Shown: one piece after another, positions 1 through 64,000 of the stretch
Layout: each line of letters starts with the position of its first letter
Position numbering within the stretch: the stretch's first letter is position 1
From: Candidatus Phycocordibacter aenigmaticus
Lineage (GTDB): Bacteria > Patescibacteriota > Minisyncoccia > Phycocordibacterales > UBA2163
DNA length: 64,000 nt
Assembly: GCA_002327585.1 (NCBI GenBank)
Contig: DCWL01000006.1
Coordinates: 28,302 to 92,301, forward strand
Direction of reading: 5' to 3'
Notes under the pieces: model-generated
What the model was told of the DNA's origin: nothing
The model's database searches: none
What the model saw: only the letters and a program-made list of their open reading frames with translations
Position numbers and translations under genes: made by a program

Positions 1-77
1 GAGGGATATGTATTTACTCCCTTCTCCCGCATCAGTACCTCCTAAGACAATACACTGGGTGTTGTATAAAGTGTGCA

Positions 78-2999
78 TTAAGTTTTCATTATTTTAAATT
101 TGAAGCTGTATGGTTCAATTTTAATTTCCTCCTCTTCTATCTCAGTAAAATTGATTTCTTTTGCAAGAGTTGCTCTTTTTATTGTCTCTGCAAACTTTTC
201 AATAAATTCTTTCCCTCTATCGTCAGTTTCAATGTCAATATTAATTGAATCCTGCGGAGTAAGTTTCATAACTTTCCTTGCGTTTTGAATTGCGCGTGTC
301 AGTTCGCGTACATCACCTTCATCTTTAAGCTCTTGCGTTAAGTCTGTATCAAGTTTAACTTCATTTTCTATATTTTCATCAAATATAATTTCTTTCACAT
401 TTATTTCATCTTTAATCAACTGCAGTAATTGTTCCTGATTTTTGATTCCTGATTCCTTATTCGCGATGCGAAGCATCGTCAGTGGCTGTCTTACTTTTAT
501 CCCTGCATTTGACCGTGCTTCAAGTCCAAGTGAAGCAATTTTTCTCACCTTTTCCATTTCTTCCAAAACTTTCAACTTTTCACTTTCAACTTTAATCTCA
601 AGTGGCCATATCTCAAGATGTACACTTTCTTTTCCGTCAGCGCCTTTTATTTTCTGATACACCTGCTCTGCAATAAATGGTGTAAACGGGGCCATGAGTT
701 TTGAGAGTTTAAGAAGAATATATCTTGTTGTAGCAAGAGCATTTTCTTTATCCTCCCCCTTAACCTTAAATCTGTCACGGGAGCGTCTGATATACCATTG
801 TGAAAAGTCCGCGATAAACTCTCTGATATCGCGCGCAGGCTCAAGTACATTAAACTCATCCATATTCTTCGTAGAGTCTGCAATAAGTTTGTTCAGTCGC
901 GCAAGAATCCACTGGTCTAAAACATTATCACTGGTTTGTGATTTAGAATTTATGGTTTGTGATTTTTCGTGAGCATATAACTCGTAGAATTTTACGATAT
1001 TATTAAGCAGATTAAATACTTTTTTTACAACTTCATCAACACTTTTCTCGTCAAAATTCTTTGATTCCCCCGGCTGATTGACCGTATACATCCAGAAACG
1101 CAGAGCATCTGAGCCGTATTTATCTATCATCTTCCAAGGGTCAACGGCATTTCCAACCGACTTGGACATTTTTTTACCTTTATTGTCCAGAATATGCCCG
1201 AGAGAAATTACATTTCGATATGCTTTGCCTTTTCCCGAGAGAATTCCTATGGCATGAAGTGTGTAAAACCACCCGCGAGTCTGGTCAATCGCTTCTGAAA
1301 TGAAGTCTGCAGGATAACCTTTACTCTCAACCCACTGTCTATTTTCAAACGGATAATGATCTTGCGCAAACGGCATTGCGCCAGAGTCAAACCATACATC
1401 TATAACTTCTTTCTCGCGTGTCAATTTTTTTCCACCTTCATCTATAAATTCTATTTCATCAATATATGGCTTGTGCAAATCAGGTTCACCATTTTCATTT
1501 TGCGGAAGTGATGCAGAATCTGGAATATATTTTTTTAATTCCTCAATTGAGCCAATAACAATATATTCTTCCGAATTCTCTTTTTTCCAGATTGGAAGTG
1601 GTGTCCCCCAATAACGCTCTCTTGAAATTGCCCAATCCTTGACATCAGAGAGCCATTCGCCAAATCTACCTTCTCTTATATGCTCTGGCACCCAGTTTAT
1701 ACCTTTATTTTCCTTAACCAATTCGTCACGAAGCTCGGACATCCGTATGTACCATGAGTCGCGTGCAAAATAGACTAAAGCGGTCTTGCATCTCCAACAA
1801 TGTGGGTATGTGTGTTTTATTTTTTCTTTTTTGTATAAAAGATTTCTTTTTTCCAAATCTGCAATAATTTCAGAGTCAACTTCACGCACTTTTTTCCCCG
1901 CAAGAAAATCTGTCTCTGAAATAAATTCTCCCGACTCGTTTACAAGATGGTGTTTAGGCAAATTAACTTGAGTCCCAAGTTCAAAGTCATCCGTTCCGTA
2001 CATAACGGCAGTATGCACGATTCCTGTGCCGTCGTCTGTATTAACAAAATCTGCTTTATAAATTTTATATGCATTTGGAAGCTTTTCTTTTTGGTTTTCT
2101 GGAAGTGTATCTTTTAGATATGAATAAAGCGGTTCATATTCAAGACCAATAAGATCTTTTCCTTTTAATTCTTTTTTTATGTTATGGGATATTCCCGATA
2201 TATGCTCCATGCGATTGTGAGCAACTATAAAATTATCTGCTTGTAGTACGTAATCAATATCTTTATGCACAGCAAGTGCAACATTGCCAGGAAGTGTCCA
2301 CGGAGTAGTGGTCCACGCAAGTATGTATGTATTCTTTGGCAAATCGTTCTTTTCAGGATTTTTGACTTTAAATTTTACATAAACTGATTCATCTGTAATT
2401 TCCTCATATCCAAGCGCAAGTTCATGGCTTGAAAGTCCCGTCTCGCATCGCGGACACCACAGCACAACTTTATAATCTTTGTACAAAAGTTTTTGTTCAT
2501 TGACTTTCTTTATAATACTCCATACTGACTCTATATATTCCGGCTCGTATGTAATATATGGATTTTCGTGGTCAAGCCAAAACGCAATTCTCTCTGTGAA
2601 CTTCTTCCACTCATTAATATGTTTCCAAGCACTTTCTTTGCATTTTTTATTAAACTTTTCAATTCCATATTCTTCAATTTCCTTTTTTGATTTAAATCCA
2701 AGCTCTTTTTCAACTTCAAGCTCAATAGGAAGCCCGTGTGTGTCCCAACCAGCTTTTCTGCGCACATGAAAACCTCTCATAGTTTTATATCTCGGAATCA
2801 CATCCTTAAATGCCCTTGATTCCATATGGTGAATCCCTGGCTTGCCGTTTGCCGTTGGCGGTCCTTCATAAAAAACAAATTCTCCCTCTGAGATTTTCTT
2901 TTCATATGATTTTTCAAAAATCTTATTCTCCTCCCAAAACTTTAGGATTTCTTCTTCTTTCTTTGCAATCTCGCTTTTTTGATTATTATCTTTATTCAT
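78..2999 (-). CDS. ileS: isoleucyl-tRNA synthetase
   Basis: 973 aa; PPTANG..H class I motif, KDVIPRYKTMRG (IleRS-type), WCPRC zinc motif, KMSKS present. Confidence 0.8.
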   Translation of the reverse strand: MNKDNNQKSEIAKKEEEILKFWEENKIFEKSYEKKISEGEFVFYEGPPTANGKPGIHHMESRAFKDVIPRYKTMRGFHVRRKAGWDTHGLPIELEVEKELGFKSKKEIEEYGIEKFNKKCKESAWKHINEWKKFTERIAFWLDHENPYITYEPEYIESVWSIIKKVNEQKLLYKDYKVVLWCPRCETGLSSHELALGYEEITDESVYVKFKVKNPEKNDLPKNTYILAWTTTPWTLPGNVALAVHKDIDYVLQADNFIVAHNRMEHISGISHNIKKELKGKDLIGLEYEPLYSYLKDTLPENQKEKLPNAYKIYKADFVNTDDGTGIVHTAVMYGTDDFELGTQVNLPKHHLVNESGEFISETDFLAGKKVREVDSEIIADLEKRNLLYKKEKIKHTYPHCWRCKTALVYFARDSWYIRMSELRDELVKENKGINWVPEHIREGRFGEWLSDVKDWAISRERYWGTPLPIWKKENSEEYIVIGSIEELKKYIPDSASLPQNENGEPDLHKPYIDEIEFIDEGGKKLTREKEVIDVWFDSGAMPFAQDHYPFENRQWVESKGYPADFISEAIDQTRGWFYTLHAIGILSGKGKAYRNVISLGHILDNKGKKMSKSVGNAVDPWKMIDKYGSDALRFWMYTVNQPGESKNFDEKSVDEVVKKVFNLLNNIVKFYELYAHEKSQTINSKSQTSDNVLDQWILARLNKLIADSTKNMDEFNVLEPARDIREFIADFSQWYIRRSRDRFKVKGEDKENALATTRYILLKLSKLMAPFTPFIAEQVYQKIKGADGKESVHLEIWPLEIKVESEKLKVLEEMEKVRKIASLGLEARSNAGIKVRQPLTMLRIANKESGIKNQEQLLQLIKDEINVKEIIFDENIENEVKLDTDLTQELKDEGDVRELTRAIQNARKVMKLTPQDSINIDIETDDRGKEFIEKFAETIKRATLAKEINFTEIEEEEIKIEPYSFKFKIMKT

Positions 3000-3002
3000 A
3001 AT

Positions 3003-4655
3003 TTACATTCTCTCTGGTGCTTTGATTCCCAAAAGCCAGAGACCATTTTTTATTGTGTATGCAAAAGCTTGTGTAAGCGCAACTTTGTATGGCGCAGAGT
3101 CGCTTTCCTCAACTATCCGCTCTTTTGCATAAAAACTATTAAACGCTCCCGCAAGTTCTGTCAGATAAGTTGTGATATAGTGAGGTTCAAACTCTTTCCC
3201 CGCGCGCTCCACAACTTCCGGAAATCTATATAAAAGTTTCTCTAAAATATCAAGATCCAACCTTGATATTTTTGTACTTAGTTTTATATTTTGTTCTTTC
3301 GCTTTTTCTAAAACTGAGTGAGCTCTCGTGTAAGAGTACTGCAAATATGGCCCAGAGTTTCCTTCAAATGAGAGTGATTTGTCAAAATTAAATATAATGT
3401 CTTTTCCTGCTGATTGCTTTAATATTGAGTATTTTACCGCTCCTACGGCAATTTCTTCTGCAATTTCGGGCTTATTTTTAACATCTGAATTCTTCATTTT
3501 TTCAAGCACCTTGACTTTCACTTCATCAATGAGCGATTCTGCTGTAACAATGTCTCCAGTACGCGATGACATTTTTCCACTCGGTAAACGCATCATTCCA
3601 TGAGTTATATGTTTTGTTTTCTCAGCAAGCGTAGGATATATTTGCTTCATAGCTTCTAATATGACTTTAAAATATTCTTTAACTTCATTTCCTGTGATAA
3701 CAACTGATTTATCATAATTAAATCTTTCGCTTTTAATTTTTGCCAAACCTAAATCTTTTGCTTCATATGTAGGTAAACCATCCGAGTTTATAAAAACTCT
3801 TGTATGAAGTCCATACTTTTCTCCTTTGAAGATTATTGCTCCATCGCTTTCTTCAAATATTTTTCCGATATTTTCTTTTACGAGCTTTTGTCCGATTGGC
3901 CCTGTCTCACTTTCAAAAAAATATTCATCAAACTTTGTTCCAAGTTTTCTATAAATCTCTTCAAAGTGTTCAAGTGATATTTTTCTCCCTTTTTCGTAAA
4001 GTGAATTTATTTCATTATCATCTTTTTCGTATATTTTTTTATTTATTTTATTAATTTCTTTTTTATTTTTTTCATAATTTTGCACTCCATATGTATATGC
4101 TTTTCCCCATGTCATTTCAGAATTTTTTTGTTTACCAAATATTGCTTTTGCAACATGAAGCCCTACATCTCCCTGATAGTTTGCTTTTTTAACTTCCGCG
4201 CCGGAGAGTTCAACAATTCGTGAGATTGACTCACCGACTGCATTGCTCATCAGATGCCCAATGTGAAATTCTTTGAAAGGATTGGGGTCTGTGTACTCAA
4301 CAATTGTCTTTTGATTTTTCAAGAGATTATTACTTCCCCATTTTTCTCTTTCTTTTAAGATTTCATTTATACTTTCAGTAAAGAAATCCTGTGATAAATA
4401 AAAATTAATAAAGCCTGCTCCTGCAACTTCTACTTTTTCAACATGGTCTGGCTTATTTTGTACGATATATCTTATGATTTCTTGCGCTAATTCTTTTGGG
4501 GTTTTTTGGGCTTTTTTCGCAAGCACCATAGCGACATTCGTAGAATAATCTCCGTATGCCAAATCCGCAGGATACTCCAAGTGAATTTCACCTGTTTCAA
4601 GAGACATGGCTGAAACTGCGTCTTTTATAGCTTTTTTTAATATCTCCGCAATCAT
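3003..4655 (-). CDS. argS: arginyl-tRNA synthetase
   Basis: 550 aa; N-term DYSTNVAM motif typical of ArgRS, HIGH-like HIGH region, C-terminal anticodon-binding domain. Confidence 0.85.
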   Translation of the reverse strand: MIAEILKKAIKDAVSAMSLETGEIHLEYPADLAYGDYSTNVAMVLAKKAQKTPKELAQEIIRYIVQNKPDHVEKVEVAGAGFINFYLSQDFFTESINEILKEREKWGSNNLLKNQKTIVEYTDPNPFKEFHIGHLMSNAVGESISRIVELSGAEVKKANYQGDVGLHVAKAIFGKQKNSEMTWGKAYTYGVQNYEKNKKEINKINKKIYEKDDNEINSLYEKGRKISLEHFEEIYRKLGTKFDEYFFESETGPIGQKLVKENIGKIFEESDGAIIFKGEKYGLHTRVFINSDGLPTYEAKDLGLAKIKSERFNYDKSVVITGNEVKEYFKVILEAMKQIYPTLAEKTKHITHGMMRLPSGKMSSRTGDIVTAESLIDEVKVKVLEKMKNSDVKNKPEIAEEIAVGAVKYSILKQSAGKDIIFNFDKSLSFEGNSGPYLQYSYTRAHSVLEKAKEQNIKLSTKISRLDLDILEKLLYRFPEVVERAGKEFEPHYITTYLTELAGAFNSFYAKERIVEESDSAPYKVALTQAFAYTIKNGLWLLGIKAPERM

Positions 4656-5930
4656 TTATATTAGTATATCAGGAATAGGGAATTTCTTGGAGAGTTCTTG
4701 GACTTCGTTTATAATTTTCTGCTTTCTACTTTCATCATCTTTATTCTCAAGAGTATCAATCATCAAGTTTGTAATAATCTCACATTCTTTCTCTTTAAAT
4801 CCTCGTGTTGTGACAGCAGGAGAACCGAAGCGAATCCCAGACGGATCCTTCGCTGAACGTTTGTCGTCAGCAATAAGATTTTGATTTACAGTAAGGTCAA
4901 CACTTTCCAGTAATTCTTGCGCAACTTTGCCTGTTATACCGAGTGAGTCGTACACGTCTGCAAGAATCATATGGTTTGATGTTCCTCCTGCAATCATTCG
5001 AATATTTCTTTTCTTCAATACTTTCTCCATTACTTTAGCATTTTTAAGAACCTGTTTAGCATATTCAGCAAATGCAGGCTGAAGTGCTTCTTTAAAACAA
5101 ATTGCTTTTGCAGCAATCATATTCATATGTGGCCCGCCCTGAATGCCGGGAAATATCGCTCTGTCGATTTTCTCCGCCAATTCTTTGCTTTCATGAATTA
5201 AAATCAATCCTCCACGCGGACCGCGGAGAGATTTGTGCGTTGTTGCTGTGATTATGTCGAAGTTTGCATCAAAAGGGTTCGGGAATGCTTTACCTGCAAT
5301 AAGTCCTGCAATGTGTGCTATGTCCACCATTGTGTAAGCTTTGATCTCTTTCGCGATAGAAACAAACTTTTCATAATCAAGTTCTCTGGTATAGGCGGAA
5401 AAGCCAGCAACAATTATTTTTGGTTTATGTTCTAACGCTAGAGAGCGAAGTTCATTGTAATCAATCTCTCCCGTATCAATGTTCTTCATCTTGTAATGTA
5501 CAAATCTATAAATTTTTGAGAGAGAAAATCCAGGATGCCCGTGCGTCAAATGCCCGCCATGCGAGAGGTCCATTGCAAGAATTGTATCTCCTGGCTTAGC
5601 AAGTGCAAAATAGGCGGCAATGTTTGCTGGATCTCCAGAGAGTGCCTGTACATTTGCGTACTTGCAGCCAAAAAGCTTGGTAGCTCTTTCAATCGCAATT
5701 CTCTCAACAGAATCGGCAAATTCCTGCCCCGAATAATAACGCTTTCCTGGATATCCTTCAGAGTATTTGTTGGTAAGGACGGAACCACTTGCTTCCCTTA
5801 CAGCACGCGATACATAGTTCTCAGAGGGAATGAGATTAATAGTCTCCGTTTGCCTTTTCTCCTCGCTAAAAATTGCATCGTAAATTTCTCCATCCTCTTT
5901 TTTTATAAAATTTAAATCTACGTGTTCCAT
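4656..5930 (-). CDS. glyA: serine hydroxymethyltransferase
   Basis: LIPSENYVS..TNKYSEGYPGKRYY motifs, PLP-lysine region TTHKSLRGPRGG; start trimmed to MEHVDLNF. Confidence 0.88.
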   Translation of the reverse strand: MEHVDLNFIKKEDGEIYDAIFSEEKRQTETINLIPSENYVSRAVREASGSVLTNKYSEGYPGKRYYSGQEFADSVERIAIERATKLFGCKYANVQALSGDPANIAAYFALAKPGDTILAMDLSHGGHLTHGHPGFSLSKIYRFVHYKMKNIDTGEIDYNELRSLALEHKPKIIVAGFSAYTRELDYEKFVSIAKEIKAYTMVDIAHIAGLIAGKAFPNPFDANFDIITATTHKSLRGPRGGLILIHESKELAEKIDRAIFPGIQGGPHMNMIAAKAICFKEALQPAFAEYAKQVLKNAKVMEKVLKKRNIRMIAGGTSNHMILADVYDSLGITGKVAQELLESVDLTVNQNLIADDKRSAKDPSGIRFGSPAVTTRGFKEKECEIITNLMIDTLENKDDESRKQKIINEVQELSKKFPIPDILI

Positions 5931-6008
5931 AATGTGCAAGTATAACACGATGGAACAATAAAAAAATCCTCCCAAACTGTACTGTGAGCTTGAGAGGAAA
6001 ATTAAAAT

Positions 6009-6569
6009 TCAAAATAAGTTTCTTGTATCTGCCGCTGTCGGTCCTTTCTGTTTCCGATAAAGTGATTTCTTTCTTTTGTCATATGGTGTTTCGGCAGGAG
6101 AAGATAAGTATTCACAAGCAATCTGACAAATATACATATTGGGATAAATTGCAATAGCTATATTGGATTGATTGCTAATCTCAAGTGTAATATTTCCTTC
6201 AAATCCAGGATCGATAAATCCTGCCGTATGAACTAATATGCCCATTCTAGCGAGTGAACTTTTTCCTTCAACTCTGACGACCATGTCATCAGGAACTTTA
6301 ATCCATTCAACCGTACTGGCAATGACAAAATTGTTCGGGTGTAGTACAAAATGTTCCTTTTTTCTCAACTTAATAGTCTTTGTAAAATCTTTTGGCAATT
6401 TTTCTCTGATGTCCAACAAGCTTTGCTTCTCAGTATTAAATACTTTAAAAACATCGCTTAATTTTAAGTCAATAGAGGCAGGTCCAATCTGGTCAGCCGT
6501 AAGATCGGGATTAAATACAAGCTCTTTTTTTCTTATAGACATCTTTATATCTCTGTCAGATAAAACCAT
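6009..6569 (-). CDS. dcd: dCTP deaminase
   Basis: 186 aa; dUTPase-fold dCTP deaminase-like sequence. Confidence 0.7.
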   Translation of the reverse strand: MVLSDRDIKMSIRKKELVFNPDLTADQIGPASIDLKLSDVFKVFNTEKQSLLDIREKLPKDFTKTIKLRKKEHFVLHPNNFVIASTVEWIKVPDDMVVRVEGKSSLARMGILVHTAGFIDPGFEGNITLEISNQSNIAIAIYPNMYICQIACEYLSSPAETPYDKRKKSLYRKQKGPTAADTRNLF

Positions 6570-6612
6570 TTAAATCCTCCTTTTTCTGAAATATTGAATT
6601 TTAAATAACGAA

Positions 6613-6641
6613 AAACTCCTCATACCTTACGGCATGAGGAG
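6613..6641 (-). terminator. rho-independent terminator (for 6660..7157 gene)
   Basis: ctcctcat..atgaggag 8-bp stem followed by U-run on minus strand. Confidence 0.5.
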
Positions 6642-6659
6642 TCAAAAGTCAAATATATC

Positions 6660-7157
6660 TTAATCTACATTAGATACCAATTCTTCTTCAATATACTTAC
6701 TTTTTTCTAATTCTTTGAATTGCTTTTGGGTTAAAATAACGGCAATCTCATAGACAGTGCTTTTGACTTCTAAACCAGGATAATCTGTTGAATCATATGT
6801 TTCTATCTTTGTGCCCTCATCCTCATAATGATTATGGTAGTTAAGAGAACTGTGAATATTAAGTTTTTCAGTAAATACTCTATGTAGAGCTATTTTCGGA
6901 TTTTCATGGTAATAGATTTTTTCAATCAAATAATTCTTTTTCTCTTGTCCATCAACAGAAATATGTACTGTAGAGTTGTTGTGAAAAACAAATATCCTAA
7001 CCATAGAAATTCCATAGTAAATGTTACTTCCTAAAATAATAAGCTCGCAATCTCCATTATTTATCTCATTAAAAAGATCTTCTATTCCTTTACCAAAACG
7101 ATCAACCGATATCTCAAAACTTGTAAGCAAGCTCCCTAGTACTGAAGTAGTAAACAT
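6660..7157 (-). CDS. hypothetical protein
   Basis: 165 aa ORF, no recognisable motifs. Confidence 0.45.
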   Translation of the reverse strand: MFTTSVLGSLLTSFEISVDRFGKGIEDLFNEINNGDCELIILGSNIYYGISMVRIFVFHNNSTVHISVDGQEKKNYLIEKIYYHENPKIALHRVFTEKLNIHSSLNYHNHYEDEGTKIETYDSTDYPGLEVKSTVYEIAVILTQKQFKELEKSKYIEEELVSNVD

Positions 7158-7270
7158 TCAACACCTACCTTTCTTTCAATAAGTTTCAAAATTTTATTCT
7201 GAGCATATCTTATAACATTCAATACAAAAGTCAATAAAAAACCACGAGTCAAACCCGTGATTTTTATATT

Positions 7271-7696
7271 TTAGATATCCGTCTCAATTCCCATACTTCT
7301 CGCCGTGCCTGCAATGATTTTTGCGCCTTGTTCTGGATCATTTGTGTTCAGGTCGGGAAGTTTTTTTGTGGCAATGTCTATTAGTTGCTTTTTTGTAGCC
7401 TTTCCGACTTTACTTACCAAGTTCTTTCCTGACCCTTTGTCTTTACCCAAGGCTTTCAAAAGCAGGCGTGAAGCAGGAGAAGTTTTTAACACAAAATCAA
7501 AACTCCTGTCTTCATACACGGAAATCTCAACAGGAATTATGTCTTTTCCCATCTCTTTAGTCGCGTCGTTGAACCTAGTTACAAATTCTCCGATATTAAT
7601 CCCCGCTTGCCCGAGCGCGGGGCCTATAGGTGGTGCAGGATTTGCTTTTCCTGCCAGTATTTGAAGTTTTAATTTTTTTTCAATCTTTTTAGCCAT
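7271..7696 (-). CDS. rplK: 50S ribosomal protein L11
   Basis: 141 aa; [20 protein letters not shown] motif. Confidence 0.92.
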
Positions 7697-7719
7697 AATA
7701 CTTTACAATTTAAAAATTT

Positions 7720-8262
7720 TTAAATCTTTTTAACCTGGAGAAAGTCCAGCTCAACTGGTGTTTCTCTTCCAAACATTGATACGAGAACCTTTATCTTACC
7801 CCTATCCTCGTCAACTTCCCCGATCTTCCCTTCAAGCTCCTTGAACGGCCCGTCAATTATAGTGACAGCGTCTCCTGTGGACAGCTCAATCTTATGCTTT
7901 GCGGTATCGGACTGCATTCTCTGAAGAAGCGCATCAAGCTCTTTTTTGGAAAGTGGGACAGGATGAACTCCGGAACCGACAAATCCCGTAACGCGCGGAG
8001 TGTTTCTGACAACGTACCACGAGTCGTCGTCAACAACCATATCAACAAGTACATAGCCGGGATATATTTTATCATTTTCTTCAACACGCTTGCCTGCTTT
8101 TATTTTTATTTTCTTTTCCGTAGGAACAATAACATCAAATATCTTTTCTTCCATGCCAAGAGACTCAATACGCTGCTTTAGGTTGCGAGCAACCGCATTT
8201 TCATATCCGGAATATGTGTGGATTGCGTACCAGTTTCTTTTTTGAGCAGTATCTTGCTTCAT
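7720..8262 (-). CDS. nusG: transcription termination/antitermination factor NusG
   Basis: 180 aa; NGN domain [12 protein letters not shown]-terminal KOW. Confidence 0.88.
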
Positions 8263-8264
8263 AA

Positions 8265-8444
8265 TTAAATTACAAAGTTCTCAAGTAAAAATGTAAATAT
8301 AAAATCAAAGAGCCCAAGAAAAGCTGCTGTGAAGAGTGAGATAGCTATAACAAGTATTGTGAATATAAAGGCCTGCCGCCTTGTCGGCCAGCTGACATGT
8401 TTGAGTTCTCCTTTTGTATCTTTAATATAATTTATTAGTCTCAT
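8265..8444 (-). CDS. secE: preprotein translocase subunit SecE
   Basis: 59-aa ORF (below ORF-track cutoff) [32 protein letters not shown].. single TM; canonical position upstream of nusG. Confidence 0.7.
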
Positions 8445-8450
8445 GATTTT

Positions 8451-8476
8451 TTATTAAAAAACACCCTGCGGGTGTT
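8451..8476 (-). terminator. rho-independent terminator
   Basis: acaccctgcgggtgt hairpin plus U-run on minus strand, downstream of 8554..8775 gene. Confidence 0.5.
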
Positions 8477-8553
8477 ATGTATATACTACTTATTTTAAAA
8501 ATATAGTCAAGAACGTGGCCAATGTCCGAGGACATTGGCCTTAGATAGCTTAG

Positions 8554-8775
8554 TTAAACTGTGACTTCATATCTTAAAAGATGTTGTTTTACCCCCTCTT
8601 CTGTCAGAGGAAGACCATCATCAATCAGTTCTTTAATAAACTCATCTGTAAAGTCGGCAACTATATCGGTGCTACATCCATGCTTGATAGCCGTCTTTGT
8701 AAACTTTCTGAATGTATCTCTCTCAACCTCAATTGATTTAAATCCATCACCAATACGGCCAATCAAATTAGGCAT
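8554..8775 (-). CDS. hypothetical protein
   Basis: 73 aa ORF. Confidence 0.4.
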   Translation of the reverse strand: MPNLIGRIGDGFKSIEVERDTFRKFTKTAIKHGCSTDIVADFTDEFIKELIDDGLPLTEEGVKQHLLRYEVTV

Positions 8776-8823
8776 AATTCATCTCCTTAAAAAGGTTTCT
8801 TGAAATCTGTATCTAGTATACCA

Positions 8824-9642
8824 TTATCTGATTTCATATACAATACTTACATTAGATGTAATTTTATTCTCCCCAACTGGAATTTCAGGCGCTCCTCCGT
8901 CTACTGAATCAAGTGCAGCAATTTCTTTAAATGCAAATCTCGGAGAAAACGGCCTGCCTGATTCAGAAAAACTAACTATGCGCACCAATTTTACATCAAG
9001 ATCTTTTGCAAGTTGTTTTGCTTTTTTTTGTGCATCTTCAATTGCCTTTTTTCGTGCTTCGGCAAACAAATCCTCTTCATCGTCAATTGTAAACTCTAAG
9101 CCACTTACATTAGTCGCTCCGCGCTCACCGATGCCGGAGAGAACATTTCCTGCTTCCTGTGTATCGCGTACTTTAACAGATACACTCTGGTTTACTTCAA
9201 ATCCTTTAAGCACCCTCTCGCCCCCCGGAGGGCAGATACCGTCTGTACAATTTTTATTTATAAACTCGTATCTTGGATAAACATTATATCCTGTTGTTTT
9301 TATATCAGTTTTCTTAATATCGTTTTTTTCAAGAAATGCAAAGATGCTTTTGATTCTCTGCGTTGCAATCTTCTGCGCGTCAGCAACCGTCTTCTTTTCT
9401 TCTACAACAGAAAAAGAAAACTCCACAATGTCAGGAACTGCAAAAACTTCTCCTTCTCCAGAGACAGTAATTGTGTTTGTTGCCGATATTCCACCGCCAA
9501 TAAACTTGTATTCCTTTATTGTGTTGACTGTTTTTACAATAAGAAACACCGCAAGAATAAGCAGAACAATCCCGAGTATTCTCCCCGCTCGTCCGCTCCC
9601 AAGACCGCAGCAATGTCCGTGTGAGTTGTGATTATCATCCAT
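8824..9642 (-). CDS. SIMPL (DUF541) domain membrane-anchored protein
   Basis: 272 aa; N-terminal His/Cys-rich tail then TM helix; SIMPL-like body. Confidence 0.6.
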   Translation of the reverse strand: MDDNHNSHGHCCGLGSGRAGRILGIVLLILAVFLIVKTVNTIKEYKFIGGGISATNTITVSGEGEVFAVPDIVEFSFSVVEEKKTVADAQKIATQRIKSIFAFLEKNDIKKTDIKTTGYNVYPRYEFINKNCTDGICPPGGERVLKGFEVNQSVSVKVRDTQEAGNVLSGIGERGATNVSGLEFTIDDEEDLFAEARKKAIEDAQKKAKQLAKDLDVKLVRIVSFSESGRPFSPRFAFKEIAALDSVDGGAPEIPVGENKITSNVSIVYEIR

Positions 9643-9677
9643 AATTTATTAATCTATTTTATGTTATTATCTATAAT

Positions 9678-10454
9678 ATGGCAAATATTACCATATACGC
9701 ATTTGGAAGTGTTATTATAGTGAGCCTGATATCTCTTATAGGGATATTTACACTTGGTTTAAACCAGAAATTTCTCAAAAAAAGTATCTTTCTGCTTGTA
9801 AGTCTCTCTGTTGGAGCACTCTTTGGAGACGCAATAATTCATCTTATCCCTCAAGCATTCAGCGAAATCGGAAATACTGCTACTGCGTCACTATTTATCC
9901 TTATAGGGATTATGCTCTTTTTTGTACTTGAAAAATTCATAAGGTGGCATCATTTACACGAGCATGATTGTGAAGATGATGAATGCCGTATGAAACAGAA
10001 TAATAAAACACATCCAATGGGCGCTCTCATTCTTGCTTCAGATGCCATACATAATATGATAGATGGGGTGATTATAGGTGTAAGTTATTTGATAAGTATT
10101 GAATTAGGCATAGCAACAACAATTGCCATAATCTTACATGAAATACCCCAGGAAATAGGCCACGTTGCAATCCTGCTGCATTCTGGATATACAAAAATTA
10201 AAGCTCTTTTGTTGAATTTCGTATCTTCGCTTTTTGCAATTGCCGGCACTGCCTTGGTATTTGTATTCGGCTCATTAATTGAATCTCTAGTGCCGATAGC
10301 TATTTCCTTTGCAGCCGGCGGATTTCTCTACATTGCAGGTTCTGACTTAGTACCAGAACTTCATAGGACATCTGATATTAAAAAATCTCTTCAGCAGTTT
10401 ATCGCTATCGTAATAGGTATTGCAATAATGTTTGCACTCTTGGTTTTCAATTAA
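9678..10454 (+). CDS. ZIP family metal (zinc) transporter
   Basis: 258 aa; HEIPQEIGHVAILLHSGY signature, His-rich loop, multiple TM. Confidence 0.8.
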   Translation: MANITIYAFGSVIIVSLISLIGIFTLGLNQKFLKKSIFLLVSLSVGALFGDAIIHLIPQAFSEIGNTATASLFILIGIMLFFVLEKFIRWHHLHEHDCEDDECRMKQNNKTHPMGALILASDAIHNMIDGVIIGVSYLISIELGIATTIAIILHEIPQEIGHVAILLHSGYTKIKALLLNFVSSLFAIAGTALVFVFGSLIESLVPIAISFAAGGFLYIAGSDLVPELHRTSDIKKSLQQFIAIVIGIAIMFALLVFN

Positions 10455-10585
10455 GCGATTGTGTAGAGATTATTCTGAATCGGCGATGCGGCGCCACCAG
10501 AACCTATTTTGAGAATATATTGGTTACCCTTTCTCTCTTGCTAGGAGATGTAAAATCTATTTTTATAGTTTAGCGATTTTTAAAG

Positions 10586-11137
10586 TTATTTTATCCTTCT
10601 TCTATAAAAATCTGCTAGAAATATATTTTTTGTGAACGTACCAGCTGGTAGACCTACTAAAACTATCCACATGATAAAAAATATTAACCCTAACAATATA
10701 CTTTTTAGTAAAACCATAATATAATCTCCCAAATTATTAAAAACATATTTCATTATTCTAAATTCAAAAAAGGAATTGACTGTCATTTTATTTATAAAAT
10801 TTATGGATAATATGGGGATTATAAAGAGCTCAAAAAAAATACGAGATGCTTCTAGCCAGGGATGTATTCTTGAAAGAATAATAATAAGCAGTATATACAT
10901 TAATATAAAAGGAATAGATTTTAAGAACATAAAAAATCCTAGTTTTAAATCATTTTTAAATTCAAGAATTGGTAATTTTTTAAATCTTCCTTTACTAAAT
11001 TCTTGAACAATTCTGATGCCATACCCACTTAAAGTAAACCAGCCAATGATTGGTAAGAATAACCATAAGATATTCCACATTCCCTTTGCTCTATTAAAAG
11101 GATATTTGAAAGCGGTTTTAAAATTTAATTCAGTCAT
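10586..11137 (-). CDS. hypothetical polytopic membrane protein
   Basis: 183 aa, several hydrophobic helices; flanked by ~40-bp direct repeats. Confidence 0.5.
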   Translation of the reverse strand: MTELNFKTAFKYPFNRAKGMWNILWLFLPIIGWFTLSGYGIRIVQEFSKGRFKKLPILEFKNDLKLGFFMFLKSIPFILMYILLIIILSRIHPWLEASRIFFELFIIPILSINFINKMTVNSFFEFRIMKYVFNNLGDYIMVLLKSILLGLIFFIMWIVLVGLPAGTFTKNIFLADFYRRRIK

Positions 11138-11353
11138 AGTTTAAGATTATAGAAGAGTGACGCTTGTATGATTTTTTTATCTCTTCATTTGTAGCTTTAT
11201 TCTACCGCAAAAATTCCGACCTACCAACAGAGGTGGAAATAAAAGTATTGAGAAATATAGTTAAAAAACGATGGGGCCGGCGATGCAACGCCATTAGAAC
11301 CTGTTTTAGTAATATTGTGTCTTCTCCGTTTGAGGTTGTAAGAGGGTGGTAGA

Positions 11354-11821
11354 CTATATTTCAAATTCCTTTAAGAGCTTAAGATAATCCTTTTGGACTT
11401 TTCTATCTACCCAATTGTTGCCTAATGGTTGTATCTTGCCGTCTTTCTCAACAATTTTCCTGCACATATCAAAAAAGAATCCTTTTGGTGAAGCAACAAA
11501 TAACCAGCATGAACCCCATATCTTAGATAACTTCTCTGCTTTTTCCTTTATCTCTTCATTCTTGATGTTGCCTCTATACTTTACCTCTACAATAAAAATC
11601 TCACTTTTATCTTGAGAAATTAATACAAAGTCAGGTGTATTCCTTATATTTTGAGTAATAGTTTTGTATTTGGCTAAACGATGAAATTGAGCGAGTTGAG
11701 GGATGGTGTGCTCATATCCAAACGGAAAGATTGTAAATTTACCAGACTCTCTAAACATGTATTCAAAAACCGATGCTCCTATTTTTCCTTTAATAAGGTT
11801 TCTAGAGAATGAAATGTTCAT
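11354..11821 (-). CDS. restriction-endonuclease-like (Mrr_cat / PD-(D/E)xK fold) protein
   Basis: 155 aa; GKIGASVFEYMFRESG then PDFVLIS..(16 aa)..IVEVKYR = PD..ExK arrangement. Confidence 0.45.
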   Translation of the reverse strand: MNISFSRNLIKGKIGASVFEYMFRESGKFTIFPFGYEHTIPQLAQFHRLAKYKTITQNIRNTPDFVLISQDKSEIFIVEVKYRGNIKNEEIKEKAEKLSKIWGSCWLFVASPKGFFFDMCRKIVEKDGKIQPLGNNWVDRKVQKDYLKLLKEFEI

Positions 11822-11934
11822 AAGATTATTTTTATTTTTTTAATACTATACCTCTCTCCCAAAACCTCAAGAGGTTATTGAAAAATGGCTTAGATAAAAA
11901 GGATTAAGAACAAATCTATGCCCAGAATCCCATC

Positions 11935-12011
11935 TGGGGTGGTCGATGGGGATCGAACCCACGACAACCGGCTCCACAAGCCGGTGCTCTACCAGCTGAG
12001 CTACGACCACC
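11935..12011 (-). tRNA. tRNA-His (GTG)
   Basis: cloverleaf by hand; G-1, anticodon loop TTGTGGA, discriminator C, encoded CCA. Confidence 0.85.
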
Positions 12012-12014
12012 ATA

Positions 12015-12566
12015 TTATTTATAGTCCGGAGACTGCTCTTTTATACCAGATCTGTGGTTTGAAAGTCGAGCGAGAGCGTAAAGTACACTTGAGAGACGAT
12101 TTAGGTATTGAAGAGTGAATTTACTAACGCCAATTTCTTCTTCTTCCTGTACTGCAACAACTCTCCTCTCCGCTCTACGGGAAAGTGTCCTTGCATAGTC
12201 AAACATTGCGGAAAGTTCGCACCCGCCGGAGATGAAGAAACTTTCAACTTCAGGAATTTGCATATTTATATCATCAACAACTTTTTCAAGAGCTTTTACT
12301 TTTTTTTCAGAGATCGATTCCGTTGCACCTGCAAGTTCGGCTTGAATGATAAAAAGATTCTTCTGTATATTGTGAACGATTTTTTCAAATGAATCCTCCC
12401 CGACTGAAAATTCTGATTCTTTTGATTTAACTTTACAAAGACCTATATATGAGTTCGTTTCATCCATTGCGCCAAGTGCTCCAGCGGTTGCCGAGCTTTT
12501 TGAAATTCTTTGGTCACAAGCAAAAAGCTCTGTGTCACCTTTATCTCCTTTTCTTGTGTAGAGCAT
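12015..12566 (-). CDS. ATP:cob(I)alamin adenosyltransferase, PduO-type
   Basis: 183 aa; MLYTRKGDKGDT N-terminus and overall PduO/MMAB family similarity. Confidence 0.7.
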   Translation of the reverse strand: MLYTRKGDKGDTELFACDQRISKSSATAGALGAMDETNSYIGLCKVKSKESEFSVGEDSFEKIVHNIQKNLFIIQAELAGATESISEKKVKALEKVVDDINMQIPEVESFFISGGCELSAMFDYARTLSRRAERRVVAVQEEEEIGVSKFTLQYLNRLSSVLYALARLSNHRSGIKEQSPDYK

Positions 12567-12635
12567 CTGTTTATTATACCAAATAAAAAGGCCTGCATGC
12601 CAGAATGGAAAATATGCAGGCTTTATATATACATA

Positions 12636-12842
12636 TTATTGTGCACGTACAACATTATCATGGCTTTTTCTTTCTGGTTTAATTTTTAACTCGATATTTT
12701 CCTTCGTCAGACGAGTAGTGAGTTCACTCTGTTTTTTTATAACCTTTTTTTGTTTTTCTATAATTTCATTTTTCTGCTCAACTTTTTCTTTTAATTTTGC
12801 TATTTCTGCCACCATTTGATAAGTATCTACAAATTCAGACAT
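12636..12842 (-). CDS. hypothetical coiled-coil protein
   Basis: 68 aa, Lys/Glu-rich. Confidence 0.35.
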   Translation of the reverse strand: MSEFVDTYQMVAEIAKLKEKVEQKNEIIEKQKKVIKKQSELTTRLTKENIELKIKPERKSHDNVVRAQ

Positions 12843-12910
12843 TTCTATCTCCTTTACAAAAATTATAATTGTCTAGAGCAAGACTACCACAAATTAAAAA
12901 GATTGCAATG

Positions 12911-12994
12911 TGTCCAGGAGTGGATTTGAACCACCACGGGATTGCTCCCACTACCCCCTCAAGGTAGCGCGTCTACCAATTTCGCCACCTGGAC
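12911..12994 (-). tRNA. tRNA-Leu (GAG)
   Basis: 84 nt, long variable arm, anticodon loop TTGAGGG. Confidence 0.8.
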
Positions 12995-12995
12995 A

Positions 12996-13520
12996 TTAAG
13001 CTGACTTTTTTTCTTTCTCTTTTTTCTCAATTTTCTCTTCTGCCTTTTCCTCTTCTTTTTCCTCTTTAACTTCTTGCTCTTTGTTAGCTTCTTCTTTGTT
13101 AGCTTCTGCTTCTTTGTTCGCCTCTTCAGTATCACTCACCGTCTGCAAGTTGGCCTTGCTCATATGGCGCATCTGACGTTTGATTTCCTTGGCGGCCTTT
13201 TCGCGAATATGATAAAGCTTCGCACGGCGGACTTTTGAGCGCTTGATAATTTCAATCTTGTCAATCACAGGAGAGTACAGCGGAAAAATCTTCTCAACGC
13301 CAACACCGCTCGTCATTCTGCGCACTGTAAACGTTGCCCCTGCTTCATTTCCATGTTTTCTTGCAAGCACAAGGCCTTCAAACGCCTGAAGCCGTGTTTT
13401 TCCCTTCTCCTGAATTTTCTGCCACACACGAACAGTGTCTCCGGCTCCTAAGCCGAGTTTCTTTCTGCTCTCCATATTTACAGGAGATATTTTAATCGTG
13501 CTAGCTTGCGCTGTAACCAT
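12996..13520 (-). CDS. rplS: 50S ribosomal protein L19 with Lys/Glu-rich C-terminal extension
   Basis: [37 protein letters not shown] motifs; start trimmed to MVTAQAS; tail built from DNA tandem repeats. Confidence 0.8.
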
Positions 13521-13548
13521 AGTAAAGTGTACTTTAACACAAAGAACA

Positions 13549-14262
13549 TCAATTGACAATTATTGAGAGCGCTTTTTCAAAATCCTCCGGCAAGTCAGCT
13601 TCTGTTGTAATTGTCTCTCCATTGAGAAGTTGAAATGAAAGTGTTCGCGCATGAAGAGCAAGGCGTTTAAACCCAAGCACGCAGTCGCGCTTGGGAGAGT
13701 AGAGTTTGTCACATACTAAGGAGTGATTTATAGCTTTAAAATGAACGCGGATTTGATGTGTGCGACCTGTTTTTGGATTAACTTCAACATATGTGTAATC
13801 TTCGTTTTCTTTTAAAACCTTGTAATCCGTAATGGCGTCTCTCAATTCACCGCGCGTATTTTTTTCAGCTGACCACTGTCTAAAATCGCTCTTACTTCTT
13901 CCAATCGGCAAATCAATCGTCCCATTTTTCTCTTTGAGCTTGCCGTGCACAAAAGTATTGTATGTTTTTGAAATAGTTCTATTCTGAAACTGATTTTTAA
14001 GATTTAAATATGAGTCTCGTGTCTTTGCAATGATAATCACTCCTGATGTTTCTCTATCTAGCCTATGTACAATCCCGGCACGCGTAATTTTCTTCCCGTC
14101 ATATTCTGCCAGTTCCCCAACATTTTTTATTTCAGGATATTTTTCTAAAATCCAGTCCACCAAAGTCGGCTCATTTGTTTTTCCATCCGAATGTATCACA
14201 AGTCCTGCGGGTTTGTTTACTACAAGCACTTCTTCGTTTTCGTATATTATTGGAATTTCCAT
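13549..14262 (-). CDS. RluA-family pseudouridine synthase
   Basis: 237 aa; [16 protein letters not shown] catalytic motif. Confidence 0.8.
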
Positions 14263-14265
14263 TTT

Positions 14266-14541
14266 TCAGTAAATTATTTTAAAATCATCAGACTTTTCTT
14301 TTATTTCTCTCCATCCAACTTTCACATCTTCAACTTTAGCAAAATGTGGCCCTTCTTTCAGCAGTAAAATAAGTTGCTTTAATTTCTCTTCATCACCTTG
14401 CGCAATCACACGCACAGAGCCATCAGATAGATTCTCTACTGTACCATAGAGTTCCAGAGATCGGGCTTTTCCTTTCGCAAAATCACGAAACATGACCATC
14501 TGTACCCTGCCTTTTATAATTGCTTCAATTTCTTTTATCAT
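14266..14541 (-). CDS. acyP: acylphosphatase
   Basis: 91 aa; GRVQMVMFRDFA..GTVENLSDGSV pattern. Confidence 0.7.
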   Translation of the reverse strand: MIKEIEAIIKGRVQMVMFRDFAKGKARSLELYGTVENLSDGSVRVIAQGDEEKLKQLILLLKEGPHFAKVEDVKVGWREIKEKSDDFKIIY

Positions 14542-14609
14542 ATGTTAATTCTACAATATAAAATTACATATTGAAAAAAGGTCAATAATAAGTTAATGTT
14601 TGAGTATCA

Positions 14610-14686
14610 GGGCGATTAGCTCAGTTGGCCAGAGCGCTCGGTTTACACCCGAAAGGTCGCAGGTTCGAGCCCTGCATCGCCCACCA
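14610..14686 (+). tRNA. tRNA-Val (TAC)
   Basis: GGGCGAT acceptor, anticodon loop TTTACAC, encoded CCA. Confidence 0.85.
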
Positions 14687-14705
14687 ATTCCTTGATTTTT
14701 TATTA

Positions 14706-14777
14706 TGCCCCTGGCAGGAATCGAACCCGCAGCCGCTCCTTAGAAGGGAGCTGTTTTATCCATTAAACTACAAGGGC
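14706..14777 (-). tRNA. tRNA-Arg (TCT)
   Basis: anticodon stem GCTCC/GGAGC, loop CTTCTAA; no encoded CCA. Confidence 0.8.
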
Positions 14778-14799
14778 AGTAAATATAAATGTAGCAGTA

Positions 14800-15135
14800 C
14801 TAAAGCGAAGGGTCAACGATACGGGATCTTCTTTCTCTGAGATCTTCAAGCTCTCTTTCCATTTCCTCAAAGGACGAGAGTGTCTCCCGCAGAAGCGTCC
14901 TGTCTATTGTTTCAACAGAAATCATTATATCCTGCTCAACGGTGAATATATCTCCATCATTTATTTGAAAAAACAGATAACTACTAAAAGCTATTATACC
15001 GATATTCAATACCATAAACACGAGGATGATAATTTTCCACGCATGTTTTGCATCTGAAATATAGTAGGCAATGCCTTCCCCAGGCTGTTTGCCTTTACCT
15101 TTAAAAAACCTTGCGATGTTTTTCTTGTCAATCAT
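14800..15135 (-). CDS. hypothetical membrane protein (pilus-operon associated)
   Basis: 111 aa, single TM, last gene of pilM-N-O cluster. Confidence 0.4.
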   Translation of the reverse strand: MIDKKNIARFFKGKGKQPGEGIAYYISDAKHAWKIIILVFMVLNIGIIAFSSYLFFQINDGDIFTVEQDIMISVETIDRTLLRETLSSFEEMERELEDLRERRSRIVDPSL

Positions 15136-15136
15136 T

Positions 15137-15703
15137 TTATTTAAGTTTTACTGCTTTTATGCTAAGAAACCCCTTCCATGGCTCGGTACTTCTGTTTTGT
15201 GCTCTGATATTATTTGAAACTTTCTCAAAATTTACACGATGTATGTCAATTTTAAAAGGAAGTTTTTCAATCATAGACAAAAAGTAAAATAATTCATCAA
15301 AACGTCCTTCTATATTAAAATCAAGGTTGAGCAGTTCACTTATTTTGTCTTTATTTAAGTTGCCTGACGTAGACTCATCAATACTTACAGATGTCACCTT
15401 AACCGAAACTCCTGAATAAGCACCAACTTCTTCTATATCTTCAATAAAATTGACTATCTTATCATCAGCGATAAAATATAAATTCAGCTTTTCTCTCTCC
15501 TTCTGAGTATCGTTTATAAGATTCTTTACCGAGCGGAGCTTGATTTCCCTCTGGAGAGTGCTGTCAACTTCATTTTGAAGAACCGAAATATTATTATTCT
15601 TTTCTTTTATATTAAGAAACAACATAATATAAGCAACAGAAACTACAATTACCAGAACTAAGGATGTTAGAAGAGTTTGTTTTGTTTTTGACGAATATTC
15701 CAT
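15137..15703 (-). CDS. type IV pilus assembly protein PilO-like
   Basis: 188 aa, N-terminal TM then coiled coil; position after pilN-like. Confidence 0.45.
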   Translation of the reverse strand: MEYSSKTKQTLLTSLVLVIVVSVAYIMLFLNIKEKNNNISVLQNEVDSTLQREIKLRSVKNLINDTQKEREKLNLYFIADDKIVNFIEDIEEVGAYSGVSVKVTSVSIDESTSGNLNKDKISELLNLDFNIEGRFDELFYFLSMIEKLPFKIDIHRVNFEKVSNNIRAQNRSTEPWKGFLSIKAVKLK

Positions 15704-15704
15704 A

Positions 15705-16247
15705 CTAAAAATTGCCGGTTATTTTTATCGAGAACTTAATATCACGATCAGAGGCAAGATTGGATACCGGAAGTTCTACATCTCTAAACTGCTTCTCCCT
15801 CTCAAGAAGTTTTTTAAATTCAAGAAGTGACTCTCTAGAATCCGCTTCCCCCGTCACAAGCATTTCTGTTTCTTTTCCAAATTGGCTTTTTTTATAAAAT
15901 ATACCGTTTATTCCGACTCCACCGAGTTTATTGTCCAAAACTCTCTCAAAGAGATCCTTTAAAGAAATATTCTTTTCGTCAAATGAGAGAAGTTTCAATT
16001 TTTCTTTCGTTTCAAGCAAAACAGTGCTTGATACCTCCTGCTCTCTTTTTGCAACCGATTCTTTTATAATATCCGAGTGTTCTCTTGTCGCACTCTCTTT
16101 TGACTCTGATATAAAATATGATGGTATAAGCTGTGCTCCTGCGGCTAAAATCGTAAAAAATAAAAACATGAGCACCATTATCGCAATACGAAGCTTATAT
16201 TCGCTACACAGTATTTTTTTATCCTCCTGTGACAATAGATTTCGCAT
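15705..16247 (-). CDS. type IV pilus assembly protein PilN-like
   Basis: 180 aa, N-terminal TM; follows pilM. Confidence 0.45.
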   Translation of the reverse strand: MRNLLSQEDKKILCSEYKLRIAIMVLMFLFFTILAAGAQLIPSYFISESKESATREHSDIIKESVAKREQEVSSTVLLETKEKLKLLSFDEKNISLKDLFERVLDNKLGGVGINGIFYKKSQFGKETEMLVTGEADSRESLLEFKKLLEREKQFRDVELPVSNLASDRDIKFSIKITGNF

Positions 16248-16249
16248 AT

Positions 16250-17347
16250 TTAATTAGTTTCTCTAAGCGCAAGGCCGATGGCTGCTGCATATGAAAGAGA
16301 CTGAAAGCGAGTCATCTCTGGTATAAAATCATCAAATGAGAAAGCATTGATCCAGACATTTGCTCGCTCTACTGGAATTTTAAGTGCTCCGGATAAATAT
16401 TCCGGGAGCCCTTTAAGATTTGAGTTTTCCCCGCAGAGAATTATCTTTTCAATCTGTTCAACCCTGTTTCCCTTTTCATCCACACGGGTCCGCCAGTATC
16501 TGTAATGCTTATCTATATTATCTTTCAGCGTCTCCACTACATCTAAAAGCGCGGTAAAGAGTGCCTTATTGCTTTTACTTCCGACAAGCCCTTCCTTGCT
16601 TTTTATGCGGGCGACATCGCTCTCCGGCACGGAAAGATGCTTCATAATCGCTTTTGAAAGACCTTCTTCTTCAACCTCGAGCGTTGAAGTAAAAGCAAGT
16701 ACGCCGTCGCTTATTATCGCAAGACCTGTTCTCATTTTTCCAAAGCTGACAATCATATATGTCCCGTCGTCTCCTTCCCTTATTACAGCTCTTGAGATTG
16801 CCTGCGCTTCAATTTCAAAAGACAAAGACAGCATTTCGGCTTTATTAAAAGCAGATGTGTATTTAGAAATGGTTTTCTTCGGATACACTGCAACACTGAC
16901 ATCAATATGTTCTTTTGAGTCTTGTCTATTAATAATCTCATAATCAAAAACTGCTTCCTTAAGAGATAAAGGTACATGCTCTTCAAGCCTGAACTCCAAA
17001 ATACTTCTTATTTGATCTTCTTTCGCATCTTCTGGAATATGAGTCTGGAATAAATAGACTTTTTCCTCTGGAAGCGAGGCGCGTATGGATTCTATATCGT
17101 TTTCTTCTTTTATCTTTTTGAGTTCTTCTGAAAGTTTTTCCACATCTTGTATTTCACCGTTTAAAACCAGCCCGGCTGGAATCTTATACTCGCCGAATCT
17201 GGAAAGTATCTTGCCCTCTTTTTTGTTTACAAGCTCAACAAACCTTATTGAATCGTCCGATATATCAATTCCAACGGCTGGCATCGCCAAAAACTTTGGA
17301 GTTGGGAAGACTCTTGTAAAAAAACTTTTCTCTTTTGCAGATTCCAT
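16250..17347 (-). CDS. pilM: type IV pilus assembly protein PilM
   Basis: 365 aa actin-like ATPase fold, N-term AVGIDISDDSIRFVEL. Confidence 0.7.
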   Translation of the reverse strand: MESAKEKSFFTRVFPTPKFLAMPAVGIDISDDSIRFVELVNKKEGKILSRFGEYKIPAGLVLNGEIQDVEKLSEELKKIKEENDIESIRASLPEEKVYLFQTHIPEDAKEDQIRSILEFRLEEHVPLSLKEAVFDYEIINRQDSKEHIDVSVAVYPKKTISKYTSAFNKAEMLSLSFEIEAQAISRAVIREGDDGTYMIVSFGKMRTGLAIISDGVLAFTSTLEVEEEGLSKAIMKHLSVPESDVARIKSKEGLVGSKSNKALFTALLDVVETLKDNIDKHYRYWRTRVDEKGNRVEQIEKIILCGENSNLKGLPEYLSGALKIPVERANVWINAFSFDDFIPEMTRFQSLSYAAAIGLALRETN

Positions 17348-17542
17348 TGTATTTATTATATCCTGCTGTCTATTTTATTAAAAGCAAATATTGTTTATTT
17401 GTATTTCTACAGCCTGACTCTTAAACATATTTCCTCTGCAGACAAATAGTATTTTCATTTGATATCAATATAATATAGAAAAAAACAACAAAAGGCGGAC
17501 GAAATTTTACCTTTTGTTGTAAAACTTCTCCGCCCCCTTTTT

Positions 17543-17839
17543 TTACATCATTTCACAAGTGAAATGGTCGACTCTATCATCAACTCTACAGCATGTTAAC
17601 CCATTTGATACTGCAATTAGATCAGCTATTTGTGAACATAATTTCTTATTTTTTGTAATTGAATTACCTATAAAAAACTTATCGTCATCACTGGAAACAC
17701 AAAGAGAAATACTTAAAAAATCTGTTTGACGACAAATTAAAAAATCTGTTTGACGACAAAAACTAACTGTACCTTCTTTATGAAATACAATGCGGTCACC
17801 TGCTTTTAGAGTTGTTACCTTACCGTCTTTGGTTTTCAT
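17543..17839 (-). CDS. hypothetical Cys-rich small protein with internal 8-aa tandem duplication
   Basis: 98 aa; FCRQTDFLICRQTDFLS from a perfect 24-bp tandem repeat. Confidence 0.35.
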   Translation of the reverse strand: MKTKDGKVTTLKAGDRIVFHKEGTVSFCRQTDFLICRQTDFLSISLCVSSDDDKFFIGNSITKNKKLCSQIADLIAVSNGLTCCRVDDRVDHFTCEMM

Positions 17840-18433
17840 TTTAAATCTCCTTTCAAAAAAGTTAAAAGAAATGATAATTTTTATTTAATTCAAAGAACAT
17901 TCTGTTTCGCTCTTTTAAGCTCATCAGTCAAGATAGACATCTTGATACAGAGAGGTTTTTAAAGAGACCTCAACTCTGCACTTCTGTTGCCGAGACGTTT
18001 GCGTGCCTCCGCCCAGTAGGACTTATTTATAATTTACGTCATTTTTTTTCTCCTAAAAAGTTAGATTTCTTTCTCTAGCTCTTTGGCTAGAAATAAAATT
18101 ATTTCCTTCTTTTTAAGATACTTATGTTGAAAACATAACATATCTACATTATTTGTCAATAGCTGTGTTCAGTAAGTCTGGATGACTTAATTTAGCTATT
18201 TTATATAAATAGTTTATTCTTTTTAACATAGTTGCATATATTATCCAAAATTTTTTCAAAATCTTTATATTTAATCCAATCGTTCTTGATTTTCACTTTT
18301 AATCCTCCGAAAAAATAAAATTTATTAAAGAACAAATCGGGAACTTTCCCTTTCAGAAACTTGAAATTATTCAAATCTCTGAAAGAGAGGCCGCACAAGA
18401 GAGTGGGTTTTAAGAGTTGCCCTTTAGCATTTA

Positions 18434-19024
18434 TTAAAAGATATTGAGTGTGATAATAAATATTATAATGCCTAGTGCGAAAATGAGTGTCAAGATATTG
18501 AAATATCTGAATGCAAACTTGCTCATGTCGTCCCCGAAAACTTTCATAATGTATCCGACCGCAAAGAAGCGCATAAAGCGGGAGATGGTTGACGCGATTA
18601 TAAATATAAGAAAATTGATGCCGAAGAAACCCGCGGAGATTGTGAAGATTTTATAAGGAATTGGAGTGAACCCTGAGATAAAAATCGCCCAAAAAGCATT
18701 TTGTGCAAACAATTCCTGAATGGTCGAAATATATTGTTCAAGATTATATGCGTTGATTAGAAACTGTCCGACACTGTCGAAAAGAAGGAACCCTATGACG
18801 TAGCCGAAAGCTCCACCAATCACAGACCATATTGAAGTCAAAAGTGAATAATAGAACCACTTGCGTTTTTGCTTTGCCCCAAGTATTGCTATAAGTAGAA
18901 AATCTGGTGGCACGGGGAAGAAAGATGCCTCTGTAAACGAAAAAAAGGATAGCCAGCTCTTTGCGTGCGTGCTTCCAGCATGTTTTATCATCCAATCGCG
19001 GATTTTGATTTTTAATTTAGTCAT
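18434..19024 (-). CDS. DedA/VTT-domain membrane protein
   Basis: start trimmed to MTKLKIKI to remove overlap with ruvX; FFPVPPDFLLIA motif. Confidence 0.65.
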   Translation of the reverse strand: MTKLKIKIRDWMIKHAGSTHAKSWLSFFSFTEASFFPVPPDFLLIAILGAKQKRKWFYYSLLTSIWSVIGGAFGYVIGFLLFDSVGQFLINAYNLEQYISTIQELFAQNAFWAIFISGFTPIPYKIFTISAGFFGINFLIFIIASTISRFMRFFAVGYIMKVFGDDMSKFAFRYFNILTLIFALGIIIFIITLNIF

Positions 19025-19025
19025 A

Positions 19026-19451
19026 TTATTTAAACTCTCCCCGACATTTTTCCACGTTACGTTTATCCAAAAAACTCTGGAGTATGAGAGCCGCCGCTGA
19101 TGCATCTGTCATCTCTCCCTTCCCTTGAATATTCTTTGCCTGGTGTGTTGTAAGAAATTCTGGTTCGAAACTGATAGGCAGATTTAATTTCCCTTCAAGT
19201 TCTTTGGCAAATTCTTTAACATCTTTCATTATAGGATTTTCCTTTCCTTTATAGTCAGTTGATTCCCCTATTACTATCTCAATGACTTTATCTTTCTTAA
19301 TAATTTCCCCAATGTTTTCCAACAAACTCTTGTCATTATTCAAAACAAGTTTTGGTAAGGCAAAGTTGCCATTTTCGTCTGAAATGGCTATTCCAACTCT
19401 TTTTGCGCCAAAATCAACACCTAAAATTTTCTTTGAATTTATATTCGTCAT
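19026..19451 (-). CDS. ruvX: Holliday junction resolvase-like RuvX/YqgF
   Basis: 141 aa; ILGVDFGAKRVGIAISD N-terminus. Confidence 0.8.
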   Translation of the reverse strand: MTNINSKKILGVDFGAKRVGIAISDENGNFALPKLVLNNDKSLLENIGEIIKKDKVIEIVIGESTDYKGKENPIMKDVKEFAKELEGKLNLPISFEPEFLTTHQAKNIQGKGEMTDASAAALILQSFLDKRNVEKCRGEFK

Positions 19452-19577
19452 ATAAACATCGTGAACAAAGTAAATGCAAAAGTCAGCGCAGAAAAAACCA
19501 TTAAAGAGATTTTCATAAATTCACCCATTGCCATAGCATAGCAAAAACTTGTTCAGATTAGAAATCTGTTTTAGTAT

Positions 19578-19811
19578 ATGAATATGATAGATATATTTTC
19601 AAATACAAATATGCTTTTGATTCTGGCTTTGGTATGGGTATTGCCGTGGAAGGGATATTCACTTTGGCTTTCTGCACGCAAGGGTCAGAAGTGGTGGTTC
19701 ATTATTCTTCTTGTGGTAAATACGCTTGCAATTCTTGAAATAGTATATATATTTCTTATTGCAAAGAGAGGGAAAAATTCTTTTAAAGAAGAAGCTGATC
19801 CTCAATCATAA
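19578..19811 (+). CDS. small membrane protein
   Basis: 77 aa, two TM helices. Confidence 0.4.
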   Translation: MNMIDIFSNTNMLLILALVWVLPWKGYSLWLSARKGQKWWFIILLVVNTLAILEIVYIFLIAKRGKNSFKEEADPQS

Positions 19812-19816
19812 ATATT

Positions 19817-19907
19817 GGAGAGGTGGCTCGAGTGGTTGAAGGCGGCTGTCTTGAAAACAGCTAAGGGGGAAACTCCTTCGTGGGTTCGAATCCCACCCTC
19901 TCCGCCA
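19817..19907 (+). tRNA. tRNA-Ser (TGA)
   Basis: 91 nt, long variable arm, anticodon loop CTTGAAA, encoded CCA. Confidence 0.8.
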
Positions 19908-19972
19908 ATTTAAAAATTTCAGAGTTTTGAGGAGAGTCAGATACACATAAATGTTAGATTAAATAAAAATTT

Positions 19973-20959
19973 ATGCTTATATTTTGGATAATCGTTTTTA
20001 TTATTTCTATAACTGTGCTTGTAAAAGGTGCAGATTGGTTATTGGGAAGCGCTGAGAAAATAGGTCTTGCCGTCGGGCTTTCACCATTTATTGTAGGTGT
20101 CGTTATCGTCGGACTTGGCACTTCCTTTCCAGAACTTATTTCATCTCTTGTCGCCACATTTAGAGGTGTTACTGAGATAGTAACAGCAAATGCAATAGGT
20201 TCAAATATTGCTAATATTCTTTTGATTGTAGGAATTTCCGCGGTAGTTGGCGGTCGCCTTACGGTTACTAAAAATCTTATTGATGTCGATTTACCCTTGT
20301 TGGCTGTTTCCACAGCGCTTTTTCTTGGTATTGTATGGGACCGCCAAATAGTGCTTGGTGAATCAATTCTTTTGCTGGTTCTTTTTGTTATTTACCTTTT
20401 ATATACAATTTTACATAAAGACGATGAAGAAGAAGTTGAAGTTTTATCAACACGGTCTGATAGAAGAAAACACATAACTGGTCCAAAAAAGGAAGCCATC
20501 CAAAGACCAAAAGTTACTGGCAAAGATATTTTGTTCCTCATAATTGGTGTTCTTGGTTTAGCCATTGGCGCTAAATATCTCATAGATTCTGTCATAAAAT
20601 TGTCTGAAATTTTGGCCATTGGTGCTGGTGTTATCTCGCTTGTCGCTGTTTCACTTGGAACATCTTTGCCGGAACTTCTTGTTTCTATTAAGGCTGCTTG
20701 GCAGAAGAAACCCGAGGTCGCGCTTGGAAATATTTTTGGCTCTAACGTCTTTAATATACTTCTTGTAATCGGTATCCCTGGACTCTTCAAGACTTTAATT
20801 TTAGATGAGCAAACTTTTACACTTGGCATACCAGTTTTAATTGTTGCCACTTTTCTTTTTATCATCTCTGGTATTTCAAGAAAGATTCATGTTTACGAGG
20901 GAGCGATGTATATCGTCATCTATATATTCTTTATCGGTAAACTTTTCGGCTTTTTATAA
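19973..20959 (+). CDS. Na+/Ca2+ exchanger (CaCA family) membrane protein
   Basis: 328 aa; two GxGTSxPE alpha-repeats (GLGTSFPEL, SLGTSLPEL). Confidence 0.8.
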   Translation: MLIFWIIVFIISITVLVKGADWLLGSAEKIGLAVGLSPFIVGVVIVGLGTSFPELISSLVATFRGVTEIVTANAIGSNIANILLIVGISAVVGGRLTVTKNLIDVDLPLLAVSTALFLGIVWDRQIVLGESILLLVLFVIYLLYTILHKDDEEEVEVLSTRSDRRKHITGPKKEAIQRPKVTGKDILFLIIGVLGLAIGAKYLIDSVIKLSEILAIGAGVISLVAVSLGTSLPELLVSIKAAWQKKPEVALGNIFGSNVFNILLVIGIPGLFKTLILDEQTFTLGIPVLIVATFLFIISGISRKIHVYEGAMYIVIYIFFIGKLFGFL

Positions 20960-21039
20960 AATCTATAGAATACACCGCCAATATTTCTAAGTCACACAGC
21001 CTGATTGCCATCAATCCCCAAATACCATACAATAAGGGC

Positions 21040-21408
21040 ATGTCTAAAATATTGATAGTGGAAGACGATAACTTTCTTCTAGAAATGCTTATAAAAGAAA
21101 GCAAGAAAGAAGGTTTTGATATTGAGATATCAACCGACGGAGAAGATGCGTTGAAGAAAATAAAAAGCGATAGCTTTGATGTTGTTTTGCTTGACCTTAT
21201 TCTGCCGAAACTGCACGGCCTTGATCTTTTAGAAAAAACAAAAGACATCACAAATGCTCCGCCGATAATTGTTGTTTCAAATCTTTACGATAAAGAAAGC
21301 ATAGACAAAGCGACATCTCTCGGAGCTAAAGATTATATAATAAAAGTGCAGAGTACCCCTGAAAATATTATTAAAAAGGTCAAGACCTTTTTAGCAGAAA
21401 AGGATTAG
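21040..21408 (+). CDS. response regulator receiver (CheY-like) protein
   Basis: 122 aa; ILIVEDD..VLLDLILP receiver motifs. Confidence 0.75.
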   Translation: MSKILIVEDDNFLLEMLIKESKKEGFDIEISTDGEDALKKIKSDSFDVVLLDLILPKLHGLDLLEKTKDITNAPPIIVVSNLYDKESIDKATSLGAKDYIIKVQSTPENIIKKVKTFLAEKD

Positions 21409-21415
21409 ATGATTT

Positions 21416-22657
21416 CTATTTCCTATCTCTAGGTAGTATAAAGAAAAATGTTGAACCTCCTGTATCCTCACTTATAAATCCAACTTTGCCTCTATGTTCT
21501 TCAATTATATTTTTGGCAATGAAAAGCCCGAGTCCTGACCCTTCAGTATGCATTTCTATAGCTCTCTTGTCTCTAACAAATTTTGAAAATATATCTGATT
21601 GTACTTTCTTTGATATGCCAATACCATTATCTTTAATGCTGAATTTTATATCTTTACCACTCTTTTCCAATTGAATGTTTATTTTACCTCCATCTGGAGT
21701 ATATTTTATTGCATTGTCTATAAAATTATCAATAACAATTTTTATTCTATCTTTGTCTGCTGGGACATTTGGGAATGTGGTGCTTGGTTTATGAAATACT
21801 ATTGATATCTTTTTTTTCTTAATGTCATCTTTTCTATCCTGGATTATATTCTCAACAATCGTCTGCATATTAACAGACTCTAGTTTATATATAAAGCTTC
21901 CTTCCTCCATTTCAGTAACACGTAGAAGAAGTGATGTAAGTTCTACTAATCTATCGGTGCTGTTTATTATGTTTTTGGCAAGTCTCTCTTTATTGTTATT
22001 TTTAATATTGTCATCCAAAAAGTTTGAGGCTGTCCATTTTATTTCATTCAAAGGTGTCAAGAATTTATGTGATATTATCGTCAAATATTCCGATTTCATT
22101 TTGTCTAGATGTTTCTCTCTTGAAATGTCTCGTATTATTTTTAGTATTTCACCTCTTTTTTCACTTAATTTCACACTTATTATTTTAAATACATATTCTT
22201 TTCCATATTTATCTTTAAACAAATGCTCTGCTTCATTCTCAAAATAAGGTTTCTCAAATATGGCCTTGAATAAAGAGGATTTTTTTAATAACTCAGCGGA
22301 AGTCTTGTATAGAATTTCGGAGCTAGATACTCCCAAAAATTTCTCTGCCATGCCATTAACTGCAAGAATCTTCCCTGATTTGTCATGCACTACAAGCCCC
22401 TCTACCATATTCTCAACTATTTCTTTTTGACGCTCGCGAAGTAGTTTTTTTTCATCTTCCTGTTCTGAAATCCGCGAGGTAAATAAAAAAGAGAATTTTA
22501 TGAACACAATTATAATCGCAACAACAAGCGGTATTATTAGAAAACTTACATAAGCAATCGTTGAAAAATTGCCAGGATATAAATAAAACATCGCTGCATT
22601 TATAATCCCAAATGCAAATATTCCGGCTATTATCAAATAAATATTATTTTTTATCAT
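21416..22657 (-). CDS. sensor histidine kinase (PAS + HisKA + HATPase)
   Basis: two N-terminal TM helices, H-box ISHKFLTPLNEI, G-box GSGLGLFIA; start trimmed to MIKNNIY. Confidence 0.75.
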   Translation of the reverse strand: MIKNNIYLIIAGIFAFGIINAAMFYLYPGNFSTIAYVSFLIIPLVVAIIIVFIKFSFLFTSRISEQEDEKKLLRERQKEIVENMVEGLVVHDKSGKILAVNGMAEKFLGVSSSEILYKTSAELLKKSSLFKAIFEKPYFENEAEHLFKDKYGKEYVFKIISVKLSEKRGEILKIIRDISREKHLDKMKSEYLTIISHKFLTPLNEIKWTASNFLDDNIKNNNKERLAKNIINSTDRLVELTSLLLRVTEMEEGSFIYKLESVNMQTIVENIIQDRKDDIKKKKISIVFHKPSTTFPNVPADKDRIKIVIDNFIDNAIKYTPDGGKINIQLEKSGKDIKFSIKDNGIGISKKVQSDIFSKFVRDKRAIEMHTEGSGLGLFIAKNIIEEHRGKVGFISEDTGGSTFFFILPRDRK

Positions 22658-22760
22658 ACTTAATGATACATTAAATCTATCATAAAAAGATACTCTTCTG
22701 AAACAAAATACACACAACGATATGTTGTGTGTATTTAAAGCATGTGAAATTAGGAATAAA

Positions 22761-23216
22761 TTATACCGTTCTCGCTCCTATTTTACCGCGAGCTTTTGCA
22801 AGCTTATACAATCCCAAAATTACAAGAATAAATCCAAGTCCTACACCAAGCGCGTGTGCAATCGATGATCCTGCTGGTCCTAAAAATGAAGGGAATGCCT
22901 CTACTCCTGTATACATCCATACAAGAATATGGGTATCTCCAACACCGTAGAGTAGTACACCCCATGCTATAAAGTAAAATGCTGACTGAAATACAGTTCC
23001 TTTAAATATACGCGCTACCAAATATGCCACTAATGCTGTCATAACAAGAAGAGTAATCTCTACTAAAAGAGTCACGAATACTTCAGGTATCCCATTTGGG
23101 CTTACATTAAAAAATGTACCAACTTTCTCATAAGAAAGCATTACCGGAAATACTAAGATCAAGTCAATAACAATAACAGTGATAATAATTGATTTTAATT
23201 TTGAAATACCATTCAT
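22761..23216 (-). CDS. hypothetical membrane protein
   Basis: 151 aa, 4 TM helices. Confidence 0.45.
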   Translation of the reverse strand: MNGISKLKSIIITVIVIDLILVFPVMLSYEKVGTFFNVSPNGIPEVFVTLLVEITLLVMTALVAYLVARIFKGTVFQSAFYFIAWGVLLYGVGDTHILVWMYTGVEAFPSFLGPAGSSIAHALGVGLGFILVILGLYKLAKARGKIGARTV

Positions 23217-23374
23217 AAATATAAAACTTTAAATATTATCTAACAATCATTTTCGACCATTAGACTTCTTATAAGAAGCCTGTGCCTTTAAAGAAATTAT
23301 CTCATATTGAGGTTTAGAATAGCAATAAAGTTATCCTACTGCGACATATTAATATCCATATTCATTTTATTGTC

Positions 23375-24487
23375 CTATTCTAAGGTTTTTATAAGGTCGG
23401 GCCGATCTTCTTTTGAAACTATAAGTTCACCTATTGCACCTCTATCAATTGCCTTTGCAAGGGTATGGCTAACTAAATGTAATACCCCTGGAACCTCCGT
23501 TGTTTTTTCAACCACAACAGCACCCCCTGCAGGGATGAGGGTTGTTTGCACATTTTTAAGAGGAGGTGATGTTAGATCTCCTTGTGTATATACAGAATCA
23601 AATATTTCGCCAATTATGTGAAAACTTGAAATTTTTTGCCCGCTGTTGCCAAAAAATATTCTTACGGTTTCTCCAGTATTTGAAGTAAGTGCCCTGTCTC
23701 CTTTAAGTGCTCCTATACGGCCGTTAAATATGTAGTATTCAGGTTGTTCTCTTAATAGTTTTTTCTTGCTTAATTCTTGAAATCCTTTATCTTCAAAATC
23801 ACCTTTAGTATAAAGTTCACCCTGCATTACATAATATTCTTTATCTACCTTAGGCAGCCCACCTTCAGGCTCAACAAGTATCATTCCATACATTCCGCGT
23901 GCAAGATGTGTTGGAACATGGGAACTTCCACAATGATAAATGTAAATACCTGGACGTGTTGTTTTAAACTCAAAAGATTTTGTCTCCCCTGGTGCAACTT
24001 TTATTAATTCTGCACCACCCATAAAGCCAAGCGCCGCATGGAAGTCAACCGAATGTTCTCCTTGGCCAGCTTTTATGTGAACATCTTGTGGATTTGATCT
24101 GACGCGAGAAAGATCATGCGAATGACCTTTCATAGGCGAATCTTTGGGAATATGCGTCAGTTGAACTTCAACTATATCTCCCTGCCTCACACGGACAAAT
24201 GGTCCTGGAACCCTTCTGTTGTATGTCCAATATTCAAATGTCTTTCCGTTGTCAAATTCTGCTATTTCCGAAATAACTTCAAGTTCTATTTTAACGCGCT
24301 CTGAATAGTCTCTTTCAATCGGCGGAGGGAGATCATCTGCCCGTCTTGCTATTTCATCTATGCCAACGACTCTTGCTTTTTTAAACGCTTCGATAAAAGA
24401 AAAATACCCCATTAAAATACTAAAAATAATAATTAGGAAAAATGGGATAGTAAGAAGTATTTCTTTCCTCCTCTCGATTTTGTTCAT
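23375..24487 (-). CDS. copper-containing nitrite reductase (NirK)-like multicopper oxidase
   Basis: 370 aa; HSVDFHAALG (cf. NirK HNxDFHAATG), YHCGSSHVPTHLARGMYG type-1 Cu region, N-terminal TM anchor. Confidence 0.65.
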   Translation of the reverse strand: MNKIERRKEILLTIPFFLIIIFSILMGYFSFIEAFKKARVVGIDEIARRADDLPPPIERDYSERVKIELEVISEIAEFDNGKTFEYWTYNRRVPGPFVRVRQGDIVEVQLTHIPKDSPMKGHSHDLSRVRSNPQDVHIKAGQGEHSVDFHAALGFMGGAELIKVAPGETKSFEFKTTRPGIYIYHCGSSHVPTHLARGMYGMILVEPEGGLPKVDKEYYVMQGELYTKGDFEDKGFQELSKKKLLREQPEYYIFNGRIGALKGDRALTSNTGETVRIFFGNSGQKISSFHIIGEIFDSVYTQGDLTSPPLKNVQTTLIPAGGAVVVEKTTEVPGVLHLVSHTLAKAIDRGAIGELIVSKEDRPDLIKTLE

Positions 24488-24670
24488 ATCTATACTTTAT
24501 ATCACTTATACAACAATTCAACAAAAGAAATTTGTTTTCAAAACATTGCATGATAATATATATATACGTGCAGAGCAATTCTTACACAATATCTTTCTGC
24601 CTTCAGATAGATAATATATAATTATTCTAAAGGGTGTATAAATACAATCAAATCTTAATTTAAAAACACT

Positions 24671-25135
24671 ATGGCAATACAACTTCAGTGGAGTGCGTTT
24701 GAGCATGAGCATATACATAAAAATTCCGACTGGTTCTGGGCTCTAGGAATTGTTGCTATTGCCGGAGCAGTAATGGCAATTATTTTCAACAATATATTGT
24801 TTGCAATCGTAATTTTACTCGGCGCTTTTGTGCTTGGAATACATGCATCAAAAAGACCAAACCGTGTAGACTTTAAAATAATTCAGCGTGGCATCGTCAT
24901 CGGCAATGTCCTGCATCCATATTCATCATTGGAATCATTCTGGGTTGAAGATGTAGATGAAAATACAGCTCCAAAGCTTTTAATAAAATCAAAAAAACTT
25001 CTTGCTCCTCATATTATTATCCCAATAGAGGATGTATCTCCAAATGATGTGCGCAATTATCTTTTAGAATATTTAGTTGAAGAAGAAGATAGTGAATCTC
25101 TCGTGCAGAAAATCATGGAATTCTTCGGCTTTTAA
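24671..25135 (+). CDS. hypothetical membrane protein
   Basis: 154 aa, two TM helices. Confidence 0.45.
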   Translation: MAIQLQWSAFEHEHIHKNSDWFWALGIVAIAGAVMAIIFNNILFAIVILLGAFVLGIHASKRPNRVDFKIIQRGIVIGNVLHPYSSLESFWVEDVDENTAPKLLIKSKKLLAPHIIIPIEDVSPNDVRNYLLEYLVEEEDSESLVQKIMEFFGF

Positions 25136-25140
25136 TGCTA

Positions 25141-25212
25141 TCCTCCTGACAGGAATTGAACCTGTATTACGGGCTCCGCAAGCCCGCGTTCTATCCATTA
25201 AACTACAGGAGG
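25141..25212 (-). tRNA. tRNA with anticodon GCG (Arg-decoding; atypical)
   Basis: hand fold: acceptor CCTCCTG/CAGGAGG (C1:G72), anticodon stem CGGGC/GCCCG, loop TTGCGGA, T-loop TTCAATT. Confidence 0.55.
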
Positions 25213-25217
25213 GCACT

Positions 25218-25475
25218 TTAATTATTTATAAATTTTATCAGGCGGGATTTTTTGCGTGCAGCAGTATTTTTCTTTATAACTCCCCTTTTTGCCGCTTTGT
25301 CAATCGCTTTGTACGCTTTCCCAAGAAGAGCTGTTGCTTCTTCTTTCTTTTTATCTCCAGCAAGCTTTCTTATTTCTTTTACCGTATCCCTTAGGGTATT
25401 CATCCGACGCAGATTAAAAACGCGCTTCCGCGCTGAGCTTCTTATTGCCTTTTTTGCCGATTTTGTTATTGCCAT
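25218..25475 (-). CDS. rpsT: 30S ribosomal protein S20
   Basis: 85 aa; AITKSAKKAIR..AARKKSRL. Confidence 0.85.
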   Translation of the reverse strand: MAITKSAKKAIRSSARKRVFNLRRMNTLRDTVKEIRKLAGDKKKEEATALLGKAYKAIDKAAKRGVIKKNTAARKKSRLIKFINN

Positions 25476-25602
25476 ATTCTAGCTTATAGCTTTTAGCTTC
25501 ATTAACTAATTAGCTTTTCAGTACTTTATCAGCAATAATCTTAAAATGCAAGGTTTAGGTAGTATACTTGATACTTAATACCTAATACTTCATACTTAAC
25601 CC

Positions 25603-26187
25603 ATGATTGCCCAGCTTAAAGGAGAAATAGCTGAAATAACAGGTAATTCCATTGTGCTTCTTGTAGGTGGCGTAGGATATAAAGTCAATATGACGATTGA
25701 GACAATAAAGAAGATCCGCGATTCTGGAAGTCCTGTGATTTCACTAAAAACACACTTAGCTGTCCGTGAGACATCGCTTGATCTTTATGGATTTCTGGAA
25801 AATGAAGAGCTTAAGTTTTTTGAGATGCTTATATCAATATCAGGAATAGGCCCAAAGTCGGGGCTTGCAATTCTCTCTGTCGCGGATGTTTCAACTCTTA
25901 AAACCGCTGTATCCTCAGGCGAAAGTACATATTTAACAAAGGTCTCAGGTATTGGCCGAAAGAGCGCGGAGAAAATTATAATTGAGCTTAGAGATAAACT
26001 CGACTCAACAGAGAGCAGGGGCGACAGCTCAATGATTAAAGATGAAATAGAAACGCTTGAAGCTCTTCAGGCTCTTGGATACTCAACAAGAGAAGCACGT
26101 GAGGCAATGAAGAAAATCGGTAAAGGAACTGTTGGGGCAAGCGACCGACTAAAAGAGGTACTTAAAATACTCGGCAATCAAACATGA
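25603..26187 (+). CDS. ruvA: Holliday junction helicase subunit RuvA
   Basis: 194 aa; MIAQLKGEI..VGGVGYKV, HhH motif SGIGPKSG. Confidence 0.88.
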   Translation: MIAQLKGEIAEITGNSIVLLVGGVGYKVNMTIETIKKIRDSGSPVISLKTHLAVRETSLDLYGFLENEELKFFEMLISISGIGPKSGLAILSVADVSTLKTAVSSGESTYLTKVSGIGRKSAEKIIIELRDKLDSTESRGDSSMIKDEIETLEALQALGYSTREAREAMKKIGKGTVGASDRLKEVLKILGNQT

Positions 26188-27452
26188 TAGAAAATATTTT
26201 AAGTTTGGGGAAGAAAATCATTCCGACAAAGATTTTCCATACAGTTCAGCCTGTATATCACTTTTTAATGGCATTTTTTGGAGCCTTATATTATAGATTT
26301 CCCTCGCGAAAAATTTTTATCATAGGTGTAACGGGAACAAAAGGAAAAACAACGATAACAGAATTGATAAACGCCATCCTGGAAAACGCTGGAGAAAAAG
26401 TCGCACTTCTAAACACAATTCGCTTCAAAATCAGAAATAAAGAAGAAAAAAATCTTTTTAAAATGACAATGCCAGGGCGATTTTTTATACAAAGATTTCT
26501 CTACAGTGCGGTAAATGCACATTGCAAATATGCAGTAATAGAAATGACATCAGAAGGTGCCAAGCAGTTCAGGCATAAATTCATCGCGCTTGACTCACTT
26601 ATATTTACTAACATCGCGCCCGAGCATATTGAATCGCATGGCTCGTTTGAAAACTATCTGAATGCAAAATTAAAAATAGCGCACTCTCTTGAGAACTCTC
26701 CAAAGAAAAATAAGATAGTGATAGTAAACAGTGACGACAAATACGGCGAGAAGTTTTTGAAAGTCTTGGTTAAAAATAAAATACCGTTTTCTCTTAAAAA
26801 CGCTGAGCCGTATATTCTTTCTGAAAAATTTACAGAAATAACATTTGACGGACTGAAAATTCACTTAAAACTCGTCGGAACATTCAGTATATACAACGTA
26901 CTTGCCGCAATAAACTTTGCAAAAAGCCAAAATATAAGTTTTAATATTATAAAAAACACGCTTGAAAAATTTGAGGGAGTTAAAGGCAGAGTTGAGAGAA
27001 TAGACGAGGGGCAGGATTTTACCGTGATAGTGGACTACGCACATACAAAAGAATCTTTAGAAGAACTCTGCAAAGCATTCGGCAAATCAGAGAAAATTTG
27101 TGTCCTTGGAAGCACCGGTGGAGGAAGAGATAAATGGAAAAGGCCTGAGATGGGTAAGATTGCTGATAATTATTGCAAGCATATAATTCTTACAAACGAA
27201 GACCCTTATGACGAGGACCCTGTGCGAATTATAGAAAATGTGGCGGAAGGGATAATTAAAAATAACCCTGAGATAATAATTGACAGAAGAGAGGCAATAA
27301 AAAAAGCATTAACATCTGCAGAAAAAACCGATATAGTATTGATAACAGGAAAAGGAACCGACCCTTATATAATGGAGTCAAATGGTAAAAAAACACCGTG
27401 GAGCGACGCTGAGGTCGCAAGAGAAGAACTCCGTCTATTAATTAATAAATAA
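26184..27452 (+). CDS. Mur ligase family protein (MurE-like)
   Basis: 422 aa; IGVTGTKGKTT P-loop, DYAHTKESL, C-terminal GKGTDPY...W.D. Confidence 0.6.
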   Translation: MIENILSLGKKIIPTKIFHTVQPVYHFLMAFFGALYYRFPSRKIFIIGVTGTKGKTTITELINAILENAGEKVALLNTIRFKIRNKEEKNLFKMTMPGRFFIQRFLYSAVNAHCKYAVIEMTSEGAKQFRHKFIALDSLIFTNIAPEHIESHGSFENYLNAKLKIAHSLENSPKKNKIVIVNSDDKYGEKFLKVLVKNKIPFSLKNAEPYILSEKFTEITFDGLKIHLKLVGTFSIYNVLAAINFAKSQNISFNIIKNTLEKFEGVKGRVERIDEGQDFTVIVDYAHTKESLEELCKAFGKSEKICVLGSTGGGRDKWKRPEMGKIADNYCKHIILTNEDPYDEDPVRIIENVAEGIIKNNPEIIIDRREAIKKALTSAEKTDIVLITGKGTDPYIMESNGKKTPWSDAEVAREELRLLINK

Positions 27453-27459
27453 AAATATC

Positions 27460-28374
27460 GTGGGAGCAAAAGGAGACCTTATATTGGTAATACTTATAAT
27501 AACGGGACTTGGTATTGTCTGGCTTTTTACAGGTGGGCCAGAGCGAGAGCGCCTTGATACAGGAATATTCTTGAAGCCTCCTCCTCCGCTTGGATCAGGC
27601 GAGAAATACGGAAAGTTTGGAGTTTCTATTGAAAAAGTAAGGAACAATTTAGATGAAGTGTCAGAGGAACTGGAAGATATACAGGCGCGGGGGGAATTTT
27701 CAAAATACGAAGATAAAATAACAATTGGAAAAAAAGCTTCAGGACCAAAAAAGGATTCCGCTCAGGAAGAGTATGTAATTCTGTCAGCTTCACGGAGAAA
27801 TGCAGAAAATATTTCCATTACGGGATGGAAACTTGAAAGTATGATTTCAAAAAAGAAGATGGTTATAGGCGGAGCGGTTGAGGTGTTCAGGTCGGGTGTT
27901 ATAAATGCCGAGCCACCGATATCTCTTAAAGCAGGGGAGGAAGTAATCATTTCAACCGGCCGTTCTCCAATAGGCGCATCATTTAAGATGAATAAATGTG
28001 TAGGATATTTTGAGCAATTTCAAGATTTCTCGCCGAGCTTGAGAAAGAACTGCCCAAGTCCGTTGGATGAATTTGATAAATTCGCAAACATGCCACCAAG
28101 TGATTTTACTTGCAAGGACATTGTAAAAAGTCTTAGCTGGTGCGAGATGCCCATTGATGCGCTTCCCTTAGGGACGACGAATAGTTGCAGTGAGTTCATA
28201 TCGAAAAATATAAACTACACGGGGTGCGTAAAAAACCATAGAAATGATCTAGATTTTATAGGAGATGAGTGGAGAGTTTTCCTTGGAAGAAGCGGGGAAA
28301 TATGGAGGGAAAAGCGCGAAATCATACGGCTTCTGGATAATGAAGGGAAGATTGTAGATATATACACTTATTAA
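27460..28374 (+). CDS. membrane-anchored lamin-tail-domain (LTD)-like protein with Cys-rich C-terminal region
   Basis: 304 aa; N-terminal TM; EEYVILSASRRNAENISITGWKL LTD-like core; 8 Cys in C-terminal 120 aa. Confidence 0.45.
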   Translation: MGAKGDLILVILIITGLGIVWLFTGGPERERLDTGIFLKPPPPLGSGEKYGKFGVSIEKVRNNLDEVSEELEDIQARGEFSKYEDKITIGKKASGPKKDSAQEEYVILSASRRNAENISITGWKLESMISKKKMVIGGAVEVFRSGVINAEPPISLKAGEEVIISTGRSPIGASFKMNKCVGYFEQFQDFSPSLRKNCPSPLDEFDKFANMPPSDFTCKDIVKSLSWCEMPIDALPLGTTNSCSEFISKNINYTGCVKNHRNDLDFIGDEWRVFLGRSGEIWREKREIIRLLDNEGKIVDIYTY

Positions 28375-28859
28375 ATATTAAGAACTCTGAAAATAAAAAC
28401 TCCTACTGCAACAGAAACATTGAGTGATTCTTTTCTGCCAAGCATTTTAATTTGCACAATTTGATCACACTTTTTTAAAATTAATTTTGAGAGTCCTTTT
28501 ACTTCATTTCCGAAAATAAATGCTGTAGGAAATTTTATTTTAAGTTTCTTGTAATCAATTGCATTTTCTCTCTGTTCAACTGCGATTATTTTAAATTCAT
28601 CTTTTTTGATTTTTTTTATAAGAGAATCTATTGATTTAATATGTTCCCACTCTATAGATTTTTCCGCGCCAAGCGCAGTCTTTGCTAAATCCTTCCTTGC
28701 TCTCCCAAAACGGTCCACGGGCGTAGGTGTATAGCCAGTTAGATAAATTTTTGAAATACCTGCAGCATCTGCAGTTCTAAAAATAGCGCCGATATTATGA
28801 ACGCTTCTAATGTTATGAAGTATTAAACAAGCTTTAGCCATAGAAAATATTATATACAA
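28371..28859 (-). CDS. SpoU/TrmH-family RNA 2'-O-methyltransferase
   Basis: 162 aa; HNIGAIFRTADAAG motif. Confidence 0.75.
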   Translation of the reverse strand: MYIIFSMAKACLILHNIRSVHNIGAIFRTADAAGISKIYLTGYTPTPVDRFGRARKDLAKTALGAEKSIEWEHIKSIDSLIKKIKKDEFKIIAVEQRENAIDYKKLKIKFPTAFIFGNEVKGLSKLILKKCDQIVQIKMLGRKESLNVSVAVGVFIFRVLNI

Positions 28860-28876
28860 ATGCTACAATATTACTA

Positions 28877-29290
28877 ATGTTAAATACATTTCCAAATCTA
28901 TTGTTTTTAGGGCTTCTCTCGCCATTTTTAATCCGCATCACAGTCGGCCTAATGTTTCTTTGGATAGGATATTCTTATTTATTCAAAGATAGAGTTACGG
29001 CTACAAATCAAGTTGCAAACAGATGGCCTAAATTGGCAATATCCATTGTATGGTTCGGCGGAATACTTGAAATTATCACTGGTTTTTTTCTTATAGCAGG
29101 ATTTCTGACGCAGATTGCCGCAATCGCAGGAGTCTTGATTGCAATTGACGCACTGTTTGTAAAGTGGCTGTACAAAGATCTGAATAAGGTGGCAAAATAC
29201 AGTAAAATGTTTTACATTCTTATGCTTGTTGCATCTTTATCTCTTATTTTCTCTGGAGCAGGCGCATTCGCGTTTGATTTACCTCTATAA
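28877..29290 (+). CDS. DoxX-family membrane protein
   Basis: 137 aa, 4 TM helices. Confidence 0.5.
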   Translation: MLNTFPNLLFLGLLSPFLIRITVGLMFLWIGYSYLFKDRVTATNQVANRWPKLAISIVWFGGILEIITGFFLIAGFLTQIAAIAGVLIAIDALFVKWLYKDLNKVAKYSKMFYILMLVASLSLIFSGAGAFAFDLPL

Positions 29291-29321
29291 TAGTGGTATT
29301 ATTTTTCTTGTCTTAATTTAA

Positions 29322-29395
29322 CCGCCCATAGCTCAGTTTGGTAGAGCACCTGCCTTTTAAGCAGAGGGTCGTAGGTTCGAGTCCTACTGGGCGGA
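29322..29395 (+). tRNA. tRNA-Lys (TTT)
   Basis: anticodon loop CTTTTAA; acceptor CCGCCCA/TGGGCGG (C1:G72), discriminator A. Confidence 0.8.
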
Positions 29396-29398
29396 CAA

Positions 29399-30115
29399 TT
29401 ATATTCCTAAAATAAATCTCTCTAGTGCCGTGTCCATTTCATGTATTCCTTTTCTGGTATCGTGATACAAAGATACAAGTGAGTTGGAAAACTTTTTAAG
29501 TTCACTTTCAGAATAGTTTTTCAGAAATCCAAAGGATTTTCTGAATACAAATGGGTTAAGCCCTGATTCCATAGCACTTTGTGCATTCAAAGAGAGTATT
29601 ATACTCTTAATCTGCCAGAATAAAATTCCATGAATTTCTTCATCTGAAACATTATTTAGTTTTGCTTTCTGATACAAAACCCAAAGTCCTTTCTTGTCTC
29701 TTCTGCCAAAAGCATTAGTTAGTGAGAATATATCAAACTTCTTTTTTTCAACTATACTTTTTTTACTGAACTTTTGTATCTTCTCTGCGTATTTTTTAAA
29801 CCTGTTAAGTTCCGTCTTGTTTAATTTCTCTTCAAGGAAAATAAAAATATTTTGTGACTGTGAAATCTCTTTTAATTTTTTCAAAATCGCATCTTTCATC
29901 TGTTTTTCCTCAAATAAATTGTCAAAAACAATTACATATTTATTTTTAAAAAGTCCTTGTCCTCCTATAAACTCAGTAATTCTTTCTTCATCAAAATTCT
30001 CCGTATCAACGCGTATAAAAGATGCGTCCGGTTTTTTTACAAACATACTATTCAAAAGCGTATGCAATTTTTTTCGCGATTCTATTGTATCTGTACCATA
30101 TAAAAGATATATCAT
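29399..30115 (-). CDS. holA: DNA polymerase III delta subunit (HolA)-like
   Basis: N-terminus LLYGTDTIESRKKL typical of delta; start trimmed to MIYLLYG giving 4-nt overlap with polA stop. Confidence 0.55.
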   Translation of the reverse strand: MIYLLYGTDTIESRKKLHTLLNSMFVKKPDASFIRVDTENFDEERITEFIGGQGLFKNKYVIVFDNLFEEKQMKDAILKKLKEISQSQNIFIFLEEKLNKTELNRFKKYAEKIQKFSKKSIVEKKKFDIFSLTNAFGRRDKKGLWVLYQKAKLNNVSDEEIHGILFWQIKSIILSLNAQSAMESGLNPFVFRKSFGFLKNYSESELKKFSNSLVSLYHDTRKGIHEMDTALERFILGI

Positions 30116-32502
30116 AATTTTTTCATTTCTCCCCAATTGAAGCCCATGGATACATCCACTTTAAGTTTAATTCCGTAAATTTCTTTAGGGTCAATTATTG
30201 ATTCCATAATTTTTTTTATCTCATTTGAGATCTCTTTTACCTTTTCTTCTTTTATCTCATATACAAGTTCGTCATGAACTTGTAAAAGAAGAGTAACTTC
30301 TTTTGAAAGATTATTCTCCATAATATATCTGTCAGCACGCGACATTGCAATCTTGATAATGTCTGCCTGTGTGCCCTGAATCGGAGCATTTATCGCCATA
30401 CGCTCAGCGGCAGCCTTAATATAAGGGATTCTGGAATTGATCCCCTCAAAGTGTCTCCTCCTTCCAAAATAGGTTTCTGTAAAGCCATCTCTTGCGGCGT
30501 CTAGCTTTGTTTCATGAATATAGTGAGCGAGTCCGGAGAAAATTTTGAAATATTCATTAAGATATTTCTGTGCTTCAGCACGCGTCGTCCCGAGACTTTC
30601 CCGAAGTGCACTGACTCCCATCCCATACTGAATACCAAAATTAATCACCTTTGCCTCCCTCCTCATTTCTTCGTCAACCCTATCTATTGGTACATTAAAG
30701 ACTTCTGACGCAACTTCAGTGTGAATATCTCCACCCTCTTTGAAATTTTTAATCAACTTTTCATCATGCGAGAGAAAAGCTGCTACTTTAAGTTCAATCT
30801 GGGAGTAATCAAAAGCGACAAGTTTATATCCATCTCTTGCAACAAATGCATTTCTTATATTCCTCCCAAGCTCCGTCCGTATAGGAATGTTCTGTAGATT
30901 CGGATTTTGTGATGACATCCTTCCTGTTGTTGTCCCTGTTTGCAGAAATGTTGTGTGCAAATGATTTTCATCGTCTAGAAGATGCGGAATGTTGTCTATA
31001 TAAGTTGAAAGAAGTTTCTGTAATTGCCGATATGAAAGTATTTCACCTACAATAGGATGCAGATTGGACATTTTCTCAAGTTCGGATTCTCGAGTTGAGC
31101 GCGCGCCTGTTCCAGTTCTTCTTTGATTCTTAGGAGTTAGGCTTAACTTATCAAACAAAACTTCGCCGAGCTGTTTTGGCGAGTTGATGTTAAATTCACC
31201 ACCAGAGTGTTTATATATCTTATTCTTTATTGCAGAGAGTTTCTTATGGTAATCTTCTGAAAGACTTTTTAAATATGCAATGTCGATTGTGATTCCTCTT
31301 TTCTCCATTTTTTCAATTATGGAAATGAGTGGAAGTTCAATTTCTTTGTAAACTTTTTCAAGTTTCTGCTTTTTTATTTCAGCTAATATTTTTTCCTCCG
31401 CATCCTCAAATGAATCAGTGTTTGCAAACTGCAGAATATCTTCAATTGTCGGATTTGTGATGTCTGATTTCAAGAGCCAAAGTGCAATTGTAATTTTTTT
31501 AATTTCTAATTCTGAAATTTCCTCTTTTTTCGACTCAAGTCCAAGGTCGGGCTTTGGATTAGTTTTATTCTCATTGCTAGAAGAAATACCGAAAGCATCT
31601 CGGGCTCTTTGCGATAGTGTTCTGAAGCCAAGTTCTTTGAAAAGTTTAAGAATCTTGTTCACTTCAAGTGCTTGATTCCAGTTTCTTTTAGGTATTTCAA
31701 ATTTTATAGGCACATCAAGGCGGATTGTTGCAAGCATTTTTGAGAACTGAGCCTCTTCTTCATTTTCCTCTAAAATACCTACAATGCGAGGTTTTATACC
31801 AGCTTTTTCAAACTTTTTCTTATCTTTCTTGAGTATTTTGTAAATATCTTCAATGGTGCCGAATTTCTGTATCAACTCCGTTGCGGTCTTTTCTCCAATT
31901 CCGACAACTCCAGGAATATTGTCAGAAGGATCTCCGCGAAGACCTTTATAGTCAATTAAAAACTCAGGTTTAAAGCCAAATCTCTCTTCAACGCCCTTTT
32001 CGTCATAGACAATTGTTTCTTTAATTCCTTTTTTGAGCGTATAGACGCACACTTTTTTATTATTCACCAACTGAAGCGTATCCATGTCGCCAGAGGCGAT
32101 TATAGTATTAATATCTTTCTTGTCTTTAACCTGCTCTACTATAGTTCCCAGTACATCATCTGCTTCAAAGCCCACCTTCTCGTAAATAGGAATACCAAAT
32201 GATTCAAAAATATCTCTTGAGCGATCCATTTGTGCTATGAGTTCATCATCTGTTTTGGGGCGTCCTGCTTTATAGTCTTCGTAAACTTCATGTCTATATG
32301 TAGGTTCCTGTAAATCATAACATGCAGCCAAGTAGTCAGGCTTCAGGTCGGCAATAATTTTCATAAGCATTGAAGACAAGCCATAAAGTGCGCCAGTTGG
32401 TTCGCCTTTGTCTGACGTAAAATCAGGTAGTGCGTGGTATGCCCTATGGAGAATTGCATGGGCATCCAAAAGCACTAATCTTTTTTTCTTTTTCTCGTTC
32501 AT
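30112..32502 (-). CDS. polA: DNA polymerase I (5'-3' exonuclease + polymerase, no obvious proofreading domain)
   Basis: 796 aa; 5'-nuclease N-term, motif A DYSQIELKV, motif B RREAKVINFGIQYGMG, motif C QVHDELV. Confidence 0.9.
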   Translation of the reverse strand: MNEKKKKRLVLLDAHAILHRAYHALPDFTSDKGEPTGALYGLSSMLMKIIADLKPDYLAACYDLQEPTYRHEVYEDYKAGRPKTDDELIAQMDRSRDIFESFGIPIYEKVGFEADDVLGTIVEQVKDKKDINTIIASGDMDTLQLVNNKKVCVYTLKKGIKETIVYDEKGVEERFGFKPEFLIDYKGLRGDPSDNIPGVVGIGEKTATELIQKFGTIEDIYKILKKDKKKFEKAGIKPRIVGILEENEEEAQFSKMLATIRLDVPIKFEIPKRNWNQALEVNKILKLFKELGFRTLSQRARDAFGISSSNENKTNPKPDLGLESKKEEISELEIKKITIALWLLKSDITNPTIEDILQFANTDSFEDAEEKILAEIKKQKLEKVYKEIELPLISIIEKMEKRGITIDIAYLKSLSEDYHKKLSAIKNKIYKHSGGEFNINSPKQLGEVLFDKLSLTPKNQRRTGTGARSTRESELEKMSNLHPIVGEILSYRQLQKLLSTYIDNIPHLLDDENHLHTTFLQTGTTTGRMSSQNPNLQNIPIRTELGRNIRNAFVARDGYKLVAFDYSQIELKVAAFLSHDEKLIKNFKEGGDIHTEVASEVFNVPIDRVDEEMRREAKVINFGIQYGMGVSALRESLGTTRAEAQKYLNEYFKIFSGLAHYIHETKLDAARDGFTETYFGRRRHFEGINSRIPYIKAAAERMAINAPIQGTQADIIKIAMSRADRYIMENNLSKEVTLLLQVHDELVYEIKEEKVKEISNEIKKIMESIIDPKEIYGIKLKVDVSMGFNWGEMKKL

Positions 32503-32603
32503 ATGATGATTTTACCATAAAATCTAAATTAGAATTTGCAATAAAAAAAGGACCTTCACATACATAGATAGCATGTTCCGGCCCTTAATTAAAATATACT
32601 TAT

Positions 32604-32984
32604 TTACGATTTTTTTTCTTCTGACTTAGATATAGCTTCATTTCTCATTTCAAATACATCGTCAGAAGCTTCTTGGAGAACTTTGATAAGTTTGTCTACA
32701 AAATATTTGAACTTATCAGCATCGTTGGCTGTAATAAATCCAACCCTTTCGTAAAGGTTAATCGTCTCAACAAGAATATAACCTTCTATTACTTTTGATT
32801 CGAAAAACATCCAAGCTGCAGTCAAATTTCCTGGAACTTCCTCTGGGGTAAAATGTAACTCCTTAGATGAAGACACTATAGATTCAATAGCTTTGACCCT
32901 GTCAGATTTTCCCTCTGCAAACGAATTAGCAGAGAAAAAAGAAGTAACTGCGACCAACATAACAACCAACAAAATATTTTTCAT
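32604..32984 (-). CDS. hypothetical secreted protein
   Basis: 126 aa with signal peptide. Confidence 0.45.
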   Translation of the reverse strand: MKNILLVVMLVAVTSFFSANSFAEGKSDRVKAIESIVSSSKELHFTPEEVPGNLTAAWMFFESKVIEGYILVETINLYERVGFITANDADKFKYFVDKLIKVLQEASDDVFEMRNEAISKSEEKKS

Positions 32985-33072
32985 TTTTGATCTCCTTTCA
33001 AGAGATTAAATGTGAAAAAGATAAAAAGAACTTAATTAACTATGAATAGCATAGCATATTTAGATATATTTG

Positions 33073-33498
33073 TCAAGTACTAATTTCCCTGGTATTTTCG
33101 TCTATGAATTTAAAGTGTATTTCCTGTTTGTTTTCAGGTAATATATCTTTCACATTTTCCGGCCATTCTATGAAAATTAGATTCTTTGGATTCTCTAAGA
33201 TTTCTTTCCAACCTAATTGCTTTAACTCTTCTCCTTCCTTTAAGCGATATGCATCTATATGAATAAGGTAATCAAAATTTTTATCTTCTATTTTATATAT
33301 CTTTTCAATAACAAAAGTCGGACTTGTAACGGTTTTCTCAAGTCCGAATGTTTTGGCAATATATTTCACAAATGTTGTTTTCCCTGAACCAAGCTCCCCA
33401 TAAAGAGTAATGACTAAAGCAGTATCTTTGTTAGGCACAAGATTTTTAATAAATTCTTTTGCAATTTTTTCAGTTTCCTTTAAACTTTTTGCTGTCAT
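33073..33498 (-). CDS. tsaE: tRNA threonylcarbamoyladenosine biosynthesis ATPase TsaE
   Basis: 141 aa; LYGELGSGKTTFVK P-loop. Confidence 0.8.
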   Translation of the reverse strand: MTAKSLKETEKIAKEFIKNLVPNKDTALVITLYGELGSGKTTFVKYIAKTFGLEKTVTSPTFVIEKIYKIEDKNFDYLIHIDAYRLKEGEELKQLGWKEILENPKNLIFIEWPENVKDILPENKQEIHFKFIDENTREIST

Positions 33499-33526
33499 AA
33501 ATATAATTTTAACATAAAAAAGGGGA

Positions 33527-33552
33527 GATCTTTTTAGACTCTCCCCTTTTGT
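33527..33552 (-). terminator. rho-independent terminator
   Basis: GGGGAG..CTCCCC stem flanked by A and T runs. Confidence 0.55.
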
Positions 33553-33555
33553 ACA

Positions 33556-33966
33556 TCATCCTCTTTTCCTTATTCTTCCATAATCTCTTACTTCAAAAGA
33601 GATTACGTCATTGTCGCGCCTAGATACTCGGACTCTCTCCGTGTATGACTTTGGCGCTTTTCCTTTTCTTTTGATTGTAATAATTACAGAATACTCAACT
33701 CTACGAGTTGTGCTCCCTGGAAAAACAAAAGTATGATAATCCCCCGGGCCTAAATTTGACTTTTTGCTTACACTGGAGTTGATGTCCACATAAGCATCTT
33801 CCATATTGTTGCTCACAGTAACTTCTGTGTATGGATAAATAAAAGACCTTACGGGCCAGGAATAACTTACTGTGCTTGTCTTTCCTGTATTATATACACA
33901 CCCCCCACTCATCCCGAACACAACTACTAAAAGTATTGACAAAGCCAAAAATTTAACTTTCATCAC
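33556..33966 (-). CDS. hypothetical lipoprotein
   Basis: 136 aa; signal peptide with lipobox-like GMSGGC. Confidence 0.45.
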   Translation of the reverse strand: MMKVKFLALSILLVVVFGMSGGCVYNTGKTSTVSYSWPVRSFIYPYTEVTVSNNMEDAYVDINSSVSKKSNLGPGDYHTFVFPGSTTRRVEYSVIITIKRKGKAPKSYTERVRVSRRDNDVISFEVRDYGRIRKRG

Positions 33967-34153
33967 TTCCTCCTTTAAAGAAAAATAGATTATAAATATA
34001 AATAAGATTTCAAGTCTGTATTCATTATATCATATCTACCAATTTTGTCAATATATACCGTATTATTGACTTCTTGACCGAATCAGCATATTCTAATTAT
34101 GGAGTGCTCTTTTAAAATTTTCAGAATGTTTTATAAAAAAGGAGGCAAATGTT

Positions 34154-34474
34154 ATGTTCAAAAAAATCCTATTTATAGTAATACTGACAGTATTTATAGC
34201 TGGTTTTACAAGTATGCAGCAGAAAGCATCTGCGGACCCAAAAGATAATTTAGCAAAATCGTCAGTTGGCATAGTCGCTGGTTGGACGGAAACGGCAATT
34301 TACCCTATGCAACAAGCAGCAAAACCTGGATGGGCCGGCAAAGTGTTGTTTCCGGTTAATGTTGGTGTTGGAGCGGCAAAAGCGGCCGTACGTACAGGTA
34401 TAGGTGCTATTGATTTAGTAACATTTTTCAAAGAGAAGAACATTGTGGACAGCTGGCCGGGAGAAGATTTATAG
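34154..34474 (+). CDS. hypothetical secreted protein (GWTE-motif family, paralog 1)
   Basis: 106 aa; signal peptide; VGIVAGWTETAIYP. Confidence 0.5.
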   Translation: MFKKILFIVILTVFIAGFTSMQQKASADPKDNLAKSSVGIVAGWTETAIYPMQQAAKPGWAGKVLFPVNVGVGAAKAAVRTGIGAIDLVTFFKEKNIVDSWPGEDL

Positions 34475-34619
34475 TAAAAATTGTTTTAAAACAATCAGTC
34501 TGAGCACTCATAGGCCTAATCTTTATGGATTGGGCTTTTTTTATATTTTAAAAAAATGATATTATTTAAATTAAGACAAAGAGATCTTTTTAAAATCTAG
34601 AAGGAGGGAGGTGGGAATA

Positions 34620-35027
34620 ATGAAACGAGCTTTGTATTACATATTTATTATTTTCATTTTTACAGTATTTTCATACACAACTCAAGCTTCAAATAAAATA
34701 AATATTAATATTCAGAAACAAGAAAAGAGTTCTATTGAAAATAGAATTGAAGGTGTTGTGGATGTGTTGTTCGGTTGGACAGAAATAGTTACAACTCCAG
34801 CAAAGGGGGCAAAAAAATATGGTTTATTTGGTTTTTTCGGTGGAGTTGTAATCTCTCCACTTAAAATGACAATAAAAATAGTAGATGGTTTTGGTAAAAT
34901 CGCCAGTGGCAGTAATAGAAAAGAGAAGAGTATTGAGAAGATTCAAATTGATATTGAGAAGGAGTTGGAAGAGTTTCTCAAAGAAGATGAGGATTTAGTT
35001 GAAAATAAAATACTTTCTTTAGAGTAA
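34620..35027 (+). CDS. hypothetical secreted protein (GWTE-motif family, paralog 2)
   Basis: start moved to ATG preceded by aggagggagg SD; VVDVLFGWTEIVTTP. Confidence 0.5.
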   Translation: MKRALYYIFIIFIFTVFSYTTQASNKININIQKQEKSSIENRIEGVVDVLFGWTEIVTTPAKGAKKYGLFGFFGGVVISPLKMTIKIVDGFGKIASGSNRKEKSIEKIQIDIEKELEEFLKEDEDLVENKILSLE

Positions 35028-35079
35028 AATAATTAATGTGCCATGAGGTCTAGCTATAAAAATAGCTAGGCCTATTGTT

Positions 35080-36834
35080 TTGTTTGTAAGGATAACCACA
35101 CAATTTATGCATAAAGCAACATTGTCAGTTCATAAAAAAGACGCTATATTGAAAGAAATGGTCACTTTTGACGAAACAAAATCTAATAAAAAGATAGAGG
35201 AACTCCATAAAAAAGAGGAGGAGGAGTTGGCAAAAATTCTCTCAAGTAAGTATAAATTGCAGTATATTGACCTTTCCCGCGTACCTATAAATACCGACGC
35301 TCTCGGACTTATAAATGAGGATGTCGCCAAAAGTGCTGAAATGGCAATCTTTAATAAAATCGGCAAAAAACTTTCCATTGCTATACGCTCCCCAAATAAA
35401 GAAGAAGCTGTAACCGCAATAAAAAAGCTTGAGGATAGAGGATATAAACCAACGATTTTTATGGCATCATCAGGTAGTATAAAACGCGCAATCAAGCGTT
35501 ACGCTGACATATCTTTTGCAACGAAAACAAAAGCTGGTGTTCTTGATATATCAGGAGATGAAATAAGTAATATTTTAAATGAATTAAAAAATATAGATGA
35601 TATAAAAAAACTCATAGAAGAAACTCTTCAAATGAAGAAAGCTCGTAAGATTTCCAGGATACTTGAAGTAATTCTTGCTGGAGGGCTCTCATCCAGAGCA
35701 TCAGATGTTCATATTGAGCCAGCAGAACTTTCTGTACGCCTGAGGTATCGTCTTGACGGTGTTTTAATTGATATTACAGAGCTTGACACTCAAACTTTCA
35801 ATCTTCTTCTCTCCAGAATAAAACTCACCTCAGGACTTAAAATAAATATTAAAGACAAAGCGCAGGATGGCAGATTTTCCGTTCACATTGACCAAAATAA
35901 TATTGAGATAAGAACATCAGTGCTTCCCGGCGCATACGGCGAATCAGTTGTTTTAAGAATTCTAAATCCGGAAACAATAGCTCTTTCCATGGAAGAACTT
36001 GGGATAGAAAAAAAGCTCTTTGATTTCCTTGAAAAAGAAATTAAAAAGCCCAACGGAATGATCTTAACCACAGGCCCTACTGGCTCAGGAAAAACAACGA
36101 CACTTTATGGTTTTTTGAGAAAAATCCAAACACCTGAGAAAAAAGTGATTACGATTGAGGACCCGATTGAATATCATCTTGCTGGGATAGTACAAACGCA
36201 AGTCGACGAAAAAAAATATACTTTCGGAAATGGATTGCGCTCGGCACTCCGTCAGGACCCGGACATAATAATGGTTGGTGAAATAAGAGATGAGGATGTT
36301 GCGGGAACTGCGATAAATGCTGCGCTGACGGGGCATTTGGTTTTCTCAACACTTCATACAAACAATGCGGCAGGCTCATTTCCCCGTCTTGTTGATCTGG
36401 GAGTGAATCCTAAAGTTATAAGTTCCGCGGTAAATATCGTCATCGCGCAACGTCTTGTAAGAAAACTCTGTGATGCATGTAAAAAAGAAGTTCTACTTAA
36501 TGAAGATAAAAAAGGAATAATTAAAAATATTTTAAATTCTATTGTTGAGAAGAAAAGTGTTCCGGAGGAGATTTCAAAAATCTGGGAAGCGGAAGGATGT
36601 GATGAGTGCAACAATACAGGTTACAAAGGAAGAATTGGAATATTTGAAGCTATAATAATGGATTCAGATATTGAAGTTCTTGTTAAGAAAAGCGCGAGCG
36701 AACGTGAAATAAGTGACGCATCAAAAAAGCAGAAGCTTTTTACAATTCAGCAAGACGGTGTTTTGAAAGTTTTAAAAGGTGTAACGTCGCTTGATGAACT
36801 TCAGAGAGTTGTGGAGCTTGAAGGTCCTTTATAA
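35080..36834 (+). CDS. pilB: type IV pilus assembly ATPase PilB/GspE
   Basis: 584 aa; Walker A TGPTGSGKTTTL, C-terminal CxxC..CxxC zinc motif. Confidence 0.88.
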   Translation: MFVRITTQFMHKATLSVHKKDAILKEMVTFDETKSNKKIEELHKKEEEELAKILSSKYKLQYIDLSRVPINTDALGLINEDVAKSAEMAIFNKIGKKLSIAIRSPNKEEAVTAIKKLEDRGYKPTIFMASSGSIKRAIKRYADISFATKTKAGVLDISGDEISNILNELKNIDDIKKLIEETLQMKKARKISRILEVILAGGLSSRASDVHIEPAELSVRLRYRLDGVLIDITELDTQTFNLLLSRIKLTSGLKINIKDKAQDGRFSVHIDQNNIEIRTSVLPGAYGESVVLRILNPETIALSMEELGIEKKLFDFLEKEIKKPNGMILTTGPTGSGKTTTLYGFLRKIQTPEKKVITIEDPIEYHLAGIVQTQVDEKKYTFGNGLRSALRQDPDIIMVGEIRDEDVAGTAINAALTGHLVFSTLHTNNAAGSFPRLVDLGVNPKVISSAVNIVIAQRLVRKLCDACKKEVLLNEDKKGIIKNILNSIVEKKSVPEEISKIWEAEGCDECNNTGYKGRIGIFEAIIMDSDIEVLVKKSASEREISDASKKQKLFTIQQDGVLKVLKGVTSLDELQRVVELEGPL

Positions 36835-37055
36835 AAGATTTGCCTCCGCAAGCTTCGCTTGCTATAGCGAGACAAGTCCAGATCATGAATCTCTAAGCAA
36901 TGCTTTTAATAGTGATACTAAAAGTGAGCACCTCATTTGAGGATAGCTCGAGCGAACCTAACCAAAGTCAGAACCAAAACGTCCTTAACAAGGGCATCGA
37001 TTTGCTTAGAGATTCATGCTCTTGATTGTATGTAATGTAGCATAAAAAATAGCTT

Positions 37056-38081
37056 ATGTCAAGTCAAAAAAAGAAGCCGTCCCTTTCTGAAAACAACTCC
37101 AAACCTTCTCTGGACAATACCTTACGTCCGAAGAGCTGGGATGAGTATGTCGGGCAGGTGAATATAAAAAAGAATTTGAGAATTCTCTTAACCGCGGCTA
37201 AAGAGCGTAGTCATCCACCGGAACATATTTTGTTTTACGGTCCGCCAGGGCTTGGAAAGACAACACTCGCTCATTTGATTTCAAAAGAACTCGGGGTGCA
37301 AGTGCGTGTAACCTCTGGTCCTGCAATTGAAAAGATTGGAGATCTGGCTGCGGTTTTGACAAACCTTGGTGATGGAGACATTTTATTCATTGATGAAGTT
37401 CATCGCCTTAATAAAACAATTGAAGAAGTTCTCTACCCTGCAATGGAGTCCGGAGCAATAGATATAATAATAGGTAAAGGTCCATCTGCGCGAACAATCC
37501 AGCTTGAGCTTTCTGCCTTTACATTAATTGCTGCAACCACGCGTATTGCGCTTCTCTCCGCTCCACTCCGCTCCCGATTCTCTGGTGGAATATTTCGTCT
37601 GAATTTCTACAGTCAGGACGAGATAGAGGATATTCTCAACCGCTCTTCTAAAATTTTAGGAGTTGAAGTTGGTGATGTGGCAATTTCCGAGATTTCAAAA
37701 CGCAGCCGTTTCACACCAAGAGTCGCTAATTATCTTCTGAAGCGCTGCCGAGACTTTGCGCAAGTAAACAGAAAAACTCTCTCAAAAGAACAAGTTGGTA
37801 AGGCTCTTTCACTTTTGGAGATTGATGAGTTAGGACTGAATTCAGTAGACAGAAAAATTCTTGAAATTATAATAACCAAATTTAGCGGAGGACCTGTCGG
37901 GTTAAACACTCTTTCGGCCGCCATTTCAGAAGAGCAGGCGACTATTGAGGAGGTGCATGAACCCTACCTTATACAGCTCGGGCTTCTACAGAGAACTCCA
38001 CGCGGACGCATTGCGACAGAGCATGCATACAAACATTTAGGATATAAAGTTCCAAAAAATATGCAGGAAAAATTACTATAA
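37056..38081 (+). CDS. ruvB: Holliday junction DNA helicase RuvB
   Basis: 341 aa; ILFYGPPGLGKTTLA, winged-helix C-term. Confidence 0.9.
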   Translation: MSSQKKKPSLSENNSKPSLDNTLRPKSWDEYVGQVNIKKNLRILLTAAKERSHPPEHILFYGPPGLGKTTLAHLISKELGVQVRVTSGPAIEKIGDLAAVLTNLGDGDILFIDEVHRLNKTIEEVLYPAMESGAIDIIIGKGPSARTIQLELSAFTLIAATTRIALLSAPLRSRFSGGIFRLNFYSQDEIEDILNRSSKILGVEVGDVAISEISKRSRFTPRVANYLLKRCRDFAQVNRKTLSKEQVGKALSLLEIDELGLNSVDRKILEIIITKFSGGPVGLNTLSAAISEEQATIEEVHEPYLIQLGLLQRTPRGRIATEHAYKHLGYKVPKNMQEKLL

Positions 38082-38084
38082 ACT

Positions 38085-38612
38085 ATGTCTGGTCACAGCA
38101 AATGGTCAAAAATAAAACACAAGAAAGCACTTACTGATGCCAAAAAAAGCAAAGTATTTTCAAAACTTGTTCGGTTTATTGAAGTTGAGTCAAAAAAAGC
38201 GGGGGGTGATGTAGAATCCCCTGGAGTGCGCCTTGCGATTGAGAGGGCGCGCGCCGCAAATATGCCCTCGAACAACATCAATCGCGCGATAGCCAAAGGA
38301 AAAGAGGGAGGGGGTGCGAATATGGAGAATGTTCTTTACGAGGCCTACGGGCCAGGAGGTTCTGCAATAATAATTGAAGGCCTCACCGACAGTAGAAACA
38401 GAACTGCCGCGGAGATAAAATATTTACTTAACAAGCATGGAACCCAACTCGCTGCGCAAGGCGCGGCAGCTTGGGCATTTGAAAAAGTTGACGAGAAGTG
38501 GAGTCCCAAAACAGTCGTTTCAATTTCAGAGGAAGATGGTGAAAAACTTATGAAACTCATCGAAGAACTTGAAGACCACGACGACGTGCAGGGGGTGTAT
38601 ATAAACGTGTAG
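38085..38612 (+). CDS. YebC/PmpR (TACO1) family protein, short form
   Basis: MSGHSKWSKIKHKKA N-terminus and DDVQGVY C-terminus match YebC; central domain missing (175 aa). Confidence 0.65.
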   Translation: MSGHSKWSKIKHKKALTDAKKSKVFSKLVRFIEVESKKAGGDVESPGVRLAIERARAANMPSNNINRAIAKGKEGGGANMENVLYEAYGPGGSAIIIEGLTDSRNRTAAEIKYLLNKHGTQLAAQGAAAWAFEKVDEKWSPKTVVSISEEDGEKLMKLIEELEDHDDVQGVYINV

Positions 38613-38680
38613 ATAAGTTATAAGATTAACTCTAACTTTATATTCCTCAGCACAATATTTATTACCATTAAAATAAAAAA

Positions 38681-38702
38681 GATCACCATATTTTTGGTGA
38701 TC
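38681..38702 (+). terminator. terminator hairpin after yebC-like gene
   Basis: gatcacca..tggtgatc 8-bp stem, U-rich downstream. Confidence 0.45.
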
Positions 38703-38724
38703 CTATCTCTTTTACTCTTATTAT

Positions 38725-39125
38725 AATGACACTCCCAAGAGGAAACAAAACTTCTTGCTCCTCTTGGGGCGTCAGACAGTTGCAACTCGACCCTAGTTGC
38801 CGGCGTGCCCCATTACGTACAAGCTCCGATGTGTAAGACTGTCACTACACTGGCTTGATTCCGACGTGCCTCGGTACAGCAATTCCTTGTTTATGCTCCA
38901 TGGATGAGTGACCGAGAAATCATCCCATGCGCCCAAGTCAACCTGACTTGGAATTCGACACATTACTATGTCTCCTATTGTATAGTTATGTATTCCTATA
39001 CAACCCTAATGAGTGCTCACCCATAACCGGAGGGCTTCTTTCTGTGGTTTCCTGCAAGTATCCCATCAGCGACACTTGCAACTAATATAATATTAGCCAC
39101 TTAAAGTACTAACTGTGGATAGTTT
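38725..39125. ncRNA. candidate structured non-coding RNA of unknown class
   Basis: ~400 bp with no ORF in six frames, conspicuously GC-richer than surroundings, many nested inverted repeats; strand undetermined. Confidence 0.35.
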
Positions 39126-39185
39126 AGCATGCTTTATTTTATTTGTCAAGGAGTAAAACCTCTTCCTAAAATGTACTATGTACAT

Positions 39186-39665
39186 ATGACTATATTATCT
39201 ATAGATCCAGGATATGAGAGAGTTGGAATTTCTATATTAGAAAAAACTAATAATAAAGAAAAGCTTATTTATTCTGATTGTTTTAAAACATCTGCAGAGC
39301 TTCCTTTTTTGGAACGACTTAAAAAGATAAGTGACGAAGTTGAAAGGATTATAAAAAAATATAAGCCAGGTGTGCTTGCGATTGAAAAACTTTTTTTCAA
39401 TACGAATCAAAAAACCGCGACGCGGGTTAGCGAGGTTCGTGGGGCACTTTTATACATTGCAAAAGTAAACAAAATGGATGTATATGAATACACGCCACTT
39501 CAGATAAAAGTCGCGACAACCGGAAACGGCCACGGTGATAAAAAACAAGTCATCGCAATGGTTAAAAATCTTATTCCAATAGATAAAGAGATTGAGCACG
39601 ACGACGAATTTGATGCAATTGCTGTAGGACTTACCTGTATTGCCTCCGAAAGAAATCTTATTTAA
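39186..39665 (+). CDS. ruvC: crossover junction endodeoxyribonuclease RuvC
   Basis: ILSIDPGYERVGISIL N-terminus; start trimmed to MTILSID. Confidence 0.8.
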   Translation: MTILSIDPGYERVGISILEKTNNKEKLIYSDCFKTSAELPFLERLKKISDEVERIIKKYKPGVLAIEKLFFNTNQKTATRVSEVRGALLYIAKVNKMDVYEYTPLQIKVATTGNGHGDKKQVIAMVKNLIPIDKEIEHDDEFDAIAVGLTCIASERNLI

Positions 39666-40878
39666 CTTTTACCTTCAAAAATCTTTTCTTTCCTATTTTT
39701 ATCGTCGTATTTTTTTCTATTTTAAAATTAATGTCATTTATTATACTTCCTCCAATTTCTGTCACGGCACCTGCTTCCACCAATCTCCTTAAATCTGTTT
39801 TTGATTCAACAAGTTTTGAAACCGCATCGTAAAGTGGTATACCTTTTTCGACTTCTATTTCTTCAGCGTCTTCAGATACTCCTCCGTCGCTGAAAGTTTT
39901 TATAAAATTATTTTTTGCTTTCTCTGCAGAATCTTTTCCGTGATATATAGAAACAATCTCTCCCGCTAGTTTCATTTTAATATCTTTTGGTTTTATATTA
40001 CTTTCTAAGTCTGATTTTACTTTTTCAATTTCGTCAATAGAAATATCTGTAGCAAGTTCAAATCCAGGAGTTATCGTCTCGTCAGTCCAGCTCATAACTT
40101 TCCCAAACATTTCATTCTCACTATCGGTAAATTTAATCATATTACCTTCAGTTTTACCCATTTTTGCTCCTACTGTATCTTCAATAAGTTTTGTTGTCAT
40201 TACAAATTTCTCTTTTCTAAGCATTTGTTTCATAAGTGTTCTTCCGATAAGCATATTGAATGTCTGGTCATTCCCCCCTATCTCTCCATCAACCTCCATC
40301 GCAACAGAGTCATACCCCTGCATCAGGGGATACAGAAATTCGTGGATATAAATTGGCTTATCTGCTTTTCTTCTCTCCTCAAACATATCACGCTTGAGCA
40401 TCTGTTCCACTGTCATGTTTGAGGCAAGATCAAGCACTTTTTCAAAACACATTTTAGAGAGCCACTCAGAATTATATTTTATCTCAGCATAATTTTCCCC
40501 ACTGAAATTTAAGAATACGGATGCCTGTTCCTTATAAAGTTTGGCATTATCCAAAACTTCTTCTCTTGTAAGTTTTTTTCTAACTGAAGTTTTGTCCGTA
40601 GGGTCCCCTATTACTCCTGTAAAATCACCAATCAAAAGAATCGCTTTATGCCCAAGTCCTTGAAACTCTCCAAGCTTTTTAAGTACGGTTGCATGGCCAA
40701 GATGAAGTGAGGGTCCAGTGGGGTCAATACCAAGATACATAGTTAGTTTCTCCCCTTTCTTTAATTTCTCCTCCAAAAATTGCTTGTTTGGATATATATT
40801 CTCGACACCTCTTGAGAGAAAATTTTCTATTTTCTCAATATTAGAAACTTCTATACCCCTTTTTGAATTCCAAAACAT
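39658..40878 (-). CDS. tyrS: tyrosyl-tRNA synthetase
   Basis: 406 aa; LHLGH HIGH motif, KMGKTEGN KMSKS-like, C-terminal S4-like domain. Confidence 0.8.
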   Translation of the reverse strand: MFWNSKRGIEVSNIEKIENFLSRGVENIYPNKQFLEEKLKKGEKLTMYLGIDPTGPSLHLGHATVLKKLGEFQGLGHKAILLIGDFTGVIGDPTDKTSVRKKLTREEVLDNAKLYKEQASVFLNFSGENYAEIKYNSEWLSKMCFEKVLDLASNMTVEQMLKRDMFEERRKADKPIYIHEFLYPLMQGYDSVAMEVDGEIGGNDQTFNMLIGRTLMKQMLRKEKFVMTTKLIEDTVGAKMGKTEGNMIKFTDSENEMFGKVMSWTDETITPGFELATDISIDEIEKVKSDLESNIKPKDIKMKLAGEIVSIYHGKDSAEKAKNNFIKTFSDGGVSEDAEEIEVEKGIPLYDAVSKLVESKTDLRRLVEAGAVTEIGGSIINDINFKIEKNTTIKIGKKRFLKVKVK

Positions 40879-40918
40879 AATGTTAATAATAACACAGCTA
40901 TTATGTTAATATAAGAAA

Positions 40919-43429
40919 ATGTCTAGAAAAAGAAACCGTAAAGTCCGCGGCAAATTCGGTGCATTTGTAAAACTCATTGTCATAGCAGGACTTTTTGGTG
41001 TGGGTGCTATGATACTCTGGGCGTCATCTCTTTCAATTCCTGAGCTTGATTCGTTTGAGAAGAGAATAGTCCGCCAGTCAACAAAAATCTATGACAGAAC
41101 GGGGGAAGTGCTTCTTTACGATGTGCATGAAAATGTTCAGAGGACTGTTATCCCGCTCTCTGATGTATCGCGGCACATTAAAAATGCAACTGTCGCAATA
41201 GAGGATGCAGAATTTTATGATCATAAAGGAATAAAGCTACAAGCAATTTTACGCGCAATACTTGTTAATTTAGGAGCTCTTGAATTCAGCCAAGGAGGCT
41301 CAACGATTACTCAACAGGTTGTAAAAAACTCCATCCTTACATCAGAGAAAAAAATCTCACGAAAGCTCAAAGAGTGGATTCTCTCTCTCAGACTTGAGCA
41401 AGAGCTTTCTAAGGAAGAAATTTTAGAGCTTTATCTTAATGAATCGCCTTACGGCGGAAACATATACGGAATAGAGGAGGCAAGTGAAATGTTTTTCAAC
41501 AAGAGTGCATCATATCTTACACTTTCAGAGTCAGCGTATCTGGCTGCACTTCCGCAAGCTCCCACTTTCTACTCCCCATATGGGAACAACAAAAACAGAC
41601 TTGAAGAGAGAAAAAGTCTTGTACTTGACCGAATGTTCCAAAACGGTTTTATAACGCAGGAGGAGTACCTTTTGGCTTCACAAGAAACTACGAAGTTCAA
41701 GCCTCAGCGCGACATCGGCATAAATGCGCCACATTTTGTATTTTTTATAAGAGAGTATTTAGAGAATAAATATGGCAAACGCGCTGTTGAAGAGAAAGGA
41801 TTTAAAGTTATTACAACTCTTGATTTTGATCTGCAGAAAAAGGCTGAGGAGACAATATTTAAATTTGCCCACGAGAATGAAGAAAAATTCAACGCTGAGA
41901 ATGCTGGACTTGTTGCAATAGACCCAAAGACAGGCCAGATTCTTGTAATGGTCGGCTCAAGGGATTATTTTGACGAAGAAATAGACGGAAACTTTAATGT
42001 CGTGATTGACCCGAACCGCCAGCCAGGCTCGGCGTTCAAGCCGTTCGTTTATGCAACAGCATTTAACAAGGGATATACGCCCGAGACAGTTGTTTTTGAT
42101 TTAAAGACGCAATTTCAGACCACTTGTGAACCCGATGATTTGACGAGCGAAGAAGACTGCTATTCTCCCGTAAACTACGATGAAGTATTCAGAGGGCCTG
42201 TAACGCTCAGAAATGCTCTCTCACAGTCCATAAATGTGCCTTCTGTTAAGGTGCTCTACCTTGCGGGGCTTCGCGACTCACTTCGCACGGCAAAAGATAT
42301 GGGAATTAAAGGACTCTCTGATATAAATCGCTACGGCCTTACGCTTGTACTTGGAGGTGGGGAAGTTTCTCTTCTTAATATGGTCAGTGCTTACGGAGTA
42401 TTTGGAAATAAAGGAGTCAGGAATAAGCCAGTTGGAATACTTAAAATTGAGGACGGAAGTGGAAATGTTATTGAAGAATTTTCCCAGAAAAATGAGCGTG
42501 TGCTTCCCGAAAACACTGCTCTTTTGATATCAGATATTTTAAATGATGAGAATGCAAGAGCCCCCGCATTCGGACGACACTCGTATCTTTACTTTGATGG
42601 AAGAGATGTTGCGGTAAAGACAGGTACAACAAACGATTACCGTGACGCATGGATTATAGGGTACACTCCAAATATCTCTGTCGGCACATGGGCGGGAAAC
42701 AACGATAATTCTCCTATGGAGAAAAAAATTGCCGGTTTTATAGTTGCTCCAATGTGGAATGCATTTATGCGCGAGGTACTTTTGGCAACAGATGATGAAA
42801 AATTTAAAAAACCTGATGAAATTGATGAATTAAAATTAAAACCTGTGCTCAAAAGTGTTTGGCAAGGAGGAATAGAGTATTCTATTGACGGCATTTCCGG
42901 AAAGCTTGCAAGTGAGTTTACTCCGGAAGAGACAAAGGAGGAAAAAGTACTCACCAACATACACTCAATTCTCTACTGGGTTGACAAAGAAAATCCAAAT
43001 GGAAAAATCCCTGATAAACCGGAGAACAACCCGCAGTTTAGGTTCTGGGAATACTCAGTTGACAAATGGAAGACGGAGCAGGGTTTTGTGACAGAAAATA
43101 TTGACGAGATACCGAGAGAAATTGACGATGTCCATAAACCTGAGTTTGTGCCTAAGATTATAATAAAGAGTCCCACACCGAATACACAGTATGGTAAAAA
43201 CAGCAAAATTACAGTTAATATAGACATAAGTGGCAAATTCCCCATCACTAAAGTTGATGTGTTTGTAAATGACATATTCATAGGATCATCAAAAAGATCT
43301 CCATTCTCACTTTCATTTACTCCAAATAATTTGGACGTATTGGAAGTAGAGAACAGATTGAAAATTATCGGCTATGATGTTGTGAGGAATCGTGGCGAGG
43401 CGGAAACGGTATTCAATGTAAGTATTTAA
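40919..43429 (+). CDS. class A penicillin-binding protein (transglycosylase + transpeptidase)
   Basis: 836 aa; GT51 motifs IEDAEFYDHKG, GGSTITQQ; transpeptidase SAFKP; C-terminal extension. Confidence 0.88.
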   Translation: MSRKRNRKVRGKFGAFVKLIVIAGLFGVGAMILWASSLSIPELDSFEKRIVRQSTKIYDRTGEVLLYDVHENVQRTVIPLSDVSRHIKNATVAIEDAEFYDHKGIKLQAILRAILVNLGALEFSQGGSTITQQVVKNSILTSEKKISRKLKEWILSLRLEQELSKEEILELYLNESPYGGNIYGIEEASEMFFNKSASYLTLSESAYLAALPQAPTFYSPYGNNKNRLEERKSLVLDRMFQNGFITQEEYLLASQETTKFKPQRDIGINAPHFVFFIREYLENKYGKRAVEEKGFKVITTLDFDLQKKAEETIFKFAHENEEKFNAENAGLVAIDPKTGQILVMVGSRDYFDEEIDGNFNVVIDPNRQPGSAFKPFVYATAFNKGYTPETVVFDLKTQFQTTCEPDDLTSEEDCYSPVNYDEVFRGPVTLRNALSQSINVPSVKVLYLAGLRDSLRTAKDMGIKGLSDINRYGLTLVLGGGEVSLLNMVSAYGVFGNKGVRNKPVGILKIEDGSGNVIEEFSQKNERVLPENTALLISDILNDENARAPAFGRHSYLYFDGRDVAVKTGTTNDYRDAWIIGYTPNISVGTWAGNNDNSPMEKKIAGFIVAPMWNAFMREVLLATDDEKFKKPDEIDELKLKPVLKSVWQGGIEYSIDGISGKLASEFTPEETKEEKVLTNIHSILYWVDKENPNGKIPDKPENNPQFRFWEYSVDKWKTEQGFVTENIDEIPREIDDVHKPEFVPKIIIKSPTPNTQYGKNSKITVNIDISGKFPITKVDVFVNDIFIGSSKRSPFSLSFTPNNLDVLEVENRLKIIGYDVVRNRGEAETVFNVSI

Positions 43430-43686
43430 CGGATATCTTTTATTATTTTCTTGGATGAGAGTTTTTGTGTGAGATTTTTTATAATCTCGTTTTTTTTAAG
43501 GAAAATTTCGCTTTTTATAATAGAATCTGCTGATATAAAAATAATGCCATTTCTCACATCTATATTGTCTTTTTCAATATCAATGCCAACAATCTTTTTT
43601 ACCGTGTCAATGCACACTTCCTTGACGAGCTTGTCGGGGGGAGTGATTTTTTTAAATTTTTCCAAAAAATTCCCAATATTGAACAT
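43426..43686 (-). CDS. hypothetical protein
   Basis: 86 aa ORF. Confidence 0.4.
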   Translation of the reverse strand: MFNIGNFLEKFKKITPPDKLVKEVCIDTVKKIVGIDIEKDNIDVRNGIIFISADSIIKSEIFLKKNEIIKNLTQKLSSKKIIKDIR

Positions 43687-43804
43687 ATCTAAAGGATACT
43701 ATGATTTTAAAAATAAATCCTGTTAGGAATCGCGAGGTCGTGCAGCGCCTCTATTTCTAATGGAATAAAAAACTCCCGAAGCGTAAGCACTTCGGGATTT
43801 ATTA

Positions 43805-43942
43805 TTATTCTGGATATACATCTCGTTCTTTTACAAATTCTTTACAGGTACAACACCAATTGTTGTCCCGTATTCTCTCTCCACAGCTTATACAGCGTTT
43901 AACAACTTTGGCAAGTTTAATTACCTTCTTTTTTTCATCCAT
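43805..43942 (-). CDS. small zinc-ribbon protein (possible ribosomal-type)
   Basis: 45-aa ORF MDEKKKVIKLAKVVKRCISCGERIRDNNWCCTCKEF.., CxxC..CCxC; adjacent to rpmG. Confidence 0.35.
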   Translation of the reverse strand: MDEKKKVIKLAKVVKRCISCGERIRDNNWCCTCKEFVKERDVYPE

Positions 43943-43996
43943 AGCCTGTCCCCCCACAAACACCTTTCTTTTTAATACAAAAATTAAGTAATGTTT

Positions 43997-44161
43997 TTTA
44001 CAGCTCTATGTGTGCTGTTTTTTCTTTACATTTTATACACCATAAATGCTTAATATGACCTTTTCCTCTGTTTCTATTTTTAAGCCTTTGGATACTTTGC
44101 ACTTCTCCACATTTTGTACACTCAAGGTCTTTTTTTATAAGATTATGTATACCTCTTGACA
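43997..44161 (-). CDS. rpmG: 50S ribosomal protein L33
   Basis: 54-aa ORF; ECTKCGE...KHLWCIKCKEKTAHIEL matches L33 zinc-ribbon pattern. Confidence 0.7.
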
Positions 44162-44472
44162 TTTATTCTTTCTCCTCTTCAAAATAAGATTAAATGAGGT
44201 AAAATTAATTATGGTTTTTACCGTACTTCTGTTGGAAAGTATATCATGCCTATACCATTTGTCAAACACACCTAAAAACCATCTTGCTCACAGTGGAAAA
44301 CATGAAACAATTATTCAGTTGCCAATAATTGGATTCTTCCTTATAATTAAACTAATGGGTAGTAAACTGCACGAGTTGAGGAAACCTCTTTTTTGAAATG
44401 TGTAACCTCCTTTCCCGAGAGGCGCCATCTAAGAATGGCTACGTCAACCCAACTCGTGCCAACTTATTTTTA

Positions 44473-44500
44473 CCGCCAAAGAATTTTTTTGGCGGTTTTT
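44473..44500 (+). terminator. rho-independent terminator (plus-strand orientation)
   Basis: ccgccaaa gaa tttttttggcgg stem followed by TTTTTATTTATT. Confidence 0.6.
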
Positions 44501-45602
44501 ATTTATTCATAGGCATCACTAGATAAAAAAAGGATGCATCTCCCACTCCACTCACAATCATAGGTTTGCTCAAGCCCGCAAACTTAAGAGAAATACTGTC
44601 TGAATATATAGACTGAAAGCAGTCGGAGATATATTTGTGGTTAAAATTGATATTAAGAGACTCGCCTGAGATAGCTGAATCAACTTTGTTGGTTATCTCC
44701 CCCACATTCTCATTTTTTGAGCTTATAGTAAACGATTTTCTTTTAGGATCAATAGAAAGACTAACTTGATTAAACTGATCAGAGAAAACATTTGTGTTTT
44801 TAAGAGTATTTACAATGTCTTGTTTTAGAACAACCACTTCTGTGGTCTGTTTCTTTGGAATTATCTGCTTGTAGTCAGGAAAAGTTCCATTTATAAGTCG
44901 GGATGTTAAATAAATTTTGTCTGAGACGAAAGATATTTGATTGTTGTTTATATTTACATCAATACTACCACCAACATACTCCAAAACTCTTATAATCTCT
45001 GAAATGTTTGGGAGTGGTATTAAAATAGGTTCAAAATCCTTCACTTTATCATCAATAGAAATTGTTTTCTCAGCTAGTCTGAATGAGTCGGTTGAAACAA
45101 AGACAAATTTTCCGTCGTCGTTGTAGATATAAACACTTGATAATTCCTGTTTTATTGCAGATATTGAAGCGCTGTACCACACCGATTTTAAGCCGTTTAT
45201 TAACTCTCCCACTTTTATGTTTATTAATTTCCCCCCTTTAGCAACTGTTGGAAGTGTTGGAAAATCGTCATGTGGAACCGCTTTTATAATAGCTTTATTT
45301 GATTTTGTGGAAATGTTTAAATTACCGGATATAACTTCAAGTGTTATTTTGTCTTGATAGATGGTGGATATAAGGCTGTAGAGCACCGAGCCAGAAACTG
45401 CCACAACACCCTCTGAGACAACCTTTGAAGGGATTTCAATCTCAATACCTAAATCCAAGTTTGTAGAGCGGATATAGAACTTTCTGTTTTTTGCAAACAG
45501 GAGTAAATTATTCAAAACAGGAAGGGTTAAATTTCGACCGCTGATCTTCTCGGCGATTGATATACTGTCGGTTAAATTATCTTTTGTACATTCTATTTTC
45601 AT
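44499..45602 (-). CDS. dnaN: DNA polymerase III beta sliding clamp
   Basis: 367 aa; three-domain clamp, conserved position after dnaA. Confidence 0.85.
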   Translation of the reverse strand: MKIECTKDNLTDSISIAEKISGRNLTLPVLNNLLLFAKNRKFYIRSTNLDLGIEIEIPSKVVSEGVVAVSGSVLYSLISTIYQDKITLEVISGNLNISTKSNKAIIKAVPHDDFPTLPTVAKGGKLINIKVGELINGLKSVWYSASISAIKQELSSVYIYNDDGKFVFVSTDSFRLAEKTISIDDKVKDFEPILIPLPNISEIIRVLEYVGGSIDVNINNNQISFVSDKIYLTSRLINGTFPDYKQIIPKKQTTEVVVLKQDIVNTLKNTNVFSDQFNQVSLSIDPKRKSFTISSKNENVGEITNKVDSAISGESLNINFNHKYISDCFQSIYSDSISLKFAGLSKPMIVSGVGDASFFYLVMPMNK

Positions 45603-45802
45603 AATAACTTTAATTAGTTTTTATATATAAATTTATTATTACTATTACTATATATGTTTATAACTTAATAACTTTTTTTATATATATTTCTAAACATATT
45701 AATCTAACTTTATTTTCAATAGCTTGTTAATAAGTAATGTAAAATATGATTATAAATACACACACAACAATCTTTTACTTTATAAGTAAAAGTTATACAC
45801 AA
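45603..45802. promoter_or_regulatory. candidate DNA-unwinding element (oriC component), dnaA-dnaN intergenic
   Basis: 200 bp almost pure A/T, one DnaA-box variant TTATACACA. Confidence 0.4.
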
Positions 45803-47185
45803 TTAATTCAACATTGCCCGTATCTGATCAACCTCTTTTGACAAAAGACTGTCAATTTTTAAATCCCTCTTAATTTTATCGCACGAGTGAATCACTGTGG
45901 TATGATCTCTACCTCCTAACTTCTGACCTATAGTCGGATAAGAAACATGAAAGTCTTCTCTAAGGATGTACATAATAAGCTGCCGAGGCTTAACAACTTC
46001 TTTAACTCTTGTTTTTTTATAAATAACACTTTCATCTAAGTTGTAAAAACCAGCAACTTGTTTTATAACATCCTTCACTGAAACAGATTTCCTCGACTTT
46101 ATATTATTTTTTATAAGTGCCTTAACATCATTTAATGACAAAACCTTTCCTTTTAATTGTGACTGACAGATGATTGAGTTTAGTGTTCCCTCAAGTTCCC
46201 GAATATTTCCCTGAACAGTAAGGGCAAGATAATTAACAATTTCATTTTCTATAATAAATTTATTCTGCAAAGATTTTGCCTTAAGGATTGCTATTCTTGA
46301 TTCATGGTCGGGAGAAGGAATGTCTGCTATCATACCAGCAGAAAACCTAGATTTTAAGCGGCCTTCTAGGTTTGGTATCATGTTTGGGTGAGTGTCAGAT
46401 GAGAATACAATTTGTTTATTATTATCGTATAGCGCATTAAAAAGATGGAAAAGCTCTTCACGCGTCTTCTCCATATTTGAGAGAAATTGTATATCGTCAA
46501 TAATAAGAACATCATACTTTCTATATTTCTCTTTAAAGAGTGTGTTTACTTTATTACTTCTTACTGCATTTATATAATCTTGCGCAAACTTCTCCGAAGT
46601 TGTGTAATAAACTTTTGTATCAGGGTTTCTTTTCTTTAATTGATTTCCTACTGATTGAATAAGATGAGTTTTGCCATGCCCTGTTCCTCCATAGATAAAA
46701 AGTGGATTATAGGTAATCCCCGGTTTCTCGACAATAGCTTGCGCCGCGACGTGAGCAAGCTCGTTAAATGGCCCGACTACAAAACTCTCAAATGTATATC
46801 TTGGGTTTAAATTATCTTCCTTGTTTGGGTAATAATCATTTAAAGGAAGTTCTTTATTTATACTCATACTCTGCCTTCGCCCTATTTCGAGCTCTTTTTT
46901 ACCCTCTTTTTTAATTAAATATTCAATACCTCGAATATTACCCACAAAACTTCTTAAAATCTTCAATATAAGCTTATGGTATTTGTTGAAAAGCCAGTCT
47001 TTTACGAATTCATTCTGCACACTCAAACACACAACACCTCCTTCTATTTTTATAATATGTGTATCTTTAAACCAAGTACTAAAATTTGCTTTTGAAATGT
47101 TTAGTTCGATATCAACAAGCGCATTTTCCCACAGTTCTTTAACGTTAACTTCTTCAATTACATTGTCGTTTATAGTCTCGTTCAT
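45803..47185 (-). CDS. dnaA: chromosomal replication initiator DnaA
   Basis: 460 aa; AAA+ Walker A GGTGHGKTHL, C-terminal DNA-binding domain. Confidence 0.92.
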   Translation of the reverse strand: MNETINDNVIEEVNVKELWENALVDIELNISKANFSTWFKDTHIIKIEGGVVCLSVQNEFVKDWLFNKYHKLILKILRSFVGNIRGIEYLIKKEGKKELEIGRRQSMSINKELPLNDYYPNKEDNLNPRYTFESFVVGPFNELAHVAAQAIVEKPGITYNPLFIYGGTGHGKTHLIQSVGNQLKKRNPDTKVYYTTSEKFAQDYINAVRSNKVNTLFKEKYRKYDVLIIDDIQFLSNMEKTREELFHLFNALYDNNKQIVFSSDTHPNMIPNLEGRLKSRFSAGMIADIPSPDHESRIAILKAKSLQNKFIIENEIVNYLALTVQGNIRELEGTLNSIICQSQLKGKVLSLNDVKALIKNNIKSRKSVSVKDVIKQVAGFYNLDESVIYKKTRVKEVVKPRQLIMYILREDFHVSYPTIGQKLGGRDHTTVIHSCDKIKRDLKIDSLLSKEVDQIRAMLN

Positions 47186-47258
47186 TTTGTTGATAGATTA
47201 ATTTAGATACATTATATAGTTATAAGAATAAAATGAAACTTGCGTAAAAAGATATTAT

Positions 47259-47290
47259 ATGTTAATAAAATGTTAATAAGATGTTAATAA
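47259..47290 (+). repeat. three direct ATGTTAATAA repeats at 11-bp spacing
   Basis: seen directly: copies at 47259, 47270, 47281, abutting rpmH start. Confidence 0.6.
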
Positions 47291-47292
47291 TT

Positions 47293-47427
47293 ATGTCTAA
47301 GACATACCAACCAAAAAGAAGAAAAAGAAAAAAAACACACGGTTTTTTGGTGAGGAAAAGAACCGCCGGCGGGAGAAAAGTCGTAAAAAGAAGGAGGGCT
47401 AGGAGAAGAACCAAACTCGCCGTATAG
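47293..47427 (+). CDS. rpmH: 50S ribosomal protein L34
   Basis: 44-aa [47 protein letters not shown]. Confidence 0.85.
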
Positions 47428-47429
47428 AT

Positions 47430-47759
47430 ATGCCTAAAATCAAGACCAAACAGCTGTTCAGCGATACTCTAAAGAGGGGTAGGACTTACCACCGCTCCCA
47501 CACATCTCTTAAAGCACTCTTTAGCAAAGACGTTAAAAAGAGCAGTTTTTACTTTGTCGTTTCAGGAAAAATTATTAAAAAAGCTACCAAAAGAAACCTT
47601 TTCAGAAGGAGAGGACGCCACATCACCAGATCGGTCAATGTAAAAAATGGATATATAGGAATCTTTTTTGCTAAAAAAGGAGCCGGAGTACTTGAGTTTA
47701 AGGAGATGAAGGAGGAAGTGCTTGGTTTACTTCAAAAGGCAAAGCTGCTTGCAAAATAA
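47430..47759 (+). CDS. rnpA: RNase P protein component
   Basis: 109 aa, basic; RNLFRRRGRH region; canonical position after rpmH. Confidence 0.75.
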   Translation: MPKIKTKQLFSDTLKRGRTYHRSHTSLKALFSKDVKKSSFYFVVSGKIIKKATKRNLFRRRGRHITRSVNVKNGYIGIFFAKKGAGVLEFKEMKEEVLGLLQKAKLLAK

Positions 47760-47792
47760 AACAATCTATGTTATTATAACCCAACATATATT

Positions 47793-48374
47793 ATGTTAAT
47801 ACCGACAGTTATAGAAAAATCACAATTTGGCGAGCGGGCCTTTGATATATATTCCCGCCTTCTTAAGGAGAGGATAATTTTCCTTGGTGGACCCATTGAA
47901 GACCATATGGCCAACATTGTCATTGCCCAACTCCTATTTCTTGAATCTGAAGACCCTAAAAAAGACATATCTCTATATATTAACTCCCCCGGCGGATCAG
48001 TGACGGCAACACTTGCAATGCTTGACACTATAAATCACATCAAACCAGACGTAGCAACTGTCTGCGTAGGCGTTGCCGCTTCTGGGGGTGCAATACTGCT
48101 TTCAGCTGGCACAAAAGGAAAAAGGTTTGCACTTCCAAATGCTGAGGTAATGATACATCAGCCGTGGGGCGGCGCGCAGGGCCAGGCAACAGATATTGAG
48201 ATTACCGCAAAGCACATTTTGGGCTTGAGAGACAAGCTCAACAAAATACTTGCAAAAAACACAGGACAATTAATAAAGCAGATTGAGAAAGATGCCGACA
48301 GGGACTTTTTTATGAGTGCGGAGGATGCCAAAAAATATGGCCTTATTGATGAGATATATAAGAGTAAGGCGTAG
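47793..48374 (+). CDS. clpP: ATP-dependent Clp protease proteolytic subunit
   Basis: 193 aa; [10 protein letters not shown] catalytic Ser motif, HQP. Confidence 0.9.
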
Positions 48375-48566
48375 TTTGTTGCACATTTATGTATTCTATG
48401 GTAGTGTATTAATACGCATTATTTAAATTTAATTTTGAAATTCCGCTTTCCAACTTTTATGTCAGATTTTGAAAATTTATTGTTAGAAAAATCTAAATAT
48501 ACAAATATCTTAAGCTTCAAAACAGCCCAAGATTTTTAATTGTTGAAAAGCGGAATTTCCGCTTAT

Positions 48567-50096
48567 ATGTCACTAAAAATAGTATTTGCACTTCTTGCAG
48601 TTGCGGGAGTGACTGGAATTGCATTCGGGTATTTCCTGCGATGGGTTGTTTCTCTTGGAAGGCGCGGATCCATGGAACTTGAGATTAAGCAGAAAATGCT
48701 TGAAGCCAAAGAAGACGCCAAGCGCATCACAACAAGCGCTGAGGTGAAAGCAAAGGAGACCGTGCAAGAGATCGGGATAGAACTTAAGGAAAAGGAAAGT
48801 CAAATAAAAAAGAGTGAGGATAGACTTATTAAGAAAGAGGAATTTTTAGACAAGAGACAGCTTGATGTTGACAAAGAAGCCGAGGACATCAAGAAGAAGA
48901 TAGAGGAAGTAAAGATTGTAAAGGAGAAAGTGGACGAGCTTGATGTACAAAAGCAGAAAGAGCTTGAGAAGATTTCAAAATTTACAAACGAAGAGGCAAA
49001 AAAAGAGATATTAAAAACAGCTGAGAAACAATATGAAGAGGATATTTTGGCGAGAATCCAGAAGCTTGAATCTCTTGGTAAAGAAAAGATTGAACAACAA
49101 GCAAGTAAGATGCTCGCATCTGCGATTCAACGTCTCGGTAGCGCCGTCCCCTCTGACGTGATGTCAACAAATATAAATCTGCCGTCAGATGAAATAAAAG
49201 GTAAGATTATTGGTAAGGAAGGAAGAAATATAAAAGCATTTGAAAAAGCAACAGGTGTTGATGTTATTATTGATGATACACCAGGAGCCATTACACTCTC
49301 TTCTTTTGATCCTGTCAGACGACAAATTGCGCGCGTTGCGCTTGAGATGTTGATAATAGACGGAAGAATACAGCCGGCAAAGATTGAGGAGGTTGTGGAG
49401 AAGGCGAAAGAGGAAGTTAATAGGGTTATAAAAGAGAAAGGCGAGCAGGCTGTTTATGAATGTGGTGTATTTAACCTAGATCCCCGAGTAGTTTCTATAT
49501 TAGGGAGGCTCTTTTTCAGAACAAGCTATGGACAGAATGTTCTTCAACATTCGATTGAGATGTCGCATATTGCAGGAATGCTTGCACAAGAACTTAAAGT
49601 TGATGTTGCCGTTGCAAAAGCCGGCGCGCTCTTACATGACATTGGGAAAGCCGTTGACCACGAGGTGCAGGGCACACATGTTGAGATAGGAAGAAGAATT
49701 TTACAAAAGCTTGGCGTAAGTGAGGATATTATAAAAGCGATGCAGTCGCATCATGAAGAATATCCTTATGAAACAGTTGAATCAATTATTGTACAGGTTG
49801 CCGATAGTATTTCAGGGAGCAGGCCGGGCGCGAGAAGGGATTCTGTAGAGAATTATCTCAAGCGTCTTGAAGAGCTTGAAGCAATAGCAAATGCACATAA
49901 AGGAGTTGAAAAATCATACGCAATTGCTGCAGGGAGAGAAATACGAGTATTTGTAACACCTGAGAAGATAACAGATTTAGAGGCGAAAAATATGGCAAGA
50001 GATATTGCACTTCAGATAGAAAGAGAGCTTAAGTATCCAGGAGAGATCAAAGTGAATGTGATTAGAGAAATGAGATCAACGGAATACGCACGATAA
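48567..50096 (+). CDS. rny: ribonuclease Y
   Basis: N-terminal TM, coiled coil, KH (GKIIGKEGRNIK) and HD domains; start placed at MSLKIVF. Confidence 0.85.
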   Translation: MSLKIVFALLAVAGVTGIAFGYFLRWVVSLGRRGSMELEIKQKMLEAKEDAKRITTSAEVKAKETVQEIGIELKEKESQIKKSEDRLIKKEEFLDKRQLDVDKEAEDIKKKIEEVKIVKEKVDELDVQKQKELEKISKFTNEEAKKEILKTAEKQYEEDILARIQKLESLGKEKIEQQASKMLASAIQRLGSAVPSDVMSTNINLPSDEIKGKIIGKEGRNIKAFEKATGVDVIIDDTPGAITLSSFDPVRRQIARVALEMLIIDGRIQPAKIEEVVEKAKEEVNRVIKEKGEQAVYECGVFNLDPRVVSILGRLFFRTSYGQNVLQHSIEMSHIAGMLAQELKVDVAVAKAGALLHDIGKAVDHEVQGTHVEIGRRILQKLGVSEDIIKAMQSHHEEYPYETVESIIVQVADSISGSRPGARRDSVENYLKRLEELEAIANAHKGVEKSYAIAAGREIRVFVTPEKITDLEAKNMARDIALQIERELKYPGEIKVNVIREMRSTEYAR

Positions 50097-50258
50097 ATCA
50101 GTTATACACAGGTTTTTTTCAGGGTATTGCGTAAATAGTGGCTTAATATATAATGTTGAGAGCTTCCAAAACTGCGGTTTAGGGCTTGTTAGCCGAATCG
50201 CTGTAGGAACGGACGTATATACGGTCGACTTTTAACAAGTATTTAACAAAAAATCAAA

Positions 50259-50531
50259 ATGAACAAAGCATCTATAGCTGATAAAGTTCATGAAATGCTT
50301 GGAGGAACAAAAGCTCAAGCAGAGAGAGCGGTTGATTTGGTTGTCGATTCTATTATTGAAGGGCTTAAAAACGGTCAGGAAGTGTCAATTGCAGGACTTG
50401 GAATTTTTTCAACAAAAATGCGCGCAGCGCGCCAGGGCCGAAACCCTCGCACAGGAGAAAGCATCCAAATTCAGGCAATGAGGATTCCTAAGTTCCGGGC
50501 AGCAAAAGCTCTTAAGGACGCAGTTAAATAA
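50259..50531 (+). CDS. hup: DNA-binding protein HU
   Basis: 90 aa; GFGIF/RNPRTGE arm motif. Confidence 0.88.
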   Translation: MNKASIADKVHEMLGGTKAQAERAVDLVVDSIIEGLKNGQEVSIAGLGIFSTKMRAARQGRNPRTGESIQIQAMRIPKFRAAKALKDAVK

Positions 50532-50555
50532 ATAACAGGTTTTTCTCTAGAGAAA

Positions 50556-50588
50556 ACAACCCCAACGTGACGTTGGGGTTGTTTTTTG
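50556..50588 (+). terminator. rho-independent terminator of hup
   Basis: aacaaccccaacgtgacgttggggttgtt hairpin then TTTTTTGTT. Confidence 0.65.
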
Positions 50589-50606
50589 TTACTATTCAAA
50601 AACAAT

Positions 50607-50677
50607 GCGGGATTAGTTAAATGGTATAATATCAGTTTTCCAAACTGAGGTTGGGAGTTCGATTCTCCCATCCCGCA
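50607..50677 (+). tRNA. tRNA-Trp (CCA)
   Basis: anticodon loop TTTCCAA, acceptor GCGGGAT/ATCCCGC. Confidence 0.8.
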
Positions 50678-50685
50678 CACAAGAA

Positions 50686-50718
50686 CAAACCCCTCCGCCT
50701 GTGGCGGAGGGGTTTGTT
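50686..50718 (+). terminator. hairpin terminator after tRNA-Trp
   Basis: caaacccctccgcc tgtg gcggaggggtttg. Confidence 0.5.
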
Positions 50719-51029
50719 GCTAATTACTCAGTTGCTTCTGTAGCATCCCCCTCTGTCCCCTCTGTTTCTGGAGCAGCTGTAGGGTTTACTGAGGGAGTTT
50801 CTCCCTCAGTTCCTTCAGGAGCATTTGGATTCATTTCATCCATAATGTTTTTATTTAAAGCTTCAAGTCATTTTTAAGGTGAATTCAAGCTTACTTGTAA
50901 TTAAACAAAAACTTGGAATTAACCAAGTTTCTATTAAATGTAGTATACATGAATAGAAACATTTGTCAATACTAAGCAATAATTATCTATTATTGTCAAT
51001 TTAGGGCTATATAATGTTATAATACGAGA

Positions 51030-52187
51030 ATGAAAGCCTTTATTTTATTAATACTTATAGGTATTGTTGTTTTCTTTGGGACATCAAAGTCTTCTGTGCG
51101 TGATGTTGCAGAATTTAAGCAAGAGCCGGAGTTTGTATTTGATGAAGAAAATGAACTTGAATTGTTAGAGAGTTCTTCAAAATCTGAAATAGAAATAAAA
51201 GAAGAAGAAATTATTGTAGTTGAAGAAGTGCAAGAGATAATTGTAGAAATTCCAGAAGTTATTTCTCTACCTGACAGCACTCAGGAGAATGTTGTAAAGC
51301 TTGTTGTTCCAAAGAAGGAGGAGAAACCAAAGATACTATTTAAGGATATCAATATAAGTACAAGAGAAGCACTTGTAAATATTTTCTGTACGACAAAATT
51401 TGGAGGATTATTCAAGCCGATTACTGGAAGCGGGATTGTAATAGATGAAAAAGGTATAATTCTTACAAATGCACATATTGCACAGTACTTTTTACTGAAA
51501 GATTATCTGACAGAAGATTTTGTTGACTGTGTTGTACGTAAAGGAAGTCCAGCAAAGCCACAATATAAAGCGGTTCCAATTTTCATATCGCCGTCGTGGA
51601 TAGAAAATAATGCCAAAAACATCAGAGAACAATCTCCCACAGGAACTGGAGAAGATGATTACGCGCTGATTCTTATAAATAAACATGTAAATCCGGAAAA
51701 AAATATTCCAGAATCTTTTTCTTTTATTTCTCCTGAATACGACAGTGAAAAAATAAAAATTAACGATACAGTTTTACTTGCAGCTTATCCCGCTGGGTTT
51801 TTAGGAGGCATATCAATACAAAAAGATTTATATTTAAGCTCGACTGTCACAAAAATTATGGAGTTGTTCACTTTTAAAGAAAGTACGTTGGACGTTTTTT
51901 CAATTGGAGGAAGCATTGTGGCTCAGCAGGGATCATCTGGAGGTGCTGTGGTTAATGGAGAGAATAAATTACTTGGCATTATTGTAACGAGTTCTACCGC
52001 TGAAACAACGCAGGATCGCGATCTGCGCGCTATCACAATTTCGCACATAAACAGGAGTTTTATTAAAGATGTGGGGTTTGACCTACAGACGATATTTAGT
52101 GGAGATGTTGCCGCAGAAGCCGAAGCATTCAACAAAAACATAGCACCAATACTTACGCAGTTTTTAGAGAATGAGTTAGATAAATAG
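51030..52187 (+). CDS. trypsin-like (S1/HtrA-like) serine protease, membrane anchored
   Basis: 385 aa; TNAHI His region, GSSGGAV catalytic Ser; acidic linker after N-terminal TM. Confidence 0.75.
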   Translation: MKAFILLILIGIVVFFGTSKSSVRDVAEFKQEPEFVFDEENELELLESSSKSEIEIKEEEIIVVEEVQEIIVEIPEVISLPDSTQENVVKLVVPKKEEKPKILFKDINISTREALVNIFCTTKFGGLFKPITGSGIVIDEKGIILTNAHIAQYFLLKDYLTEDFVDCVVRKGSPAKPQYKAVPIFISPSWIENNAKNIREQSPTGTGEDDYALILINKHVNPEKNIPESFSFISPEYDSEKIKINDTVLLAAYPAGFLGGISIQKDLYLSSTVTKIMELFTFKESTLDVFSIGGSIVAQQGSSGGAVVNGENKLLGIIVTSSTAETTQDRDLRAITISHINRSFIKDVGFDLQTIFSGDVAAEAEAFNKNIAPILTQFLENELDK

Positions 52188-52189
52188 TT

Positions 52190-53254
52190 TTATTTTGCTA
52201 TAAAAATTTTCTGTGTAGGATAAGCAAACTCAATCCCCTCTTTTTCAAAAGCTTCCATAAGGAAGAGATTGAATTTCTCTCTCGTGTCCATATATGTATT
52301 GTAGTCCCCCGTCGTTATATGATAAACAATTTCAAAATTTAAAGAGAAATCACCAAACTCTTTAAAATGAATTCTGTCCAACTCTACATTTTGTAGAGAT
52401 TTAAAAATATTTTTTATAATCTCTTTTACTTTTTTAATTTTCTCTACAGGGGTTTCATAAAGAATTCCAAAAGATGAAACAATTCTTCTCTTTTTCATTT
52501 TCTTGAAATTCTGGATCTGCGCGCCGGTAAGTTCATTATTAGAAATTATAATTTCTTCTCCTTGAAGTGCTCTTATGCGGGTTGTCTTAATGCCTATTTT
52601 CTCAACAGTCCCCATATACTCGCCGGCGACTATAAAATCCCCAACTGAAAAAGGCTTGTCAAAATAAATTGCAAACGAACTGAAAAGATCAGATAAAATA
52701 TTCTGCATCGCAAATGCAACTGCAATACCTCCGATGCCGAGCCCTGCAATAAGTGATGTGACGTCAATACCTAAGTTTGAAAATATTAAAAGAAGACCTA
52801 TTATCCAGAGCAGAAACTTCGCAATCATGTTTATATAACCAATAGCCGCCTTTGCACTTTTGTTTTCTTCTTTAGCAAATTTTTTGCTTAGTATGTAGTT
52901 AATAAGAATCTGAATTCCAGCGATGACTTGATACACAATCCATACGACTAAAATACCGTTTATAATTTTTACCGTAAGTATGCCCAAAGCTAGAAACTTA
53001 ACTGCAAAGTAAAATGCCACAAACCAATAAAATGGAGGCTTTAAGCTTTTTACAATTGAAATTAAAGTGTCGTCAATGTCGGTCTTGGTTTTCTGAGCAA
53101 GTTTCTCTAATCGCCTTAATATGACATATTGGATAATCTTGAAGACAATTAAAAGGACTATAAATAAAGCTATTGCTTTTGCATATTCAAGCACAGAATT
53201 ACCAAAATATTCAGCCCCGAAATTGATATTTTCTATAAAATTAGTCATTGACAT
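52190..53254 (-). CDS. mechanosensitive ion channel (MscS family)
   Basis: 354 aa; TM region then MscS beta domain GTVEKIGIKTTRIRALQGEEIIISN. Confidence 0.8.
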   Translation of the reverse strand: MSMTNFIENINFGAEYFGNSVLEYAKAIALFIVLLIVFKIIQYVILRRLEKLAQKTKTDIDDTLISIVKSLKPPFYWFVAFYFAVKFLALGILTVKIINGILVVWIVYQVIAGIQILINYILSKKFAKEENKSAKAAIGYINMIAKFLLWIIGLLLIFSNLGIDVTSLIAGLGIGGIAVAFAMQNILSDLFSSFAIYFDKPFSVGDFIVAGEYMGTVEKIGIKTTRIRALQGEEIIISNNELTGAQIQNFKKMKKRRIVSSFGILYETPVEKIKKVKEIIKNIFKSLQNVELDRIHFKEFGDFSLNFEIVYHITTGDYNTYMDTREKFNLFLMEAFEKEGIEFAYPTQKIFIAK

Positions 53255-53272
53255 AGTTTACATTATATTGCT

Positions 53273-53581
53273 TTATTTTGCAAGGATCTTTTTCTCATAC
53301 TCTGGGAAATATGTGGATATTTGTTTTAAGTTGAATTTCTTAAGTATTGCTTCTTTTGGTTCTTTATCAAGAAGAAATTCAAATGACTTTCGGACTAGTT
53401 CACTGGGTTTGACCTCGCGGCTAGTAAGTTTCTCCCAATATTCCCTATCAACCGTCACTTCGTAGCACATACCTTCAATCTCTACACTAAATACCCATTT
53501 CTCTTCAGATTCACTTTTTATTTCTACATTTGTCATACCTCTAATTCTCTCATAGGTGTGGATAAATGGGAAATTTGACAA
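53273..53581 (-). CDS. hypothetical protein
   Basis: 102 aa. Confidence 0.45.
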   Translation of the reverse strand: MSNFPFIHTYERIRGMTNVEIKSESEEKWVFSVEIEGMCYEVTVDREYWEKLTSREVKPSELVRKSFEFLLDKEPKEAILKKFNLKQISTYFPEYEKKILAK

Positions 53582-53682
53582 TATATTATAGAATATGTTA
53601 CGATACAGCCTCGTTGTTCTTTATAGCTACATACGGCTAGCCACAGCCACATTTAACTTTTTTACAATGAAAGGGGTTTTGA

Positions 53683-54204
53683 ATGACTTCACGAACAGAT
53701 AAAAAAAAGATTTTAACTGTCGGTTTTTCCGACAATGAAAAGCAAATATTAGACGCTTCCAATGCCGGTAGGTTTGATATTACTCACGAGAGTAATACAA
53801 AAGACGGCCTGGAGAGCATCTCAAACGCGACCGTGTTTGATGCTTTATTTGTAAAGGACGGAGCATGGCCTGCCATAGAAGGCAGAAGTGCTATAGATGG
53901 TAGAGATCTGCTTAAACAAATGTCAGAGATACCTAAACTTCTTACAATAGCTATCGAAGACAGTATGTTTATAGGTATTGCCCATCCGGAATGTGGCAAA
54001 AAACCTGTTGTTCAAAACCTGAAAGATCTAGAAAGTATCAGGAATGTGGAGAGGATTACCGCATTAGATATTAGTACAAACAAAGATTTAAAAGCTTTAT
54101 TTAGTACGGTGGTTGAGAATATTATCAATGAAGAGTCATTAGTAAAAGAAGATTCGGCCGGGAAAACAGAAGATGTAAAAAACGCAGCATTTCTGACTTC
54201 CTAA
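53683..54204 (+). CDS. hypothetical protein
   Basis: 173 aa. Confidence 0.45.
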   Translation: MTSRTDKKKILTVGFSDNEKQILDASNAGRFDITHESNTKDGLESISNATVFDALFVKDGAWPAIEGRSAIDGRDLLKQMSEIPKLLTIAIEDSMFIGIAHPECGKKPVVQNLKDLESIRNVERITALDISTNKDLKALFSTVVENIINEESLVKEDSAGKTEDVKNAAFLTS

Positions 54205-54325
54205 TCCTAATTTAGATGTAGTAGAAGTAAAAACTAATTAATTTAAAGGCTTGTGGCTAAGCTATGTAGTTGGTATACCCCCAAAACCTTTGGTTTCGGG
54301 GGTTTTTATTGTATAGTAAATCAAT

Positions 54326-54396
54326 CGGGGTGTAGCATAGTGGTAGTGTACTCGGTTTGGGACCGAGCGGTCCGGGTTCGATTCCCGGCTCCCCGA
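54326..54396 (+). tRNA. tRNA-Pro (TGG)
   Basis: anticodon loop TTTGGGA; C1:G72 and A73 as expected for bacterial tRNA-Pro. Confidence 0.75.
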
Positions 54397-54402
54397 ATTT
54401 TC

Positions 54403-54416
54403 TAAAGGACATTTAT
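54403..54416 (+). repeat. TAAAGGACATTTAT motif, copy 1
   Basis: exact 14-mer also at 57036..57049; partial copy 57023..57035. Confidence 0.7.
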
Positions 54417-54996
54417 ATAACTATATCTTCTAAAAATCCCACTCTCACCTTTTTATTCTTTATATCAAGATAAATTATAATCACATCAAACCACCACTAT
54501 ATGCCATCACCTGCCTTTTCAAGTAAGTATGTCCGTATAGTTCTTAATAATAGCTTTAATTTCTATTAATGTGCTTTATCTTCCGGTCTACAGCTATCTG
54601 TTTCATGAATAACATTATCTAATTTTCCACATAACATAGTTTTTACTTCAATAAAGTGTAAAAGCTTATCTTTTTAGTAATTATACCAATTTCTCCCTAT
54701 TTTTTTCAATAATTTCATTCAATAATCTTAAACCTTTGTTTCACGAGAAACCTATATGCTATATTTTCATTAATTTCTCTAATTTACTGCTTTTTTTATT
54801 TCAATTCCTATTGATATATGTTATTTATGAAACATAATATAATAAAGTTTCATGTGAAACTATTTTAAGTGTTATGAACAGGATGTATTACTTAACCTTT
54901 GAGTAACAAATATCCTTATTTTAAGTCATATTTTTAGAAAAGGACGTTATAATTAACTATTTATTAAAAATGTCTTTTATACACATATTCACAGTT

Positions 54997-55005
54997 TTAT
55001 CCACA
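54997..55005 (+). promoter_or_regulatory. perfect DnaA box TTATCCACA
   Basis: seen directly inside 690-bp AT-rich ORF desert. Confidence 0.5.
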
Positions 55006-55092
55006 ATTTTACATGAAAATATCCTTATTTTTCGTAATTTTTAAAAAATCTTAAAGACAAAACTACAAAAATTATTAACGTTATTGATAGTG

Positions 55093-55163
55093 TGCGGATA
55101 GAGGGAATTGAACCCTCGTCTCATCCTTGGCAAGGACGTATTCTACCACTAAACTATACCCGC
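55093..55163 (-). tRNA. tRNA-Gly (GCC)
   Basis: anticodon loop TTGCCAA, acceptor GCGGGTA. Confidence 0.8.
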
Positions 55164-55166
55164 ATA

Positions 55167-55238
55167 CGCGCCCGCCAGGACTCGAACCCAGAACGGCTGG
55201 TCCGAAGCCAGCTGTGATATCCATTTCACCACGAGCGC
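55167..55238 (-). tRNA. tRNA-Arg (TCG)
   Basis: anticodon stem GCTGG/CCAGC, loop CTTCGGA. Confidence 0.75.
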
Positions 55239-55302
55239 AATAAAGATATTATACAATTTTATTGGCATAAATACAAAACATGAAGTAGAATAAATATAAA
55301 TA

Positions 55303-56778
55303 ATGAACAAGATTAAATTAAACATTCCAAAAGAGGTTTCACAGGTAACAAAATCGCTAGAAAACGCAGGTTTTGAGTCATATATTGTGGGAGGATGTGT
55401 GAGAGACCTCTTGAGAGGCAAAATTCCAAAAGATTGGGATATTACAACAAATGCGACACCCGAGAGAATAAAAAAACTATTTGACAACACATTTTACAAT
55501 AATGATTACGGAACAGTAGGTGTTGTGAATGAGGGTACAGAGGATGAAACTCTTAAAGTGATTGAAGTAACACCATATCGTCTTGAATCAGAATATTCAG
55601 ACGCCAGAAGACCAGATTCTGTGGAATTCAGCCATTCTTTAGAACATGACCTGCATAGGCGTGACTTTACAATAAATGCGATCGCATACAGTCTTTCTAA
55701 AGAACATATCGTTGATCTTTATAAAGGACAAGGAGATATAGAGAAGGGAATTGTGCGCGCAGTTGGAGATCCAGATATAAGATTTAATGAAGATGCTTTG
55801 AGAATATTACGTGCTATAAGGATTTCAGCGGAGTTAGGTTTTAAAATAGAGGAGAAAACTAAAAAAGCAATTAAAAATGATGCTAGAATGATAGTTAAAA
55901 TTGCCAAAGAGCGAATTAGAGATGAGTTTATAAGGATTATTATGTCAGATAAGCCTATGGAAGGCCTTGAATTAGCCCATGAATTGGGGGTTTTAAGCTT
56001 TATAATACCTGAACTTGAAGAAGGGTTTGACGTGAAACAAAATCAGGCTCATTCCTACACAGTTTGGGAGCATTCTCTTAGATCAGTTCAGCATTCATCT
56101 GAAAAGGGATGGCCTCTTGAGATACGTTTGGCGGCTTTGTTTCATGATATAGGAAAACCAGCAACAAGTAGGTGGTCTGACGAAAAGCAGGATTGGACGT
56201 TTCATGGGCATGATGTTGTCGGCGGCAGGATGACTAAGAAAATACTGACTGATTTGAAGTTTCCCAACAAACAAGTGGATAAAATAACAAAATTGGTCCG
56301 CTGGCACTTGTTTTTCTCTGATACTGAGAAAATAACACTCTCTGCCGTCCGCAGGATGATACGAAACGTGGGGGAAGATAATATATGGGATCTAATGGAT
56401 TTGCGTGTCAGCGACAGAATAGGAACAGGAAGGCCAAAAGCTCATCCATATCGCCTACGCAAATATAAATCTATGGTTGAGGAGGCACTACGAGACCCAA
56501 TATCTGTAATGATGCTTAAAATTAATGGCAGAAGAGTTATGGAAATTACAGAAGAGAAACCGGGACCTAAAATAGGATATATTCTACACGCTCTTTTGGA
56601 GGAAGTTTTGGATAATCCGAAGCTCAATACTGCCGAATATTTAGAGGAAAAGACTAGAAAACTTATTAAATTAAGTGAGAGTGAGCTCAAAAAAATTGGA
56701 GAAAAAGGAAAATTAAAAAAAGGCGAAATAGAAGGAAAAGAAGTTGAAAAAGTAAGAGATAGGCATTATGTGAAATAA
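55303..56778 (+). CDS. cca: CCA-adding tRNA nucleotidyltransferase with HD domain
   Basis: 491 aa; GGCVRDLLRG pol-beta head, HD motif region FHDIGK. Confidence 0.8.
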   Translation: MNKIKLNIPKEVSQVTKSLENAGFESYIVGGCVRDLLRGKIPKDWDITTNATPERIKKLFDNTFYNNDYGTVGVVNEGTEDETLKVIEVTPYRLESEYSDARRPDSVEFSHSLEHDLHRRDFTINAIAYSLSKEHIVDLYKGQGDIEKGIVRAVGDPDIRFNEDALRILRAIRISAELGFKIEEKTKKAIKNDARMIVKIAKERIRDEFIRIIMSDKPMEGLELAHELGVLSFIIPELEEGFDVKQNQAHSYTVWEHSLRSVQHSSEKGWPLEIRLAALFHDIGKPATSRWSDEKQDWTFHGHDVVGGRMTKKILTDLKFPNKQVDKITKLVRWHLFFSDTEKITLSAVRRMIRNVGEDNIWDLMDLRVSDRIGTGRPKAHPYRLRKYKSMVEEALRDPISVMMLKINGRRVMEITEEKPGPKIGYILHALLEEVLDNPKLNTAEYLEEKTRKLIKLSESELKKIGEKGKLKKGEIEGKEVEKVRDRHYVK

Positions 56779-57035
56779 AAAAATCCACCATAGAGCTTAA
56801 AGTGGAGTTATGTAAGCATAATAGTGGATTTCTAGGAGAAACCGAGAGAGATGAGAGAAGGCCGTAAAATGAGTTTGATATAAGTTATATGCGTGTATTA
56901 AATATCTCTTTATACAAAAATTTAATAAGATTGCAGATAAAAATACTTAACAGTCATACCACTAAATTCAAACTACCTGATTGTGTAAAGAACCACTAAT
57001 CCACTTATTATAATACTTCCTATAAAGGACATTTG

Positions 57036-57057
57036 TAAAGGACATTTATGTGGATAA
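57036..57057 (+). repeat. TAAAGGACATTTAT copy 2 overlapping perfect DnaA box TGTGGATAA
   Basis: seen directly; DnaA box 57049..57057. Confidence 0.7.
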
Positions 57058-57095
57058 CTTTTCAACAAGCTTAGAGTAAGTTTTAAAAATATCTT

Positions 57096-57863
57096 TTAAG
57101 ATAATTCAATACCAACTGGCGCATGGTCGGAACCAAATATATCGCTTAAAATAAAAGCCTTTTTAAGATTATTCTGTAAATTTGAACTTATGAAAAAATA
57201 ATCCAACCTCCAGCCGATATTGCGGTCGCGGGCTCTTGTCTTAATATCCCAATAGCTATATGAATCTTTTTTATCAGGATTTAGATGCCGGAATGTGTCA
57301 ATATAGCCGTGGCGGATTACTTCATCAATCCATGCTCTCTCTTCGGGAAGAAAACCTGTGCTTTCTTTATTTTCCCTCGGGCGGGCAAGATCAATTTCCT
57401 CATGAGCTGTGTTTATATCTCCACAGAAAATTATTTTTTTTTCGCCCTTTTTTAATTTTTCAATATAATTAAGAAATGCATCATAAAAATCAAGTTTGTA
57501 TTTTAATCTCTCTGGCCCCATGCCGCCGTTGGGGAAGTAAACATTTAAAAGTATAAAGTTTTTGAAATATAAAGTTAATAAACGTCCTTCTTGGTCAAAT
57601 CTCTTTATCCCCATGCCATACTCAACCTTTTTCGGCTTGGTCTTGGTGTAGACGGCTACTCCGCTGTATCCTTTTTTAATTTCTGCTGAGGCGAAAAATG
57701 AGAAATGGCCTCGTATCTCGCGCAGTTGCTCAGGAAGTTGCTGAGGTTGAGCTTTTGTCTCCTGAATGCAGAAAATATCGGCATTTTGTGTAAAAAAATC
57801 ATTCCAAGAGTCTTTTTTATGAATGGCTCGCAGACCATTTACATTCCAAGATAGTATTTTCAT
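57096..57863 (-). CDS. xthA: exodeoxyribonuclease III
   Basis: 255 aa; MKILSWNVNGLRA, EEP-fold motifs. Confidence 0.88.
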   Translation of the reverse strand: MKILSWNVNGLRAIHKKDSWNDFFTQNADIFCIQETKAQPQQLPEQLREIRGHFSFFASAEIKKGYSGVAVYTKTKPKKVEYGMGIKRFDQEGRLLTLYFKNFILLNVYFPNGGMGPERLKYKLDFYDAFLNYIEKLKKGEKKIIFCGDINTAHEEIDLARPRENKESTGFLPEERAWIDEVIRHGYIDTFRHLNPDKKDSYSYWDIKTRARDRNIGWRLDYFFISSNLQNNLKKAFILSDIFGSDHAPVGIELS

Positions 57864-57881
57864 GTATTTATATTAATATTT

Positions 57882-58808
57882 TTATTTCCTTTTCTTTCCA
57901 TGAAACGTTTTATGTATTTCACGGAGATGTTTATCTGTGACATGCGTGTAGACTTGTGTTGTCGCAATGTTTGCATGCCCTAAAAGCGCCTGCACCGAGC
58001 GTAAGTCAGCACCACTTTCTAGAAGATCGGTTGCAAAGGAATGGCGCACTACATGAGGAGTCACTTTTTTAGAAATACCAGCTTTCACTGCATAGAATTT
58101 TACAATCCGCTCAACAGAACGCGGTGTAAGGCGAAGTGAATCCGCGCGTGAAGCATTTTTGCCGAATTGAATAAACAATGCTTCATCCATATCTTCTCTT
58201 TTGTCTAGATAGTTTCTTACAGCCTTTTTTGCAGAGTTTGAAAGAAAGACAACGCGGATTTTATCTCCCTTACCGCGCACAGAAAGCTCATCTTTTGAAA
58301 GGTCAATGTCATTGTTTAAAGCGCAAAGCTCTGATACGCGCAAGCCTGTGGAGAATAAGAGCTCTAATATCGCTTTGTCGCGGAGACTTTTAACATCTGT
58401 TTCATCTGGTGATGAAAGAAGTCTCCCAAGATCGTCTGAAGATATAAGGTCTAGGCTACGCTCGGAAGTTTTTGCAAGCTCAATGCGCTCAGGGGAGAGA
58501 GAATCTATCTCACGTTTGCGTAGAAATTTAAGAAATGCGCGAAGAGCTATTAAATAATAGTTTTGAGTTTTTTTCTTAAGAGTATCTTTCACCCCTTCTG
58601 TTGTTGCACCACTTTCTTGCCTATTGAGCCATAGGCGGAACTTACGGACGTTCTCATCGGTAATATCTCCCACTTTCTTTATTTTCGTGAAATCAATAAA
58701 ACGAGAAAGATATCGGTCATAGTTTTGTACAGTTTTCAGACTCCTACCTTTCTCAATCTCTAAGTATTCAAGAAACTCTTGTTTTAATTTCTCAATATTT
58801 TGCGACAT
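57882..58808 (-). CDS. tyrosine recombinase XerC/XerD-like
   Basis: 308 aa; R..HxxR..Y catalytic region HVVRHSFAT...LLGHANIATTQVYTHV. Confidence 0.85.
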   Translation of the reverse strand: MSQNIEKLKQEFLEYLEIEKGRSLKTVQNYDRYLSRFIDFTKIKKVGDITDENVRKFRLWLNRQESGATTEGVKDTLKKKTQNYYLIALRAFLKFLRKREIDSLSPERIELAKTSERSLDLISSDDLGRLLSSPDETDVKSLRDKAILELLFSTGLRVSELCALNNDIDLSKDELSVRGKGDKIRVVFLSNSAKKAVRNYLDKREDMDEALFIQFGKNASRADSLRLTPRSVERIVKFYAVKAGISKKVTPHVVRHSFATDLLESGADLRSVQALLGHANIATTQVYTHVTDKHLREIHKTFHGKKRK

Positions 58809-58943
58809 TAAATATATTGTAGCAGGAGTTTTTCTTTTTCAAAACTTTATTTTGAATTCGCAGGAATATCTTATTGTGGGATGTGCTACATTATATTTTT
58901 CACGGTTGCAAAATCTGCTGTTTTTTGGTACTATATTCATATA

Positions 58944-59210
58944 ATGCTTACATTAAAAAAGAAGCAGAAGTCAATAAAAGAAACGCGGATTCACGATAAA
59001 GACACTGGTTCTCCTGAGGTGCAGGTTTCAATATTAACAAAAAGAATCACTGAACTTACAAAACACCTTAAGAAAAACATCAAAGACAAACATCCGCGCC
59101 GGGGGCTTTTAAGTATGGTTGCGGCCCGCCGTAGGCATTTGAAATATTTGGAGAAAAAAAACAAGAAGAGGTATAGCACTCTTATAAAAAAACTTGGCTT
59201 GAAAAAATAG
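58944..59210 (+). CDS. rpsO: 30S ribosomal protein S15
   Basis: start trimmed to MLTLKKK; [14 protein letters not shown] motifs. Confidence 0.85.
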
Positions 59211-59219
59211 TCATGAATT

Positions 59220-59735
59220 ATGATAATAAAACACAAAAATCAGCGCGTTGGAATTTTTATAGATACGCAAAATCTCTACCACAGCGCTAAGAATTTATAT
59301 AAGTCAAAGGTAAACTTCGGACATGTTATAAAAGACGCACTTTCAGGGCGCAACCTTATTCGTGCCGTAGCGTATGTTGTAACGACAGAATCCGGCGAGG
59401 AAGGCGGGTTTTTTGAGGCGCTTGAAAAACTTGGAATAGAAACGAAGACGAAAGATCTTCAGGTATTTTTCGGTGGAGCAAAGAAAGCCGACTGGGATGT
59501 AGGAATTGCAATTGATGCGGTTAAAATGGCACCAAAACTCGACACCATCATTCTTGCGACGGGAGACGGCGATTTTGTGCCTTTAGTTGAATATTTGAAA
59601 ATGAAAGAGGGATGCCAGGTGGAAGTGATTTCATTTGGGCGCTCTTCTTCAAGTAAGCTTCGTGAAGTAACAGATGACTTTATTGACATGTGCGAGAATC
59701 CACGAAGGTATTTGATAGGATATAGGGGACGATAA
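59220..59735 (+). CDS. NYN-domain (LabA-like, PIN-like) protein
   Basis: 171 aa; VGIFIDTQNLY..IILATGDGDF acidic catalytic residues. Confidence 0.7.
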   Translation: MIIKHKNQRVGIFIDTQNLYHSAKNLYKSKVNFGHVIKDALSGRNLIRAVAYVVTTESGEEGGFFEALEKLGIETKTKDLQVFFGGAKKADWDVGIAIDAVKMAPKLDTIILATGDGDFVPLVEYLKMKEGCQVEVISFGRSSSSKLREVTDDFIDMCENPRRYLIGYRGR

Positions 59736-59737
59736 AA

Positions 59738-61873
59738 ATGCAAAAGAAAGAATATTCAATAGAAATAGGAGGAAAAACACTTACTGTTCAATTTACAGAC
59801 TTGGCAGACCAGACAAATGGCTCTGTTATTGTACGTTTAGGCAACACCTCTGTTCTGGCGACAGTCGTTATGTCAACGCATAAGCGCGAAGGGATTGACT
59901 ATTTTCCGCTCACCGTTGATTATGAAGAAAAATTCTACGCAGTGGGGCAGATTTTGGGAAGCCGTTTTCTGCGAAGAGAGGGAAGGCCGTCAGAGGAGGC
60001 AATTCTCTCCGGTAGAGTTGTTGATAGAACAATTCGCCCTTTATTTGACCAGTATATAAGAAATGAAGTGCAGGTTGTCACAACGGTACTTTCAGTTGAT
60101 AAGGATGATCCTGATATTTTGGCGATAAATGCCGCCTCAATTGCCCTTGCCGTCTCTGACATTCCATGGAACGGGCCGGTAAGTGCTGTAAGAATAGGCA
60201 AGCATAAAGGAGAAAATAAATTTGAAATAAATCCTCACTATCTTTTTAGAGAAAATAAAGATGCAGAGCTTGATATGATAATCTGCGGCAGAGATGGTGA
60301 TATAAACATGATAGAAACCGGCGCAGAGGAGTTAAGCGAGGACATATTGACAGATGCATTCATTATCGCTCTGAAAGAGATTGAGAAACTTCAGGAGTTC
60401 CAAAAGAAGATTGTAAAAGAGATTGGAAAAGAGAAACAAAAGATTGAAAAAATTCAAATGCCAAAAGAAGTCATTGAACTTTTCGAAAGTAGTGGTATCA
60501 AATCTAAATTACCGGAGGAAATATTCTCAAGTGCTGGAAAGGGAAAAGTTCATGCTCTACAGAGTGATTGGAGTGAACTTGTAAAAGAAAAATTATCAGA
60601 AGAACAGTATTTTTTAGCACACAATCTCTACGAAGAGGAAATAGACAAACTTCTCCACAGAGAAGCAATTGAAAACAATAGGCGTGCTGATGGAAGAAAA
60701 ATGGACGAAGTACGGAAACTTTTCGCGCAGGCCGGAGATATCTCAGAGATTATTCACGGCTCCGGAATATTTTACAGAGGAGGAACTCATGTATTCTCGG
60801 CGCTGACTTTAGGCGGACCAGATGATTCTCTTATTATAGACAGCATTGAAGCTCAGCAGGAGAAAAAACATTTTATACACCATTACAATTTTCCCCCGTT
60901 CTCATCTGGTGAAACTGGGAGAATGGGAGGCACGAACAGAAGAATGATAGGGCATGGTGCGCTCGCAGAGAAAGCACTTACTCCTGTAATTCCTCCCAAA
61001 GAAAAATTTCCGTATACGATACGAGTAGTATCAGAAAGCTTGGCTTCAAACGGCTCTACATCAATGGCGTCTGTGTGTGCAAGTACAATTGCTCTTATGG
61101 ACGGCGGTGTTCCTATAAAAGCGCCTGTTGCGGGAATTGCAATGGGACTTGTTATGGACGAAAAAGAAACAGGTAAATACAAAATTTTAACTGACATACA
61201 AGGACCCGAAGATCACCATGGTGATATGGATTTCAAAGTTGCTGGGACAAGGCAAGGGGTTACTGCAGTGCAGATGGACGTGAAAGTTGGAGGCATACCA
61301 ACATCAATACTTAAAGAAGCACTTGGAGAAGCAAAAAAAGCACGACTCCAGATTCTTGACATAATAGAAAAAGAAATACCGACTCCCCGCGCAAAAATAT
61401 CACAGCGTGCTCCAAAGATTGTCACAATGAAAATCAAAAAAGAGCAAATAGGAGATGTTATTGGCTCTGGTGGAAAAATTATAAACGAAATAAAAGATGA
61501 GATGAAAGTCGATGACATCAATATTGAAGATGACGGAACAATATTTATTACAGGCAAAGGTGAAAGTACAGAGCAGGCCTGGAAAGCAATTGAAGAGATT
61601 GTACACGAATATAAAGCAGGTGAACGCTACACTGGCGAAGTCATGAAAATCACTGACTTTGGGGCATTTGTAAAGATAGGAAGAAAAACAGAAGGGCTTG
61701 TTCACATTTCAGAAATTGCGCCGTTTCGGGTTAACAACGTTTCTGATATTCTTAAAGAAGGAGATAAGGTGCCTGTCGCTGTCAAAGGAGTGGATGAAAA
61801 AGACAGAATTTCTTTATCCATCAAAGCAGCTGATCCAAATTTCGCAAAAAGTAAGACAGTAGTTAAAAAGTGA
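59738..61873 (+). CDS. pnp: polyribonucleotide nucleotidyltransferase (PNPase)
   Basis: 711 aa; two RNase PH domains, KH, S1. Confidence 0.9.
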   Translation: MQKKEYSIEIGGKTLTVQFTDLADQTNGSVIVRLGNTSVLATVVMSTHKREGIDYFPLTVDYEEKFYAVGQILGSRFLRREGRPSEEAILSGRVVDRTIRPLFDQYIRNEVQVVTTVLSVDKDDPDILAINAASIALAVSDIPWNGPVSAVRIGKHKGENKFEINPHYLFRENKDAELDMIICGRDGDINMIETGAEELSEDILTDAFIIALKEIEKLQEFQKKIVKEIGKEKQKIEKIQMPKEVIELFESSGIKSKLPEEIFSSAGKGKVHALQSDWSELVKEKLSEEQYFLAHNLYEEEIDKLLHREAIENNRRADGRKMDEVRKLFAQAGDISEIIHGSGIFYRGGTHVFSALTLGGPDDSLIIDSIEAQQEKKHFIHHYNFPPFSSGETGRMGGTNRRMIGHGALAEKALTPVIPPKEKFPYTIRVVSESLASNGSTSMASVCASTIALMDGGVPIKAPVAGIAMGLVMDEKETGKYKILTDIQGPEDHHGDMDFKVAGTRQGVTAVQMDVKVGGIPTSILKEALGEAKKARLQILDIIEKEIPTPRAKISQRAPKIVTMKIKKEQIGDVIGSGGKIINEIKDEMKVDDINIEDDGTIFITGKGESTEQAWKAIEEIVHEYKAGERYTGEVMKITDFGAFVKIGRKTEGLVHISEIAPFRVNNVSDILKEGDKVPVAVKGVDEKDRISLSIKAADPNFAKSKTVVKK

Positions 61874-62934
61874 AATCTACTATGGAAGAAGAATCAAAAA
61901 ATGAGCTGGAAAATGAGAAGCAAGAAAATCTAAAAGTTGATTTAGAGAGTACAATCGAGCTTAAAGACCAGCCTTTCAAAGATGAATCTGAAAAAAAATC
62001 AGCCCCGATGCTCTCTGAGGTCGGAGAGAAAACATCTTTGAGGACAATGCGCACGTACAAAGATGACATTACACAAGTAATGGAGAAGAAAAAAGAGTCG
62101 CTTGTCAGTATTGCAACAGCAGAGAATAAACGTCGTATTAAAAGCAAAGGATTCGAACCCGATGACGGTGAATTGAAGAGAAAGAATCTCAAGAAAGTAG
62201 GTATTGTTATTTTAAGCACAATACTCTTTGTATTTGGTGCCAGTTCTGCTTTTTATTTTTACGAAAAGAGTGGCACTAAAGCTGTTGAACCGGAGTCAAA
62301 AATTCCGTCAATAATATTCTCGGACGAAGAGGAGGAATTTGAAATTACGAATTTGTCAAGAAGACAGATTTTAAGCGAACTCACGGCTTTAAAAGAGAGC
62401 ACGCGGCTTTCCATTGGGAGAATAAATAATATATTCATTACGGAATCTTTTATTGGCGAAGATGGAGTTGAAACAAAAGGACTTGTAAATGCAAGTAATT
62501 TTCTGAATGCTATAGATGCACATCTGCCGGCATCTTTTTTGCGTTCCCTTGAACGAGACTTTATGTTTGGTATACATATATTTAATAACAATCACCCATT
62601 TCTAATTTTGAGAACGAGTTTCTACGAGAACGCCTTTGCAGGAATGCTTGTGTGGGAAGAGAATATAAAAGAAGATCTTGCTCCTTTGTTTGGCTCCGCA
62701 GATTTTGAAGTAATCTCAGACGAGAGTGCCGAAACAAACATCTCTCCTCTTGTAATTCCGATTTTCAGTGACTTTGTCGTTAAGAATAAGGATACAAGGA
62801 TTTTAAAAGATGGTGAAGGAAAGACAGTTATCATGTATTCATTTATAGACAAAAACACAATTGTTATAACTACAAACGAAAACACTTTCAGCGAAATTTT
62901 CACGCGCCTGTCTTCATCAAGAACATTGCAGTAG
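61870..62934 (+). CDS. hypothetical membrane protein
   Basis: 354 aa, acidic N-terminus, single central TM. Confidence 0.45.
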   Translation: MKSTMEEESKNELENEKQENLKVDLESTIELKDQPFKDESEKKSAPMLSEVGEKTSLRTMRTYKDDITQVMEKKKESLVSIATAENKRRIKSKGFEPDDGELKRKNLKKVGIVILSTILFVFGASSAFYFYEKSGTKAVEPESKIPSIIFSDEEEEFEITNLSRRQILSELTALKESTRLSIGRINNIFITESFIGEDGVETKGLVNASNFLNAIDAHLPASFLRSLERDFMFGIHIFNNNHPFLILRTSFYENAFAGMLVWEENIKEDLAPLFGSADFEVISDESAETNISPLVIPIFSDFVVKNKDTRILKDGEGKTVIMYSFIDKNTIVITTNENTFSEIFTRLSSSRTLQ

Positions 62935-62960
62935 TAAAATTTTCTGCTATTATATTAGTA

Positions 62961-63332
62961 ATGGAGAAAATAGATACACAATATTTTAAGGAAAAGCTTG
63001 AAACAGAACTTAATGTGCTTACTGAAGAGCTTCAAAAAATTGCAAGAATTAATCCATCAAATCCCAATGACTGGGAGCCGATCCCAGCGAAAATGGATAC
63101 ACTTGAAACGGATAAAAATGAGGTGGCGGACAGGATTGAAGCGTTTGAAAAAAACACCGCTTTAGCTAAAGAGCTTGAAATTCGGTTCAATAATATAAAA
63201 CGTGCACTTAAAAAAATTGAAGATGGCAAATACGGAATTTGTGAAGATACAGAAGAACAGATTCCCCTCGCGCGTCTTGAAGCAAATCCAGCAGCGCGTA
63301 CATGTGCTGACGTAGGAAAAAAAGAATCCTAG
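62961..63332 (+). CDS. DksA/TraR-family C4 zinc-finger protein
   Basis: 123 aa; coiled-coil then GKYGICEDTEEQIPLARLEANPAARTCADV. Confidence 0.55.
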   Translation: MEKIDTQYFKEKLETELNVLTEELQKIARINPSNPNDWEPIPAKMDTLETDKNEVADRIEAFEKNTALAKELEIRFNNIKRALKKIEDGKYGICEDTEEQIPLARLEANPAARTCADVGKKES

Positions 63333-63459
63333 TTTAAATATAGTGATAATTTTGTTACTAATGAATATTTATAACATTTTTGTGTTAAATTTTCTTAAAA
63401 CAAAAACCTGCAAATCTTAAAAACTTGCAGGTATATTATTTGGTCATTATGCGATGCTC

Positions 63460-63900
63460 TTATTGTTGGAAATAATTAATTATTTCTAGACATCTTTGCC
63501 CCTCCTGTTTAATTAAATTTACAATTTCCTGAAAAGCATCAGGAACAGATTTTGCTTCTGTTCTGTCATTAGGATAATAAGTAATTTCTACCTCATCATC
63601 ACCACATTCAATTCTATCTTCTTTGTTTTTAAATGAGAAGCTGATTAATCTTGAATCAAGATCATTATGATTACTTGCAACTTTGTATACAATACCTGCG
63701 CTAATTTCATCTTCCTTTAGTTTTTTGCAAAACACAACATCACTGTCCATAGATACTTTTCTAGCAATACTCATAATTGTTTCTTCTGCGGTATTTTTAA
63801 AATATTTTCTACCATTATCTCTAAAAGCCAAAAGTGTTTTTTCAGTTAGTTCATTTAACTCTTTGAAAAAATTCTTAACATTTTCGTCATCCATTCCCAT
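63460..63900 (-). CDS. hypothetical protein
   Basis: 146 aa. Confidence 0.4.
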   Translation of the reverse strand: MGMDDENVKNFFKELNELTEKTLLAFRDNGRKYFKNTAEETIMSIARKVSMDSDVVFCKKLKEDEISAGIVYKVASNHNDLDSRLISFSFKNKEDRIECGDDEVEITYYPNDRTEAKSVPDAFQEIVNLIKQEGQRCLEIINYFQQ

Positions 63901-64000
63901 CTTCTTTCTCCTTATAAAAAGATTATTTAATAGGTATAAGATACATCTCTAATTTTATTATACATGTATAACACAGCTTGTCAAGATTACTAATTTTAAC

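Follow-up and report, generated by a model that had tools for sequence, protein, structure and literature searches.

Several described systems resemble the locus considered here. RNase P RNA of class A (RF00010) is similar in length to the predicted RNA of our tract, and the two share a closing helix that joins the 5' and 3' ends, a 5' hairpin domain, an A-rich junction, a long-range helix, and a promoter and terminator of their own; tmRNA (ssrA), with 350-400 nt, resembles it in its paired termini, in a P2-like helix that surrounds several hairpins, and in a possible pseudoknot. The tract differs from class A RNase P RNA, however, in that it lacks the P4 consensus, gets no score with RF00010 and leaves too little space for P15-P18, and from tmRNA in having neither a tRNA-like domain (T-arm, acceptor, CCA end) nor a tag reading frame. 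Island-encoded, horizontally acquired trans-acting sRNAs occupy accessory sites between core genes, carry their own promoter and Rho-independent terminator, and are specific to a strain or species; typical base-pairing sRNAs measure 50-250 nt, whereas the RNA proposed here would be much longer and its fold more elaborate. The OLE, ROOL, GOLLD and raiA-type RNAs are, like the tract, GC-rich, ORF-free, multi-branched and independent of a downstream gene, but these classes are defined by many covarying homologues, of which we found none for the tract, and the tract matches none of their Rfam models. The search for GC-rich, ORF-free intergenic regions in AT-rich genomes is the route by which the Breaker laboratory has reached orphan large ncRNAs (PMC8632094).

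The tract lies in a stretch of 64,000 nucleotides (64 kb) from Candidatus Phycocordibacter aenigmaticus, to which we refer as the window. Between the stop codon at 38612 of a short yebC gene (38085-38612, plus strand) and the ATG of ruvC (Pfam PF02075) at 39186, which is likely the true start of that gene (RuvC has 159 aa according to NCBI), there is an ORF-free gap of 573 bp (38613-39185), where the longest ATG-initiated ORF spans 56 aa and the longest run without a stop codon 70 codons. The earlier note had called a narrower part of this gap ORF-free, a claim that holds for the whole of it. The tract had also been described as much GC-richer than its surroundings, which is correct if the comparison is with the spacers or with the mean of the genome, though not for every neighbouring gene: in windows of 200 nt its GC content is 0.43-0.48, compared with 0.28-0.34 in the adjoining AT-rich spacers and 0.363 in the window, while yebC and similar neighbouring coding sequence reach 0.45-0.55. 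We interpret the tract, with a probability of roughly 0.5, as a lineage-specific, stand-alone gene on the minus strand for a structured ncRNA of about 440 nt that is carried as accessory cargo. Its kind, the stand-alone bacterial structured ncRNA gene, is a known one, and it belongs to no described family.

There is no coding signal in the tract. We trained a log-odds score of codon usage on the window's 28 long ORFs; every stop-free stretch of the tract scores between -0.11 and +0.03, whereas 56-codon segments of real genes have their median at 0.36 and their 1st percentile at about 0.00 (yebC scores 0.42 and ruvC 0.38). Three-base GC periodicity is absent from the tract, no gene has been called there in four independent assemblies, and a concatenated six-frame pseudo-protein of the tract matched none of 5.8 billion proteins at E <= 10. 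The non-coding character supposed in the earlier note is thus upheld by codon scores that fall below the 1st percentile of real genes, by the lack of periodicity and by the lack of a protein match.

The RNA is most likely encoded by the minus strand, as indicated by a promoter, a terminator, an excess of G over C, G-U pairs and a stronger fold. The candidate promoter (39121-39149, minus strand) combines TTGACA, a 17-nt spacer and the TG-extended -10 element TAAACT, and would start transcription at about 39114-39113, the first bases of the predicted closing helix P1. Generic promoter-like hexamers are common in AT-rich DNA, and the region holds two of them against 2.6 expected; a perfect TTGACA together with a TG-extended -10 element, on the other hand, occurs at only 8 of the 42 sites in the window, counting both strands (one per 16 strand-kb). 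The signature TTGACAAAT...ATGnTA is shared by the candidate RNA promoter, by most of the eight strongest sites and by two near-matches that do not have the TG. An intrinsic terminator lies on the same strand at 38670-38704, with a hairpin (38704-38679) whose 10-bp stem, AGGAUCACCA/UGGUGAUCUU, is followed by a U-run; on the plus strand, the same hairpin (38681-38702) resembles a terminator that follows yebC, although its T-run is poor. A promoter-like site for ruvC (39143-39172, plus strand; TTGTCA, 18-nt spacer, TAAAAT), identified by its match to the consensus, has a -35 element that overlaps the -35 element of the RNA promoter, such that the two sites are divergent and stand back to back. 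The plus strand is C-rich, with a GC skew of -0.15 to -0.22, and in the core of the minus strand G makes up 0.27 and C 0.19 of the bases, with 12 of the 113 predicted pairs being G-U. At the inferred transcription start there is also a DnaA-box-like sequence, CTATCCACA, a single match in eight of nine positions.

The earlier note had quoted six stems as a sign of self-complementarity, and all of them are present where it placed them: CCCAAGAGGA/TCCTCTTGGG (38734-38743 and 38759-38768), GGGGC/GCCCC (38765-38769 and 38807-38811), CCAAGTCA..TGACTTGG (38933-38951), TTGTATAG/CTATACAA (38979-38986 and 38997-39004), CTCGGT/ACCGAG (38870-38875 and 38911-38916) and CATGGATGA/TCATCCCATG (38899-38907 and 38920-38929), each read in the sequence. 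The fold predicted for the minus strand, which is based on one sequence, has a structured core of 341 nt (38776-39116) that is closed by P1, in which 39116-39107 pair with 38784-38776. A 5' branched domain (39038-39106) comprises the hairpin CUAAUA/UAUUAG and an 11-bp hairpin, UUGCAAGUGUC/GAUACUUGCAG, with pair probabilities of 0.87-0.95, and its hairpins are followed by the A-rich junction ACAGAAAGAAG. The P2 domain (38790-39035) is formed by a long-range helix between 39035-39005 and 38817-38790, inside which lie hairpins A (39004-38977), B (38972-38957, capped by a GUAA tetraloop) and C (38951-38933); P2 and these three hairpins have pair probabilities of 0.83-1.0. Also within P2 is a poorly defined central region (38932-38818; pair probabilities 0.13-0.30), where hairpin D, CAUGGGAUGA/UCAUCCAUG (38928-38898), can be read from the sequence. 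The loop of hairpin D, CUCGGU (38916-38911), can pair with ACCGAG (38875-38870) in a possible pseudoknot, and since chance alone would produce a 6-nt pairing of this sort in about one case out of eight, we treat it only as a lead and not as significant. Downstream of the core, the predicted fold continues with a long 3' hairpin of about 21 bp, UGACGCCCCAAGAGGAGCAAG...UUUGUUUCCUCUUGGGAGUGUCA (38727-38774), and then the terminator.

To judge the strength of this fold, the minimum free energies were compared with those of shuffled sequences. The minus strand of a 461-nt segment reaches -160.2 kcal/mol, against -119.5 +/- 6.2 for the shuffles (z = -6.5), and the plus strand -127.3 kcal/mol (z = -4.9); for the 400-nt tract, z amounts to -8.0 (minus) and -4.6 (plus). 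As a background, we scored 80 control windows drawn from the same stretch of 64 kb; their z averaged -0.75 (standard deviation 1.24) and had its minimum at -3.5. About half of the signal comes from the 21-bp 3' hairpin, with z falling from -8.0 when it is included to -3.9 when it is left out: the 341-nt core by itself has -112.7 kcal/mol on the minus strand, compared with -93 +/- 5 kcal/mol for shuffles, none of 100 of which folds as well, and its z of -3.9 is only about 2.6 standard deviations beyond the background of the window. On the plus strand the core has a z of -2.3, and 3 of 100 shuffles are as good. Simple palindromes in other Paceibacteria intergenic regions reach z-scores of -8 to -16 on both strands, and hence the fold statistic of the tract is supportive rather than decisive. 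What sets the tract apart from such palindromes is its strand asymmetry, with 12 G-U pairs in 113, and a predicted fold that is branched and not made of a hairpin only.

Comparison with known RNA families places the tract outside all of them. At the gathering thresholds, Rfam 15 reports tRNAs only in the whole window, and at E <= 10 there is nothing relevant in the tract, whether the search covers an 801-nt region or the whole window, on both strands. ARAGORN, run on the window, identifies 11 tRNAs but no tmRNA, and it detects no tmRNA in about 2 Mb of related loci either. A motif scan of the tract with generous mismatch limits revealed no RNase P CR-I or CR-V, no tmRNA T-loop, no SRP motif and no group I core; for CR-I, GAGGAAAGUCCGGGC, and CR-V, ACAGAAnnCGGCUUA, neither strand has a match within three to four mismatches. 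We take these two motifs to give the P4 consensus, an assumption borne out by a positive control, the RNase P RNA of a Campbellbacteria locus (L017, 15724-16034, 311 nt), which scores 104.6 bits with RF00010, where the gathering score is 100 bits, and has a perfect GAGGAAAGUCCGGGC and a canonical P4. The hallmarks of RNase P RNA and tmRNA, which the earlier note had looked for by eye without finding a clean match, are thus absent by motif scan, Rfam and ARAGORN as well, and its suggestion of a divergent RNase P RNA, tmRNA or other housekeeping RNA finds no support in these three lines of evidence; the comparison with Rfam that it had proposed for both strands yielded no match to a known family.

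Further candidates were considered and rejected. 6S RNA is a rod of about 180 nt with a closing stem, a central bubble and a terminal stem, and the tract is predicted to be multi-branched and at least 340 nt long. A group I intron, which sits inside a gene of its host and has a P3-P7 core with R/S elements, does not fit an intergenic tract that has its own candidate promoter, no R/S-like motif and no match to RF00028. A riboswitch or cis-acting leader belongs to the transcript of the gene that it controls and precedes that gene on the same strand; the minus-strand unit ends at a terminator that faces antisense yebC, on the plus strand the structure comes before the promoter-like site for ruvC, and there is no match to a cis-regulatory model of Rfam. 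A search for trans-acting targets returned only a 17-nt antisense match to the coding sequence at 24671-25135, which is in the range of chance (no better than 7% of real control segments).

The window contains two other candidate RNAs of note. Divergent from ruvB and upstream of it, on the minus strand at 36860-37027, there is an sRNA of about 165 nt that is conserved in 43 Paceibacteria loci and has a 6S-like rod fold, in which 93.6% of cells are paired and 24 of 37 pairs show compensatory changes; none of 500 shuffles was as good, and pairing dropped to 37-51% when the partners were slid. This 6S-like sRNA has no Rfam match at E <= 10. A type III hammerhead below threshold, with its full catalytic core, is present on the minus strand at 17899-17953.

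The tract is 100% identical in four contigs (GCA_977285895.1 and Tara Oceans contigs), and the database holds no variants of the flanking proteins at >= 90% identity. The order ruvB-yebC-ruvC is kept in about 160 Paceibacteria loci, where tyrS often comes next, in the opposite orientation, and the yebC-ruvC junction differs from locus to locus. The two genes are 21 bp apart in a relative with an 81% identical RuvC (L005) and 2 bp apart in another with 75% identity (L006); a putative toxin-antitoxin pair and a small secreted protein occupy the junction in L009 (RuvC 76% identical), a 118-aa secreted protein in L013 (74%), and MazE and ParE in L175 (78%), and further unrelated small genes are found there in other lineages. 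Because the junction of the closest relatives is either empty or filled with other cargo, the 573-bp unit is an insertion at a cargo hot spot and not ancestral. In two other lineages the cluster has an ORF-free, GC-rich, strongly folding insert as well (3639-3936 in L045 and 4124-4651 in L085); these two inserts resemble neither one another nor the tract, and Rfam has no match for them.

Searches for homologues returned the tract itself only. With nhmmer and blastn against 167 Paceibacteria loci (about 2 Mb), the tract was found solely in the window, and a covariance model, R1, built from the single sequence of the 246-nt P2 domain, matched nothing in these loci other than the window. The tract had no blastn match in phage and plasmid collections; its six-frame pseudo-proteins, used as degenerate DNA probes, found no relative in viral, genome and metagenome collections, the latter two without the source contig; and its exact 18-mers occur in viral contigs only as two chance matches inside phage genes. 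These searches detect fairly close sequence relatives only, and their negative outcome applies to the collections covered. When nhmmer was applied in this way to these loci, it did recover the conserved sRNA of the clade, in 43 genomes; a conserved RNA at the same site or close to it would therefore have been picked up. The earlier note had proposed that lack of conservation in relatives would speak for a pseudogenised remnant, and the relatives indeed yielded no homologue, the nearest of them having no tract at all.

If the tract is a gene for a structured ncRNA, RNA polymerase would start at about 39114, at a promoter of the strong type that the genome itself uses, and the transcript would fold into a multi-branched core in which helix P1 locks the 5' end to nucleotides at about 330-340. 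The long 3' hairpin would follow, and the transcript would end at the intrinsic terminator near 38672. In favour of this interpretation, the first base pairs of P1 lie just where transcription is inferred to begin. The 573-bp unit would be accessory cargo in the yebC-ruvC junction, a site that is elsewhere empty or home to toxin-antitoxin and small genes, and its insertion may have rewired local transcription, with the hairpin ending the ruvB-yebC message and the divergent promoter restarting transcription of ruvC. We infer that the tract is transcribed, and that its RNA would be stable and have some function; a likely role is that of a stable trans-acting RNA, for instance a protein-binding scaffold or a regulator, drawn from the accessory gene pool. 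What counts against an ncRNA gene is that no homologue was found in the collections searched, and hence neither covariation nor a sign of purifying selection, and that the tract is missing from the nearest relatives; the modest z of the core, the stronger z-scores of simple palindromes elsewhere and the commonness of promoter-like hexamers count against it too.

The main rival, which we regard as possible although doubtful, is that the tract is a non-functional remnant of acquired or decayed DNA that has stayed behind in the hot spot, for instance a cargo gene that has died. Consistent with a remnant, the tract is absent from all relatives examined and has no homologue in the collections searched, the site carries unrelated, lineage-specific cargo elsewhere, L045 and L085 have unrelated ORF-free, GC-rich inserts of their own in the same cluster, the z-score of the core is moderate (-3.9), and the minus strand is tiled by three stretches free of stop codons, a pattern that a frameshifted gene would give. 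A dead gene is difficult to reconcile, however, with poor codon usage in every frame and no periodicity, and no protein similarity was found: tblastn with the cargo of relatives (the putative toxin-antitoxin pair of L009, MazE/ParE of L175, small secreted proteins) was negative. Furthermore, the GC content of the core (0.46) is above the mean of the genome's genes (0.48, 0.32 and 0.32 by codon position) despite mutation pressure towards AT, which argues against old decay. Decay would also have to account for a native promoter of the strong type placed precisely where the closing helix begins, with a terminator on the same strand, and for a fold that favours one strand and has strand-specific G-U pairing.

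The suggestion of an undescribed structured RNA, made in the earlier note, survives for the tract as a candidate from a single marine species of Paceibacteria (CPR), but not for an RNA class, as there is no homologue and no covariation; since only one sequence is available, the tract cannot be called a class. That it represents a class of large structured RNAs as yet undescribed, carried in the accessory genome of CPR bacteria and sighted here for the first time, is unlikely in our estimation, and it would be similarly speculative to see in such a class an RNA-only cargo (for example a ribozyme, a protein-sequestering RNA or a defence-related RNA) that resides in a toxin-antitoxin hot spot and to which the inserts of L045 and L085 could be analogous.

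An improbable alternative to a structured ncRNA gene is a non-autonomous mobile element, either MITE-like or derived from an IS200/IS605-type element, whose hairpins would act as DNA. The tract is a discrete insertion relative to the relatives and is rich in hairpins, AT-rich imperfect inverted repeats of 14-15 nt lie near its ends (38664-38685 and 39130-39146, 80-86% complementary), and long palindromes occur in several Paceibacteria spacers. A mobile element might be expected in more than the one copy seen in the 64-kb window, and there is none in about 2 Mb of related loci; the terminal repeats, moreover, are low-complexity AT runs, we saw no duplication of the target site, the neighbourhood lacks genes for a transposase or TnpB/IscB, and the G-U asymmetry points to pairing at the level of RNA and not of DNA.

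Translation of the 56-aa ORF on the minus strand (38963-38793), as a small protein gene or as part of a dual-function RNA, is quite improbable as well. A Shine-Dalgarno-like AGGAG stands 8 nt before its ATG, in a junction predicted to be single-stranded, but the codon score of the ORF (-0.11) is below the 1st percentile of real 56-codon segments, the JGI, ENA and NCBI annotations do not call it, and it has no Pfam family and no homologue (5.8 billion proteins, E <= 10).

We attach very little weight to a cis element on the plus strand, that is, a structured 3' UTR of yebC or a 5' leader that regulates ruvC. Such an element would agree with the position of the tract between two co-linear plus-strand genes that are adjacent in relatives, and with a plus-strand fold of the full tract that beats shuffles (z = -4.6 to -4.9). 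The core on that strand, however, has a z of only -2.3 and is equalled by 3 of 100 shuffles, C is abundant on the plus strand, the structure lies upstream of the promoter-like site for ruvC, no riboswitch or leader of Rfam matches, and relatives manage without the tract.

Least credible of all is a highly divergent housekeeping RNA (RNase P, tmRNA, SRP or 6S) relocated to the yebC-ruvC site, which would suit the size of 340-440 nt and the paired termini, as in RNase P RNA and tmRNA, the need for thresholds far below the Rfam cut-off with some CPR RNase P RNAs (PMC8172020) and the failure of Rfam to detect the conserved 6S-like sRNA of this clade, but which is disfavoured because a housekeeping RNA is expected in relatives too and the nearest relatives are without it, and which has against it the negative Rfam (E <= 10), ARAGORN and motif (CR-I/CR-V, T-loop, SRP) results, a predicted topology that leaves 3 nt at the position of P15-P18 of RNase P RNA and 5 nt (from P2 to the 3' strand of P1) at that of the tmRNA T-arm, the canonical RNase P RNA of a Paceibacteria locus (L017, 104.6 bits), and the presence of a 6S-like candidate 1.7 kb away.

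A lineage-specific gene for a structured ncRNA, the reading that we prefer, bears on organisms whose RNAs have received little attention. The genomes of CPR bacteria (Patescibacteria) are tiny and densely coding, and their ncRNAs are barely catalogued; as the 6S-like sRNA next to ruvB illustrates, conserved RNAs of this clade escape Rfam. A general point of our analysis is that the ruvB-yebC-ruvC cluster is an insertion hot spot. The main value of the tract lies in its being a target for metatranscriptome mapping and for wider sequence searches. If the interpretation is true, an RNA of 440 nt with a strong promoter of its own would indicate that the accessory gene pool of these episymbionts includes RNA-based functions.

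Immediately upstream of ruvB and divergent from it, we predict a small RNA of about 165 nt on the minus strand (36860-37027), transcribed from a promoter at 37062-37034 on the same strand, and 43 distinct Paceibacteria loci retain this RNA directly 5' of ruvB. Its predicted fold is a rod resembling 6S RNA. The rod is closed by a long stem (AUAAAUCUCUAAGCAAU/AUUGCUUAGAGAUUUAU) and further comprises an asymmetric central region, an inner stem and, on the 3' side, a small hairpin. The pairing holds in 93.6% of cells, as against 37-51% in slid controls, in which the partners were displaced; compensatory changes are found in 24 of the 37 pairs, and none of 500 shuffles did as well. A comparison with Rfam returned no match at E ≤ 10. 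This RNA is probably the 6S RNA of the clade, or else represents an undescribed family.

The promoter of this RNA belongs to a strong class that recurs in the window, with the signature TTGACAAAT-N(8-10)-ATGnTAnnnT, i.e. a perfect -35 element followed by a TG-extended -10. Only a handful of such sites occur window-wide, three of them before non-coding regions; examples, all on the minus strand, lie at 44265, 39149, 37062, 34051, 33076 and 18159. The last of these promoters (18159-18132) stands about 170 nt upstream of a candidate hammerhead ribozyme (17899-17953, minus strand) within an ORF-free gap (17840-18433), and the start of a minus-strand gene (17837) follows about 60 nt downstream. The match to Hammerhead_3 (35.9 bits, E = 0.0005) falls below the gathering score of 48.5; the core is complete: CUGAUGA and GAAA are both present, as is the cleavage triplet, GUA, and stems I and II measure 7 and 4 bp, respectively.

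The gene cluster that holds the candidate structured RNA of the yebC-ruvC gap carries GC-rich, ORF-free inserts in two further Paceibacteria lineages, one of 298 nt between yebC and ruvC (L045, 3639-3936) and one of 528 nt between ruvB and yebC (L085, 4124-4651). Both fold strongly, with z-scores between -5.8 and -7.5 (minus strand) for the former and -7.5 for the latter. The two inserts and the candidate RNA are mutually unrelated; neither insert has a match in Rfam, and no homologues of either were found in 2 Mb of loci. As a positive control for the detection of RNase P RNA we used the canonical class A molecule of a Campbellbacteria genome (L017, 15724-16034), which is compact (311 nt), AT-rich (GC 0.32) and scores 104.6 bits with RF00010. 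The apex of the 3' hairpin of the candidate RNA (GAGGAGCAAGAAGUUUU) has a perfect 17-nt antisense match on the plus strand at 24994-25010, inside the CDS at 24671-25135. A match of this length was reached by only 6 of 3000 shuffles, but by 10 of 144 real window segments, and we judged the match not significant.

The YebC of the window (38085-38612) has only 175 residues, all of which align full-length across Paceibacteria loci (matches in L005-L091), and the Pfam profile for the second and third domains is covered only in part; the short form seems to be clade-wide. Directly 3' of ruvC, relatives keep a gene for a tiny, very acidic peptide (MDEDTMIHDSELDE...), with its own promoter and terminator and a DnaA-box-like TTATCCACA on its 5' side (L006, 6664-6789; L009, 6612-6722; L029, about 10690-10860). 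The peptide has 36-41 residues in the first two loci and is longer in the third. At the post-ruvC position of the window, where ruvC and tyrS overlap, this gene is absent.

Between ruvB and yebC, L009 carries a GIY-YIG ORF. The yebC-ruvC junction is an insertion hot spot (L009, L013, L018, L025, L036, L069, L077, L173 and L175), whose cargo includes MazE/ParE (L175), a putative toxin-antitoxin pair, so labelled from reading the sequence rather than from a family search, together with a secreted coiled-coil protein (L009), a secreted protein of 118 residues (L013), a four-helix-bundle-like protein, likewise labelled by reading and not by family search (L077), and other small ORFs.

Follow-up and report, generated by a model that had tools for sequence, protein, structure and literature searches.

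A perfect DnaA box lies within a long AT-rich tract that is devoid of sizeable open reading frames and is bounded on one side by tRNA-Pro and on the other by a cluster of tRNA-Gly, tRNA-Arg and cca, and the question raised by this locus is what such a box marks there: a part of a dispersed replication origin, a DnaA-regulated promoter region, or the remains of a gene. These three options were put forward in a preliminary description of the DNA analysed here, a stretch of 64,000 nucleotides (hereafter, the window) from a marine member of Paceibacteria ("Pacebacteria", Candidate Phyla Radiation, CPR). The DnaA protein of the window is identical to P0121, which is present on contigs of Tara Oceans and of NCBI MAGs. 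The setting of the box was confirmed as first described. The flanking genes are those given in Table 1, the sequence TTATCCACA is present on the plus strand at 54997..55005, and the tract is indeed the largest non-coding one of the window, since the longest run of sequence that is not covered by ORFs of at least 60 aa measures 944 bp (54205-55148) and the second longest only 516 bp. The spacer between the tRNA genes (54398-55091, 694 bp) has a GC content of 23.8%, as compared with 36.4% for the window. The tRNA units on both sides are convergent, each being directed inward, and therefore neither unit has its promoter region in the tract. Integration of a mobile element at tRNA-Pro was considered but discarded, since a search for a direct repeat of the tRNA 3' end found none and since the XerC-like gene close by occupies a syntenic position in relatives. 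The tract is composed of two parts, the wreck of yraN (about 400 bp) and, in the remaining 280 bp, a region that is conserved 5' of yraN in relatives.

Table 1. Positions in the window of the sequence features of the yraN tract and its surroundings, and of the dnaA region
Feature	Position	Strand	Remarks
dnaA-dnaN spacer	45603..45802	-	14.5% GC; tandem degenerate boxes 45655-45672, trio-like repeats 45634-45653, AT-rich run
Three TTATTAACA variant boxes	47260..47290	-	11-bp spacing; upstream of dnaA
Third perfect DnaA box	53557..53565	-	Divergent region upstream of MscS-side ORF and 173-aa ORF
tRNA-Pro(tgg)	54325-54397	+	Flank of tract
yraN (UPF0102, PD-(D/E)xK nuclease) pseudogene	54413..54808	-	tblastn and full-length alignment to intact orthologs
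Second parS-like 16-mer	54737..54752	.	2 mismatches; inside pseudogene, matches the recurrent in-gene site of relatives (+46)
Degenerate parS-like palindrome AGTTTCATGTGAAACT	54846..54861	.	3 mismatches to TGTTTCACGTGAAACA; a perfect or near-perfect match in relatives
Inverted TGTCYTTTA-type pair adjoining box C	54938..54979	.	AAAAGGACG 54938-54946, TGTCTTTTA 54971-54979
Putative companion-protein target sequence			TGTCCTTTACATGTCCTTTA
Conserved module	54966..55033	-	TCCTTAT element, three boxes and first TGTCYTTTA-type motif; profile HMM
Three co-oriented DnaA boxes	54977..55005	+	TTATACACA (54977), ATATTCACA (54985), TTATCCACA (54997)
AT-rich spacer, box A to tRNA-Gly	55006..55091	.	Holds conserved TCCTTAT (55022-55028) and TTAAAGACA (55051-55059)
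tRNA-Gly(gcc)	55092-55163	-	Transcribed toward DnaA-box array
tRNA-Arg(tcg)	55166-55239	-	Transcribed toward DnaA-box array
cca	55303-56778	+	Beyond tRNA-Gly/tRNA-Arg
Second conserved DnaA site	57023..57057	-	Perfect box 57049-57057, then two tandem TGTCCTTTA

Relatives of the window were located via the cca protein, and in all of those found, tRNA-Pro and tRNA-Gly(gcc) flank an intact UPF0102 (YraN) gene of 119-152 aa. Intact copies at this site are present in L001, L003, L005, L009, L096 and L097 as well as in 80 metagenome loci, the closest relatives with an intact yraN on long contigs being L097 (DnaA 85% identical), L096, L009 and L005. Since tRNA-Pro, tRNA-Gly/Arg and cca are common to the window and the relatives, the position is orthologous. 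When intact YraN proteins of L001 and L003 were compared with the window by tblastn (E = 1e-6 and 7e-4, respectively), the match was located on the minus strand at 54777-54419 and crossed stop codons and a frame change. At the nucleotide level, the segment 54413-54808 aligns over its full length (~396 nt) with intact yraN of L009, L005, L011 and L014, with 68-73% identity, and the family assignment agrees with Pfam PF02021, which matches the L009 ortholog and is also found among the precomputed calls for relatives. The damage includes the loss of the ATG, a 1-bp deletion at ~54675, and eight in-frame internal stops, several of which are TGG-to-TGA or TGG-to-TAG changes; the natural TAA stop is still present at 54413-54415. 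Three further assemblies from this population (L091-L093) carry the pseudogene with 100% identity, indicating that the damage is not an assembly artefact. The derived substitutions are strongly GC-to-AT, and the low GC content of the tract is due to this bias. The segment 54413-54808 is a dead copy of yraN, and for this part of the tract the option of a decayed gene was the right one.

YraN nuclease has been reported to resolve transformation D-loops together with ComM helicase and to co-evolve with ComM (bioRxiv 10.1101/2024.02.06.579203). In at least 13 relatives, comM follows a dksA-like gene and is 7-10 kb away from yraN. The syntenic position of the window (63333-64000) is occupied by unrelated DNA, and a search for a comM remnant between 63200 and 64000 under relaxed settings found nothing. 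The locus resembles the reported system in that the decayed ORF aligns over its whole length with UPF0102 genes and that comM is located ~7-9 kb off in relatives, but differs from it in that the gene of the window is disabled and comM is absent from the syntenic site. The death of yraN and the absence of comM from its usual site fit the co-evolution of the two genes, and this joint loss, as judged for comM at the syntenic site, provides independent comparative support for the ComM-YraN pair.

The remaining part of the tract carries not one but three DnaA boxes. The array in the window reads TTATACACA-TATTCACA-GTT-TTATCCACA (54977-55005), with box starts spaced by 8 and 12 bp and with TTATCCACA, at consensus, as the predicted high-affinity anchor. 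The array is 26-27/29 identical to those of L009, L005, L011 and L014; the same arrangement of boxes is found in L009, L005 and even L003, for which the cca identity is 52%, and a rearranged one in the GC-rich L001. The 80 metagenome loci, which were collected by a scan with the YraN alignment, provided a wider sample. Boxes with at most one mismatch occur in these loci at a density of 3.79 per kb within 350 bp upstream of yraN, compared with 0.44 per kb elsewhere. In 53 of the 80 loci, perfect TTATCCACA precedes the yraN start by no more than 400 nt, always on the strand opposite to yraN as in the window; in nine more it is located 530-1100 nt upstream, in several cases because of a methyltransferase gene inserted between the array and yraN. 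A profile HMM of the conserved module, constructed from 57 related loci and used for nhmmer search, gave a single match in the window (E = 2.1e-11) and one match per locus in 72 of the 80 yraN loci. The array is conserved and single-copy across the related loci, in answer to the conservation check proposed in the preliminary description.

The boxes are also enriched within the window itself. Three perfect boxes are present (53557, 54997 and 57049), against an expectation of 0.61 +/- 0.74, a number that was reached in none of 100 shuffles; all three are located within 3.5 kb, in or at the edge of intergenic DNA. With one mismatch allowed, 36 boxes were found against 17.6 +/- 4.4 expected, of which 12 are located between 52.8 and 58.4 kb. 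Domain IV of the window DnaA retains the GGRDHTTVIH motif common to B. subtilis DnaA, and recognition of the consensus box by this DnaA is therefore expected.

A second type of sequence accompanies the boxes. When 55 unique loci were anchored on the perfect box and read in the yraN orientation, the consensus was aaaac-TGTGGATAA-ctn-TGTGGATA-...-T...TAAAG, usually followed by GACA, with an ATAAGGA element ~20 nt upstream and an inverted TGTCTTTTA 12-25 nt after. In the same alignment, the two arms form the pattern AAAGGACA-N(12-25)-TGTCTTTTA and are conserved in sequence, without covariation, which suggests that the inverted repeat is a target of a DNA-binding protein. Exact TGTCYTTTA occurs five times in the window, and four of the five are located at the two conserved DnaA sites or at the yraN end.

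The death of yraN in the window offers a natural experiment, in which the fate of the array can be followed separately from that of the neighboring gene. L009 and L097 served as sisters and another four relatives as outgroups; a position was counted as derived when the window differs from a base on which both sisters and at least one outgroup agree. The pseudogene body showed 62 derived changes in 316 positions (19.6%), and its proximal upstream region, including the parS-like palindrome, 11 in 50. No window-specific change was found in the 26 positions of the three boxes (binomial P 0.003), nor in the 45 positions of the boxes plus the adjoining inverted repeat (P ~5e-5, hand calculation), and thus the conservation of the array exceeds that of the neighboring DNA. 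In the window lineage, the array has been kept independently of the decay of yraN. With the pseudogene on one side and the inward-directed tRNAs on the other, there is no live gene that could be transcribed from the array in the window, and since the array is unchanged although yraN is dead, what keeps it intact in this single lineage is not the expression of yraN. The loci L007 and L008, of Zambryskibacteria type, have neither yraN nor tRNA-Gly nor the array beside cca, and for this reason they add no further test of independence.

We consider it probable, at roughly 0.6, that the tract represents a yraN pseudogene next to an origin-proximal, extra-origin cluster for DnaA binding, related in kind to the DnaA-box clusters (DBCs) of B. 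subtilis or to datA of E. coli. All three boxes (up to one or two mismatches) fall within a short non-coding segment that is outside oriC, at a distance of 8-9 kb from the dnaA-dnaN spacer. Because yraN is dead, no other gene can be driven from the array and yet the array is unchanged, its selected function is most likely the binding of DnaA itself, as an origin-proximal site for titration or for control of the initiator. ATP-DnaA would bind to the anchor box TTATCCACA and spread head-to-tail over the two weaker boxes, and the resulting small DnaA complex, ~8-9 kb from the presumed origin in the dnaA-dnaN spacer, could act as a DnaA sink or as an initiator-control site. A putative TGTCYTTTA-binding factor probably, or at least possibly, works alongside DnaA. 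In relatives, the complex would be placed between the tRNA-Gly/Arg unit and yraN, and may modulate the transcription entering yraN. The natural experiment suggests that the array is selected for itself; the independence from yraN, which counts most for this reading, is that of the window lineage alone.

The alternative that survives best, possible but in our estimate doubtful, is that the array is only a DnaA-dependent operator or promoter of the yraN unit, with DnaA acting as a transcription factor that couples a recombination nuclease to the replication status, the array of the window then being a leftover awaiting decay. In relatives the array is always located 5' of the yraN unit, on the opposite strand and as a single copy, and the boxes stay with this one transcription unit across rearrangements: the array remains with yraN where exoIII replaces the upstream tRNAs (L054, L055, L072, L077, L080 and L087), and it remains 5' of the inserted methyltransferase-yraN pair. 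This is how a promoter-associated operator would behave, and it speaks against the preferred reading as a DnaA-binding cluster. A TATAAA-like hexamer is present inside box C. Read by eye in the 55-locus alignment as a sigma-70 promoter, the array shows a poor -35 (TGGATA) and a 16-nt spacer. Against the operator stand the variable distance between the array and the yraN start, from 107 to ~1100 nt among relatives, and the absence in the window of a live gene to be regulated. The loss of constraint that should follow the loss of the gene was not seen in the window, where the array with its flank has 0/45 derived changes and the dead gene with its proximal upstream region ~20%. Of the suggestion of a DnaA-regulated promoter, the constant position upstream of yraN in relatives is thus borne out, but for the window the suggestion does not explain why the array is intact.

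We regard it as improbable that the tract is the origin itself or makes up one arm of a split origin by looping with the boxes that flank dnaA. The perfect box with its two co-oriented neighbors, in roughly helical phasing and followed in the window by an AT-rich flank of 86 bp, would suit an origin, as would the distance of only ~8-9 kb from dnaA and the clustering of parS-like sites at the tract, and all boxes flanking dnaA in the window are degenerate. The basal unwinding system (BUS) consists of co-oriented boxes, a short spacer, at least three DnaA-trios with a central A on a defined strand, and AT-rich DNA (PMC8287927). Like the BUS, the array has boxes in one orientation that are separated by a few bp and include one consensus box, but it lacks adjoining trios and a conserved AT-rich element. 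No run of three or more trios (NAN on the correct strand) was found within ~16 bp 3' of the boxes; after TTATCCACA the window reads ATTTTACATGAAAAT, in which NTN triplets on the top strand come no more than two in a row. L009 and L097 do not have the 86-bp AT-rich flank: tRNA-Gly begins there 5-8 nt after box A, leaving no room for an unwinding element.

The BUS-like design is instead found in the dnaA-dnaN spacer, where the order box-box-spacer-trio-AT-rich DNA is conserved in seven lineages. In L014 the spacer reads TTATGCACA-TATCCACA-gcac-TAATAGTAATAGTAATAA, followed by AT-rich DNA up to dnaN, and the same design with good boxes is present in L096, L098 (45% GC) and L099. In the window, L012 and L097, the trio run and the AT-rich DNA are kept and the boxes have drifted, those of the window being TTATTAAG-TTATAAACA. 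The strand assignment of these trios, based in part on the B. subtilis sequence, is provisional. On the other side, upstream of dnaA, the array of boxes with 11-bp spacing is also kept in seven lineages, with its last box (TTATTAACA) invariant. It had been pointed out that the canonical origin location (rpmH<>dnaA-dnaN) contains no perfect box, which is literally true but misleading, as conserved variant boxes are located there.

Base composition points in the same direction. Raw GC skew, both for the window and for the average of 12 syntenic loci, follows the gene strand and hence cannot place the origin here, and for this reason four-fold-site skew was employed instead, with a resolution limited by small counts and by the 64-kb span. 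The cumulative G-C at four-fold sites on the plus strand shows its minimum at ~48.4 kb and rises thereafter, including the interval 48.5-54 kb, which places the switch near dnaA; no switch of strand composition was detected at the array around 55 kb. A skew minimum far from the locus, together with a box frequency at background, had been named as grounds for giving up the origin; the minimum is only ~6.5 kb away and the box density is above background, so that this pair of measures is not decisive either way. As judged from 64 kb of DNA and from motif architecture, unwinding most likely takes place in the dnaA-dnaN spacer, and a role of the tract as the unwinding site of a dispersed origin is not supported, given the lack of trios, the lack of room in L009 and L097, the conserved module between dnaA and dnaN and the skew minimum at ~48.4 kb. 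For annotation the case carries a caution: where an AT-rich gap near dnaA contains a single perfect DnaA box, that box does not mark the origin.

It is highly improbable that the tract encodes an unannotated structured RNA or a small protein. The long gap between convergent tRNA units would accommodate either, and pairs of promoter-like hexamers are more frequent than expected (17 against 9.7 between 53500 and 55800), but Rfam searches at the gathering threshold and at E up to 10 returned the tRNAs only, folding of 54809-55091 gave z = -1.09, and the inverted-repeat arms are conserved by sequence rather than by covariation; furthermore, the pseudogene accounts for 400 bp and the sole ORF is 33 aa in length. 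The chance that the box is a random 9-mer in AT-rich junk is negligible: such a 9-mer is expected 0.6 times per window, but its chance origin is ruled out by the conservation data, with the array present in 72/80 loci at 45-70% YraN identity, and by the grouping of three perfect boxes that no shuffle reproduced.

Clusters of DnaA boxes outside the origin, pseudogenes and parS clusters each have precedents; the novelty consists in reporting them from a CPR lineage and in the natural experiment, which uncouples the array from the gene next to it. To our knowledge, nothing is known experimentally of the control of chromosome replication in CPR/Patescibacteria, and a full-text search of the literature on this group yielded no paper dealing with oriC or parS. 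Three cis elements are recognized within 10 kb of dnaA: a module of canonical appearance, probably for unwinding, in the dnaA-dnaN spacer, the extra-origin array with its deep conservation, and a cluster of parS-like sites spanning cca-yraN.

Among known systems, the oriC-proximal DnaA-box clusters of B. subtilis (Okumura et al.) jointly restrain initiation and are linked genetically to Spo0J/parS (PMC3245932). The array is similar to these DBCs as an intergenic cluster of boxes outside but near oriC, and some DBCs also regulate a neighboring gene, but it is different with respect to the number of boxes (three), the TGTCYTTTA companion and the CPR host, and the binding of DnaA to it is predicted from sequence. 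Three boxes are fewer than in most described DnaA-box clusters.

The datA locus of E. coli, at which DnaA is inactivated, is located downstream of the glyV-X-Y tRNA-Gly operon (PMC10950094). The likeness to the array is that a cluster of boxes directly follows a tRNA-Gly unit, that tandem boxes support DnaA oligomers at datA and would do so at the array, and that the second protein site needed at datA, for IHF, may have a counterpart in the conserved TGTCYTTTA motif, which flanks both DnaA sites and would be bound by a putative factor. The differences are that datA is far from oriC, with more boxes over a larger region, that the array carries no recognizable IHF-type site, and that the adjoining tRNA, which is transcribed toward the array in 37 of 50 related loci, points away in the other 13. 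That the array and TGTCYTTTA, directly downstream of the tRNA-Gly/Arg unit, constitute a datA-like initiator-control locus of Patescibacteria is a more specific proposal, and a rather unlikely one. Once initiation has taken place, such a locus would capture DnaA or render it inactive, with tRNA read-through and the putative DNA-binding protein setting its activity, and it would be embedded within the parS centromere of the chromosome. If this proposal were true, the Candidate Phyla Radiation would gain its first defined replication-control element, and a tRNA-coupled DnaA sink would be either ancient or evolved twice.

Another element, E. coli DARS1, reportedly carries three DnaA boxes in the uvrB upstream region. 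In both cases three boxes are located 5' of the gene for a DNA-repair nuclease, and the main role of DARS1 concerns DnaA and not the gene; the core boxes of DARS are oppositely oriented, in contrast to those of the window, which are all co-oriented.

The parS centromere site is a 16-bp palindrome, TGTTNCACGTGAAACA. The palindrome located just before yraN is a perfect canonical parS, TGTTTCACGTGAAACA, in L003, L005 and L067. A total of 140 sites with at most two mismatches were identified in 76 non-redundant loci, all between -3000 and +500 relative to the yraN start; they occupy cca, the spacer and yraN, and none is located elsewhere within +/-10 kb in the 76 loci. The window carries, besides the two copies listed in Table 1, a further parS-like copy at 56024 with two mismatches. 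These sites resemble parS centromere sites in the 16-bp palindrome, the presence of several copies, the origin-proximal location and the placement partly inside genes, but they are different in that the copies of the window have two or three mismatches and that no ParB gene was found in the window or the fetched loci, a search for the GERRxRA motif in the window and 99 fetched loci having found none, so that they are best taken as parS candidates.

The two other perfect DnaA boxes of the window are also conserved in their positions. The second conserved DnaA site is located 39 bp past the exoIII stop, and a box on the same strand is located just 3' of exoIII in 23 of 34 related loci, perfect in 15 and followed by one or two TGTCCTTTA. 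The third perfect box (53557-53565) is found upstream of the MscS promoter in L097 and L009 too, with its context unchanged.

Sequences resembling parS were concentrated around yraN, the gene of a UPF0102 nuclease that is intact in relatives and a pseudogene in the window. In 76 related loci, the parS-like 16-mers (two mismatches or fewer) numbered 140; every one of them fell within cca, the spacer or yraN, in the interval running from -3 kb to +0.5 kb relative to the start of yraN, and none was found elsewhere within ±10 kb of that start. These 16-mers form a putative cluster of the canonical parS palindrome, as drawn from the window and loci L003, L005 and L011-L090. The window itself carries degenerate copies. 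A ParB gene was not seen in any of the DNA fetched (window and related loci).

Coordinates of the features discussed (window positions unless a locus is named)
Feature	Position	Strand	Remarks
yebC-ruvC interval	38613-39128		516 bp
Tract downstream of dnaN	43727-44498		772 bp
GC-richer stretch in this tract	~44330-44470		terminator-like hairpin at its end
dnaA-dnaN spacer	45603-45802		14.5% GC
TTATTAACA boxes upstream of dnaA	47260-47290		three boxes, 11-bp spacing
Third perfect DnaA box	53557-53565	-	divergent region upstream of MscS-side ORF and 173-aa ORF
tRNA-Pro, -Gly, -Arg region	54325-55239
parS-like copies	54737-54752, 54846-54861, 56024-56039		degenerate
Perfect DnaA box, followed by two tandem TGTCCTTTA motifs	57023-57057	-	39 bp beyond exoIII stop
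Syntenic comM site	63333-64000		146-aa ORF (-)
GC-rich element in L080	9440-9800 of L080		~300 nt

In addition to the array of three co-oriented DnaA boxes 5' of the yraN pseudogene, two perfect boxes were found in its neighbourhood. A box on the same strand occurs 3' of exoIII in 23 of 34 related loci. The third perfect box has unchanged surroundings in L097 and L009; in L005 it is inverted. Some 8-9 kb away, in the dnaA-dnaN spacer, tandem boxes, trio-like TAGTAATAGTAA repeats and a stretch of AT-rich DNA form a conserved module, which together with the boxes upstream of dnaA probably constitutes a bipartite origin; the boxes of this putative origin have drifted from the consensus in the window lineage.

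Among L001-L097, tRNA-Pro(tgg), tRNA-Gly(gcc) and tRNA-Arg(tcg) hold their positions around yraN yet freely switch strands, suggesting that very local inversions are frequent there. In six loci (L019, L027, L033, L035, L058 and L090), an inserted SAM-methyltransferase-like gene (205-219 aa), read in the same direction as yraN, separates yraN from the DnaA-box array, which remains near tRNA-Gly, 0.9-1.1 kb from yraN. The gene comM, which encodes the reported helicase partner of YraN and is located 3' of a dksA-like gene in at least 13 relatives, is absent from its syntenic site in the window, its place being taken by an unrelated ORF without a Pfam match; comM and yraN were possibly lost together in the window lineage.

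Between the exoIII-side box and the yraN-side array, a sub-lineage (L054, L055, L072, L077, L080 and L087) carries a GC-rich element that has a terminator and in which several base-pair changes are compensatory. This element, which matched no Rfam family and has no copy in the window, is likely an unclassified structured RNA. The yebC-ruvC interval (41% GC) is free of ORFs of 60 aa or more. Downstream of dnaN, the GC-richer stretch may be a small RNA, the tract as a whole giving no Rfam match; on the minus strand, the same tract has two short ORFs, of 52 and 54 aa, that are rich in Cys (CxxC...CxxC).

Follow-up and report, generated by a model that had tools for sequence, protein, structure and literature searches.

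A conserved motif accompanying DnaA boxes at the predicted promoter of a candidate small RNA and at a separate site cluster in Parcubacteria

We analysed a stretch of 64,000 nucleotides (hereafter the window) of a 182-kb contig from Candidatus Phycocordibacter aenigmaticus, which is abundant in Tara Oceans samples, and found that three 14-mers within it are, on comparison with other genomes, copies of a conserved 9-12-bp cis-element that accompanies DnaA boxes in the origin-proximal region of Paceibacteria/Parcubacteria. Two of the copies form a tandem pair, which together with a DnaA box supplies the core and upstream portion of a conserved predicted sigma-70-type promoter on the minus strand, and this predicted promoter faces a candidate small RNA that is structured, untranslated, terminator-ended and outside Rfam. 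Judged from relatives, the 3' end of yraN has a conserved site cluster of its own, and the copy at 54403 is part of it. It is probable that these copies are half-sites for a putative protein acting alongside DnaA, with the predicted promoter, candidate small RNA and site clusters as described here.

The initial annotation had pointed to an exact 14-bp direct repeat, and its coordinates were reproduced: TAAAGGACATTTAT occurs exactly at 54403-54416 and at 57036-57049 in the window, both on the plus strand. The near-copy that had been reported is also present, but its coordinates were one off, as ATAAAGGACATTTG occupies 57022-57035 and had been placed at 57023..57035; the 14-mer at 57023-57036 (plus strand) is TAAAGGACATTTGT, with 1 mismatch to the repeat. 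The distance from the repeat to tRNA-Pro, given as 7 nt, is in reality 5-6 nt, with the tRNA 3' end at 54397 (ARAGORN) or 54396 (Rfam). The gene calls were confirmed, with tRNA-Gly, tRNA-Arg and cca (55303-56778) between the repeats and an xthA-like gene (Exo_endo_phos, 57096-57863, minus strand) and a Xer-type recombinase (57882-58808, minus strand) outside them, as was the overlap of the last copy with a DnaA box, since TGTGGATAA (57049-57057) is a perfect minus-strand box that shares the last T of the repeat. In Markov-1 simulations, 2.7 +/- 2.1 exact direct 14-mer pairs less than 3 kb apart are expected per 64 kb, and the window holds about 8 repeat events of this type. An exact 14-mer pair is unremarkable in this AT-rich window, so that the comparison with relatives decides the case. 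When up to two mismatches were allowed, the 14-mer had 6 matches in the window versus 1.64 expected (0/100 shuffles reach 6), five of the six falling within 54.4-57.1 kb. Apart from the motif sites, the window has exact TAAAGGACA only once, inside the coding sequence of cca, where it encodes the conserved YKGQ; this match was rejected as a functional site, being a coding coincidence. Sites with 1 mismatch to the motif show no enrichment elsewhere in the 64 kb.

The motif has the consensus A-TGTCCTTTA-[C/T]A, which reads TAAAGGACAT on the plus strand, and the composite of motif core and DnaA box, TAAAGGACAT-N2-3-TGTGGATAA, was found in at least 119 metagenome contigs. A rough hand estimate, as opposed to a computed value, puts the chance expectation of the composite at a handful. 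One motif copy and the DnaA box were preset in the search pattern, and conservation was therefore counted only over the positions and copies that it left free. Homologues of cca and of xthA were each detected in 91 of the ~110 tblastn-positive loci, mostly flanking the composite, which also lies in the cca-xthA spacer of three genomes with a cca only 52-59% identical, one of them a 59%-GC Kaiserbacteria MAG. The spacing of 2-3 nt between motif and box recurs in L001, L002 and L003 as well as in metagenome loci. Each locus carries 3-7 copies of the motif in both orientations, with 3-4 within +/-120 bp of the box versus a background of ~0.03 per 100 bp, and inverted copies beyond the DnaA box are common. 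There are only three perfect DnaA boxes in the 64 kb, at 57049-57057 (minus strand), 54997-55005 and 53557-53565 (minus strand). The first of these, TTATCCACA on the minus strand, is 3 nt upstream of the motif copy overlapping the -35, and a degenerate inverted copy, TATCTTTTA (57090..57098, plus strand), overlaps the xthA stop codon at a position where the relative L137 has a perfect TGTCCTTTA. Allowing at most 1-2 mismatches to TTATNCACA, the TGTGGATAA adjoining the motif classes as a DnaA box and TAAAGGACA does not, differing from TTATCCACA at positions 2, 4, 5 and 6. A scan of a viral collection gave one distinct, chance-like match resembling an RBS plus ATG, and a phage or mobile origin of the composite was rejected; in the literature, the motif string was found in primers only.

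On the minus strand, the cca-xthA spacer presents in order the DnaA box, ATGTCCTTTACA containing the -35 hexamer TTTACA, the second motif copy and a -10 of the form TAnnnT. The predicted sigma-70-type promoter (57010..57039, minus strand) consists of TTTACA at 57039..57034, an 18-nt spacer and TATTAT at 57015..57010, with 10/12 matches in a promoter scan. Its -35 is formed by the 3' part of motif copy 1 as read on the minus strand (ATAAATGTCCTTTA; 57036..57049) and the next two bases, while copy 2 (57023..57036) follows in tandem with a period of 13 and occupies an operator-like position between the -35 and the -10. TTTACA is kept in 89 of 107 loci, the completing CA not being fixed by the search pattern, and TAnnnT stands 16-18 bp from the -35 in 92.5% of the 107 loci versus 4.9% at random positions, so at the level of sequence the hexamers of a sigma-70-type promoter are retained, 16-18 bp apart, in orthologous loci. 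In 66 loci the second motif copy between the -35 and the -10 has direct orientation, at +11 to +13, and in 25-26 of ~105 loci it is inverted. In ~20 loci the predicted promoter and the spacer that it would transcribe are flipped together, as a single unit, with respect to cca and xthA. Beyond this predicted promoter, no promoter region in the 64-kb window bears the motif. That the tandem pair and the DnaA box are the core of a predicted small-RNA promoter goes beyond what the initial annotation could see.

The transcript predicted from this promoter is an unannotated, untranslated RNA of ~225 nt (56777..57003, minus strand; 5' end taken from the promoter), which consists of a boxA-like element, a long core hairpin, a CU-rich single-stranded stretch and a terminator hairpin. 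The boxA-like GGUUCUUUACACAA is in the leader (56984..56971, minus strand), and the terminator hairpin, with the loop CAUAACUCCACUU, spans 56833..56784 (minus strand); the U-tail behind it (56783..56777) shares bases with the cca stop codon. The candidate small RNA folds with z = -4.28, its terminator hairpin is found in 66/104 loci and its stems show compensatory changes in relatives when read within sub-clusters. The boxA-like motif (consensus GTTCTTTnAAAA) is in the sense orientation in 78/104 loci and antisense in 7/104, placing a predicted GCUCUUUAACAA-like boxA on the transcribed strand of an untranslated-RNA leader. A small protein encoded in the cca-xthA spacer was rejected, as there is no conserved ORF and none exceeds 36 aa. 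Scans with the Rfam 15 families returned tRNAs only, both at the gathering score and at E <= 5-10, for the window and in 35 locus scans (20 at the gathering score and 15 at the E-value threshold, overlapping), and 6S, SRP, RNase P, tmRNA and the rest of Rfam gave no matches to the candidate small RNA. Family-wide MAFFT alignments were non-structural, and RNAalifold returned nothing. A 16S gene or rRNA operon with which to compare an rrn-leader boxA is absent from the window and the compared loci.

Motif copy 3 (54403..54416, plus strand) lies between the 3' end of tRNA-Pro and the stop codon of a decayed yraN (UPF0102) pseudogene (approximately 54412..54790, minus strand). L131 and L137 have the same copy, the equivalent place in L130, L133/L140 and L139 is taken by an inverted degenerate one, and L138 has six motif copies at the yraN 3' end; copies downstream of tRNA-Pro also occur in L077, L093 and L107. 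The pseudogene, detected by tblastn with the YraN of L001 (E = 2.5e-9) and interrupted by frame-shifts and stops, accounts for most of a 675-bp 'non-coding' stretch, and yraN is intact in L130, L131, L133 and L137-L141. Between the yraN 5' end and a DnaA-box array that we call element 2 is a palindrome, AGTTTCATGTGAAACT (54846..54861), which we take to be parS-like from the parS consensus, and relatives have TGTTTCACGTGAAACA or near variants in its place; an earlier parS-like candidate at ~54735 was discarded, as it is inside the coding remnant of the yraN pseudogene.

Element 2 (54938..55005, plus strand) comprises AAAAGGACG (54938-54946), TGTCTTTTA in inverted orientation (54971-54979) fused to TTATACACA (54977-54985), the box-like ATATTCACA (54985-54993) and a perfect DnaA box (54997-55005), so that degenerate motif copies flank a conserved three-box array at 54971-55005. 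Its consensus, TGTCCTTTATcCACaTaTcCaCaGa.TTATCCACAGtTtt, derives from 18 loci chosen by a two-box pattern, and the architecture is visible in ~30 loci, including close relatives. In L118, element 1 (in the cca-xthA spacer) and element 2 have one three-box sequence in common. Element 2, with 3 or 4 tandem boxes, has the clustering and helical phasing of an oriC-type array. The spacer between dnaA and rpmH holds a second conserved DnaA-box array, and the cumulative GC-skew minimum and a switch in gene strand are near 47 kb (dnaA-rpmH), 7.7 kb from element 2. In the GC-rich L001, local AT-rich dips adjoin elements 1 and 2.

The initial annotation had offered, as one reading of the repeats, binding sites for a DnaA-associated or other regulator, and the presence of the motif beside DnaA boxes in more than 100 contigs argues for it. 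The half-sites would be bound by a putative sequence-specific DNA-binding protein, which most likely competes or cooperates with DnaA, because the half-sites overlap the -35 and the spacer and sandwich or overlap DnaA boxes. By analogy with Spo0A, CtrA, MtrA and HP1021, such a protein could gate both the transcription of the small RNA and the occupancy by DnaA of the origin-proximal box clusters, and the boxA-like leader may recruit NusB/NusE, which would shield the untranslated transcript from Rho. No regulator candidate was evident among the window ORFs or the conserved neighbours. A Pfam sweep of 47 further window ORFs gave top families without a regulator, and the conserved neighbours orf173, orf102, orf354 and orf146 had no family matches. 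A homologue search with orf173 returned near-identical sequences only; its orthologues resemble a CheY/flavodoxin-type alpha/beta domain with an acidic tail and without a DNA-binding domain, and a single-sequence AlphaFold model (pLDDT 32) was unusable. A small HTH_3 gene near the site cluster of L138 was rejected as the binder, as it is not conserved.

This empty search is one point in favour of DnaA itself recognising TGTCCTTTA as a second, non-canonical class of box, in which case elements 1 and 2 would be pure DnaA-oligomerisation regions with no second factor. DnaA could be the binder since the motif keeps positions 1, 3, 7, 8 and 9 of the DnaA box (T1, A3, A7, C8 and A9 of TTATCCACA); like DnaA boxes, it is 9 bp long, occurs in either orientation with flexible spacing, and is always beside or fused to canonical boxes. 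However, four of its nine positions are transversions at invariant bases of TTATNCACA, the canonical box beside it is conserved without change, no TGTCCTTTA copies occur in the dnaA-rpmH array of these genomes (TGTTAATAA/TGTGAATAA x3), and low-affinity DnaA sites are not normally so strictly conserved, which makes this reading unlikely. We give still less weight to an action of the motif at the RNA level, either as a boxA-like NusB/NusE site or as hairpin arms formed where transcription of the co-directional gene upstream reads through past its end (this gene being xthA, or cca where the locus is inverted). GUCCUUUACA is one base from the GUUCUUUACA of the leader, L140/L141 have the exact motif where boxA sits, and inverted copies flanking the DnaA box could pair; but either strand can carry the motif, and its copies upstream of the promoter, in element 2 and by the 3' end of yraN have no transcript orientation in common, whereas the boxA-like element is strictly strand-specific (78 vs 7) and has the flank TTTnAAAA versus TTTA[C/T]A.

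It is very improbable that the motif is only an extended -35 or UP-like element of one strong promoter, with the other copies incidental: although the -35 hexamer is inside the best-conserved copy, further conserved copies, none of them with a -10 partner, are found in the spacer, in element 2, by the 3' end of yraN and, inverted, past the DnaA box, and other promoter regions of the 64-kb window lack the motif. Least credible of all, to the point of being nearly negligible, is that the 14-mers are the attL/attR of an element integrated beside tRNA-Pro, as the initial annotation had also considered, or a plain chance repeat. The direct repeats, a tRNA 3' end and a tyrosine recombinase close by would fit integration, and with ~2.7 exact pairs within 3 kb expected per window the pair alone is not significant. 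However, tRNA-Gly/tRNA-Arg-cca-(spacer)-xthA is contiguous in every relative examined (cca 52-84% and DnaA 79-85% identical). These relatives keep the block together with the motif and provide no empty site: the enclosed 2.6 kb is missing from none of them, so the suggested direct junction of tRNA-Pro with xthA/xerC was not found, and the same contiguous arrangement without repeats, which would have spoken against a meaning of the repeats, did not turn up either, since the motif is present too. The enclosed tRNA-Gly, tRNA-Arg and cca are housekeeping genes in conserved synteny, the recombinase, outside the repeats, is a Xer-type gene whose synteny is conserved phylum-wide (xerC homologues in the same gene order in 65 loci), the repeat begins 5-6 nt past the end of tRNA-Pro and is not tRNA-derived, and where tRNA-Pro is inverted, in L130 and L139, the site has kept its place by the 3' end of yraN. 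Hence, an integrated element with att sites was ruled out on synteny, and a chance repeat was ruled out because genomes with a cca as little as 52% identical carry this motif at corresponding positions.

Returning to half-sites for a putative protein beside DnaA, a more far-reaching proposal, which we make only tentatively, is that they belong to an undescribed two-component origin module of Parcubacteria. This would combine a putative origin-binding factor, with TGTCCTTTA sites on either side of DnaA boxes in a pair of homologous elements flanking tRNA-Gly/Arg-cca (which could be a bipartite oriC), and a small RNA that is gated by DnaA, antiterminated by Nus factors, the first of a new family and equipped with exposed CU-rich anti-Shine-Dalgarno-like loops; if true, replication initiation would be coupled to translation or RNA metabolism. 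To our knowledge, no replication origin or cell-cycle regulator of the Candidate Phyla Radiation has been characterised, and our literature search found nothing specific on its oriC. A phylum-wide motif tied to DnaA boxes could serve as bait for its binding protein (TGTCCTTTATAAAGGACA or tandem copies), and three candidate origin elements are open to ranking by metagenome coverage skew. The candidate small RNA, conserved and with a strong predicted promoter, is missed by current annotation and Rfam.

The locus shares with tRNA-linked islands the direct repeats, one of them by a tRNA 3' end, and the nearby tyrosine recombinase, which illustrates how a short direct repeat in such company can look like the edge of an island without being one; unlike such islands, it has no presence/absence polymorphism, the repeat is outside the tRNA, the recombinase is outside the repeats and the cargo is housekeeping. 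Leaders with boxA for Nus-factor antitermination are described for rRNA operons and CRISPR arrays (PMC7665894). As in these, a strand-specific G[U/C]UCUUUnAAAA is in the first 60-200 nt of a predicted untranslated transcript, often with a hairpin before it, but the predicted transcript here is only ~115-400 nt long and its leader element is boxA-like in sequence.

Regulators that bind origins at sites overlapping or flanking DnaA boxes include Spo0A at the 0A-boxes of Bacillus subtilis oriC, CtrA at Caulobacter Cori, MtrA in Mycobacterium and HP1021 in Helicobacter pylori. The motif resembles their sites in being short, specific and distinct from the DnaA box, in being interleaved with or overlapping origin-proximal DnaA boxes, and in occurring in multiple copies and both orientations. 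In contrast to these systems, TGTCCTTTA matches none of their sites, the search gave neither a response regulator nor another candidate protein, one of the clusters doubles as the operator region of the predicted small-RNA promoter, and the hosts are uncultivated Parcubacteria. The architecture of oriC is treated in PMC4285127 and PMC5043019. The autoregulation of dnaA is a case of a DnaA-box-containing promoter. Another reported example is the gidA promoter at oriCII of Pseudomonas aeruginosa (PMC13438810). As in the dnaA and gidA promoters, a perfect box is here directly upstream of the -35, a position that would allow activation or repression by DnaA; unlike in those cases, the predicted product is an untranslated candidate small RNA, and copies of a second motif stand on both sides of the box.

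The exact 14-mer TAAAGGACATTTAT lies at 54403-54416 and 57036-57049, as the initial annotation had read it. The near-copy reported next to the second of these is also present, with one mismatch (TAAAGGACATTTGT) and at 57023-57036, one base off the coordinates first claimed, in tandem with the exact copy at a period of 13. A DnaA box on the minus strand (TTATCCACA, 57049-57057) shares the last base of the repeat and is one of only three perfect DnaA boxes in the window (53557, minus; 54997, plus; 57049, minus), all within 3.5 kb. An exact direct pair of 14-mers within 3 kb is unremarkable in the window (Markov-1 simulations yield 2.7 ± 2.1 of them per 64 kb), and the case therefore depends on comparative evidence. 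When up to two mismatches are allowed, the window holds six matches to the 14-mer against 1.64 expected, a number reached in 0 of 100 shuffles. Naive motif counts are inflated by TAAAGGACA, at 55722-55730 and at the corresponding position of ~68 loci, which is a coding coincidence inside cca, where it encodes the conserved peptide YKGQ. The census of 14-mer repeats also returned a 24-bp unit (TTAAAAAATCTGTTTGACGACAAA) in exact tandem duplication at 17713-17760. The third perfect box (53557-53565, minus) is at the 5′ end of a small conserved ORF with no assigned function (53273-53536/53581, minus), in the divergent promoter region that this ORF has in common with orf173 (53683-54204, plus). orf173 keeps its position beside tRNA-Pro but changes very quickly in sequence. 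It has no Pfam or NCBIfam match, and its pattern is like that of an alpha/beta domain of the CheY/flavodoxin type with an acidic tail.

We found the tandem pair with its DnaA box (element 1, 57023-57057) in the cca-xthA spacer of three genomes whose cca is just 52-59% identical, one being a 59%-GC Kaiserbacteria MAG; the example in the distant relative L001 reads CTAAAGGACATTGTAAAGGACATGATGTGGATAAG. An exact-pattern scan for TAAAGGACAT-N2-3-TGTGGATAA matched at least 119 metagenome contigs, among which we roughly estimate a handful by chance; a few of the matches listed are indeed unrelated (e.g., L045, L050, L059, L102). This pattern catches only part of the family, as the closer relative L137 has TAAAGGACAcgTAAAGGACAcctcTGTGGATAA. 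Among the matches listed, cca and xthA homologues each occur in 91 of the ~110 loci with tblastn matches, mostly flanking the composite, and the wider gene order is kept (clpP-rny-HU-htrA ... cca-(spacer)-xthA-xerC-rpsO-NYN-pnp). In the window, which belongs to a marine Paceibacteria (Parcubacteria, CPR) MAG, dnaN (44499-45602, minus) and dnaA (45803-47185, minus) are followed beyond dnaA by rpmH and rnpA, clpP, rny, HU, htrA and mscS. The genes past the cca-xthA spacer are, in order, the xthA-like one (Exo_endo_phos), a Xer-type recombinase, rpsO, one with an NYN domain, and pnp. A scan of a viral collection for the composite gave one distinct match, which looks like an RBS plus start codon, and no description of the motif or of the RNA family was found in the literature searched.

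In minus-strand orientation, the conserved block reads TTATCCACA - N2-3 - ATGTCCTTTACA - ~17 nt - TAnnnT, so the motif pair and DnaA box are a conserved predicted promoter. This was scored in 107 non-identical loci among the matches listed, on bases not set by the search pattern. The two bases that the search left free complete the -35 hexamer TTTACA in 89 of the 107; TAnnnT follows at 16-18 bp in 92.5% (random positions of these loci: 4.9%), and 60% match TATAAT at five or more of its six bases (random positions: 2.2%). The window promoter (minus) has TTTACA at 57039..57034, an 18-nt spacer and TATTAT at 57015..57010. Around the DnaA box, a stretch of ±120 bp holds 3-4 copies of the motif per locus. 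Among them is a second copy between the promoter hexamers, which 66 loci have in direct orientation at +11 to +13 and 25 loci have inverted at +17 to +19 (all among the matches listed). The far side of the box usually has one or two inverted copies, often as the perfect palindrome TGTCCTTTATAAAGGACA, so that motif copies enclose the box from both sides. The far-side copy in the window is degenerate (TATCTTTTA, 57090-57098), and L137 has a perfect copy at the same position.

From its sequence, element 1 is the conserved DnaA-box promoter/operator of an unannotated, boxA-led predicted small RNA. The spacer 3′ of the promoter extends for ~115-600 bp up to the next, convergent gene, and promoter and spacer are inverted as a single unit relative to cca and xthA in ~20 loci (among the matches listed), which argues for a self-contained gene. 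The longest ORF in the window spacer is at most 36 aa, and the predicted 227-nt transcript (57003->56777, minus) has a fold z of -4.28, with 0 of 200 shuffles equally stable. The boxA-like leader (G[T/C]TCTTTnAAAA in the first 250 nt), for which the boxA consensus of E. coli and that of Bacillus served as comparison, occurs in sense in 78/104 loci versus 7/104 in antisense, and 66/104 end in a long hairpin terminator followed by a U-tail (both among the matches listed). The window has GGUUCUUUACACAA at 56984..56971 (minus) and the hairpin at 56833..56784 (minus), whose U-tail overlaps the cca stop codon. The spacers diverge fast, forming many small blastn clusters, and P1 varies in a compensatory manner across sub-clusters (GGUAC/GUACC, AAUAC/GUAUU, AGUGC/GCACU, GGCAC/GUGCC). 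P1 encloses a hairpin for which the sub-clusters show at least 14 different stems, all perfectly complementary, and after the hairpin comes A(A/U)AUUGGA. Within the lineage of the window, covariation is seen in the terminator stems, with the loop ACUCCAC retained; CUCC is over-represented in hairpin interiors (24/66 versus 6/66 for GGAG). The version in L138 and L142 is minimal, ~115 nt with boxA, a single hairpin and a terminator whose loop is UCUCCCA. No Rfam 15 family matched the window, nor any locus in 35 scans (20 at gathering score and 15 at E <= 5, overlapping). BoxA-mediated antitermination is documented for untranslated non-rRNA transcripts (PMC7665894). In L140/L141 (~5725-5745), the exact motif TGTCCTTTA stands where other loci have the boxA-like GTTCTTT, which blurs the boundary between the two. 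L137 also has a long perfect inverted repeat (~150 bp, 4803-4950), a hairpin or MITE-like insertion that separates the stop codon of cca from the terminator of the small RNA and is absent from the window.

The copy at 54403 does lie 3′ of tRNA-Pro, at a gap of 5-6 nt and not the 7 nt first given (tRNA-Pro ends at 54396/54397). On its other side is the stop codon of yraN (UPF0102), here a decayed pseudogene (54412-54790, minus; tblastn E = 2.5e-9, with stops and frame-shifts), which makes up most of the 675-bp "non-coding" stretch 3′ of tRNA-Pro; yraN is intact in all close relatives compared. The closest relatives, L131 (DnaA 85% identical) and L137 (cca 84% identical), share TAAAGGACATTTTATATAAC at this position with the window, beside an intact yraN. 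An inverted degenerate copy is found at the yraN 3′ end in L130, L133/L140 and L139, irrespective of tRNA-Pro orientation, L138 has six copies there within 120 bp, and L077, L093 and L107 also have copies 3′ of tRNA-Pro. The site is absent in the more distant L001 and L003. Being kept in close relatives and missing from distant ones, the 54403 copy is thus a lineage-conserved third site cluster and not an att site derived from the tRNA. The initial annotation had weighed an integrated element against regulator sites near DnaA boxes: the former was mistaken, and the latter was right in kind, as conserved motif copies accompany the boxes.

Element 2 is a conserved block between the yraN 5′ end and the tRNA-Gly 3′ end. 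Its consensus in 18 loci chosen by a two-box pattern is TGTCCT|TTATCCACA-TATCCCCAG-AG-TTATCCACA-GTTTT, with the motif fused to the first DnaA box, and the architecture is visible in ~30 loci. The window has it at 54971-55005 and, at 54938, one more degenerate motif copy (AAAAGGACG). Just upstream, relatives have a perfect TGTTTCACGTGAAACA, which we take to be canonical parS, and the window has a variant palindrome (AGTTTCATGTGAAACT, 54846-54861). In L118, elements 1 and 2 have the same, nearly identical three-box sequence (TGTCCGTTATCCACTTATACCCATGA[C/G]TTATCCACA), ~30 bp past the element 1 DnaA box on its far side and again ~3.66 kb away in element 2; the two are therefore homologous modules, and the near-identity suggests duplication or gene conversion between them. 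An exact 15-bp direct repeat (AAATATCCTTATTTT, 54908-54922 and 55017-55031, 109 bp apart) brackets the array on both sides, has similar sequences in L061 and L133, and could be a repeat belonging to an AT-rich unwinding element.

The cumulative GC skew reaches its minimum near 47 kb, where the genes also switch strand. Close to this point, at the classical oriC position, the 108-bp dnaA-rpmH spacer holds a conserved tandem array of DnaA-box variants, three copies of TGTTAATAA at a period of 11 (47260-47290), directly upstream of rpmH and dnaA. Its minus strand, TTATTAACA, is one mismatch from TTATNCACA, and relatives have TGTTAATAA/TGTTAACAA/TGTGAATAA. A 1-mismatch search for TTATCCACA did not pick up this array, and the spacer array has no copies of TGTCCTTTA. 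Elements 2 and 1 are 7.7 and 9.9 kb from the ~47 kb skew minimum and array, and all three are origin-proximal DnaA-box clusters.

Sequence comparison establishes how conserved the motif is, how many copies there are and where they lie with respect to DnaA boxes and promoter hexamers, as well as the promoter-leader-terminator anatomy; several explanations could be considered for these features. It is rather unlikely that DnaA itself binds the motif. A role at the RNA level, boxA-like or as a hairpin, would fit a motif that is one base from the leader boxA and its exact occurrence at the boxA position in L140/L141; we consider it improbable all the same. We give still less credence to the motif being only a promoter element, and besides the promoter/operator the same motif is in two further origin-proximal clusters. 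Finally, att sites or chance would be a most implausible source of the copies.

Instead, we favour a sequence-specific protein that would bind the motif half-sites. The flexible site layout (direct at 11-13 bp, inverted, palindromic) and the overlap of sites with the -35, the spacer and DnaA boxes fit a protein that would act as monomers or as a flexible oligomer. No binding protein was identified among the window ORFs and conserved neighbours searched. The proposed protein would either compete or cooperate with DnaA, in the manner of Spo0A, CtrA, MtrA and HP1021 at other origins.
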